NCBI GenBank assembly: GCA_038858525.1
Contig: JAWCFL010000012.1
Coordinates: forward strand, 1-32,000
Length of the DNA: 32,000 nucleotides
Source of the DNA: Candidatus Jordarchaeales archaeon
GTDB taxonomy: Archaea > Asgardarchaeota > Jordiarchaeia > Jordiarchaeales > Freyrarchaeaceae
Direction: 5' to 3'
The notes under the pieces were generated by a model. It searched no databases and was not told the origin of the DNA. It saw only the letters and a program-made list of their open reading frames with translations. This document shows positions 1 to 32,000 of the stretch, in pieces; the first letter of the stretch is position 1; each line of letters opens with the position of its first letter. The position numbers were made by a program, and so were the translations under genes.

Positions 1-125
1 CTAGCTTCCCTCTCGAGCTCCCTCTTGTGGTACTCAAGCCTCCTCGTGAAGACCTCAAGCTTGAATATCACGTCCTTAAGGTTCGGCCCCCCCTTAAGCC
101 AGCTCAGAAACTTCTTGAAAGACAT
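1..125 (-). CDS. 5' fragment (41 codons, runs off the window edge) of a probable ESCRT-III/Snf7-family (Vps2/24/46- or CdvB-like) protein
   Basis: Hand translation from the ATG at 125: MSFKKFLSWLKGGPNLKDVIFKLEVFTRRLEYHKRELEREA. Amphipathic basic N-terminal helix followed by a coiled-coil helix, resembling CHMP1/Vps46-type N-termini. GGTGG SD-like motif upstream. Not in the ORF track. Confidence 0.55.
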   Translation of the reverse strand, partial: MSFKKFLSWLKGGPNLKDVIFKLEVFTRRLEYHKRELEREA

Positions 126-177
126 AGTTACCAGCCACCATGAAAAATGATCGGAAACCGCAAGTTATAACGCTTTC

Positions 178-762
178 CTAGAAGGCATCCGGCGAAGCCA
201 CCCCACGGTCAAGCTCATAGTGAACAATCACTATGCATTGGCTTCCAAGATACCTCCTCGGACCAAGCGACACCCTAATCGCTCCAAGCCCACCCAGAAG
301 CTCCTCGCTCTCCCTCGGTAAACCCAAGTGGTCGCCGAGCACGAACGCCACGGCGGGCGGAGCCCTAACCCTCCACAGCGGAGCGCCGTCCTCATGCAGG
401 TAGAAGAGCGCCGCCTCCCCTGCCACCCTCCCAACAACCTCCCTGAAGCCCGCACCCTCAAGACTAAACCCATCAACCCTTTCCCCCCTGAAAACTCTTC
501 CAAGAATCCTCGCAACCCCAAGCTCCGACCCTGGGAGCAACCCGACCCTCCCACCATCCACCATTAACGCGACAGGATCACCTCCCCCCTCAAGTACAGC
601 CCAGAAAACAGTGTCCCTTCTAACGCCCCCAACTCCCCTCAAAGCTGCAACCAGACACCTGCACACAACGTCAAGCCTCCCAGACGACCCAGGAAGGTCC
701 TTCAAGCTGAAGTCGGGATAAGGCCGCGCAGTCCTCGCCTCGACCACGAAGACCCGCCTCAA
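178..762 (-). CDS. trmY: tRNA (pseudouridine-54-N1)-methyltransferase, SPOUT family
   Basis: Motifs DFSLKDLPGSSGRLDVVCRC, YLHEDG, FVLGDHLG and SLGPRRYLGSQCIVIVHYELD. Probable TTG start at 762 after a GGTGG SD, just past the upstream gene's stop (the ORF track extends to 813). Confidence 0.9.
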   Translation of the reverse strand: MRRVFVVEARTARPYPDFSLKDLPGSSGRLDVVCRCLVAALRGVGGVRRDTVFWAVLEGGGDPVALMVDGGRVGLLPGSELGVARILGRVFRGERVDGFSLEGAGFREVVGRVAGEAALFYLHEDGAPLWRVRAPPAVAFVLGDHLGLPRESEELLGGLGAIRVSLGPRRYLGSQCIVIVHYELDRGVASPDAF

Positions 763-763
763 C

Positions 764-1537
764 TCAGCCCACCACCAGCATGTAAACCCCAACGAGGCAG
801 AGGAAAACCCCAAAGATCCTCCTCAGCCACACTCCACTAACCCTCCCGGAAAGCGCCGAGCCGATCAGCCCCCCGAGTACTCCTCCAACACCCATAACCA
901 AAGCCGGAAACAAGTCGACTTGCCCGAGCGCCGCGTGCCCCACAACGCCTGCAAGCGAAGTAAAAATCATCGTCAGGCACGACGTCCCAACAGCCACGTG
1001 AACCGGAACCCCCAGCCCTACGAGCAGCGGAACTTGCACAACACCACCCCCAATCCCCAAGAATCCTGAAGTAAGCCCCGCTAAGAATCCCCCAGCGACG
1101 ACCAGCGGCAAGCTAACCTCGTACTCTAACCTAGACGCCCTCCTCTTCATCATGGGGCCCAGACGTAGCCCCACGTGCACCCTAACCCCCGAAGCCATCG
1201 CTAACCCGACAGCCACAAGCCCTAAAGAAAAAACCCACCCGACAATCCTCTCCCCCGCAACCCCCGTTAGCAGTGACCCCACAACCGACCCCGGAACCGT
1301 CACACCCCCAAGAGCCAAGCTCAACACGGCATCCACTCTCCTCTGCCATAAGTGGCCAACGGCAGACGACGAAGCAGTCATTAAAATAACCACCAGGCTG
1401 GAGCCAACACTCTCGGCCACGCCCAAACCCCCCACAAAGTGCAGCACGGGCACATTCAGGAAACCTCCACCAACACCCAGAAACCCCCCAATAATCCCTA
1501 CAACCAAACCCAAAACGCAAAGCACTAGCCAAACCAC
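764..1537 (-). CDS. TauE/SafE (TSUP, DUF81) sulfite-exporter family membrane protein
   Basis: Two homologous halves, each with a GFLGxGGG..VP motif, about 8 hydrophobic segments, and AVGTS/SVGSS motifs. Start uncertain (GTG at 1537 or 1546; ORF track 1642). Confidence 0.85.
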   Translation of the reverse strand: MVWLVLCVLGLVVGIIGGFLGVGGGFLNVPVLHFVGGLGVAESVGSSLVVILMTASSSAVGHLWQRRVDAVLSLALGGVTVPGSVVGSLLTGVAGERIVGWVFSLGLVAVGLAMASGVRVHVGLRLGPMMKRRASRLEYEVSLPLVVAGGFLAGLTSGFLGIGGGVVQVPLLVGLGVPVHVAVGTSCLTMIFTSLAGVVGHAALGQVDLFPALVMGVGGVLGGLIGSALSGRVSGVWLRRIFGVFLCLVGVYMLVVG

Positions 1538-1764
1538 AACAACCACCTTCCCACATGACGAACACGATCCCAAAAAAACATTTTGAAGCAAAAACTCAAC
1601 TAAACCATGAACCCCCCCGCTGACTGCGAATAAGCAAAGCACTGGGGAACACGAAAAACAAAGGCTGCACCACCCATCACAGGAGTATGCAACCCGCCAA
1701 GCATACCAAAAACATAAATAATGCTTCCTCCATCAGACAAACAGAACCCTCCGAAGGGAAAAAC

Positions 1765-2040
1765 ATGCCTAAGAAACGCAAAAGCAGAGGAAGAGCTAAA
1801 GGCTCGTCCGGAAGAAAGGAACTTATCACATGCGCCTTCTGCGGCAAACTAGTACCAAGAGACAAAGCCAAAAAAGTAACAAAATACGTAACCCCAGTAG
1901 ATCCAACGCTCGCACGCGAGCTCAGAAAACAAGGAGCATACATACCAAGACAAAAGGTAGTCCTCCACTACTGCATAAGCTGCGGAATCCACCGCTCACT
2001 CATAAAAATACGCTCCGAAGACCAGAGAAAAACAGACTAA
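1765..2040 (+). CDS. rps26e: 30S ribosomal protein S26e
   Basis: MPKKRKSRGRAKG...CAFCGKLVPRDKAKK...YCISCGIH with the two CxxC pairs of eS26. ATG at 1765. Confidence 0.95.
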   Translation: MPKKRKSRGRAKGSSGRKELITCAFCGKLVPRDKAKKVTKYVTPVDPTLARELRKQGAYIPRQKVVLHYCISCGIHRSLIKIRSEDQRKTD

Positions 2041-2489
2041 CAAAATCCCAAGCGAGAAAAGCATGCACCCCGCACACCAGAGCAAAACACGCAAAAACAC
2101 CACACAATCACCCAGCCAGCCCATAAACCATACTGAAACAACCACAAAACACCAACACTACATTATAACCCTCAGCAGGCAACACATTCACACTCATCCT
2201 CACACAGGATATCTCAACGAAACCCGGCATAAAAACCAACCTGCCAACACGCGAACCCCAATCCACAAATATCTTACCAACCGCAACTCCACTAATTCAA
2301 CTACACTATTCCAACCGTCAAACACCCCCATAAACCTCTAACCATACAAAAGCATCGCCAAAGCACCAGCCACTACACCAACCTACCGAACACCCACTAA
2401 CAAGTCAACAAGAAACACCCAACAGCAACAAAAAAGGAAGCAAAGCACGCAACAAAAAGGCAACAAAAAGAATAACACGCAAAAACCCT

Positions 2490-3450
2490 CATCACTGTAG
2501 ATTCATAGATCTTCATCCTTCCCCCTCTCTATTACTAGAGGTTCACCGAGTGTCTTCGTCATCAACAGTAAAGGACGGCGCATCGGGCGCTTCATAGTTA
2601 TGTTCCAAGCAGTGACTAGGTGCTTGTCTGCCTGGAGGCCACGCCTCTTAACACTTAAAGACGTACCCACTCAGCTTGCGTCTCCCCGACCTCGCCACAT
2701 ATCCGCCACGTCTTGGACGTATATTTAGCTTCAACGAGTCGGCTTGATGTCCCGCTCTACCGACTTGTATTAGATGTATGACCGTATTTTCTGAACGATG
2801 CTGTGGAGCCTCCTGTTCTTTATTCCGCCGCGCTTCATTCCCTCCTAATCTCCACGAGGTCCTATTACGGGCTTGGCGTTCTCCTCAGCGGCTATACTGG
2901 CTATAAACCCCGGAGGCCCCGTGAAGTATATTGTCCCCTCTCCTCCTAGAATACTTCGCCAACAGTAACCCTTACCTCCCCAATGCCTTGACCTGAATGC
3001 TCCTTTCTCTGAAGTAATTACTTGACGCATTCTTACTTCGCTCACATCTACCTTCATGAACCTCGCTTTACCTAGCTTGATCAACACTAGGCCCTACGCT
3101 CCTCTCGTTTACGTCGACGCCCCTCCCTCAGCATCTCTCTCCCCTCAACAGCCTTTTTCTAATTTAGGAGACGCGAAGCTAATCTCTACCGTCGCCCTCA
3201 CGAGCCCTTAACCCGCCAATCCATAAGCCTCCTTAAATGCTCGTGATCTTCAAACGGAAATGGTGATGTGACTTCTATGGATGCCCTCAGGGCACCAAGC
3301 GAACCAGAATAGGTGCGCACCGTCCAAGAAAATGGAATTGACGTTCTCGATGCGTGGAGAACTATCTTCCTGAATAGTCTCCTATAAGACTTGAACATCA
3401 CTAGGCTGCTTTAAAGCAACATAAACACAGCGTGAAATCCCACTTTAGCC
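2490..3450 (-). pseudogene. tnpB: Heavily decayed tnpB (IS200/IS605/IS607 OrfB) relic including right-end sequence
   Basis: Fragments align with the 6347-7536 copy: MFKSYRRL, KARFMKVDVSEV, RRLHSI, GLQADKHLVTAWNITMKR, and the end motif taatagag..ggggg..atctatgaat. Many stops and frameshifts. 5' boundary approximate. Confidence 0.8.
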
Positions 3451-3761
3451 CTCAGATTAAGACAACTTCGCAGCCCTTGGACTCAGCACATCTAATAAAC
3501 TCCACTTCTACCTCTCCAAATCACCTCTCCGCCCCTGGGTCATGATAAGAAGACTCTAACGTAAATCACAGCATTTTACCTACATCAACCCCCTCTCCAA
3601 GAATACGCTTACTCTCCCCTCAGTTCCCCCCAAGAGTACTAATTCTATTATATCAATTAATCCCTCTTATCCCAAACCTGAAGGCCCCCAACGCTAACAC
3701 GGAAGAACTACTAGCTTCCTTCATCGCGATAATGCTCTCCTACACTCATCAAGAATAGATA

Positions 3762-3824
3762 ACTATAAAAATCCTACTTTGAAGCTACTCTCTTACCCAA
3801 AGCACCACCGAAAAAAATATAACT
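3762..3824 (+). promoter_or_regulatory. Candidate rRNA promoter(s): TATAAAA near 3764 and BRE/TATA-like CGAAAAAAATATAAC near 3809-3823
   Basis: TATA-like boxes with purine-rich upstream sequence, ahead of the 16S leader. Motif match only. Confidence 0.35.
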
Positions 3825-3975
3825 AGCCGTCAACCATCCATCCTAATGGAAACCGCAGCCCCGGTCCAGCCCAGAAACACGCCGAAAAGGCAAAACATGA
3901 AGGAGCTGCGTCCGGCTGCGGGCAAAACCTGCAGGTCCGAGCAACCCGACCGCCAGGATACGCCTGGCGACGAGC

Positions 3976-4023
3976 GACTCGGACCCAAGGAAAGCTCAAA
4001 CCACGCAGAACAACCCAAACCCC
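3976..4023 (+). other. 5' arm of the 16S pre-rRNA processing stem with a bulge-helix-bulge motif
   Basis: GACTCGGACCCAAGGAAAGCTCAAACCA-CGCA-GAA-CAACCCAAACCC pairs with 5562-5607; 4-bp central helix CGCA/TGCG with 3-nt bulges GAA and GTT. Confidence 0.9.
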
Positions 4024-4060
4024 AAAACGCCTTGCGGCGTCGGGGAGCATCCCTCCCCTA

Positions 4061-5557
<1,497 letters not shown>

Positions 5558-5561
5558 CCGT

Positions 5562-5607
5562 GGGTTTGGGTTGTGCGGTTTGGTTTGGGCTTTCCTTGGG
5601 TTCGAGT
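5562..5607 (+). other. 3' arm of the 16S processing stem (BHB partner)
   Basis: GGGTTTGGGTTG-TGCG-GTT-TGGTTTGGGCTTTCCTTGGGTTCGAGT is complementary to 3976-4023, with G.U pairs. Confidence 0.9.
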
Positions 5608-5674
5608 TTTGTGCTTGTTTTTGTTTTTGTTGCTTGTTTCAGGTGGGCTAGTGTGCTTTTTTTGTTTTTGGGTT

Positions 5675-7520
5675 GGCAGCAGTTCTCAAAATAGATAGTT
5701 TATAGATGTTCATAGTAGCTTGTCATGGTGAGCATAGAGAAGCATTATACGATGAAGGAGGCCAGTAGGATCCTCGGTGTCAGCGTTAGGCGTCTTTAGA
5801 TTTGGGATAAGCAGGGCAAGATAAGGTGTATTAGGACTGTTGGTGGCCAGGAGGAGAGTGCCTGAAAGCGAGCTGAAAAGGCTTCTTGGAATAAAGGAAG
5901 CGGGGGTAGGCAAGAAAGCCGTAGTATATGTTCGTGTCTCCTCTTATGACCAAAAACAAAAAGGGGATTTAGGGGGACAGAAGCAAGCCTTGTTAGACTA
6001 CGCAAGATCAAAGGGCTAGAAGTCGTTGCAATTTTGGAGGACGTAGCAAGCGGTCTTAATGAAAACAGGAATCTTTGAGTAAACTCTTCGATATGGTTGA
6101 GAGGAAGGAAATTTGGGTTGTTGTCATGGGATTTAAGGATACTAACAAGGTTCGGCTTCAGGTATTTAGAGCGCTACTTCGCCTCCTACAATGTTAGAAT
6201 TGAAGTCCTCAATGGTGAAGAGCCGAAGGATATCCACCAAGAGCTTGTTGAGGATTTGATAGCCATGGTCTCGAGCTTTGCTGGGAAGATCCTCGGCTTA
6301 AGGAGCCATAAGTATGAGAAGATGGTTGAAGGTGTCAGACAGCTTATTGCTGACCGAGACGTGCAAGTTTAAGCTTGAGCCAAGTGAGGAACAAGCAAAA
6401 ATTCTGGAGCAGCTCTTCTCAGTTTACGCTGATATGTTTGAGGAGTGCTTGAATAAAGCCATTGAGGCGAACATAACGTCGCGAAGGAGGCTTCATGAGG
6501 TAATCTATAGAAGATTAAGGAGGAAGTATCCTGAATACCCTTCACATTACGTTTACACAGCCATAACTCAAGCTCTGGCAATGTTAAATCTTATAGGCGA
6601 TTGTCAAGAAGGAGGAAGAAAGCTAAACCACTCATTGTGAATGGTTCGATCACGGTTCTACTGGACGATGCTCACCTATTCTAGTTTAGTTGGGAAGTCT
6701 AAAGTTAGCTACGCATAAGTGGCACATCATAGTTCCGCTCAAAATCCACGAACATGCCGAGAAGTTTTATGGTTGGAGGGTTAAGGGCTCTAGGCTGGTG
6801 AAATCCAACGGTGAATACTATCTTCACTTTTCCTTCGGAAAAGAAATCAGGGAAGAGGAGCCTTTAGGCTTAATAGGCATAGATGTTAACGAGAAGAGCA
6901 TAGGCTTAGCAATAGTTAAGCCCGATAAGGTTAGATTCATTAAGGTGGACATAAGCGAAGTGAAATACGTAAGGGATAGATACTTCAGAAAGCGAAGGAG
7001 CATCCAAAGCTAAAACTTCGGGGGAGAGGAGGAAAAAGCTGTTATCGAAGTATTCTGGGAGGGAGAGGCGGAGGGTGAACGACGTACTTCATAGGGCGGC
7101 GAAGGTTGTAGCTGGTGTGGTTGCCGAGGAAAACGTTAAGCCGGTAATGGAGGAGCTCACCCATATCAGGGAGAGGATACGGTATGGTAGGGTGATGAAT
7201 AATAGGAGGCTCCACAGCATCCCATTCAGAAGAATCCAGTTCTACATTTCCTATAAGTCGATGGGGCGTGGTTTTAAGCCGGAAACCGTTAAGGCGGAGA
7301 ACACCTCTAGGACATCGATGTGTGGCGAAATTAGTAAGCCGAATGGGCACTTCAAATGCAGGCGGTGCGGCTTCCAGGCAGATAGACACTTGGTCGCCGC
7401 TTGGAACATAGCAATGAAACGTTCAATGTGGGGTGCTTTACCGTTGCCCCCGAAAGCCCTCTATGAGCCTCAGATAATAGAGGTGAGGGGGAGGATAAAA
7501 ATCTATGAATTCCACAACGG
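5675..7520 (+). mobile_element. Degenerate IS607-family insertion sequence (tnpA serine recombinase plus tnpB)
   Basis: Overlapping tnpA/tnpB pseudogenes. Phased ATAGAT-like repeats at the left end (5691, 5702, 5712) and an inverted copy at the right end (ATCTATGAA, 7501-7509). Candidate GG core dinucleotides at 5675-5676 and 7519-7520. Ends approximate. Confidence 0.85.
5725..6372 (+). pseudogene. tnpA: IS607 TnpA (MerR-type HTH plus serine recombinase), disrupted
   Basis: Pieces in different frames: [104 protein letters not shown]. Premature stops and several frameshifts. Confidence 0.9.
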
Positions 7521-7536
7521 TGTGTTTGGGTGTTAG
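6347..7536 (+). pseudogene. tnpB: TnpB RNA-guided nuclease, disrupted
   Basis: TCKFKLEPSEEQ N-terminus; RuvC-I GIDVNE; RuvC-II VMEEL; Zn-finger FKCRRCG; ADRHLVAAWNI. Split over at least three ORFs by frameshifts and stops. Confidence 0.9.
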
Positions 7537-7677
7537 CTTTTTGTTTGTGGGTTTGGTTAGGTTTGTTTATATGGGTTGATGTGTTTTGCGGGCTTAACAG
7601 CGGTCTTAAACGGAAGGTATATTTAAAGGAGTTTTCTTACTTTAAGAAACGGCGTTAGTGCTTTGGGGGACTAGGAG

Positions 7678-8178
7678 TTGCAGGAAAAGACTGTTGTGGT
7701 CAGAGAAGCGCGTCACGAGGACTTGTTTAGGGTTGTTGAGATAAACAGGATTTGCTTGCCTGAGAATTACCCGTACTACTTTTTCCAGCACTTGTTGGAG
7801 CGTTATCCGGGATGTTTCGTGGTCGCTGAGGTTGACGGTGAAATTGTAGGTTACATCATGAATAGGATCGAAAAGGGGATGTCTTCCTTTAATCCGTCTC
7901 CTTTCCGACTTGTAAAGAAAGGACATGTTGTTTCGATAGCCGTGATGCCTGAACATAGAAGGAAAGGTATAGGTAGGATGCTTTTAGAGTGGGGGATAAG
8001 GGCAATGAAGGAATACGGGGCGGAGGAAGTGATCTTAGAAGTCAGAGTATCCAACGACCCAGCTATAAACCTTTACAAGAAAATGGGTTTCGTCGTAGTG
8101 AAAATCATCAAGGGATATTACCATGACGGGGAGGACGCTTACCTCATGAGTAAGAAGCTTACCGAGAAAGCGGAGTGA
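7678..8178 (+). CDS. rimI: N-terminal/ribosomal-protein acetyltransferase (Ard1/RimI, GNAT)
   Basis: INRICLPENYP, GHVVSIAVMPEHRRKGIG, LEVRVSNDPAINLY and YYHDGEDAYLM, typical of archaeal Ard1. Confidence 0.92.
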   Translation: MQEKTVVVREARHEDLFRVVEINRICLPENYPYYFFQHLLERYPGCFVVAEVDGEIVGYIMNRIEKGMSSFNPSPFRLVKKGHVVSIAVMPEHRRKGIGRMLLEWGIRAMKEYGAEEVILEVRVSNDPAINLYKKMGFVVVKIIKGYYHDGEDAYLMSKKLTEKAE

Positions 8179-8354
8179 CCAAGTCGGTAACGGCTCCCGT
8201 TGATGCGTTACAATTCGTAGATGCTTTGTTTTTATTAGATTTCGAGTTGGGTTGTAGCAGCGGTGGTTGATACAAACATTTAGTTTTTTCTTTCCTTAAC
8301 TTCTTATTAGAAGGTTTATCGAGGAAAAGCGAAGGGGGGTCTATTATTCCGTTT

Positions 8355-9482
8355 TTGAGGAGAACTGCGAAGTGTAGTGTTTGCGGTAGGGAGAACATGT
8401 TGATCTCTGCCAACCTTGGGGTTTGCGGGTCTTGTTTGAGGGAGAGAGCTGAAGAGGCGCTTCCAATCGCTTTGAGAGTCCACGCCAGGAGGCGTAGCGA
8501 CTTTGGTCTGCCTCCGTTTCCACCGAAAAGCAAGAGCGGAGTTGCATGCCGGCTTTGCGTTAACGAATGCATGATTCCTGAGGGGGAACGAGGCTACTGC
8601 GGCTTAGTAGAGAACAGGGATGGGCGTCTGGTCAGGCTTAGAGGCACCTTCTCGAAGGGGTTGCTGGAATGGTACTATGATCCGCTTCCAACTAATTGCG
8701 TTGCCGCGTGGGTTTGCCCTGGATGCACGGGGGCCGGCTTTCCGAGATACGCCTATAAGCCTAACGCGGAGTACGGTTACTTCAACCTGGCCGTTTTTTA
8801 TGCTGCATGCTCTTACGATTGTCTCTTCTGCCAAAACTGGACTTTTCGTGAGCACGCCAGGAGCCTTAAGCCAGTGATGAGCGCATGGGAGCTGGCTGAC
8901 AAATGTAACGAGAGGGTTTCCTGCATATGCTACTTCGGAGGCGACCCAGCAGTTCAGATGGCCCACTCTATTAAGACGAGCGAGCTGGCTATAAGGAAGG
9001 CGGAGAAGTGGAAGGGGCTTATGAGAATTTGTTGGGAGACGAATGGCACCATGAGTTGGCCACTCCTAAAGAGAGCAGCATTGTTAGCTTACAGAACGGG
9101 GGGCTGTATAAAGTTTGACTTGAAAGCGTGGAGTGAAACGTTAAACATCGCTCTCTGCGGGGCGACCAATAGGCGCACACTGGACAACTTTTCAAGGCTA
9201 AAGGTCTTTATAAGAAAATCACCTGATCCACCCTTCCTTGTGGCGAGCACGCTCCTCGTTCCAGGATACATAGACGCCGAGGAGGTACGTAGCATAGCGG
9301 GCTTCATAGCAGACGTGGACCCGGAGATACCATACTCCCTGCTCGCGTTTCACCCTCACTACGTCATGGATGACCTTCCAACAACGGGTAGGAGGCTTGC
9401 TCTAGAGTGCGCCGCCGCAGCGAAGGAGGAAGGATTAGTAAACGTTAACATAGGAAACGTGCATCTGCTCGCAGATTACTAA
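8355..9482 (+). CDS. Radical SAM protein, PFL-activating-enzyme/AmmeMemoRadiSam-like, with a Cys-rich N-terminus
   Basis: CSYDCLFCQNW (CxxxCxxC), CRLCVNEC..GYCG, YFGGDP, WETNG and FDLKAW. Confidence 0.85.
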   Translation: MRRTAKCSVCGRENMLISANLGVCGSCLRERAEEALPIALRVHARRRSDFGLPPFPPKSKSGVACRLCVNECMIPEGERGYCGLVENRDGRLVRLRGTFSKGLLEWYYDPLPTNCVAAWVCPGCTGAGFPRYAYKPNAEYGYFNLAVFYAACSYDCLFCQNWTFREHARSLKPVMSAWELADKCNERVSCICYFGGDPAVQMAHSIKTSELAIRKAEKWKGLMRICWETNGTMSWPLLKRAALLAYRTGGCIKFDLKAWSETLNIALCGATNRRTLDNFSRLKVFIRKSPDPPFLVASTLLVPGYIDAEEVRSIAGFIADVDPEIPYSLLAFHPHYVMDDLPTTGRRLALECAAAAKEEGLVNVNIGNVHLLADY

Positions 9483-9503
9483 CAACAGGCGGGAGGTCGA
9501 CTC

Positions 9504-10967
9504 TTGAGGAGAAAAAAGTGGGTGGAAGCTTACAGCCACAGCTTAGAGGCCTTGGCTCGAGCTCGTGAGAAGCTCAAGTTCATAGTGGGGTTTAACGTTA
9601 ACATAGACGCCGTCAAGCATGTTACCCGAAGGGACGTCGAACGAATAATGAGACACGTATCGCTGAGCGAGGTTGTCAAGAAAGTTTTTAGTCCCCCAAT
9701 GAAGGTCGAGTCGTTAGAGGACTTCTTGGCTGGTTTACTTCTCTGCTTAAAAGAGGGGATAGGAGAAGAATGGATTATTACTAGTAGCGCTATTTCGAAG
9801 AAGCTTGAAGAAGTATTGGGGTGGGACGAAACACGCATGGGTGGCCAGGGAGGTAACATGAGTAACGTGCTGGCTAGTCTGGGACAAATAGCTATAACCA
9901 ATGTTCCCTCGCTCCCAAGCAATCAAGCAGAGCTCTTTTATGATGAAAACGTCCTTGTCCCCATCTTAACGGGTGAAGGGGTAACTTTTAGGCATCCGCG
10001 TGAAGCTGTAAGACTAAGCGATCCCCCCTTAATCCACTGGATTTCCGAGTTTAAAAAGGGATTCAGCGTGAACTTGGATGGATTAAGCTTTGAGGCGCCT
10101 CGGGATAACAGGTTTATAGCGACTTTTGACGATGTGAACGCGCGTCTTCAGCTTGCACCTGGATTCCGGGAGGGAAGCGTTTTGGAGGCGGAGGACGCTG
10201 TAGCTGCCGTGGTCTCAGGCTACCACCTACTCAGGGAAAAATATTCCGGCGGGGAGACATGCTGGGAAGTTTTAGAGGATGTGGTTAGCCTCATCAAGGA
10301 GTGGAGGTCTGTTAATCCGGAGCTGAGTATCCATGCAGAAATGGGTTTCACTGCTAGTTGCGTGGTCAGAAAAGCCATACTCAACTCGGTTTTTCCGAAC
10401 GTGAGCTCGGTTGGGGTTAACGAAACGGAGCTGCAGATATTTCACTCACCGGATCATGCCAAACCCCTGAGCTCATACTCGGCGCCGGAGTTATATCTTA
10501 AGGCGAAGAGCATCCTTGACAAGTACCGCTTGAAAAGAGTTTTCATCCATACAAGGGAGTACTCGATGAGCATTGTGAGGCAAAGCTACGGGGTTCACCC
10601 AGAGGAGGAATTTATGGCGCTTTTGTTTGGCGCGTCACTTGCAGCTACGCTAGCCGCTACAGGCATGCCGCCAACCATCAGCCGGGCTAAAGAAATGATG
10701 AACAAGGGCTTCGAAATAAGCGAGGATGGATTAAGAGAGCATAAAAAGCTGGCGTCTCTTCTAGACACAGAAGGCGAAGCGGACTACAAGTTATTCGTTG
10801 AGCACGGTTTTGTGTATGGAGACCCGGGAGTTGTATTTGTTCCATCAATCCTTGTAAGGGAGGTTAAGGCTACTGTTGGTCTTGGAGACACCATCTGTTC
10901 AGGAACGCTCGTCGGAGAGCACCTCCTTAAGAACGCGAGGAAGAAGGCTCAGGGATCTTCAGCTTAG
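9504..10967 (+). CDS. pfkC: ADP-dependent glucokinase/phosphofructokinase family
   Basis: GFNVNIDA, RMGGQGGNM, PRDNRFI, SSVGVNETE and TVGLGDTI. The IHWISEF motif (His) leans towards glucokinase. Confidence 0.88.
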   Translation: MRRKKWVEAYSHSLEALARAREKLKFIVGFNVNIDAVKHVTRRDVERIMRHVSLSEVVKKVFSPPMKVESLEDFLAGLLLCLKEGIGEEWIITSSAISKKLEEVLGWDETRMGGQGGNMSNVLASLGQIAITNVPSLPSNQAELFYDENVLVPILTGEGVTFRHPREAVRLSDPPLIHWISEFKKGFSVNLDGLSFEAPRDNRFIATFDDVNARLQLAPGFREGSVLEAEDAVAAVVSGYHLLREKYSGGETCWEVLEDVVSLIKEWRSVNPELSIHAEMGFTASCVVRKAILNSVFPNVSSVGVNETELQIFHSPDHAKPLSSYSAPELYLKAKSILDKYRLKRVFIHTREYSMSIVRQSYGVHPEEEFMALLFGASLAATLAATGMPPTISRAKEMMNKGFEISEDGLREHKKLASLLDTEGEADYKLFVEHGFVYGDPGVVFVPSILVREVKATVGLGDTICSGTLVGEHLLKNARKKAQGSSA

Positions 10968-11723
10968 ATATCCGAGCTGGTCGCCGTTCTGACCGTTCAC
11001 AAGGCCGTTCTTGTTCTTAAACTCTTTAAGATTAACATTCAGCTTGAAGTTGTCCCGCAGAATCCTAGCCAAAGCGTATGAGGCTCTAGCGTCCCTCTCA
11101 AGGACACTAAGAGTTTCTGAAAGCAGTATTAATCCACTAATTCCGTAAAGACTGCTAGCGAAACATGGAACCAAACCATTCATCCCTATTACGACTCCCT
11201 CCCTAAGAACCTCCACCGGTAAACCGCTGTACTTCTCGAGTAGATCAGCACTAGTAGCCGTCACGAAAACGCGGGGTTTACTACTTAGCCTCTCAACAGG
11301 CATCGCACCTAAGGATACCACCAGCTTAACGTTTAACTCGTGCAGCAGACTAGCTATGTGCTTCGAAAGGACGTTCACACCTATGTTTGAAGTAGGTTGA
11401 GCGTCGCCCGTCAGAAGGAAAACGTTGCTTCCAGCTCTTTCGTCCCGGTAAAAGTATACTTCGCTCTTCAGTGCCTTCACGCGCCCAGCATCGTCGACGG
11501 AAACATGCGAGGGAAAATCTGAAAAGTAGACTTGGAAGACCCTCCTCGCGTCATTATACTCGACAAGGAAGTCAACCACAGCTTTCCCCACGTTCGCTAT
11601 TCCAGGCATTCCCTGAACGCAAACGGCTTCTCTCACGTCTCTTAATGAGTCCTTTAATGATTCGTCCTTAACTTTTAGTATGGCGAACTTGTTAACCTCT
11701 AAGCTGAGAGACACTGGTTTCAC
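10959..11723 (-). CDS. PAC2-family proteasome assembly chaperone (DUF75)
   Basis: QGMPGIANVGKAVVDFL, FSDFPSHV, LLTGDAQP, VSLGA, GMNGLV and DARAS motifs. Confidence 0.85.
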   Translation of the reverse strand: MKPVSLSLEVNKFAILKVKDESLKDSLRDVREAVCVQGMPGIANVGKAVVDFLVEYNDARRVFQVYFSDFPSHVSVDDAGRVKALKSEVYFYRDERAGSNVFLLTGDAQPTSNIGVNVLSKHIASLLHELNVKLVVSLGAMPVERLSSKPRVFVTATSADLLEKYSGLPVEVLREGVVIGMNGLVPCFASSLYGISGLILLSETLSVLERDARASYALARILRDNFKLNVNLKEFKNKNGLVNGQNGDQLGYLS

Positions 11724-11811
11724 CCTTCCGCAGGAGAAAACGACCTAGAAGGGCAACTTAAAGGTAAAAAACTTATCTATTATCTCGGTTAATCCCTCCG
11801 GGTGGATTAAA

Positions 11812-12417
11812 ATGAGAAGACTGAAGCGAGGTGTACTGATAGTCTTTGAGGGAATAGATGGTGCTGGAAAGACCACTCATGCCAAGTTGCTTGAGGAATG
11901 GTTGAGGAAAGAAGGGTATGTCGTATCGCTGACTAAAGAGCCGACGGACGGAGAAATAGGCTCTCTAATTCGTGGGCATTTGCGAAGAAAGGATTTTCAT
12001 CCAGCTACTTTAGCTCTCCTGTTCGCGGCTGATAGATTGGAACACACGGAGAAGGAGTTAAAGCCAAGGATAGAGTCGGGTGAGATCATCATCTCGGACC
12101 GCTATGTTGAGTCATCCATCTGTTACCAAGCAGCTGACGGCGTGGATGCAGAGTGGATTGAAAGCATAAATAAGTGGGCGTTGAGCGCGGACTTAACTAT
12201 CCTGCTCGACGTTGACGTCCAAACTGCCATGAAGAGGATGAAGGATAAAGTGAAAGATAGGTACGAGGAGTGGGGCTTCCTTGAAAGAGTTAGAAAAATC
12301 TACCTTGAGAGAGCTAGAAATAAGGGATACTCGATAATTAACGCTACCTCTCCCGTGATGGAGGTGCAGATTGAAATAAGAAAGCTTGTTGCTTGCCTCA
12401 TGGAAGAAAAACAGTGA
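11812..12417 (+). CDS. tmk: Thymidylate kinase
   Basis: FEGIDGAGKTT P-loop, KEPT, LLFAADR and IISDRYVESS. Confidence 0.95.
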   Translation: MRRLKRGVLIVFEGIDGAGKTTHAKLLEEWLRKEGYVVSLTKEPTDGEIGSLIRGHLRRKDFHPATLALLFAADRLEHTEKELKPRIESGEIIISDRYVESSICYQAADGVDAEWIESINKWALSADLTILLDVDVQTAMKRMKDKVKDRYEEWGFLERVRKIYLERARNKGYSIINATSPVMEVQIEIRKLVACLMEEKQ

Positions 12418-12449
12418 AAGATTTATTTCGGACGGATGTGAAATCCGCT

Positions 12450-12510
12450 CTGGCGATGAAGAACTAAAAATCCCTGACCTAGATGAGGAGCGACAGGCGG
12501 TCTGAGCCGT
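12450..12510 (+). ncRNA. Box C/D 2'-O-methylation guide sRNA
   Basis: C box GCGATGA (12453-12459), D' CTGA (12474-12477), C' TAGATGA (12480-12486), D CTGA (12502-12505), with typical spacing. The D guide is complementary at 14 of 15 nt to 16S 5424-5438. Confidence 0.85.
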
Positions 12511-12537
12511 AACAACTATTAAGTCTAAGGTATTCCT

Positions 12538-12912
12538 TTATTCTTCTTCGAGTAGCCTCTTAACTTCTTCTGATACGCGCTTTAAGACCATGAGTATTAG
12601 TCCTAAGTTCGCATTGCTTCTTGCAAGAACCGTTAACAAGGCACTTTCTCCAGCACCCTTAATGATCACGTAGCCTAAGTCTCCCTGCAACAGAACTTGC
12701 TGCAACTTCCCTCTAACTAATTCATTGCTGACCTTTTCTGAGACGCTAAGAATGGCTGATGCCATAGCGGCAACAACAGCGTCGTCGACCTCCTGAGGCA
12801 TGGCTGACGCTATTGGGAGCCCCTCCGTGCTGACCACCGCGCTAGCCTCTATGCCGGGGGTTGTAGCCTCCATGTTTCGAAGCAGCTCCAAAAGTTCATC
12901 GATCTTTGTCAA
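12538..12912 (-). CDS. Roadblock/LC7 (MglB-like) domain protein
   Basis: PGIEASAVVSTEGLPIASAMP..VAAMASAILS..GDLGYVIIKGAGESALLTV, the classic roadblock pattern. Confidence 0.9.
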   Translation of the reverse strand: MTKIDELLELLRNMEATTPGIEASAVVSTEGLPIASAMPQEVDDAVVAAMASAILSVSEKVSNELVRGKLQQVLLQGDLGYVIIKGAGESALLTVLARSNANLGLILMVLKRVSEEVKRLLEEE

Positions 12913-13132
12913 GGCATCCCCTCACGCAACATCTTCGGAAGAGAATTCCATCAATCAGCTTCATGATTACGGTATCTTAAAAAGTTATTGTCACTTTCTT
13001 TCCTTTAGGAAGAAAAGTGAAAAGGAATTTCCTGCATTATCTTAAATTCTTTCATTGAGTGTTGTTGAAAACGGTTAAATAAAGCCTTTAGTCCTTAACG
13101 AAGGACGTATAACAATAAGGGGAGTGATGTAA

Positions 13133-14059
13133 GTGGCCGGCGGGAAGGTTAAGAGCGACGAAGAAGAGCAGATGAGCGCTTTAGAGAAGCACCGCCATGC
13201 TGGAAAAGTTGTGAGAGAGGTTAAGGAGGCGCTCGGTGGCCTCGTTAGGCCCGGAGTTAAGTGCATCGAGATATGCGAGGCTGTCGAACGCTTAATAGTG
13301 GAGAAGGGAGGTAAGCCTGCGTTTCCCTGCAATATTTCGATAAACAATGTCGCAGCACATTACACTTCGCCCCCTGGAGACAACTTGACTATAAGTGAGG
13401 GGGACGTAGTTAAGGTTGACTTTGGCGTGCACGTGGACGGCTACGTTGCAGATACAGCTGTGACTTTCTGCATGAACAAGGAGGCTGAAAGACTTGTGGA
13501 GGCTGCAAGAGAAGCGTTGAAGACCGCCATCCAGCTGATAGCTCCAGGAGTTGAAACGAACGCCGTGGGGAGGGAGATCGAGAAGGTGATAAGAGACTAT
13601 GATTATCGCCCCATACGCGAGCTTTCAGGCCACATTTTAGAGCAGTACGTTCTTCACGGGTCTAAAGTGATCCCCAACATCGCATTGCCGCATGGTGCAT
13701 CGATAAATGAGGGTGAAGTTTACGCTGTTGAAGTATTCGCCTCAACGGGGTCTGGAAGCGTAAGCGAGACGCCTTACGCTTATATTTTCAGCCTTCAGCC
13801 GTTCTTCGTTCCGTTAAGGCTTAAGGAAGCAAGGAGGATAGTCATGATAGTTGAGGAAGAATATAAGACGCTGCCTTTCGCTGAACGGTGGCTGGCTACC
13901 CGTTTTTCAAGGGGGAAGCTGAGGTTCGCGTTGAGGGAACTGATATCTAAAGGAGCTCTGCGCCAGTATAGGGTGCTCTCCGACAGGAAGGGAAGCTATG
14001 TTGCCCAAGCAGAGGAGACCGTGATAGTTACAGGCAGTGGATGTGAAGTCATAACTTAG
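13133..14059 (+). CDS. map: Methionine aminopeptidase type II
   Basis: PAFPCNISINNVAAHYT, KVDFGVHVDGYVADTA, LSGH, AVEVFAS and AQAEETVIV. Confidence 0.95.
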   Translation: MAGGKVKSDEEEQMSALEKHRHAGKVVREVKEALGGLVRPGVKCIEICEAVERLIVEKGGKPAFPCNISINNVAAHYTSPPGDNLTISEGDVVKVDFGVHVDGYVADTAVTFCMNKEAERLVEAAREALKTAIQLIAPGVETNAVGREIEKVIRDYDYRPIRELSGHILEQYVLHGSKVIPNIALPHGASINEGEVYAVEVFASTGSGSVSETPYAYIFSLQPFFVPLRLKEARRIVMIVEEEYKTLPFAERWLATRFSRGKLRFALRELISKGALRQYRVLSDRKGSYVAQAEETVIVTGSGCEVIT

Positions 14060-14067
14060 GTGATGGC

Positions 14068-15378
14068 TTGCCGATAGAAGTCACGTTTCTGGGTGGAGCT
14101 AGACAAGTTGGGCGTTCTTGCGTGCTTGTAAAGGCTGGTGGTAGAAACATAATGCTGGACGCAGGGGTTGACGTAGGAGTAATCGAGGACCCTTTCCCCC
14201 TTGAGCCACCTGAACATCCCGACGTTCTTTTACTTACGCACGCGCACCTAGACCATGCAGGATATGTTCCGCATGTGGTGTCAAAATACCGGACGCCACT
14301 TATAGGGACTCCGCCCACACAGGACTTGTCTGAAACGTTAAACGTCGACTACTTAAAACTCAAGAAGGACGAAGCGCCATACACGTTTGCCGACGTCATG
14401 AACGTCAGAAAGCACTCTGTTGACGTGCTGTATAAGCAGCCTATGCACCTTGGAGGCGGAGTAGAGGCAGTTCTCCTTAGGGCGGGGCATATTCTTGGAA
14501 GCGCAATGATCCGGCTTAAAGCGGAAGGACATGTTGTTCTGTATACTGGAGATATATGTGCTAGAAACACAAGAACGCAGACCATGATTGACCTCTCAAT
14601 GAGCGACGCGGACACCGTAATAATAGAGTCAACTTACTCTTCGCCCTCCGATCAGCATCAAAGCCTCCAGAAAACAGAGAGAGACTTCGCATTAGCAGTT
14701 ACGGAGACACTAAACGAAAACGGCGTAGTCCTGATACCGGTGTTCGCCGTGGGGCGAGCGCAGGAGGTCATGCTGTGCCTTGAGGCATACATAAGAAGCG
14801 GAGTTGTGCCTAAAGTCCCCATATTCATAGATGGCATGATACGTAAAGTTAACGTCATATACCGCATGTATTGGGAGCACTTGAGCGACCCTATTAAAAA
14901 GCAGATCCGTTATACTAAGCAGAACCCATTGGAGTCCGAAATGTTCATCGATGTCGAGGAAAGAAAGGACCTGGTGAAGATGAAAAAACCCATGATAATA
15001 ATTAGCACCTCTGGCATGCTGGAGGGAGGCCCCATAGTTTACTATCTGAAAAAGTTTGGTGATGACCCGAAAAACTTGATATGCCTTACAGGGTACCAGG
15101 TTCCCGGAACACGAGGACGCATGCTTTATGACGGGCTACGAGAGCTTGAGCTTGAAGGAGAAAAAGTCAAGGTGGAGGCTAAAGTCGCCTTCTTCGACTT
15201 CAGCGCTCACGCAGATTATCCTGGGCTACTAAGGCTCCTCAGTGCTTTCAAGAACCTCGAAAGAGTTATTTGCATCCATGGTGAGGAAAGAAAGATAATT
15301 AACTTCTGCGAGAGGCTGGAATCGATAAGAAAAGTCGAAGCGTATGCTCCTCATAATGGCGAGACCATAAAGCTTTAA
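14068..15378 (+). CDS. MBL-fold beta-CASP ribonuclease (aCPSF-like, short form without KH domains)
   Basis: LTHAHLDH, AGHILGS, YTGD, PVFAVGRAQE, FSAHAD and IHGE. Confidence 0.9.
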   Translation: MPIEVTFLGGARQVGRSCVLVKAGGRNIMLDAGVDVGVIEDPFPLEPPEHPDVLLLTHAHLDHAGYVPHVVSKYRTPLIGTPPTQDLSETLNVDYLKLKKDEAPYTFADVMNVRKHSVDVLYKQPMHLGGGVEAVLLRAGHILGSAMIRLKAEGHVVLYTGDICARNTRTQTMIDLSMSDADTVIIESTYSSPSDQHQSLQKTERDFALAVTETLNENGVVLIPVFAVGRAQEVMLCLEAYIRSGVVPKVPIFIDGMIRKVNVIYRMYWEHLSDPIKKQIRYTKQNPLESEMFIDVEERKDLVKMKKPMIIISTSGMLEGGPIVYYLKKFGDDPKNLICLTGYQVPGTRGRMLYDGLRELELEGEKVKVEAKVAFFDFSAHADYPGLLRLLSAFKNLERVICIHGEERKIINFCERLESIRKVEAYAPHNGETIKL

Positions 15379-15403
15379 CGTTTTAGCTTCCCTTTTGGCT
15401 TCC

Positions 15404-16954
15404 TTAACTTTTAAGGGCTTCTAAAGCGTTAAGGCTTAATCTCCCCTCGGAAAGGTCGAGGAGTATTCTTGGAACAAGCTCAGCTTTAACGCGAACTTGG
15501 TTTCTCGTGTCCCTATTGCGCAGAGTAACAGTGCCGTCATCTATCGTCTGGTAGTCTATGGTTACGCATACTGGGACTCCTATTTCATCAGCTCTCGCGT
15601 ATCTTTTACCTATGGAGCCTCTATCGTCGTACTCGACGAAAACCCCGCTTTTCCTAGCTGCTCTGAACATTTCTTTGGCCTTGGACACTAGAGGCTCCTT
15701 CTTCATTAGGGGAAGGATTAACGCTGTTACGGGCGCTATCTCTGGCGGGAACTGGAACCAGCTCCATCCCCTTCCATCATCCTCTCTGTAACAGTACTCT
15801 AGTATGCAGTAAACTATTCTCTCAACGCCGAAGGAAGGCTCGACGACCTCTGGAACCACTTTTTCTCCGTCCACGTCAACCGAGAGGTCTTCACCACTAT
15901 GCCTCATATGGCTCCTGAGGTCATGATCCGTTCTGTAAGCGTTACCAACAACTTCCTTGACCCCAATGCTTAACTCAACTTCAAGGTCGAAGTTTCCTCC
16001 AGAATAGAACGGGGTTTCCTCAGGCATCATGTGCCTGAAGTAGAATTTATCCCGCGGGATACCGATCCTCTCGAAGAACTCTGTCTCCTTTGAAAGGTAA
16101 TACGCCATGTAGGCGTTAGGAACTACACCCTTCTCGACGGACTCCTTAACGGTGACTTCGACAGCTTCTTCCCCCTTAAGTTGTCCCTCCCTCGTCAAAA
16201 TCCTAAATTTAGAGTCCGCAACTCCCTCAATCCCGGGGTGATTATTAACCTCTTTCGGATTTATGAAGACTTCAATTTCCATCTGGGTGAACTCACGTAG
16301 ACGGATCAAACCTTGCCTAGGCGATATCTCGTTTCTATACGCCTTACCTACCTGAGCAAGCCCAAATGGTAGCTTTCCCCTCATAGCTTGAAAGGCTTTT
16401 TTAAAGTCTATGAAGATTACTTGAGCGGTCTCAGGCCTCAGAAATGCTGCCTTGCCGCCGAGAGGGCCGATCTCCGTTTTAAACATCAAGTTGAAAAGCG
16501 TAACCTCAGAGAGCTCGCCCCCACAGTTAGGGCAACGTAAACCATTTTCGCGTATCATCCGGTTTAGCTCATCTACGGTGGCCCCCTCAACTCGGACACC
16601 TAACTTTTCCTCGACTAAGTGATCCGCCCTCATCTTTGCCTTACACTTCAAGCAGGCGACTAATGGGTCAACGAATGAATCGACGTGGCCGGAGGCAACC
16701 AGAACTTCGTATGGGAGAATGGTTGCCCCGCTTACCTCATAAACCGGAAAATTTGTCTCCTCAATTATGAAGAATCTTCGCCAAAGGTCAATCAGCCTCT
16801 TAACTAAGAGAGTTCCCAATGGGCCAAAATCATAGATGCCAGCTATTCCACCGTATATTTCTGCTGTCGGAATAACGAATCCTCTGTGAAGTGCTAGAGT
16901 CCAGACCTTCTCGAATAAGCTTTTACCCTCAGAACTTTTTTCTGCACGTTCCAA
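15404..16954 (-). CDS. glyS: Glycine--tRNA ligase (archaeal/eukaryotic homodimeric type)
   Basis: IYDFGPLG, FLRPETAQ, YRNEISPRQGLIRLREFTQMEIE, EPSFGVER and GKRYARADEIG. Confidence 0.96.
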   Translation of the reverse strand: MERAEKSSEGKSLFEKVWTLALHRGFVIPTAEIYGGIAGIYDFGPLGTLLVKRLIDLWRRFFIIEETNFPVYEVSGATILPYEVLVASGHVDSFVDPLVACLKCKAKMRADHLVEEKLGVRVEGATVDELNRMIRENGLRCPNCGGELSEVTLFNLMFKTEIGPLGGKAAFLRPETAQVIFIDFKKAFQAMRGKLPFGLAQVGKAYRNEISPRQGLIRLREFTQMEIEVFINPKEVNNHPGIEGVADSKFRILTREGQLKGEEAVEVTVKESVEKGVVPNAYMAYYLSKETEFFERIGIPRDKFYFRHMMPEETPFYSGGNFDLEVELSIGVKEVVGNAYRTDHDLRSHMRHSGEDLSVDVDGEKVVPEVVEPSFGVERIVYCILEYCYREDDGRGWSWFQFPPEIAPVTALILPLMKKEPLVSKAKEMFRAARKSGVFVEYDDRGSIGKRYARADEIGVPVCVTIDYQTIDDGTVTLRNRDTRNQVRVKAELVPRILLDLSEGRLSLNALEALKS

Positions 16955-17032
16955 GCGGGCTCACCACCATCTACCGAGAAAGAAACACTTGAATAATAAA
17001 AACTTAAAGGGATTTAACAGGAAAAGGAGAAG

Positions 17033-17173
17033 TTATCTAGCTAAGACCTTTTTTGTTACTGGGGGCCTAGCCTTGTAAAGTATCCTGGAGCCGCACCTGC
17101 ACCTAACACCCTGAATACTGCTTAGCTCTTCATCCTTCAACTCTAGTCCACACTTCCCGCAGATATAAGGCAT
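17033..17173 (-). CDS. rpo12: DNA-directed RNA polymerase subunit Rpo12 (RpoP), 46 aa
   Basis: Hand translation: MPYICGKCGLELKDEELSSIQGVRCRCGSRILYKARPPVTKKVLAR*. GGTGA SD upstream. Too short for the ORF track. Confidence 0.9.
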   Translation of the reverse strand: MPYICGKCGLELKDEELSSIQGVRCRCGSRILYKARPPVTKKVLAR

Positions 17174-17581
17174 AACATCTCACCATCCCGACATCAATAT
17201 CCTCATTCTTCTCTCTTAATTTAAACCTTACCGGAAGAACCTAGCTCACTTTCAAACCGTTTTTCTCAAGCTGACTCTAAAAACCAAGTATTTCAAGTTA
17301 TAGAGACTGCTTAATCTTAGCTGGAAACTCCTGATAACCTTGAAGGCTCCTTTGATAGAGCCCTCAATTAAATTTGGAGAAAAACTCAGCAATCACACAG
17401 AACTCATTTTTAAGTATTTCTGGTTTGGGCGCTTACAATATTCTTCTCATTTCCGCTATGGAGAAGATTCAGCAGTCGTTTTCGTTTCTTCTCCACTTAA
17501 ATTACCTTCTTTTAATTTCCCTCTAAGCCGTACTGTTTATTATTCTATGTTTTGTTCTGCAAGTTTTCCACTAATGCGGCC

Positions 17582-19180
17582 CTATGATTCATTAAGCACG
17601 TTGCCCTCCACGAGCTTGTCTCCTAAAATATTTGTAACTCGTACTCTGACTATGTCTCCTATTGATGTGGCACCTGAAAGAATTATGGTTGGTCCCTCTC
17701 TTAGTGGGTAGCCTACAAGTCTATCCTTGAAGTTCCCCCTCCCTTTTTCGGCAACCACGACGTCGATTACCTTGCCAACCAGCTTCTTCTTCATTGCCCT
17801 GTTAATCTTTATCGCTTCTCTGACAATTATGCCTCCAGCCTTACTTCTAGTTGCAGGAGGTGCCTCCTTGAATCCTTCAAAAGCAGACATTGGGAGGGGT
17901 TTAAACCTGTAAACAGTTATCTTTTCTGCTCCAAGCCTCGCCACTTCACGCATCATTTTTACTGTTTTGCGGGCTGACTTAAGGGTTTGACCAGGAAGAC
18001 CGTGAATGAAATAGACGTAGGGACGAAGCCCTTTCTTCACAGCTAAACTTACAGCCCCTAGAGTCTCGCTTGGAGTTGAGGGGCGCCCTAGGGCGGAGGC
18101 GTGATCCATGTCGCCTGTCTCTCCTCCGAGGTGTATCGTTGAACCAGGGAGGTATTCTGATATTATTGATGCGGCTTCCTCTGTGAAAAGGCATGGCTTA
18201 GCGTTCTCGACGCTCACGTAAACTTTACTTCCCGCTAAGTCCTTCAAGTTTGAAAGCAGTTCTTCTATACGGTCATAGTTCGGCTCTGGATTCCGTGGAT
18301 CGGATAATGGACCGCCGCCAACCCGTTCATCTCTATGGAAGTCTAGGAAGCAACTTGCCCCCAAGTATATCCTTCTCACGCCTTGCTCTAGGAGCCCTTC
18401 GACCTCACTTAAGATGCTTTCCACGTCTCTGCTTCTTGGAGGACCGTATACGTTGGGAACTGAGCAGTAGCCGCATCCAGGCGGTATATTGGCTGGGCAC
18501 GTAAGCCGGTCTTTTAAGGGTCCACTGGTGCACCGCCCGCACTCAACACATCTTCTTCCGTCTGGTAACGGGATCCTAGTTCTGTAAAAATTAGAGCACC
18601 CTCTAACACACCACACGTATACTCTGGCGACTTTGTAGAGTGGGTAGTCCTTTATCCGTTCAACAGAGGGCTCCCAGCGGCCAGTCGTACGTCTCACACC
18701 AGAGCAGAATGACCCAGAGGTCTTGAAGGTGAAGCTGACTCCATGTATCCTTCTTAGCTCTTCTTCGTCTGGAAGCTTCCCGTCTGACAGACCCTTCGCG
18801 AACAGGTCAGCCACAGTGTCCTCGGCTTCGCCAACCAAGACCAAGTCGTATCCTCCTTGGAGAAGCTTCTCAGCCTCAAGAGATGCTGGTCCACCAGCGA
18901 TGCATACACCGCCGTTCCAGCGCTTCCAGATCCTCGCAATTTTTGTCATCGCAGGTATGTCCATGCTCATGCCACCGCACATTAAAACGTCGAACTCTGA
19001 AAGCCTTGACCTAGCCTCGAAGAATGATTCGGGAACCATTATTTTGACGGTTCCACCCATTTTTTCGAGAACGCCAGCTATAACACGCGCCCCACTACCT
19101 ATTACATCCCTTGCAAGTCCTCTAATCCCACTACCGGCGCCGGTAGCGTCAACCAGCAAGAAACGAGTCGACGTTACCAT
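17582..19180 (-). CDS. B12-binding-domain radical SAM protein with a C-terminal TRAM-like domain
   Basis: IAGGPAS, DLVLVGEAE, RGC...GCGYCSVP, PRSRDVESILSEV, GGETGD and YFIHGLPG; beta-rich C-terminus. Probable ATG at 19180 with a GAGGA SD (ORF track 19330). Confidence 0.8.
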   Translation of the reverse strand: MVTSTRFLLVDATGAGSGIRGLARDVIGSGARVIAGVLEKMGGTVKIMVPESFFEARSRLSEFDVLMCGGMSMDIPAMTKIARIWKRWNGGVCIAGGPASLEAEKLLQGGYDLVLVGEAEDTVADLFAKGLSDGKLPDEEELRRIHGVSFTFKTSGSFCSGVRRTTGRWEPSVERIKDYPLYKVARVYVWCVRGCSNFYRTRIPLPDGRRCVECGRCTSGPLKDRLTCPANIPPGCGYCSVPNVYGPPRSRDVESILSEVEGLLEQGVRRIYLGASCFLDFHRDERVGGGPLSDPRNPEPNYDRIEELLSNLKDLAGSKVYVSVENAKPCLFTEEAASIISEYLPGSTIHLGGETGDMDHASALGRPSTPSETLGAVSLAVKKGLRPYVYFIHGLPGQTLKSARKTVKMMREVARLGAEKITVYRFKPLPMSAFEGFKEAPPATRSKAGGIIVREAIKINRAMKKKLVGKVIDVVVAEKGRGNFKDRLVGYPLREGPTIILSGATSIGDIVRVRVTNILGDKLVEGNVLNES

Positions 19181-19503
19181 CACATCATCCTCGTTAAAAA
19201 GGGAGAGAGTAAAAAGTTTTAAAAGTAATTTGAGAAAGTAAGCCGCCACCGCTAGAACTTTCGTTTTACCCTGCGGAGACAGTGAAACACGAGCCGCACG
19301 CGTCGCCAGAGAAAAAAAATAGGGGCTCATTTTTGAGGCATATGTATGCGTTTCTCTCAGGGGACGATAAAGTTGAACTTTGAGTTGTCATGAGCAAATT
19401 TTATTAAAAATTAAAACAACAGTATAACCTAAAATTTTCGTGGGGGAAACGCCGCCCTCTCGCAGAGAACTGGTTGGAGGAAGCATTTTTGTCGCGAAGA
19501 GGT

Positions 19504-22134
19504 ATGAGTACCATTGAGGCTTTGAGGATTGCTGATTTTTCCGTTCTTGGATGCTCAATAGGCGAGGAAAACTTTGGCTTCTCGGTGGGCCCCATGGGTC
19601 TCAGCAAGCGTGACGCCGAGAAACTTGCATCTGAGGTCGCAGAAGCGATACACATGCTTAACAACTTGCTTTTGGAGGAAAGCGGGGTTAAACTAGACTA
19701 CGCGGAGTTCGAACTGGTTAGCAAGGAAAAAGGCAACCTCCCCGAAGCAATGATTTTTGCTACAGGTGGAGGAGGAGAGGAAACCAACTTCATAGTGCTA
19801 TTGGAGCATGAAAAGGGGTTGGTTGACGTCTTTAAAATTATAGGAGTTGCCAATGACGTCATAAGTAAATTGAGAGACGTCGCGTTTGCGTGTAGAGCTT
19901 CAGGACTGAAAAAGGAAGAAGAAAAAGAGGTGCTGCGGAGGTTTGTGGAGCGATTCACGAGAAAGATATACGGTGAGGCCTCACAAAAAAAGTATAGGGA
20001 AAGGTATGCTAGAGACCTCTTGACACATTTAAAGATAACGAGCGGCTTGAGCGTTGAGGGACGTATTGAAGTCGATTATGGGGTTAAGCCGCCGAGGCTT
20101 AACTCGCGGATAGATAGAATGTCCTTTGAGGGGCACTCTGACAGCTTAGAGTACCTTAAAAGCTTGATATTCACTAAGACCGCGCTCGAGGTGCTTGCAG
20201 GCGACGTCGCACTCATCGGTAGGAAAATACTTTCCCTTATAAACGATTACACTGTGGATGCGGTTGAAGAGGATGTCGCTTTGCGTCTAGCTGAATCTTT
20301 TTGGTCTCGCGTTAAGCCTGGCTCCCTTAAAATCGAAGAAATAATGGAAGAGGCGAAGTTTTTCGTGGATGAGGCGAGGGAGGTATTTAGGAAAGTGGAA
20401 GAAGATGTTAACGCGATAATGCATTCCGGGGGGAGGCGGCCGTTAAAGCAACATTTAGATGCCGTTGAAGGTAGCGGCTTAGCCTCTTGCTTTAAAGATA
20501 CACTGGCTAAACTCCTCTCCGGGAGGGTTCTTGAGGAAGAAGTATGGGGGTGGAGCCTTAAAGATGAGCTCACGTCCTTCTTGGAGCACGCGGATAGAGG
20601 GCTGAAAACCTTCGAGAAGGCCTTATCCGCCTTCATGTTTATGGTCGCTGAGAAAGAAGCCATAAAGAGAATCCTCGAGGATTACGTCAAACAAGTGGTT
20701 GACCCAATCCGGAGGATCATGATTAAGACTTACATCGAAAAAATAGGAAAGAGGTTGGAGAGCTTCATTGAAGATAGAAGTTTGGGTGTACCTGTCAGCT
20801 GGGACATAGCCATTTTTAGAGGAAAAATTAAGGAGGACCTTGCTTCTCAACTGGAAGTGGGGGTATTATTCTCCACGGTTGAACTGTTGGAAATAACGTT
20901 TAACGGGTTTATTTCAGAGGTTCCCTCGGAGTTGCGGGTTAAAGTTGAGGAAGTTTACCGCGACATGAAGGAGCACGTCTCCGAAGTGGTGCCAGGGCTC
21001 GCGGACTACCTTCTCAGCCACGACGTTTTTAAGGCCTTTTTAGAGCAAAGCCAGGTGGTTGTTTCCCCTGAAGAGTTCTCCCGAAAATATTTTGATTTCG
21101 TCTCGAGGGACATCGAGGAGCTTCCGAAGTGGAAGAGTCTAGCTAAAACGTGGCTTGAAGCGTTCGCCTCAAGCTCTAAGAGCGTAACTAGCGCATATAG
21201 GCTTGTCGCCGACTTCGTCGAGTTTGTGAATAAGCTTAGGGACGAGGAGACTTCTACTGAGAAACCCAAGGAACTACTTGAAGCAAGAGTTAAGGTGCAG
21301 CAGGAAAAGGTGGACGTATTAGCGAAGAAGCTCTCAGAACTCAGCAATAAGAGGACGAGCATCGAGAAGCAAATAGACGTGTTGCAATCCCAGCTGAGCT
21401 CGGCTAGTCTCGTAGAGAAAAACCTGAAGATGGATTACGGCATCAACATTGCGACACTCAAAGAGCTAAGAGAAACCTTAGAAGCCAAGAAAAGAGAGAT
21501 GAACGAGATCGAGCAGAAACTGTCATCAGTAAGGGGCGCCGAAGCAGACGCCGCTCTGCAAAGGAAAAGCAGGTTAGAGGAAGAAATAAGAGAGATTACT
21601 GCTAAAACGCAGAAGCTGGTTTACGAGGTTGAACGGATAGATAGAGAGTTAAGCGAAACAATAAGTACTAAGGAGAGGTTCATGAACGCGTTAAAGCAGC
21701 TTCACGCGGACCTTGAAGAAGTAGCAAACCAGATATCGGCTACAAATGCCGAGATAGAGCGGGAAGAGGCGGTTAAAGGTATCTACGTGAAGTTCCTAGA
21801 AAGGTACTCTCACACCTTAGAGGAGTTGCTGTTCATTTCTCACATGTTAAAAGCTGAGGTTCTCGCCTTTGCACGGGATAAAATATCGACACTCACTCCG
21901 TCGATTGTTATGGAGGAAAGCAACCTTAACGAGTTTAAGGAATACGTCAGACGGATCTTTCTTAAGTCCTTTAGCTACGTACTCTTGAGGCCACTAAGGG
22001 TTCTACTTTCAAGCTACGAGAAAACTAACCTTAACTACATTGCCATGTATAGCTACCCGAGTGATGAAGCCTTCAGGATGACTATAGGAAACAATTTTCT
22101 TAGTCTTGGAGAAGAGGGAGGAAAGGAGGGTTAA
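19504..22134 (+). CDS. Hypothetical 876-aa protein: putative longin-like N-terminal domain, helical core, long coiled coil
   Basis: Long ORF; GAGGT SD before the ATG at 19504; heptad-rich E/K/L segment at about 21270-21800; no catalytic motif recognised. Confidence 0.75.
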   Translation: MSTIEALRIADFSVLGCSIGEENFGFSVGPMGLSKRDAEKLASEVAEAIHMLNNLLLEESGVKLDYAEFELVSKEKGNLPEAMIFATGGGGEETNFIVLLEHEKGLVDVFKIIGVANDVISKLRDVAFACRASGLKKEEEKEVLRRFVERFTRKIYGEASQKKYRERYARDLLTHLKITSGLSVEGRIEVDYGVKPPRLNSRIDRMSFEGHSDSLEYLKSLIFTKTALEVLAGDVALIGRKILSLINDYTVDAVEEDVALRLAESFWSRVKPGSLKIEEIMEEAKFFVDEAREVFRKVEEDVNAIMHSGGRRPLKQHLDAVEGSGLASCFKDTLAKLLSGRVLEEEVWGWSLKDELTSFLEHADRGLKTFEKALSAFMFMVAEKEAIKRILEDYVKQVVDPIRRIMIKTYIEKIGKRLESFIEDRSLGVPVSWDIAIFRGKIKEDLASQLEVGVLFSTVELLEITFNGFISEVPSELRVKVEEVYRDMKEHVSEVVPGLADYLLSHDVFKAFLEQSQVVVSPEEFSRKYFDFVSRDIEELPKWKSLAKTWLEAFASSSKSVTSAYRLVADFVEFVNKLRDEETSTEKPKELLEARVKVQQEKVDVLAKKLSELSNKRTSIEKQIDVLQSQLSSASLVEKNLKMDYGINIATLKELRETLEAKKREMNEIEQKLSSVRGAEADAALQRKSRLEEEIREITAKTQKLVYEVERIDRELSETISTKERFMNALKQLHADLEEVANQISATNAEIEREEAVKGIYVKFLERYSHTLEELLFISHMLKAEVLAFARDKISTLTPSIVMEESNLNEFKEYVRRIFLKSFSYVLLRPLRVLLSSYEKTNLNYIAMYSYPSDEAFRMTIGNNFLSLGEEGGKEG

Positions 22135-22137
22135 ATT

Positions 22138-24504
22138 TTGGGGGTTTCAACGCACAGGGACGTATTAAGAGAGGTTGCGCCCGGCTTCGCTGTTAGGCAG
22201 GCTTTAAGTAGCTTCTTAGCCTCAAGATCCAATTGGCCTCAACTTACGGGGATCGTGGGGGAGCAGGCGACTTTACAGGAGTTTGTTAAAGCTGCAATGG
22301 CCATCTACGTTCATGGCTACATTGGAGTGCGTACTATACCGCCAACATCTAAGGAGGCAGCCTCTGAAACAGCTGCTGAAAAAGAGCTTAAAGACATATT
22401 CGGTGAGGTTTCCGAGTTACTGAAAGATGACTTCCGGATGGAGATAGAGGTTCTAGAAAAGAAGGTGGATGTTGAGCTGTCAACTCTGAAAGCCAAGCTC
22501 TCCAAGAAAGAGGAAGAAGTAGAGAAGACCATAACCCGGCATCTGGCAGAGCTGTCCACCAGCCCCTCTCGAACTCATTTAATAGATTTCCTAGGTGATT
22601 TGCTGGGCATTTCATATAAATTCAGGTCGGAGTTTATAAAAATGACATATGGGCTGAAGCCGTTATCTATTGAGCTTGAAGAGGAGGTCAGAAAACCTCA
22701 TGAGGAGGAGTGCGTGGAGATTTCGACGCATCTCAGAGTCAAAAAGGAACTTGGGTTAGTGGAGGGCGGAGAATTAAACATTAAAGATTTGAAGCAGCTG
22801 TCAAAGAACATAGCTTCGCAAGCTCTTAGCCATGCACCGAAGGATGAAGGAGACTTAAAGCTTTACGCTGAAGCATATGAAGTAAAGCTTCAACTCGTGA
22901 AAACGCTCAGAGAATACTCGTCTAAGAAGGCGAGTTTAAGCGAGTTTTTCAACAAAATACTTGAAAAAGTTCTCTCTTACCTGAAGAGCAAGGCGCATGA
23001 CGATACGCTTCTCCGTAGAGCTTTCTCGTCTCTCGTCGGGCATCATGTAGGAGAAGAACCCGAAGTCAACTTCGAAGCGCTCAAAATGACGCTTTCAGGT
23101 GGTGGGGCATACAGTAAAATTATGGGTAAACTTGGCGAGCTCGGAATAGATAAGAGAGACCTTGCGTTTCTCCTAGAGAGGTGCAGGAGGCTTGAAAGGC
23201 TCAGGGATACGCTAATACGGGAGGTCATTCCACGGCTTAGAGGTAGAGGATATGCTGTTCACGGCGTTAACCTAGAAATATTCACGCTTCCACCAGACAA
23301 GCTAAGCGGCCTAGATGAAGCAGTAATGAGAGAAATTAAAAAGTACATGTCGATCCCGCCACCCGACGAATTTAAACAACTACTAGAAGACGAGGCAAGG
23401 CTCCGGAGGATACTTGAAGCGACGGGTTTCTCTGAAATCAGCATTCTAAGGGCAACTGTGGAAGCTGAAATGGTTCTTGAAGAGATGGTCAAGCAGATTA
23501 TGAGTAAACTTTTCTTCGAATGCATGGGCCATGCTTCGCGCGTAGTGGAGCTTTATAACAGAGCTAAAAAAGACGGTGAACGATTTAAAATGCTCTTCAA
23601 GGTGATAAACGATGAAGAGGACGAAAACATCAGGTGTGTAAAGGAGGAGTTGCTCATTGAGCTACTCCTGCAAAGGCAGAAGGAAATGTGCGAGGTGTTC
23701 CCCAAACTGAATGCCGAGAAGATCTGCGGTTTCATCTGGGCCCGCCAGACAAACCGAACCCTAAATGAGGCCTTGGAGGAGATTAAGGGCACTCCAAGCC
23801 CACTTTTCTTAGGGGTTGCCGGGGCAAAGCTGAACCTCGGCTCCATGCCTCCCGTGAGCTACTCGGCGGCCTATGACCTTTCACAGAGATACTTGGAGTT
23901 TAACAGAATGCAACTGGAAGTTGTTCAGGAGGCAAGGGAAAAGGAGGCTGAAGCCAAAGAGATTGCTAAGAGAGAGATATACGAGCGAATCGACCCGACA
24001 GGCTTGCTTGAAAGAAAGATTACCATAGCGTTAAGAGCGCCGACTGGAATTGAGAAAGCTGAGCTCGAGTGGAGTGAGAAAGACACGAGGAAGCTGGAGG
24101 CCATGAGTAAAATATTCATAGGTTCCGAGATCGGAAAAACCGTTTGCCCATACTGCGCCCGAGTAGTTAAAGGTAATTCGTGCCCTGAGCATGGTTACGT
24201 TGAACCAATAACAGAAGGACCATTGGAGGCGTTAGCTAAGTTTTACTTCCTTTCCCTCAAAATCATAGAGGAGCTGACGGAGCGAAAGAGCAGGGAGCTG
24301 GGTAAGAAGATTGAATTTAGAGACGCGCTTAGAGTTGTGAGGTCCATTTTTTCGGAGTTGAGAGTGAGAGGAAAAATTTCACCTAAGAGCACGGAGAAAA
24401 ACGTGATGGAAGGCGACATGGACAGATACTTAATCCCCGCAGTTGCGAAGGAAATAGCGGAGGCTTACATGAAGGCGATAGGGCAAATCAGGAAGCTTAA
24501 GTGA
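22138..24504 (+). CDS. Hypothetical 788-aa helical protein with a C-terminal CxxC-x8-CxxH putative Zn finger
   Basis: Long ORF; GGAGG SD before the TTG; 3-nt gap to the upstream gene; CPYCARVVKGNSCPEH. Confidence 0.75.
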   Translation: MGVSTHRDVLREVAPGFAVRQALSSFLASRSNWPQLTGIVGEQATLQEFVKAAMAIYVHGYIGVRTIPPTSKEAASETAAEKELKDIFGEVSELLKDDFRMEIEVLEKKVDVELSTLKAKLSKKEEEVEKTITRHLAELSTSPSRTHLIDFLGDLLGISYKFRSEFIKMTYGLKPLSIELEEEVRKPHEEECVEISTHLRVKKELGLVEGGELNIKDLKQLSKNIASQALSHAPKDEGDLKLYAEAYEVKLQLVKTLREYSSKKASLSEFFNKILEKVLSYLKSKAHDDTLLRRAFSSLVGHHVGEEPEVNFEALKMTLSGGGAYSKIMGKLGELGIDKRDLAFLLERCRRLERLRDTLIREVIPRLRGRGYAVHGVNLEIFTLPPDKLSGLDEAVMREIKKYMSIPPPDEFKQLLEDEARLRRILEATGFSEISILRATVEAEMVLEEMVKQIMSKLFFECMGHASRVVELYNRAKKDGERFKMLFKVINDEEDENIRCVKEELLIELLLQRQKEMCEVFPKLNAEKICGFIWARQTNRTLNEALEEIKGTPSPLFLGVAGAKLNLGSMPPVSYSAAYDLSQRYLEFNRMQLEVVQEAREKEAEAKEIAKREIYERIDPTGLLERKITIALRAPTGIEKAELEWSEKDTRKLEAMSKIFIGSEIGKTVCPYCARVVKGNSCPEHGYVEPITEGPLEALAKFYFLSLKIIEELTERKSRELGKKIEFRDALRVVRSIFSELRVRGKISPKSTEKNVMEGDMDRYLIPAVAKEIAEAYMKAIGQIRKLK

Positions 24505-24524
24505 TGAGTTTTGGAGGCTGATCC

Positions 24525-25721
24525 TTGAAGGAAAAATTGTTTGAAGAGTTAGGTGAGCTTCTTCTCGGTGGCGACGAAGGGAAGGCTCTGGAGATCCTGA
24601 AAAAATTGATGGAAGATGAGGATCCGGAGGTTAAAGTGGCGTCGCTAGCAGTGGTCGACGCGGCAATGGGACGGTTCCATAAAATTGTAGAAGAAGTGTT
24701 TCCACTAGTCTTGAGAATGGCACTCAGCGACTCACACGTCTACGTGAGAGGAAACGCCTTAGAAGTAGTCGGGAAGGCGACACACCAAATGCCTGAAACT
24801 GTTGGGAAGCACTTGCCAGAAGTCGTTTCAAACATTAAGTCTCAGAGCAGTGATCTAGCGTGGAATGCCGTTGTGGCGTTAGGATGGATTGGAGGGAGCA
24901 ACCCTAAGCTTGTAGCACCATTCATGGATCAAATAGGGAGCAACTTAAAGTCTGGGTCCGAAATTGCTAGGAGCGCTTCCGCCATGGCGATAGGTTGGAT
25001 TGGTGGTGTAAGCCCGGAGCTAGTAAGAAAATACATTCCGCAGCTAGTTGAAGTCGCCGAGTCGCGTGATCTTGAAGAAGTAAGGCTCAGCGCCATAGAC
25101 GCACTGGCGTCCATCTCCCATGCCAATGCCACCTTGGTCGAAGGCTTCCTTGAAGATATAGCGTTGATCGCTCTTAGAGACGAGAACGAGAACGTAAGGG
25201 GAAGCGCCCTAGAGACAATAATAGAGATTTGCAAGCTTGCCCCTGAGAAGGCAAAGGACTTAACAGCAATCGCACTAAAAAGCGCATCAGACGAAAAGGA
25301 AACTATCAATTGGAGAATTGTTGTTACGCTAGGCTTTGTAGGAGCTGGAAGCCCTAATACGATACCTTACATGATAGCTGAGCTGGCGAAGTGGCTGAAA
25401 GAGGCGAAAAGCAGAGTTAAAGCAACAGCCACGCTAACTATAGGGTGGATTCTGGGAAATAACCCTGAAGCCTCTGCACGTGAAGCTGAGAAAGTTATTG
25501 AAGCAGTAGCGGGGCTTTTAAGGGATACGAAGCCTGAGGTTAGGAGAAGCGCCGTGGAGGCAATAGGGTGGATGAGCTCAAACAACCCTCATCTGCTAAA
25601 GAAGTACGCGCCTGTAGTAGCCGGTGTGGCGGCCAATGACGAAGATGAGGGAGTTAGAGTAAAAGCGGAGGAGATAATGGATTTCATGAGAGAAAGGATA
25701 AAAACGATGCACTTAGAATAA
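24525..25721 (+). CDS. HEAT-repeat protein (about 10 repeats)
   Basis: Repeated D/E-x-x-V-R-x-x-A-x-x-A-L/I-G units spaced about 38-41 aa apart; GGAGG SD before the TTG. Confidence 0.88.
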   Translation: MKEKLFEELGELLLGGDEGKALEILKKLMEDEDPEVKVASLAVVDAAMGRFHKIVEEVFPLVLRMALSDSHVYVRGNALEVVGKATHQMPETVGKHLPEVVSNIKSQSSDLAWNAVVALGWIGGSNPKLVAPFMDQIGSNLKSGSEIARSASAMAIGWIGGVSPELVRKYIPQLVEVAESRDLEEVRLSAIDALASISHANATLVEGFLEDIALIALRDENENVRGSALETIIEICKLAPEKAKDLTAIALKSASDEKETINWRIVVTLGFVGAGSPNTIPYMIAELAKWLKEAKSRVKATATLTIGWILGNNPEASAREAEKVIEAVAGLLRDTKPEVRRSAVEAIGWMSSNNPHLLKKYAPVVAGVAANDEDEGVRVKAEEIMDFMRERIKTMHLE

Positions 25722-25789
25722 ACAATTAAAAGGAATGCTGTTTTCGTTCTCTTTGGTGGTTGAATTTGTCGGGAGAAAGGCAGCGCGCT

Positions 25790-26110
25790 ATGAGGCATAC
25801 GAGGCAAAGGTGTGAGGTATGTGGCGGCCCCGTGTTCTTCGACGCCTCCCAAAGAGTGCGTGTCTGTAGCTCGTGTGGACTTGTTCAAAGCGGTAGAGGT
25901 AAATCCGACTTCTCCCTTAGGGACGTGATGAGCGAGCTTCAATTCACGAACACGCTCGAGGAATTAGCAGCGCGGCTTAACGCAAGTGACTGGGAAGTTG
26001 AGCGTGCGGTACTGTTAATGCAAAAAGAAGGACTTGTCGAAATTAGAGGTAACAGAGTTATCTTAACGGCCAAAGGACGCAGAGCCCTCCTTAGGGACTT
26101 GTCAGACTGA
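25790..26110 (+). CDS. Small protein: TFIIB-type Zn ribbon plus winged helix-turn-helix
   Basis: CEVCGGPVFFDASQRVRVCSSCGLV, then LEELAARLNASDWEVERAVLLMQKEGLVEIRGNRVILTAKG. Probable ATG at 25790. Confidence 0.7.
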   Translation: MRHTRQRCEVCGGPVFFDASQRVRVCSSCGLVQSGRGKSDFSLRDVMSELQFTNTLEELAARLNASDWEVERAVLLMQKEGLVEIRGNRVILTAKGRRALLRDLSD

Positions 26111-26211
26111 AGAACAGAACATTAAAAGCTTAATTTGGGGGTTAATAAGGACGCCGCCCCCTCTTCAAGTCAACAGGCTTAAAAAGGAATATGGCGGTTA
26201 AGTGACGGAGG

Positions 26212-27348
26212 CTACTTTTGTATGAGAGCTTCTTCTTTGAGGGGGAATTTTAGGTCCGAGAGAGCTTGCCTAATCGCTTTTAATGTGATGTTGATCTCGC
26301 GTTCAGTGACGCGCCCCATGTGTCCTATTCTGAAGATTTCCCCTGTAAGTTTGTCTTGTCCACCCGATATTACGACCCCGTGCTCCCTCACTTTTTGGCG
26401 AAATTCCTGGTCCTTTACTCCTTCCGGTATTTTGACAGCCGTAACAGTAACTGAGCATATTTCTTCTCTTACTGGGAAGAGCTTAAGACCCATGTCCTTT
26501 ATTCCGTCTCTCGCAAGTTTAGCTACGTGGTGATGCCTAGCTATGACGTTGTCTAGTCCTTCATCGAACATGAGGTTGAGTGCGTCCTCCAAGGCGTAGA
26601 GGAGGGTTATGGCGATCGTGTATGGAGTTTGTGGTGGCGTCTTCTCCAGGCTTTTCTTGTAGTTGACTAGGTCGAAGTAGAACGCTTTCCTCTTTGTTTT
26701 CTTGATGACTTCCCAGGCTTCATCTGAAACTGATATGAAGGAGAAACCTGGGGGGATAGCGAGGCACTTTTGGCTTCCAGCCAGGCATAGGTCTATTTTC
26801 CAATCATCAACGGGGACGTAGTCGCCTCCCATGCTCGAAATCGCGTCCACAATTAGGAGGGCGCCATGGCTCTTAACTATCTTTGAAATTTCCTCAACGG
26901 GATTTCTGACTCCTGTGGACGTTTCATTATGAGTTACCGTGACGGCTTTAACGTCGCCGTTTTCGTCCAAGGCGGCTTTAACTCTTTCCGGGTCTATCGC
27001 GTCGCCCCACTCCGACGAGACCTCTATAACCTGCGCACCAAAGACTTCCGCTATTTTCTTAAACCTCTCACTGAATTTTCCACATGTTGTACAGAGAACC
27101 TTGTCTCCCGGCTCCACTATGTTCGCGATGGCAGCCTCCATAGCTCCCGTGCCTGACGCCGTAAGTATGAAGAGATCGTTCTCTGTCCTGAAAACTTCCT
27201 TTAGCCTCTCAATGCAGCGGGTTAGAAGCGCACCTGTTTCTTTACCTCTATGGGATATCATCTGCCTGCTCATCGCTTTAAGCGTCGACTCCGCTATGAA
27301 AGTTGGGCCCGGAATCATCAAGAGTTCCTCTTTAACCAAAGGTAACAC
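26212..27348 (-). CDS. Class V PLP aminotransferase (alanine--glyoxylate/serine--pyruvate type)
   Basis: LMIPGPT, ASGTGAMEAA, THNETSTG, VDAISS, GSQKCLAIPPG and FRIGHMG. Confidence 0.93.
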   Translation of the reverse strand: MLPLVKEELLMIPGPTFIAESTLKAMSRQMISHRGKETGALLTRCIERLKEVFRTENDLFILTASGTGAMEAAIANIVEPGDKVLCTTCGKFSERFKKIAEVFGAQVIEVSSEWGDAIDPERVKAALDENGDVKAVTVTHNETSTGVRNPVEEISKIVKSHGALLIVDAISSMGGDYVPVDDWKIDLCLAGSQKCLAIPPGFSFISVSDEAWEVIKKTKRKAFYFDLVNYKKSLEKTPPQTPYTIAITLLYALEDALNLMFDEGLDNVIARHHHVAKLARDGIKDMGLKLFPVREEICSVTVTAVKIPEGVKDQEFRQKVREHGVVISGGQDKLTGEIFRIGHMGRVTEREINITLKAIRQALSDLKFPLKEEALIQK

Positions 27349-27464
27349 CCCACGGTTAAAGCACAGTGCTCAGCAAGAGCTAATAAAAATTACCTTTGCG
27401 TTTCGACCGTGAAGGTTAAAAGGGGATTATGGTTAACTGTGTCAAAACGAGCGAAGGGAGACGT

Positions 27465-27641
27465 ATGTCAGAGGTAAAGTTGCCCTTGTGTAGTAGTTGT
27501 TCTAAGCCAATTCACCCTGATAGAGGAGGCGTCAAGTTCCCCTGCCCCAACTGCGGCAAGGTAGTCATCTGGCGCTGCTACAGGTGCAGACAGCTGGGGA
27601 ACCCATACAAGTGCCCTATCTGCAATTTTGAAGGACCATAA
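27465..27641 (+). CDS. Small Zn-finger protein (DUF1610/HVO_2753-like)
   Basis: CSSC..FPCPNCG..IWRCYRCRQLGNPYKCPICNFEGP; conserved position directly upstream of EF-1beta in archaea. Confidence 0.9.
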   Translation: MSEVKLPLCSSCSKPIHPDRGGVKFPCPNCGKVVIWRCYRCRQLGNPYKCPICNFEGP

Positions 27642-27656
27642 AAGGAGGATGGTGAT

Positions 27657-27923
27657 GTGGGAAAAGTCGTGATGACAGTGAAGGTTTTCCCCACATCGAC
27701 GGAGGTCCCCCTAGACCGGCTGCTGGAGAAGATCAAGGCTTCTCTGCCGGACGGAGCCGAGCTACATAGCTCGGAGAAGGTTCCGATAGCCTTCGGACTG
27801 AACGCCCTAAGAGTTAATGTTCTGGTTCCAGAAGAAGAAAAGGCAGCCACTCAGGTTGAAAAAGCCATAACGAGCATAGAAGACGTGAGTGAAATAGAAG
27901 TAGAAATGGTCAGAAGAACCTGA
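27657..27923 (+). CDS. ef1b: Translation elongation factor 1-beta
   Basis: MGKVVMTVKVFP, PIAFGLNAL and IEDVSEIEV. Confidence 0.95.
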   Translation: MGKVVMTVKVFPTSTEVPLDRLLEKIKASLPDGAELHSSEKVPIAFGLNALRVNVLVPEEEKAATQVEKAITSIEDVSEIEVEMVRRT

Positions 27924-28001
27924 ACATGGTTAGAGGTAGCTGGCTCTTAACCGTATAGTTTAAAAGCAGGACTTCATCAATGAAACCTTGAACTGGAATA
28001 A

Positions 28002-28547
28002 TTGAAGGTGGTTGAGGTGTCTCTTGGTCCTATTCCTTGGCAGCTGGCTAACGTTCAGGGACCCAGAACGGCAAAGGTCATAAACAATGCGAAGGTTGTG
28101 GCGGCACGCATAAAGAGGAAAAAGAACCCCATTCTGATTGTAGGCCCAAATATCACCAGAGAAGTTGAGGGCAAAAAGCTTATCGATTACGCTATCGAAA
28201 TGGGGAAAGCTGGAATAACTATAGTCACGACAGCACATGTGGTTAAAGAATTCATAAAAGCCGGATTTAACAATGTGGTTTCTATGGGGCTTTCTGACAT
28301 ATCAAACCGTCTGAGAGACCCGAACTGGAAGGGATTCAAGGGCGAGGGGAAACCTGAGCTGGCGCTCTACCTTGGCGGATTATACTACACGCAAAGCCAG
28401 TCTCTCTCAGCTTTAAAGCACTTCTCGGACGTTGAAACTATAAGTTTAGACAGGGAGTATCATCCAAACGCCGACTGGAGTTTCCCAAACCTGAACCCGA
28501 AGGAATGGAAAGAAACGATGGATGAGCTCGTCGGCCTTCTTAAGTAG
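28002..28547 (+). CDS. cdhB: CO dehydrogenase/acetyl-CoA synthase epsilon subunit family
   Basis: PWQLANVQGP, KNPILIVG, YYTQSQSLSALKHF and TISLDREYHPNADWSFPNL. Confidence 0.85.
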   Translation: MKVVEVSLGPIPWQLANVQGPRTAKVINNAKVVAARIKRKKNPILIVGPNITREVEGKKLIDYAIEMGKAGITIVTTAHVVKEFIKAGFNNVVSMGLSDISNRLRDPNWKGFKGEGKPELALYLGGLYYTQSQSLSALKHFSDVETISLDREYHPNADWSFPNLNPKEWKETMDELVGLLK

Positions 28548-28737
28548 AAAGGGAAAACGGATGATTTTAGGACCCTTGATTTTCTTCTTTCTCTTCACAT
28601 GAGAAAAGAGCTGACATAATTAAAAAGCGTCGATTTTTTCAGTCAAGTCGACTGTAACCAATCAGCCTTTAACAAAGAAAATTTTTTAAGGCTCCCCGCC
28701 TTTGTTAATCGCAAGGCTGGAGTGGAGATTTGGCCAG

Positions 28738-29244
28738 ATGAAGACGCCAATATGCACCTTCTGCCTGAAAAGTGGAGTTTTATGCTCCCGATGTCAAGAG
28801 AAGATTGAGAAAGGCGAGGTTAGTGACCTTGACATAAAGGTAGCTAAGCATCTTGTTGAGCTTGAAGACCGCTTCTCCAGCCTCAAGGATGTGAAGTTCA
28901 TCAGGGCGGTTGAGTCTGACAATCTCGTCGTAATAGTTGTTGGAGAAGGCGACATACCAAACCTTGTTGGACCTAAGGGTCGCGTGATTAAGAGTTTAAG
29001 TGACGAGCTCGGCAGGAAAGTGCGTGTCATAGAGAAATCCTCCTCTTTGAAGAAGACCATAGAAGACATAATTTCTCCTGCCAGCCTTCTGGGGGTGAAC
29101 ACTGTCTGGCTGCCTGATGGGAGCAACGAGAAAAAGGTAAGGGTTCGCCAGTCTGAGAGCAAAAAGCTTCCAGCACCAACTCAGGTGCTGGAAAAGCTCA
29201 TCTATGACCTAACAGGGGAAAAGGTAAGGTTCGTTTTCGAGTAA
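28738..29244 (+). CDS. NusA-like KH-domain protein with an N-terminal Zn finger
   Basis: MKTPICTFCLKSGVLCSRC, LVGPKGRVIKSLSDELGRKVRVIE and GVNTVWLPDG. ATG at 28738. Confidence 0.85.
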   Translation: MKTPICTFCLKSGVLCSRCQEKIEKGEVSDLDIKVAKHLVELEDRFSSLKDVKFIRAVESDNLVVIVVGEGDIPNLVGPKGRVIKSLSDELGRKVRVIEKSSSLKKTIEDIISPASLLGVNTVWLPDGSNEKKVRVRQSESKKLPAPTQVLEKLIYDLTGEKVRFVFE

Positions 29245-29252
29245 GAAGAAAG

Positions 29253-30587
29253 TTAAGGTATTAGCCTGTCCCTATCTCTGGGGTAAAAAACGCATTCTCT
29301 TATGTTCTCCGCTCCCACTATCGCCATCATGAGCCTGTCTAGCCCCATCCCCCAGCCAGCATGGGGGGGCATCCCCCAATCAAAGGTTTTCAGGTGGAAC
29401 TCAAAGGAGGACGGTGACAGGCCCTGTTCCCTTAAACGCTTAACGAGCAGCTCTTTTTCGTGTATTCTTGTACCGCCGGAGGCGAGCTCAATCCACTCGT
29501 ACATCAAGTCAAATGCTTCACAGATCTCGGATTTGTCTTCCTTTGGCTTTATGTAGAATGGTTTCCCTTTAGTCGGCCACTCAGTTATAAAGTAAAATCC
29601 CTTGATGGTTTCTCCGAGCTCACGGTAAGCGGGGGTAGGTATGTCTTCCCCCCACGCAACCGGTATCCCCTTTTTCTCCAAGATTTCGAGTATCTCCGTG
29701 TAAGTGTACCTTGGGAATGGCGGCTTCTGTATTTCGATGTGCCTTTCGAGTATGCTTAGCTCTTCCTTGCACTCCTCAGTCACCTTAGTGAGAACGTGGT
29801 GTATTAATCTTTCTAGAAGAGCCATTACGTCCTCAGCGTCGGCGAATGCTGCCTCGACGTCTACCACGTAGACTTCGCTGAGGTGCCTAACCGTTCTACT
29901 CTCCTCAGCACGATAGCATGGCCCGATCTCGAAGACTTTTTCAAACACGCTTGAAAGTTGCTCCTTGTATAGCTGAGCTGACTGGCTCAGAAACGCCTCC
30001 CGCTCATAGTATGATATTGGGAAGAGCTCGGCGCCGCCCTCTGTGGCTGAAGCGATTATTTTTGGCGTCTGCACCTCCATGAAGCCCTCATCCAGCAGGA
30101 AGCTCCTTATAAATTTAATGACATTGTGCCTCAGCCTGAATATGGCGTTCACTTTCGGCCTCCTGAGGTCGAGCACCCTGTTGTCGAGCCTAGTGTCTAG
30201 GTTAGCATCCACTTTCCCTGTTGGGTCTAGTGGGAGGGGGGATACTGCGACGTTTAGGATGATGAGCTCTTCAGGTATTATCTCGGCTCCCCTTGGGGCG
30301 TTTTCCATGGCTTTAACAGTTCCTCGTACAGCAACCACGTATTCCTTGCCTAGATTCTTAGCCTTCTCATATAGCTCCCTGTTTTTCTTCGAAAAGGTCA
30401 CCTGAACGCTCCCCTCTCTATCCCTTAGGATCACAAACATGAGGCCGCCAAGGTTCCTTACGCGCTCAACCCACCCGCATACAATGACTTCTTCCCCGTT
30501 GAGTTCAGGAGATATATCCTTCGAGTAATGCGTCCTCTTAAGCTTAGATGAAGCACGTTGCAAGGCTATCACCTTACGCCCCTTCAA
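29253..30587 (-). CDS. aspS: Aspartate--tRNA ligase (archaeal type, probably non-discriminating)
   Basis: RTHYS..GWV..RNLGG, RLDNRVLDLR, TEGGAELF, LSQSAQLYKE and GMPPHAGWGMGLDR. Confidence 0.95.
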   Translation of the reverse strand: MKGRKVIALQRASSKLKRTHYSKDISPELNGEEVIVCGWVERVRNLGGLMFVILRDREGSVQVTFSKKNRELYEKAKNLGKEYVVAVRGTVKAMENAPRGAEIIPEELIILNVAVSPLPLDPTGKVDANLDTRLDNRVLDLRRPKVNAIFRLRHNVIKFIRSFLLDEGFMEVQTPKIIASATEGGAELFPISYYEREAFLSQSAQLYKEQLSSVFEKVFEIGPCYRAEESRTVRHLSEVYVVDVEAAFADAEDVMALLERLIHHVLTKVTEECKEELSILERHIEIQKPPFPRYTYTEILEILEKKGIPVAWGEDIPTPAYRELGETIKGFYFITEWPTKGKPFYIKPKEDKSEICEAFDLMYEWIELASGGTRIHEKELLVKRLREQGLSPSSFEFHLKTFDWGMPPHAGWGMGLDRLMMAIVGAENIRECVFYPRDRDRLIP

Positions 30588-30622
30588 AGGGGAAGTTTAA
30601 GTGGTGTTGAGACTTCCCAGTA

Positions 30623-31993
30623 TTAATATTTTGTTGGGTCTGTCTTCATTATCTCGCGCGCAAGGCACGTCGCGTAGCTTCCTTTTGGAAGGGAGAAGTG
30701 GAGGGACGCCGTGACCCCATCTAGATCTTTGTCCGCTGATACCCTCACCAGCCTCAGCATCGGCGGGTTTACTAGTGCCTGCCTGAAGTCGCCCCTTGCA
30801 GCAAGCTCTGGCATTGATTTCACTTTGAATGAGTCCAAGCTAAGTTCAAGCTCCAAGAGAACATGCTTAACTATTTCTTCCTGGATGGAGCCGGACGGCA
30901 GATTAGTGTCGTATCCTATAATGGGGAGAGCTAATGCCGCTTGTCCCCGCTCTATTAAAGAGTTGATCCTGTCAACATTTCCCTCGTCAACAAGCATCAC
31001 TGATTCGGGTAATCCGTTTTTCAGGGTTACTGCGAAGTCCCCTACGTTAACCCGGTTTAGTGGGAGGCCAAGCGTCCTTCTCTCGCTCAGAATGAGATTG
31101 AAAATATACGATTGAGCAGCATGGACAAACATTAAGGCTAGCCCTCTTGGTAGCCTCCTAAAGGCGCCCACAAAGTCATTTGGAAACTTCACTAAGTGGT
31201 TGAGCATAGCTCGCTCGTAAACCAAGTAATTGGGGAAACGCTTAAGCGCGCCCTTAAAATCCATCGTTTCAGTTAGGTAGCGCCTAGCCTCCTTAGCTTC
31301 CTCGCTCTCCATCGGGTAGACCTGTGAGAGGAACTCCATCGCCGCCTCCCTGAATTCCCCTTTAAGAAGCCTTAAGCCGACCATGTGCGTTACAGGCCGT
31401 GTGACGCCAAATCGCTGGTGCCCATAAAAGTTCGGTACTCCCCCCTCAGCCTTCAGCTCCTCAATCACCTTCAATATTCTTTCTTCAGCTCTCCAGACGG
31501 GTAGGCGGATCTCGCGCACGTTAACCCTGAAAAAGTTCCCCCAGAGGTCGCCGAGCTTAACTTCCTCAGCTGAACGCCACGCTCCCCGCACAACAACCCC
31601 TCTAATTTTCAGGGACATTATGGTTTCAGGCTCAACTTTCCAAGCGCTCATCCTCTGAACTGCAATCGCCCTCTTATCCTTAACTCCAGCGTAAGAAAAA
31701 CGCTTCCTGCTAACCCTCAGCGCCCTCGCCATCCTCCTTATCATCTCAAACGTGTCATATGTCCCATGGCGCTCAACAATGAAAACACAATAATCCCCCT
31801 CTCCCTCACGAGTACCCCAGTCAACCCCCCTTCGGAGGACTTCCCCCTCAGGAGTCACCTCCTCAACCACGAAGTCTTCCGGTTTAACTCTGAGGCGGCC
31901 ACCTACACCTGGCGTCTTCGTTATGAAGAAGCGCATCCCCAACTCGAACTCCAAATCCAATAAAGCATCCTCCATAATCTTCCATGAATCCAC
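30623..31993 (-). CDS. truD: tRNA pseudouridine(13) synthase
   Basis: PEDFVVEE, YAGVKDKRA, LGDLWGNFF, PNFYGHQRFG, HAAQSYIFN and FSLPKGSYAT. Confidence 0.95.
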   Translation of the reverse strand: MDSWKIMEDALLDLEFELGMRFFITKTPGVGGRLRVKPEDFVVEEVTPEGEVLRRGVDWGTREGEGDYCVFIVERHGTYDTFEMIRRMARALRVSRKRFSYAGVKDKRAIAVQRMSAWKVEPETIMSLKIRGVVVRGAWRSAEEVKLGDLWGNFFRVNVREIRLPVWRAEERILKVIEELKAEGGVPNFYGHQRFGVTRPVTHMVGLRLLKGEFREAAMEFLSQVYPMESEEAKEARRYLTETMDFKGALKRFPNYLVYERAMLNHLVKFPNDFVGAFRRLPRGLALMFVHAAQSYIFNLILSERRTLGLPLNRVNVGDFAVTLKNGLPESVMLVDEGNVDRINSLIERGQAALALPIIGYDTNLPSGSIQEEIVKHVLLELELSLDSFKVKSMPELAARGDFRQALVNPPMLRLVRVSADKDLDGVTASLHFSLPKGSYATCLAREIMKTDPTKY

Positions 31994-32000
31994 GGCTTTC

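Follow-up and report, generated by a model that had tools for sequence, protein, structure and literature searches.

Does the short gap between two protein-coding genes of an Asgard archaeon contain an RNA gene, and, if so, on which RNA would its product act? The 32,000-nt stretch of DNA that was analyzed, called the window below, contains a 16S rRNA gene at 4061–5556 and a gap of 120 nt without ORFs of at least 40 aa. The gap is preceded by the gene for thymidylate kinase (tmk, 11812–12417, forward strand; Pfam PF02223, E 1.4e-49) and followed by a convergent gene for a Roadblock/LC7-domain protein (12538–12912, reverse strand; Pfam PF03259, E 7.7e-18). The host is a Candidatus Jordarchaeum-like Asgard archaeon from a hot spring, with an assembly of 2.09 Mb that is 92.7% complete (G000). 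Its assignment to the Asgard archaea, made in a preliminary description from the letters of the DNA, agrees with the nearest relative of the tmk protein among named genomes, which is from Candidatus Jordarchaeum sp. The answer that we consider probable is a box C/D sRNA of about 59 nt that pairs with 16S rRNA at A1398–C1409 (E. coli numbering) and directs 2'-O-methylation to C1402.

Anatomy of the sRNA gene

Judged from its sequence, the region 12451–12509 on the forward strand is an unannotated box C/D guide RNA gene. From 5' to 3', it comprises the 5' strand of a terminal stem (UGGC, 12451–12454), a bulge nucleotide (G12455), box C (AUGAAGA, 12456–12462), an 11-nt D' spacer (ACUAAAAAUCC, 12463–12473), box D' (CUGA, 12474–12477), a loop (CCUAG, 12478–12482), box C' (AUGAGGA, 12483–12489), a 12-nt D guide (GCGACAGGCGGU, 12490–12501), box D (CUGA, 12502–12505), and the 3' strand of the stem (GCCG, 12506–12509), which pairs with the 5' strand and was delimited with the orthologue alignment. 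The four base pairs of the stem lie directly outside a 3-nt bulge and box D, and a kink-turn fold is predicted from this arrangement.

The boundaries of boxes C and C' follow from the Rfam sR1 alignment and from orthologues that have the canonical AUGAUGA at the same places; box D' was located with the same two sources. Box C departs from RUGAUGA once (A at position 5) and is canonical in the G016 orthologue, and box C' is canonical in the G003 orthologue. The preliminary description had recognized all four boxes, but the positions given for C and C' were off by 3 nt in the 5' direction. With box C' at 12483–12489, the two spacers are 11 nt and 12 nt long, within the range of about 10–12 nt published for the C–D' and C'–D spacers of archaeal box C/D sRNAs (PMC7994747). 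The complete four-box pattern occurs once in the whole 2.09-Mb genome. Together with the conserved orthologues described below, the full anatomy and the unique pattern bear out the earlier claim of an unannotated box C/D sRNA in this gap.

A scan of the window with Rfam at gathering thresholds yielded 16S rRNA as the sole match. When the region 12300–12650 was scanned by E-value, sub-threshold end-to-end alignments at 12452–12507 were obtained with about ten archaeal C/D-box families. The top score was that of sR1 (19.5 bits, E 0.006; gathering score 45). The sR12 model (RF01147) reached 18.2 bits versus a gathering score of 38, and the C/D' half of this model was aligned with the C'/D half of the sRNA. 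None of the curated C/D families (sR1, sR12, sR60, and others) reached its gathering threshold with the window sRNA. The G099 orthologue scored 34 bits on sR60 (gathering score 50), via a common D' guide.

Complementarity of the D guide to 16S rRNA

For the numbering of the target, 16S G5418 was presumed to be E. coli G1392, which makes C5428 the equivalent of C1402 and C5430 that of C1404. Of the 12 nt of the D guide, 11 are complementary to the 16S strand 5424–5435 (A1398–C1409, forward strand), and the sole non-pair is A12495 opposite C5430. Six contiguous pairs are found on one side of this mismatch and five on the other. The N+5 nucleotide, G12497, forms a Watson-Crick pair with C5428, the predicted 2'-O-methylation site, and thus the earlier assignment of C5428, or E. 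coli C1402, by the D+5 rule was correct. The longer duplex given before, 14 of 15 nt between GGAGCGACAGGCGGT (12487–12501) and 16S 5424–5438 (ACCGCCCGTCGCTCC), was counted correctly, but its first three bases belong to box C', and the guide therefore has a length of 12 nt, not 15 nt. The 16S target stretch is identical in G000, G001, G002, G004, G006, and G008.

How often such a match is found by chance was estimated with two control sets. A 10/11 Watson-Crick match anywhere in the 16S rRNA was found for 94 of 5000 shuffled guides (1.9%), and a 10/11 match for 47 of 5000 random genomic 11-mers (0.9%). In addition, the genome contains 72 half-motif look-alikes with 16S complementarity at a comparable score. 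Taken alone, the guide–16S match is suggestive. The duplex with its one mismatch passes the prediction rule of Dennis et al. 2015, which allows one mismatch and two G:U pairs and no bulges (PMC4644070), and fails the stricter rule of Lui et al. 2018, which demands nine continuous Watson-Crick pairs.

Orthologues and a phylum-wide family

The region downstream of tmk in relatives had been named as the place to look for orthologues, and they were found there: two families have the sRNA at the PAC2/tmk/roadblock locus. A BLAST search with an 81-nt region yielded matches in the remaining three genomes of the genus and in the sister genus and, in part, outside these two genera. Families f1 and f2 share the order PAC2(-)/tmk(+)/sRNA(+)/roadblock(-)/M24 peptidase(+); the G016 sRNA has PAC2 and roadblock as its neighbours.

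An alignment of nine orthologues revealed that the boxes, the stem, and positions 2–11 of the D guide (counted upstream from box D) are invariant or nearly so, whereas the D' spacer drifts and the flanks cannot be aligned. Guide positions 2–11 are invariant in six genomes of f1 and f8, and the neighbouring tmk protein has an identity of only 50–85% across the aligned genomes. Box D is CUGA in all nine aligned orthologues and varies in more distant matches (CCGA in f4, CUAGA in f12). Box D' is CUGA in the four sequences of the same genus, lies 1–2 nt further 5' in G004 and in genus g3, and was not found in G016. In the terminal stem, 97% of the cells are paired across the nine orthologues, and the outer pair is U-A in some and A-U in others, a compensatory exchange. 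A compensatory exchange was also considered for guide position 12, which is A in G002 and G004 and C in G016. The 16S rRNA retains C1409 in all three genomes, and position 12 is thus unconstrained.

The alignment of the nine orthologues was used to build a covariance model (R1), which found matches in 48 of 151 genomes of the phylum, mostly one per genome and two in five genomes. The window sRNA, the single match in its genome, scored 76 bits, a circular result because its sequence was used in building the model; matches outside of f1, f2, and f8 are independent of model building. Nearly all D guides read from R1 matches are complementary to 16S 1398–1408 in the register that places N+5 at C1402. 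Examples are the guides of f3 (UCGACGGGCGAU), f12 (ACGACGGGCGGA), f15 (CGAUGGGCGGU), f20 (GCGAUGGGCGAU), f5 (CUGAUGGGCGGG), f17 (ACGACGGGCAGU), f4 (UCGAUGGGCAGU), and f19 (CGAUGGGCAGU). Small deviations occur at the end of the duplex next to box D: three f3 genomes have a mismatch at guide position 2 (A opposite C1399), and G034 has one at position 1. Four weak matches, in G087, G094, G104, and G115, lack a C1402 guide; they represent either noise or different C/D-like sequences.

Guide and target also covary. A cytidine at 16S position 1400 is near-universal and a uridine is rare, and most guides read from C1400 genomes have a G at position 3. In G023 (f4) and G104 (f19), the 16S rRNA has U1400, and guide position 3 is an A in both. 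The comparison covers genomes with an assembled 16S gene and thereby leaves out G099, G029, G084, G089, and G012. We regard this A3/U1400 covariation as the strongest single item of comparative evidence.

These data also bear on a trivial explanation, namely that short motifs came together by chance in a spacer, or that they form, instead of an RNA gene, a protein-binding or terminator element of tmk. Its basis is that the boxes are short, that the Rfam scores stay below threshold, and that the 72 look-alikes have comparable complementarity to 16S rRNA. Such an element would not be expected to occur as a full pattern only once in the genome, to be selectively conserved at syntenic loci with covariation in its stem, to recur in 48 of 151 genomes with mostly one copy each, and to covary with its target. 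Chance assembly is very unlikely, to the point of being nearly negligible. Pairing of the putative sRNA with the 16S 1398–1409 strand is well supported by the comparative data, and methylation of C1402 by the sRNA in Jordarchaeum is predicted.

A conserved mismatch near the predicted target nucleotide

The mismatch between A12495 and C1404 is at guide position 7, two nucleotides from the target C1402. It is present in all five f1 genomes, which represent two genera, and in G016 (f8). The 16S rRNA retains C1404 in every f1/f8 genome with an assembled gene, and hence the mismatch is uncompensated. This distribution indicates that it is not a recent lesion. Because the mismatch is both conserved and uncompensated, methylation is predicted and not assured.

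Other families differ at this site. The sister family f2 has a G at the mismatch position, but also an adjoining insertion of 2 nt (CGAUUCGGGCGGU). In f21, an A stands opposite C1403; compensation by U1403 was considered and rejected, since the 16S rRNA keeps C1403. In f9, an uncompensated A faces C1402 itself. Lui et al. 2018 state that N+5 must be a Watson-Crick pair for methylation, and the A in f9 should therefore abolish methylation, so that pairing rather than methylation may be under selection. Several family members (f12, f15) pair without an internal mismatch over positions 2–11, some of them with one G:U pair. The conserved A:C mismatches are a small oddity with respect to the pairing needs of C/D RNPs and the only unusual feature of the sRNA.

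The mismatches are the main reason to consider a serious, if rather unlikely, rival explanation. A real C/D sRNP might pair with nascent 16S rRNA at 1398–1409 and cause little or no methylation, its role being that of a folding chaperone or an assembly checkpoint; in the version proposed here, it would keep the decoding-centre strand single-stranded until late 30S maturation. This would explain why an uncompensated A:C is conserved at guide position 7 in f1/f8, position 6 in f21, and position 5 (N+5) in f9 while the rest of the duplex is kept. There are also precedents. Conserved N+5 mismatches in Pyrobaculum, including that of sR25 with C1368 of the 16S rRNA, are described by Lui et al. 2018 as interactions without modification, and such a role has been proposed for Nanoarchaeum sR13 on the same 16S region (PMC5389701). 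However, P. abyssi and eukaryotes carry a methyl group at the equivalent site (PMC7005279), and one internal mismatch is tolerated by published prediction criteria. Furthermore, the N+5 pair G12497-C5428 in G000 is Watson-Crick, in a duplex with six contiguous pairs on one side and five on the other, and the f12 and f15 members lack an internal mismatch over positions 2–11. Guided methylation of C1402 is the reading that we prefer.

In eukaryotes, snR4 and snR45 present a cytidine for acetylation by Kre33, and archaeal Nat10 prefers the motif CCG. By analogy, the sRNA might keep C1404 unpaired and give a base-modifying enzyme access to it. The mismatch is located exactly on C1404, and C1403-C1404-G1405 is a CCG motif. 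The equivalent base in P. abyssi is modified, tentatively as hm5C1378, and a modification of unknown nature occurs at this position in some other archaea (PMC7005279). However, the Nat10-type GNAT domain PF13718 was not found in G000, at a completeness of 92.7%, and other lineages shift the A to C1403 or C1402 or have none. We know of no archaeal precedent for a cytidine-presenting sRNA and assign this possibility a very small probability.

A broader version of both ideas is more speculative than the preferred reading and in our view improbable: the uncompensated A, opposite C1404 or, in f21 and f9, opposite C1403 and C1402, would be selected, and the main role of the sRNP would be to clamp the decoding-centre strand during 30S assembly, and possibly also to present one cytidine of CCC1402–1404 to a base-modifying enzyme. 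If this were true, the sRNP would be an archaeal analogue of snR4/snR45 or of assembly snoRNAs.

The D' spacer and other candidate targets

The D' spacer is probably an orphan guide. Its sequence varies between species within one genus, and no match of at least 10/11 was found inside the own 16S rRNA or the 16S and 23S rRNAs of relatives; matches of this quality occur only in the DNA that flanks the loci compared. No target was found among the extractable tRNAs, in a partial screen, since the ARAGORN set comprised only 5–11 tRNAs. The G000 assembly lacks the 23S rRNA, so that the 23S sequences screened were those of relatives.

This gap in the assembly leaves room for a further explanation of the mismatch, namely that the true target of the D guide is another RNA, with a U facing the conserved A. 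Candidates would be the 5' end of the 23S rRNA (GCCGCCUGGUG in the congener G002) or an RNA missing from the assembly. Indeed, the G002 guide CGACAGGCGGC can form 9 Watson-Crick pairs and 1 G:U pair in 11 positions with nt ~18–28 of the G002 23S rRNA, and A7 is paired with a U. This site, good in G002, is broken in G004, where GCCACC leads to two mismatches and the guide is unchanged. The guide of genus g3 matches the 3' end of the 23S rRNA at 11/11 positions, but two of these are G:U pairs, one of them at N+5, and about 0.1–0.3 such matches are expected by chance per 4.6 kb of rRNA (a rough estimate made without a tool). A perfect complement with a U opposite A7, the 10-mer CCGCCTGTCG, was not more common than its reversed control in five genomes; two further copies of it in G000 were not among the called tRNA genes. 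As the phylum-wide guide pattern and the A3/U1400 covariation also favour the 16S site, a different true target is highly improbable, and the 16S strand is retained as the predicted target in the following.

Comparison with known systems for C1402

Very few rRNA ribose methylations are common to bacteria, archaea, and eukaryotes; Cm1402, which contacts the P-site codon, is among them. It is made by a protein enzyme in bacteria and with a guide RNA in archaea and eukaryotes. The E. coli nucleotide Cm1402 corresponds to Cm1639 in yeast, Cm1703 in human, and Cm1645 in Arabidopsis (PMC11542601, PMC7005279). In P. abyssi, Cm1376 was found at the equivalent position of the 16S rRNA by cryo-EM and LC-MS (PMC7005279 Tables 3–4); it is called Cm1369 in another numbering (PMC11542601 Table 2).

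The preliminary description had correctly listed U43/snR70 and RsmI as makers of the modification at C1402 (PMC11542601, PMC2831307), but had omitted the archaeal precedents. C1402 guides are already catalogued in other archaea, and the Jordarchaeum sRNA is not a new kind. Its novelty is much lower than had been implied, given the Cm in P. abyssi and the guides of Sulfolobus, Methanopyrus, and Pyrococcus. Sac-sR122 and MKAsR114 are C/D sRNAs with RNA-seq support that contain the guide GAUGGGCGG (PMC4644070 Additional file 1). These sRNAs, of Sulfolobus acidocaldarius (sR122) and Methanopyrus kandleri (sR114), share with the Asgard family both the target strand in 16S rRNA and the register, which places N+5 on C1402, and their core GAUGGGCGG is present exactly in Asgard f15 and f20. 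In contrast to the Asgard family, in which the C1402 guide is in the 3' half, upstream of box D, they carry it in the 5' half, upstream of box D'. At G1405 they form a U:G pair instead of the C-G pair of Jordarchaeum, which in turn has the A:C at C1404. In addition, sR12 of Pyrococcus and Sulfolobus is reported to be the archaeal guide that acts at the counterpart of the snR70 target site, and has been compared with SNORD43/snR70 before (PMC3511168).

The eukaryotic guides SNORD43 (U43) and snR70 use the same enzyme system, i.e. fibrillarin, a Nop5-type and an L7Ae/Snu13-type protein, and a C/D guide, and they share the target nucleotide, which for the Jordarchaeum sRNA is a prediction. The latter differs from them in being compact, with about 59 nt, and in having symmetric C'/D' boxes. 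The earlier view of the sRNA as a counterpart of U43/snR70 holds for the predicted target, reached via N+5, but clan membership or common descent is unsupported by Rfam: SNORD43/snR70 (clan CL00059) gave no match with the window sRNA at E <=10 or with eight orthologues at E <=5. It is plausible that the archaeal guide and U43/snR70 converged on a short guide (PMC3511168). The possible origin of U43/snR70 from an archaeal guide is under discussion (PMC3511168); the Asgard family adds material to this discussion without settling it, since Sulfolobus, Methanopyrus, and Pyrococcus have the guide too.

The bacterial enzyme RsmI, which together with RsmH generates m4Cm1402, introduces the same 2'-O-methyl group at the same nucleotide, at the contact of P-site and mRNA. 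In contrast to the sRNA, it is a stand-alone protein that acts on the assembled 30S subunit without a guide RNA, and it is reported to be absent from archaea (PMC2831307).

A last comparison concerns the mismatch. According to Lui et al. 2018, Pyrobaculum sR25 resembles the Jordarchaeum sRNA in having a conserved pairing with 16S rRNA that includes a conserved mismatch. The mismatch of sR25 is at N+5, whereas that of Jordarchaeum is at N+7; among the Asgard archaea, a mismatch at N+5 occurs only in f9. Judged by its number, the sR25 target C1368 may be in the same region as C1402.

For the Asgard archaea, the results add a gene to the annotation of Jordarchaeum and indicate that a C1402 guide occurs widely in the sampled part of the phylum (48 of 151 genomes), that at least two families retain its locus, and that it co-evolves with its target.

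Protein machinery, promoter, and expression

The protein partners of a C/D sRNP are encoded in the host genome. A Nop5-fibrillarin pair of adjacent genes, an operon, is located on contig C17 at 33266–34718 (PF01798, E 3e-66; PF01269, E 2.7e-97), and an L7Ae gene on contig C2 at 66442–66714 (PF01248, E 7.3e-30). By the known mechanism of archaeal C/D RNPs, boxes C and D together with the 4-bp terminal stem would form a kink-turn, and boxes C' and D' a k-loop. L7Ae would bind to both and recruit a Nop5 dimer and two fibrillarins. The 12-nt spacer 5' of box D would then pair with the strand of the P site and decoding centre that lies at the top of helix 44, and the ribose of C1402 (C5428), facing guide nucleotide 5 as counted from box D, would be placed in the active site of fibrillarin and 2'-O-methylated.

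A putative promoter was found at 12416–12428 on the forward strand, some 26 nt before the predicted start of the sRNA. It consists of a purine-rich, BRE-like GAAAGA followed by a TATA-like TTTATTT and overlaps the tmk stop codon. TTTATTT or TTTATAG, preceded by GAAA, is present at equal distance from GGCGAUGA in all ten orthologous loci. Most likely, the sRNA gene has its own BRE/TATA promoter, as far as can be judged from these conserved motifs; read-through from tmk is also possible. The conserved element speaks against the dependence on co-transcription with tmk that had been suggested at the outset.

Support for expression comes from one metatranscriptome library and is weak. The library contains contigs that cover 12250–12478 and 12450–12878, one of them starting at 12450. 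The contigs are compatible with transcription and are not proof of it, because carry-over of DNA is possible and contigs give neither ends nor strand. At the level of DNA, this locus was encountered in public sequencing runs of hot-spring metagenomes.

Guide regions of the sRNA family in related archaea

The D' spacer UUCAGCCUUG was found at L084 (genome G099), L100 (G029), L092 (G084), and L103-L107 (family f19), and it is kept across the Asgard families f17, f19, and f22. The same D' spacer is present in Pyrococcus sR60 (Rfam RF01309), and the orthologue from G099 scored 34 bits against this Rfam family (E 3e-7). The D guide of sR60 presumably is complementary to the neighbouring 16S stretch at about 1403-1414. 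The shared UUCAGCCUUG, together with an sR60 D guide that would face the adjacent 16S stretch, suggests an ancient double-guide RNA, the guides of which would since have slid or been replaced.

In family f9, the three orthologues, L077 (G046), L073 (G128), and L075 (G146), have the D guide ACGACGGACGGU, in which the fifth nucleotide upstream of box D (N+5) is an A that faces C1402. The C1402 is retained in the 16S rRNA of G046, the same genome that encodes the guide at L077. The f9 guide is conserved, and it is predicted to be incapable of methylating its own site.

The positional orthologues of genus g3, family f2 (L031-L035), have a D spacer of 14 nt, ACGAUUCGGGCGGU, which forms eight perfect pairs with 16S positions 1398-1405, followed by a 2-nt insertion. 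The same spacer matches the 3' end of the 23S rRNA at 11 of 11 positions, two G:U pairs included. The D' spacer of this genus has a length of 9 nt, UGAGUCCAU, and pairs at 8 of 8 positions with 16S 961-968.

Variation at 16S position 1400 and around the sRNA

The base at position 1400 of the 16S rRNA (E. coli numbering), which stacks on the wobble base of the tRNA, is nearly universally a C. A U was observed at this position in G023 (C165:14434-14447) and G104 (C57:19402-19415), which represent two other Asgard families, and in both families the U1400 is matched by an A at guide position 3 of their own C1402 guide RNAs.

The hot-spring strain variant of run X11 has four differences in the regions flanking the sRNA (window positions 12174, 12274, 12279, and 12530) and none within the sRNA itself (12451-12509).

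Additional features of the genome

Outside the window, another C/D sRNA is likely encoded in the same genome, G000, on the minus strand of contig C5 (51266-51324). It comprises two half-units, UGAGGA-GAUUGACCUACU-CUGA and UGAGGA-GAUGCAUCUCCU-CUGA, spaced by 37 nt, and the two spacers match the 16S rRNA at about 1159-1169 and 1002-1012, respectively, with 11 of 11 matches (G:U counted; numbering from the 16S start).

The 16S gene (window 4061-5556) is solitary, and no 23S gene was found across the whole G000 assembly of 63 contigs. The two genes are unlinked in relatives as well; they reside on separate contigs in G002, and 30 kb lie between them in the closed genome G006.

The 21-mer TGATGATTGAGAGGTTG(C/T)TGA occurs 15 times in G000, often at contig ends, e.g., at C6:471-491, C21:264-284, C37:140-160, and C57:131-151. 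Seven of the 15 copies are less than 500 nt from a contig start (distances were taken to contig starts), and the 21-mer probably belongs to a repeated element that interrupts the assembly.

Follow-up and report, generated by a model that had tools for sequence, protein, structure and literature searches.

Layout of the locus

The window, a stretch of 32,000 nucleotides from a Jordarchaeia/'Freyarchaeia' genome, contains four co-oriented open reading frames, hereafter A, B, the HEAT gene (gene 3) and gene 4, which are separated by gaps of 3 nt, 20 nt, and 38 or 68 nt (Table 1). Alternative in-frame TTG starts of A are found at 19474 (886 aa) and 19489 (881 aa), the 881-aa protein being the form present in the database. 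The candidate starts of A are preceded by GGAGG or GAAGAGG, and motifs of the GGAGG type lie 8–9 nt ahead of the starts of B and of the HEAT gene. These readings agree with the layout described in an earlier note on this DNA, namely four co-oriented genes with short gaps and SD-like motifs. Its remark that the composition resembles that of the housekeeping neighbours also holds, the GC content of the locus (0.45–0.49) being similar to that of the flanks. The neighbours of A-B in the window include genes for an aminoacyl-tRNA synthetase, a beta-CASP protein, a radical SAM protein, an aminotransferase and CdhB.

Table 1. Coordinates of the genes, domains and predicted contact surfaces (positions in the window).
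Feature	Position	Strand	Remarks
AT-rich, TATA-like stretch 5′ of gene A	19396..19440	+	candidate archaeal promoter, read from sequence
Gene A	19504..22134	+	876 aa from ATG; head-stalk protein, Asgard-only family
A N-domain, residues 1–165	19504..19998	+	alpha/beta, order b-b-a-b-b-b-a-a; most conserved part of A
A contact surface with B, residues 121–161 (helices a2/a3 of N-domain)	19864..19986	+	predicted; includes invariant R150
A coiled-coil hairpin, residues 587–795	21262..21888	+	antiparallel; least conserved part, length differs by lineage
A C-terminal domain, residues 796–876	21889..22131	+	conserved alpha/beta, b-a-b-b-b-a
Gene B	22138..24504	+	788 aa, all-alpha, without fold match; obligate partner gene of A
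B contact surface with A, residues 496–579	23623..23874	+	predicted; invariant E504, S554, L565, Y575
B zinc knuckle, residues 670–685	24145..24192	+	CxxC-x8-CxxH, four ligands nearly invariant
HEAT-repeat gene (gene 3)	24525..25721	+	398 aa; outside conserved unit, adjoins A-B only in family f1
Zn-ribbon + winged-helix gene (gene 4)	25760..26110	+	116 aa from TTG, or 106 aa from ATG 25790

Contigs from RNA libraries, 95–100% identical to the locus, cover parts of all four genes, and DNA carry-over is a possible source of them. None bridges the A/B, B/HEAT or HEAT/gene 4 junctions. The radical-SAM (17367–18467) and aminotransferase (26542–27642) genes at the flanks have no RNA-library cover, which is uninformative since these are contig data. 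Hydropathy indicates no transmembrane segment in any of the four proteins, and none of them has a Walker A motif, as expected from the earlier reading, which had recognised no catalytic or transmembrane motif. Likewise, the genes behaved as native, non-mobile and non-enzymatic in every test that was run, and the first two of these properties had been proposed before.

Distribution of the pair and position of genes 3 and 4

Gene B is present in 229 of 400 Asgard genomes and the profile of the A N-domain matches 225 of the 400, with exactly the same families represented (f1, 4/4; f2, 5/6; f26, 2/2; f27, 1/1; f28, 14/14; f9, 120/135; f33, 1/1; all other families, 0). These genomes belong to the Loki-, Thor-, Hel- and Jordarchaeia. 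Both genes occur in about one copy per genome, and A gives a single match in nearly all genomes that hold it. A and B are adjacent and co-oriented in 20 of the 22 loci that we read, with a stop-to-start distance of -44 to +17 nt; in family f26 they lie on different contigs, so that tight linkage is not obligatory. The trees of the two proteins agree at the family level, both containing the groups ((f1,f2),(f33,f7)) and (f29,(f28,f9)) with starred support.

The family is rare. A survey of 1.84 billion representative proteins yielded just 31 relatives of A, most of them 765–915 aa long with a few short fragments, and those with a name are entered as 'hypothetical protein' of Thor-, Loki-, Hel- or Jordarchaeota. 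A word-based protein search with B returned at least six close relatives; the distribution counts of B cover Asgard genomes, and the search beyond them was not exhaustive. No Pfam or NCBIfam family matches A or B above its cut-off, and literature searches returned no description of the pair, in keeping with the suspicion that the locus encodes an undescribed system.

The product of gene 3 is a HEAT-repeat protein, as had been read from its sequence: it scores 92.3 bits with HEAT_2 (cut-off 27.7), in six stretches, and 59.3 bits with HEAT (cut-off 23.5). It also passes the Pfam cut-offs of Cnd1 (72.5) and Adaptin_N (60.4) and is in this respect similar to the PBS-lyase-type HEAT proteins and to the adaptin and condensin solenoids. 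However, the Adaptin_N match spans only profile positions 353–521 of 524 and overlaps partial matches to more than 20 HEAT families; therefore, it is attributed to generic HEAT repeats. Gene 3 differs from the adaptin and condensin solenoids also in its length of only 398 aa and in having an f2 orthologue located away from A-B. An adaptin/AP large subunit was considered for gene 3 and rejected, in view of the partial Adaptin_N match, the short length, the lack of linkage to A-B outside f1 and the fact that no sigma- or mu-type subunit was recognised. The Zn-ribbon (CEVC...CSSC) and winged helix of gene 4, which the earlier note had listed, can be read directly, though all Pfam matches remain below cut-off. 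The protein is basic (pI 9.2), and its gene occurs throughout the Jordarchaeia, unlinked to A-B outside f1.

The HEAT and Zn-ribbon-wHTH genes are found 3′ of A-B only in family f1 (5 genomes of 2 genera). In the sister family f2 their orthologues lie beside the aminotransferase, ~29 kb from A-B, and the pair has other neighbours in the Thor and Loki lineages. These data bear on the proposal that the products of the four genes assemble into a single coat-, adaptor- or tether-like complex built of longin, coiled-coil, HEAT-solenoid and Zn-wHTH parts. The tight gaps and SD-like motifs, the gene order kept in 5 of 5 f1 genomes, the HEAT protein's scores above the cut-offs of HEAT_2, Cnd1 and Adaptin_N, and the RNA-library contigs on all four genes would fit such a complex. 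However, genes 3 and 4 are unlinked to A-B in the f2, Thor, Loki and Hel lineages, the Adaptin_N match is partial and generic, and the 38–68-nt gap ahead of gene 4 holds a T-rich tract and an AT-rich box, which allow an independent start of that gene. We consequently regard a four-gene complex as improbable. The expectation that the operon would be conserved in relatives is thus borne out for the first two genes and fails for the last two, and the four-subunit complex of the earlier note is retained for A and B, as a predicted complex (see below), and not for genes 3 and 4. These two are probably not core subunits of A-B, although they may be co-expressed with it.

Defence systems include large, uncharacterised clusters of several genes that encode coiled-coil and HEAT proteins, and on this ground an anti-virus system or mobile-element cargo was considered. 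PADLOC returned weak matches, namely JetC/LmuB for A and HEAT-ARM/OloA for gene 3. For A only the coiled coil is matched, with E values of 4e-5 or weaker, and B is not matched at all. Moreover, A-B occurs once per genome, is missing from very few members of the families in which it is found, is monophyletic by family, and lies amid housekeeping genes with a composition like that of the flanks. On the PADLOC results and the genomic context both the defence and the mobile-element readings were rejected as scarcely credible.

Architecture of A and B and their predicted complex

The AlphaFold model of A (AF2 monomer, pLDDT 87.3, pTM 0.77) has an alpha/beta domain at each end, with a helical body and a coiled-coil hairpin between the two. 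In the N-domain, whose invariant residues are G25, P80 and R150, DSSP assigns strands to residues 12–19, 22–28, 62–73, 82–90 and 93–101 and helices to 35–60, 109–132 and 137–160. This order fits the longin topology b-b-a-b-b-b-a(-a), while fold searches with the whole model are swamped by the coiled coil. Short Asgard proteins found by the Atlas shape search align over the N-terminal as well as the C-terminal part of A, and only two unnamed clusters resemble the head of A; they contain Asgard proteins of 302–344 aa, with a TM by row of 0.49–0.53.

In sequence, on the other hand, no link to longins emerged. Pfam scans of 35 A N-domains, with E up to 10, gave no longin-type family (Longin, Sybindin, Sedlin_N, Clat_adaptor_s, SRX, uDENN etc.) and no match to Roadblock/LC7 (PF03259), and the N-domain profile found no longin family among PDB sequences. 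Furthermore, hhalign against 14 Roadblock proteins of the same genome gave a probability of 0.5%, and the Atlas feature matches to Robl_LC7/MAPKK1_Int (0.78–0.82) are at chance level. The longin-like character first ascribed to A is therefore upheld by the order of secondary-structure elements in the AlphaFold model and not by any longin family match.

B is predicted to be all-alpha (AF2 monomer, pLDDT 84.6, pTM 0.69), and the ligands of its zinc knuckle are C670, C673, C682 and H685, which matches its first description as a helical Zn-finger protein. Its best TM in the Atlas shape search is at most 0.27. B would probably represent a new all-alpha fold, even if the GTPase and membrane leads discussed below fail. 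A paralogous origin of A and B was ruled out, since hhalign of one against the other finds them unrelated.

Searches with the entire proteins were equally negative. PDB sequences gave only coiled-coil noise with A and B, a Foldseek search of the PDB found no structure with E <= 1e-3 for either protein, and whole A and whole B had no usable match in the Atlas feature search. Neither protein contains the Walker A pattern [AG]x4GK[ST], which 1 of 35 members of the A family bears by chance. We found no SMC ATPase motif and no coat, adaptor or defence signature for A-B. Hence the suggested kinship with eukaryotic coat, adaptor and tethering complexes receives no support, as neither A nor B shows homology to them in the sequence and structure searches.

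The organisation of A invites comparison with SMC and Rad50 proteins, in which N- and C-terminal domains are likewise joined via an antiparallel coiled-coil hairpin. The large helical partner is encoded by the next gene, a HEAT protein is close by in this locus, and SMC coiled coils head the list of structural matches to A. A could be pictured as a degenerate SMC/Rad50-like chromosome scaffold acting on DNA, its accessory subunits being B, a HAWK-like HEAT protein (gene 3) and a kleisin/ScpB-like wHTH protein (gene 4). However, A lacks the ABC ATPase motifs and appears to have neither hinge nor zinc hook, and its stalk is short and of variable length. It scores 29–30 bits with TIGR02169/TIGR02168, whose cut-offs are 729/567, over residues 554–769 only. 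In addition, B matches no kleisin and the HEAT gene is not a conserved partner of A-B. We regard a chromosome scaffold of this kind as highly improbable.

When A and B were modelled together, as the earlier note had proposed, binding was supported: fragments of both proteins folded as a complex gave an ipSAE of 0.64 (runs 0.64, 0.56 and 0.66), the best control reaching 0.00. Of 80 solved complexes, 58 score this high, as do 2 of 110 mismatched pairs; the calibration is only rough here, as our own alignments and three chains were used. The runs share at least 94% of their contacts, with a partner pLDDT of at least 67. The predicted interface is more conserved than the remainder of each protein (permutation p 0.04 for A and 0.007 for B). 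These results predict that A and B bind each other.

A proposed scaffold and its genomic surroundings

We favour, with moderate confidence, the view that A-B is a translationally coupled two-gene unit encoding a non-enzymatic scaffold, heterodimeric or of higher order, which is specific to part of the Asgard archaea, and that genes 3 and 4 come from a separate block. In this scaffold the conserved N- and C-terminal alpha/beta domains of A would together form a head, followed by a helical body of constant length and by a stalk, a coiled-coil hairpin that is longer or shorter depending on the class. The most conserved central helices of B are predicted to dock onto helices a2/a3 of the A N-domain. 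The complex would serve as a housekeeping structural or adaptor platform. It may act at the membrane together with small GTPase/Roadblock modules, since such genes recur beside the pair in other lineages. The HEAT and Zn-wHTH genes would constitute a separate Jordarchaeia synteny block that moved next to A-B in family f1.

The search for homologues of eukaryotic proteins has dominated the mining of Asgard genomes. A-B is the opposite case: a large, well-folded, single-copy and vertically inherited unit of four major Asgard groups, with no relative detectable in eukaryotes, other archaea or the PDB, within a search that for B was not exhaustive beyond Asgard. It is a direct target for cell biology, and localisation, interactome and structure work are now feasible in cultured strains.

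The genes beside A-B in other lineages were also inspected. A Roadblock/LC7 gene is divergent beside A in f9 (4 loci) and f27. The two f26 loci carry an Arf/Rag-like GTPase gene immediately 3′ of B, and in f2 such a gene is found two genes beyond B. In f9 and f28 (7 loci) the ORF next after B is small and has two transmembrane segments (two-TM), and in f26 such an ORF comes after A; in f2, a protein combining two TMs with a Zn-ribbon is divergent beside A. The background of two-TM ORFs in the same loci is 8 of 349. These two-TM neighbours, which fall into at least two unrelated types, are missing from this window and from the Thor loci; a search near A-B in both gave no homologue of the Loki-type two-TM ORF. 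The recurrence of GTPase, Roadblock and two-TM neighbours hints weakly at a role of the pair at the membrane or with GTPases. For the GTPase and Roadblock genes the signal is weak because these genes abound in Asgard genomes (14–23 Roadblock and 13–105 Arf-like matches per genome); indeed, a rough count gives ~0.7 coincidences expected beside A-B, and 3 were seen.

This lead can be developed into a comparison with the eukaryotic longin heterodimers (Mon1-Ccz1, BLOC-3, FLCN-FNIP, GATOR1 Nprl2-Nprl3 and C9orf72-SMCR8), which also consist of two large, unrelated or distantly related subunits. Like them, A-B could regulate small GTPases, here those of Asgard archaea, or act as their effector or platform, with a small two-TM partner keeping it at the membrane. 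The longin order of the A N-domain and the Roadblock/LC7, Arf/Rag-like and two-TM neighbours just described argue for this possibility. Yet no sequence or fold match accompanies the likeness (BLOC-3 has Foldseek rank 19, E 0.044, TM 0.12–0.17), the Pfam, PDB-profile, hhalign and Atlas results above give no link to longin or Roadblock families, A-B has neither a DENN nor a second longin domain, and B is all-alpha. [quoted passage not shown] The neighbour enrichment, for its part, is marginal, was spotted after the fact and is absent from this window and the Thor loci. Overall, a GTPase platform appears unlikely. Were the GTPase and membrane leads true, A-B would reveal how the small-GTPase systems of Asgard archaea connect to their effectors.

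A still more speculative version, to which we give slightly less credence, sees A-B as an Asgard-invented, membrane-associated platform of trafficking or tethering type, composed of a longin-like head and a novel all-alpha subunit, anchored by the tiny two-TM protein, controlled by the expanded set of small GTPase/Roadblock switches of the lineage and without eukaryotic descendant. If this were true, Asgard archaea would have built cell-biological complexity of their own.

A further neighbour of the pair in Loki loci, the family c2 protein of 236–326 aa, has no NCBIfam match and shows a weak match to PD-(D/E)XK (E 0.0026).

The four genes and their setting

The four genes lie in a 2.09-Mb assembly of the Asgard phylum (G000, 92.7% complete), in a window that also carries an archaeal 16S rRNA gene and housekeeping genes for methionine aminopeptidase, a beta-CASP nuclease, class II aaRS, a B12/radical-SAM enzyme, class V aminotransferase, CdhB, AspRS and TruD. 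The database relatives of the target proteins bear the names Candidatus Jordarchaeales or Freyarchaeota. The co-oriented reading frames of the earlier note are present, and their tight gaps and SD-like motifs can be read directly: 3 nt separate A from B, with GGAGGG 8 nt upstream of the TTG start of B, and 20 nt separate B from the HEAT gene, with GGAGG upstream of a further TTG start. The gap between the HEAT gene and gene 4, of 38 nt (to TTG) or 68 nt (to ATG), contains an AT-rich box and a T-rich tract, and therefore gene 4 may have its own transcript start. Gene A has three candidate start codons (TTG 19474, TTG 19489 and ATG 19504), of which the database form uses 19489. As previously described, the base composition of the four genes is that of their flanks and none of the four proteins shows a transmembrane segment; a P-loop is likewise absent from all of them. 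The four-gene feature is real and native.

All four genes are partly covered, at 95-100% identity, by contigs from two metatranscriptomic libraries of a single sediment study, for which DNA carry-over is possible; none of these contigs bridges any junction among the four. One RNA-library contig covers the 3′ ends of gene 4 and of the convergent aminotransferase gene; at 26159 it has one nucleotide more than the window. The Roadblock/LC7 gene nearest to A in the window, one of some 16 that this 2.1-Mb genome carries, is located 6.6 kb upstream and is unlinked to the A-B pair.

Coordinates of the features discussed (window positions unless a locus or genome:contig is named)
Feature	Position	Remark
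16S rRNA gene	4061-5556	archaeal
Roadblock/LC7 gene	12541-12912 (-)	PF03259, 64.5 bits
Gene 1 (A)	19504-22134 (+)	876 aa
Gene 2 (B)	22138-24504 (+)	788 aa
Gene 3 (HEAT)	24525-25721 (+)	398 aa
Gene 4 (Zn-ribbon-wHTH, Zn-wHTH)	25760/25790-26110 (+)	116/106 aa
RNA-library contig	26010-26395	
HEAT to aminotransferase block	24525-27348; L077 (G006:C1:943000-957000)	f1; f2
A N-domain, b-b-a-b-b-b-a-a	residues 12-160	AlphaFold2 model
A beta-hairpin	residues 179-208	AlphaFold2 model
A helical body	residues 225-582	AlphaFold2 model
A two long antiparallel helices (hairpin)	residues 587-673 and 679-795	AlphaFold2 model
A C-terminal domain, b-a-b-b-b-a	residues 800-871	AlphaFold2 model
Two-TM ORF directly after B	L066:8004-8282, L062:11834-12115, L061, L063, L067, L070, L020	f9/f28
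Two-TM zinc-ribbon protein	L016:12077-12547; G008:C20:8068-8454	f2
549-553-aa protein	L064:7616-9262, L069:7521-9179	f26
Tandem DHDPS-Fae paralogues	L017:3431-6339, L018:183-3252, also L071-L073	Thor
Divergent A and B	L065 (G294:C1:1460000-1479000)	f29
1072-aa A homologue	L072 (G372:C1:794000-813000)	Thor

A two-gene core and its inheritance

A and B were searched for in 41 relatives and then in 400 genomes of the Asgard phylum, where they are confined to identical families: f1, that of the window genome (4/4), its sister family f2 (5/6), f26 (2/2), f27 (1/1), f28 (14/14), f9 (120/135) and f33 (1/1), with B in 79 and A in 74 of a remaining group of 89 genomes. Both are absent from families of 31, 22, 19, 12 and 12 genomes in the same search. 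Nearly all genomes with A give one match to its N-domain profile. A search of 1.84 billion representative proteins gives 31 relatives of A, mostly 765-915 aa long with a few short fragments; those with a name belong to Thorarchaeota (~865-890 aa), Loki- and Helarchaeota (~765-790 aa) and Jordarchaeia. Maximum-likelihood trees of A and of B branch alike at the family level, with strong support. This fits a joint vertical inheritance; kin have a common history, and the agreement is hence no proof of co-evolution. Very divergent versions on long branches occur in f29 (A of 788 aa; a shorter B of 598 aa, matching its profile at positions 313-612 only), and the A homologue of one Thor genome exceeds its relatives by ~200 aa and has an N-domain that matches the profile far more weakly (E 1e-19 vs ~1e-65).

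The operon synteny expected in relatives holds for A-B, which are adjacent and co-oriented in 20 of the 22 loci read in detail (stop-to-start -44 to +17 nt; in both other cases, from f26, A is on a different contig from B), and fails for genes 3 and 4, found directly 3′ of the pair only in the four other f1 genomes (tblastn). The single four-gene complex of the earlier note is thus reduced to a two-gene core, with neighbours in the window that are specific to f1. The flanks of the pair are an ODP-type metallo-beta-lactamase, CutA1 and fusions of DHDPS with Fae in Thor, and different genes in Loki loci. In a closed f2 genome, the orthologues of Zn-wHTH (39% identity, 948 kb) and HEAT (34%, 951 kb) lie away from A-B (917-922 kb) and adjoin orthologues of the window's aminotransferase and of one window Roadblock gene. 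Judged by this gene order, HEAT, Zn-wHTH and aminotransferase are an older Jordarchaeia block, which abuts A-B in f1. The f1 and f2 versions have HEAT, Zn-ribbon-wHTH and class V aminotransferase in common; the f2 version contains three inserted small ORFs, with the Roadblock orthologue alongside. Gene 3 does encode a true HEAT-repeat protein; an identity as an adaptin or condensin subunit would be conjectural.

Architecture of A and B and their predicted contact

The AlphaFold2 model of A (35-sequence alignment) has a pLDDT of 87.3 and a pTM of 0.77. Conservation peaks at residues 1-270 and 811-870 and is minimal in the helical hairpin, the only part whose length varies across the family (~206-217 aa in Jordarchaeia, 151-184 aa in Thor, 66-104 aa in Loki/Hel). 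Asgard proteins of 302-344 aa, in two unnamed clusters, match A in shape at its N-terminal as well as its C-terminal part (TM by row 0.49-0.53); these matches suggest that the two ends form a single head. The term "longin-like" suits the N-domain in its modelled order of elements and finds no counterpart in sequence, as no link to longin or Roadblock families was found and language-model matches to Roadblock-type clusters were at chance level only.

B, modelled with 25 sequences (pLDDT 84.6, pTM 0.69), bears out its description as a helical Zn-finger protein, with 34 helices and a small beta knuckle (668-692) whose putative ligands C670, C673, C682 and H685 are nearly invariant. Its alignment has 22 invariant columns, clustered at 468-584. 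B belongs to no family in Pfam, NCBIfam or PADLOC and has no PDB sequence match, and A and B show no homology to each other; a defence role of the pair is very unlikely.

The multimer modelling proposed earlier was run on A-B fragments, co-folding A 1-270, A 796-876 and B 178-788 as three chains, and was favourable: the ipSAE was 0.64 (runs 0.64, 0.56, 0.66) vs 0.00 for the best control. Solved complexes reach this mark in 58 of 80 cases and mismatched pairs in 2 of 110, a calibration that is only rough given our own alignments and the use of three chains. The runs share at least 94% of contacts, with a partner pLDDT of at least 67. In the predicted contact, A 121-161 (helices a2/a3 of the N-domain, with invariant R150) faces B 496-504 and 554-579, including the invariant E504, S554, L565 and Y575. 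Conservation is higher at the interface than in the remainder of the folded segments (permutation p 0.04 and 0.007). The co-fold supports a binding of A to B.

Known systems and neighbouring genes

SMC/Rad50 is the nearest architecture, its likeness to A being that both ends are joined via a coiled-coil hairpin. Pfam and NCBIfam give A only sub-threshold coiled-coil matches (HAUS1, SMC, Rad50), and coiled coils dominate the fold searches. A lacks ATPase motifs and has a short stalk of variable length, and so falls outside this family; a DNA role of the SMC kind is unlikely. In function the closest analogy to A-B is with longin heterodimers, to which the pair has no link at the sequence level, and none of the GAP-longin motifs described in PMC12290439 was recognised in the pair. 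We found no literature description of A-B. Undescribed and Asgard-restricted, the core is probably a heterodimeric, non-enzymatic complex, most likely a structural or adaptor platform.

A GTPase- or membrane-linked role of A-B is possible, and the neighbours in other lineages provide weak leads to it, noticed post hoc. In all seven f9/f28 loci reaching that far, the gene next after B is an ORF of 85-98 aa whose product has two neighbouring TM helices and a charged tail; in f26 it is A that has a two-TM ORF, charged in its N-terminal part, immediately behind it, and in f2 the product of the divergent neighbour of A combines two TM segments, a Lys/Pro-rich linker and a C-terminal zinc ribbon. 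Across these loci, small two-TM ORFs have a background of 8/349. A Roadblock/LC7 gene is the divergent neighbour of A in f9 and f27, and an Arf/Rag-like GTPase gene lies directly 3′ of B in f26 and stands two genes beyond it in f2. Such genes are frequent, with 14-23 Roadblock and 13-105 Arf-like matches in each of these genomes, and three such coincidences were seen vs ~0.7 expected by a rough estimate. No such two-TM, GTPase or Roadblock neighbours stand beside A-B in the window.

The f9/f28 (Lokiarchaeia) ORF is conserved, with a common R...NG turn, a Lys/Glu-rich tail and no Pfam family; the f2 protein (157 aa) has an N-terminal two-TM hairpin and a CPYC...CPNC ribbon. In f26, where A lies elsewhere, a conserved 549-553-aa protein outside Pfam and NCBIfam families is divergently upstream of B. 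Just downstream of the pair, Thor loci carry tandem paralogues of a DHDPS-family aldolase fused to a formaldehyde-activating-enzyme (Fae) domain, and the position of these fusions is held in f2 by an MfnB (4-HFC-P synthase) gene.
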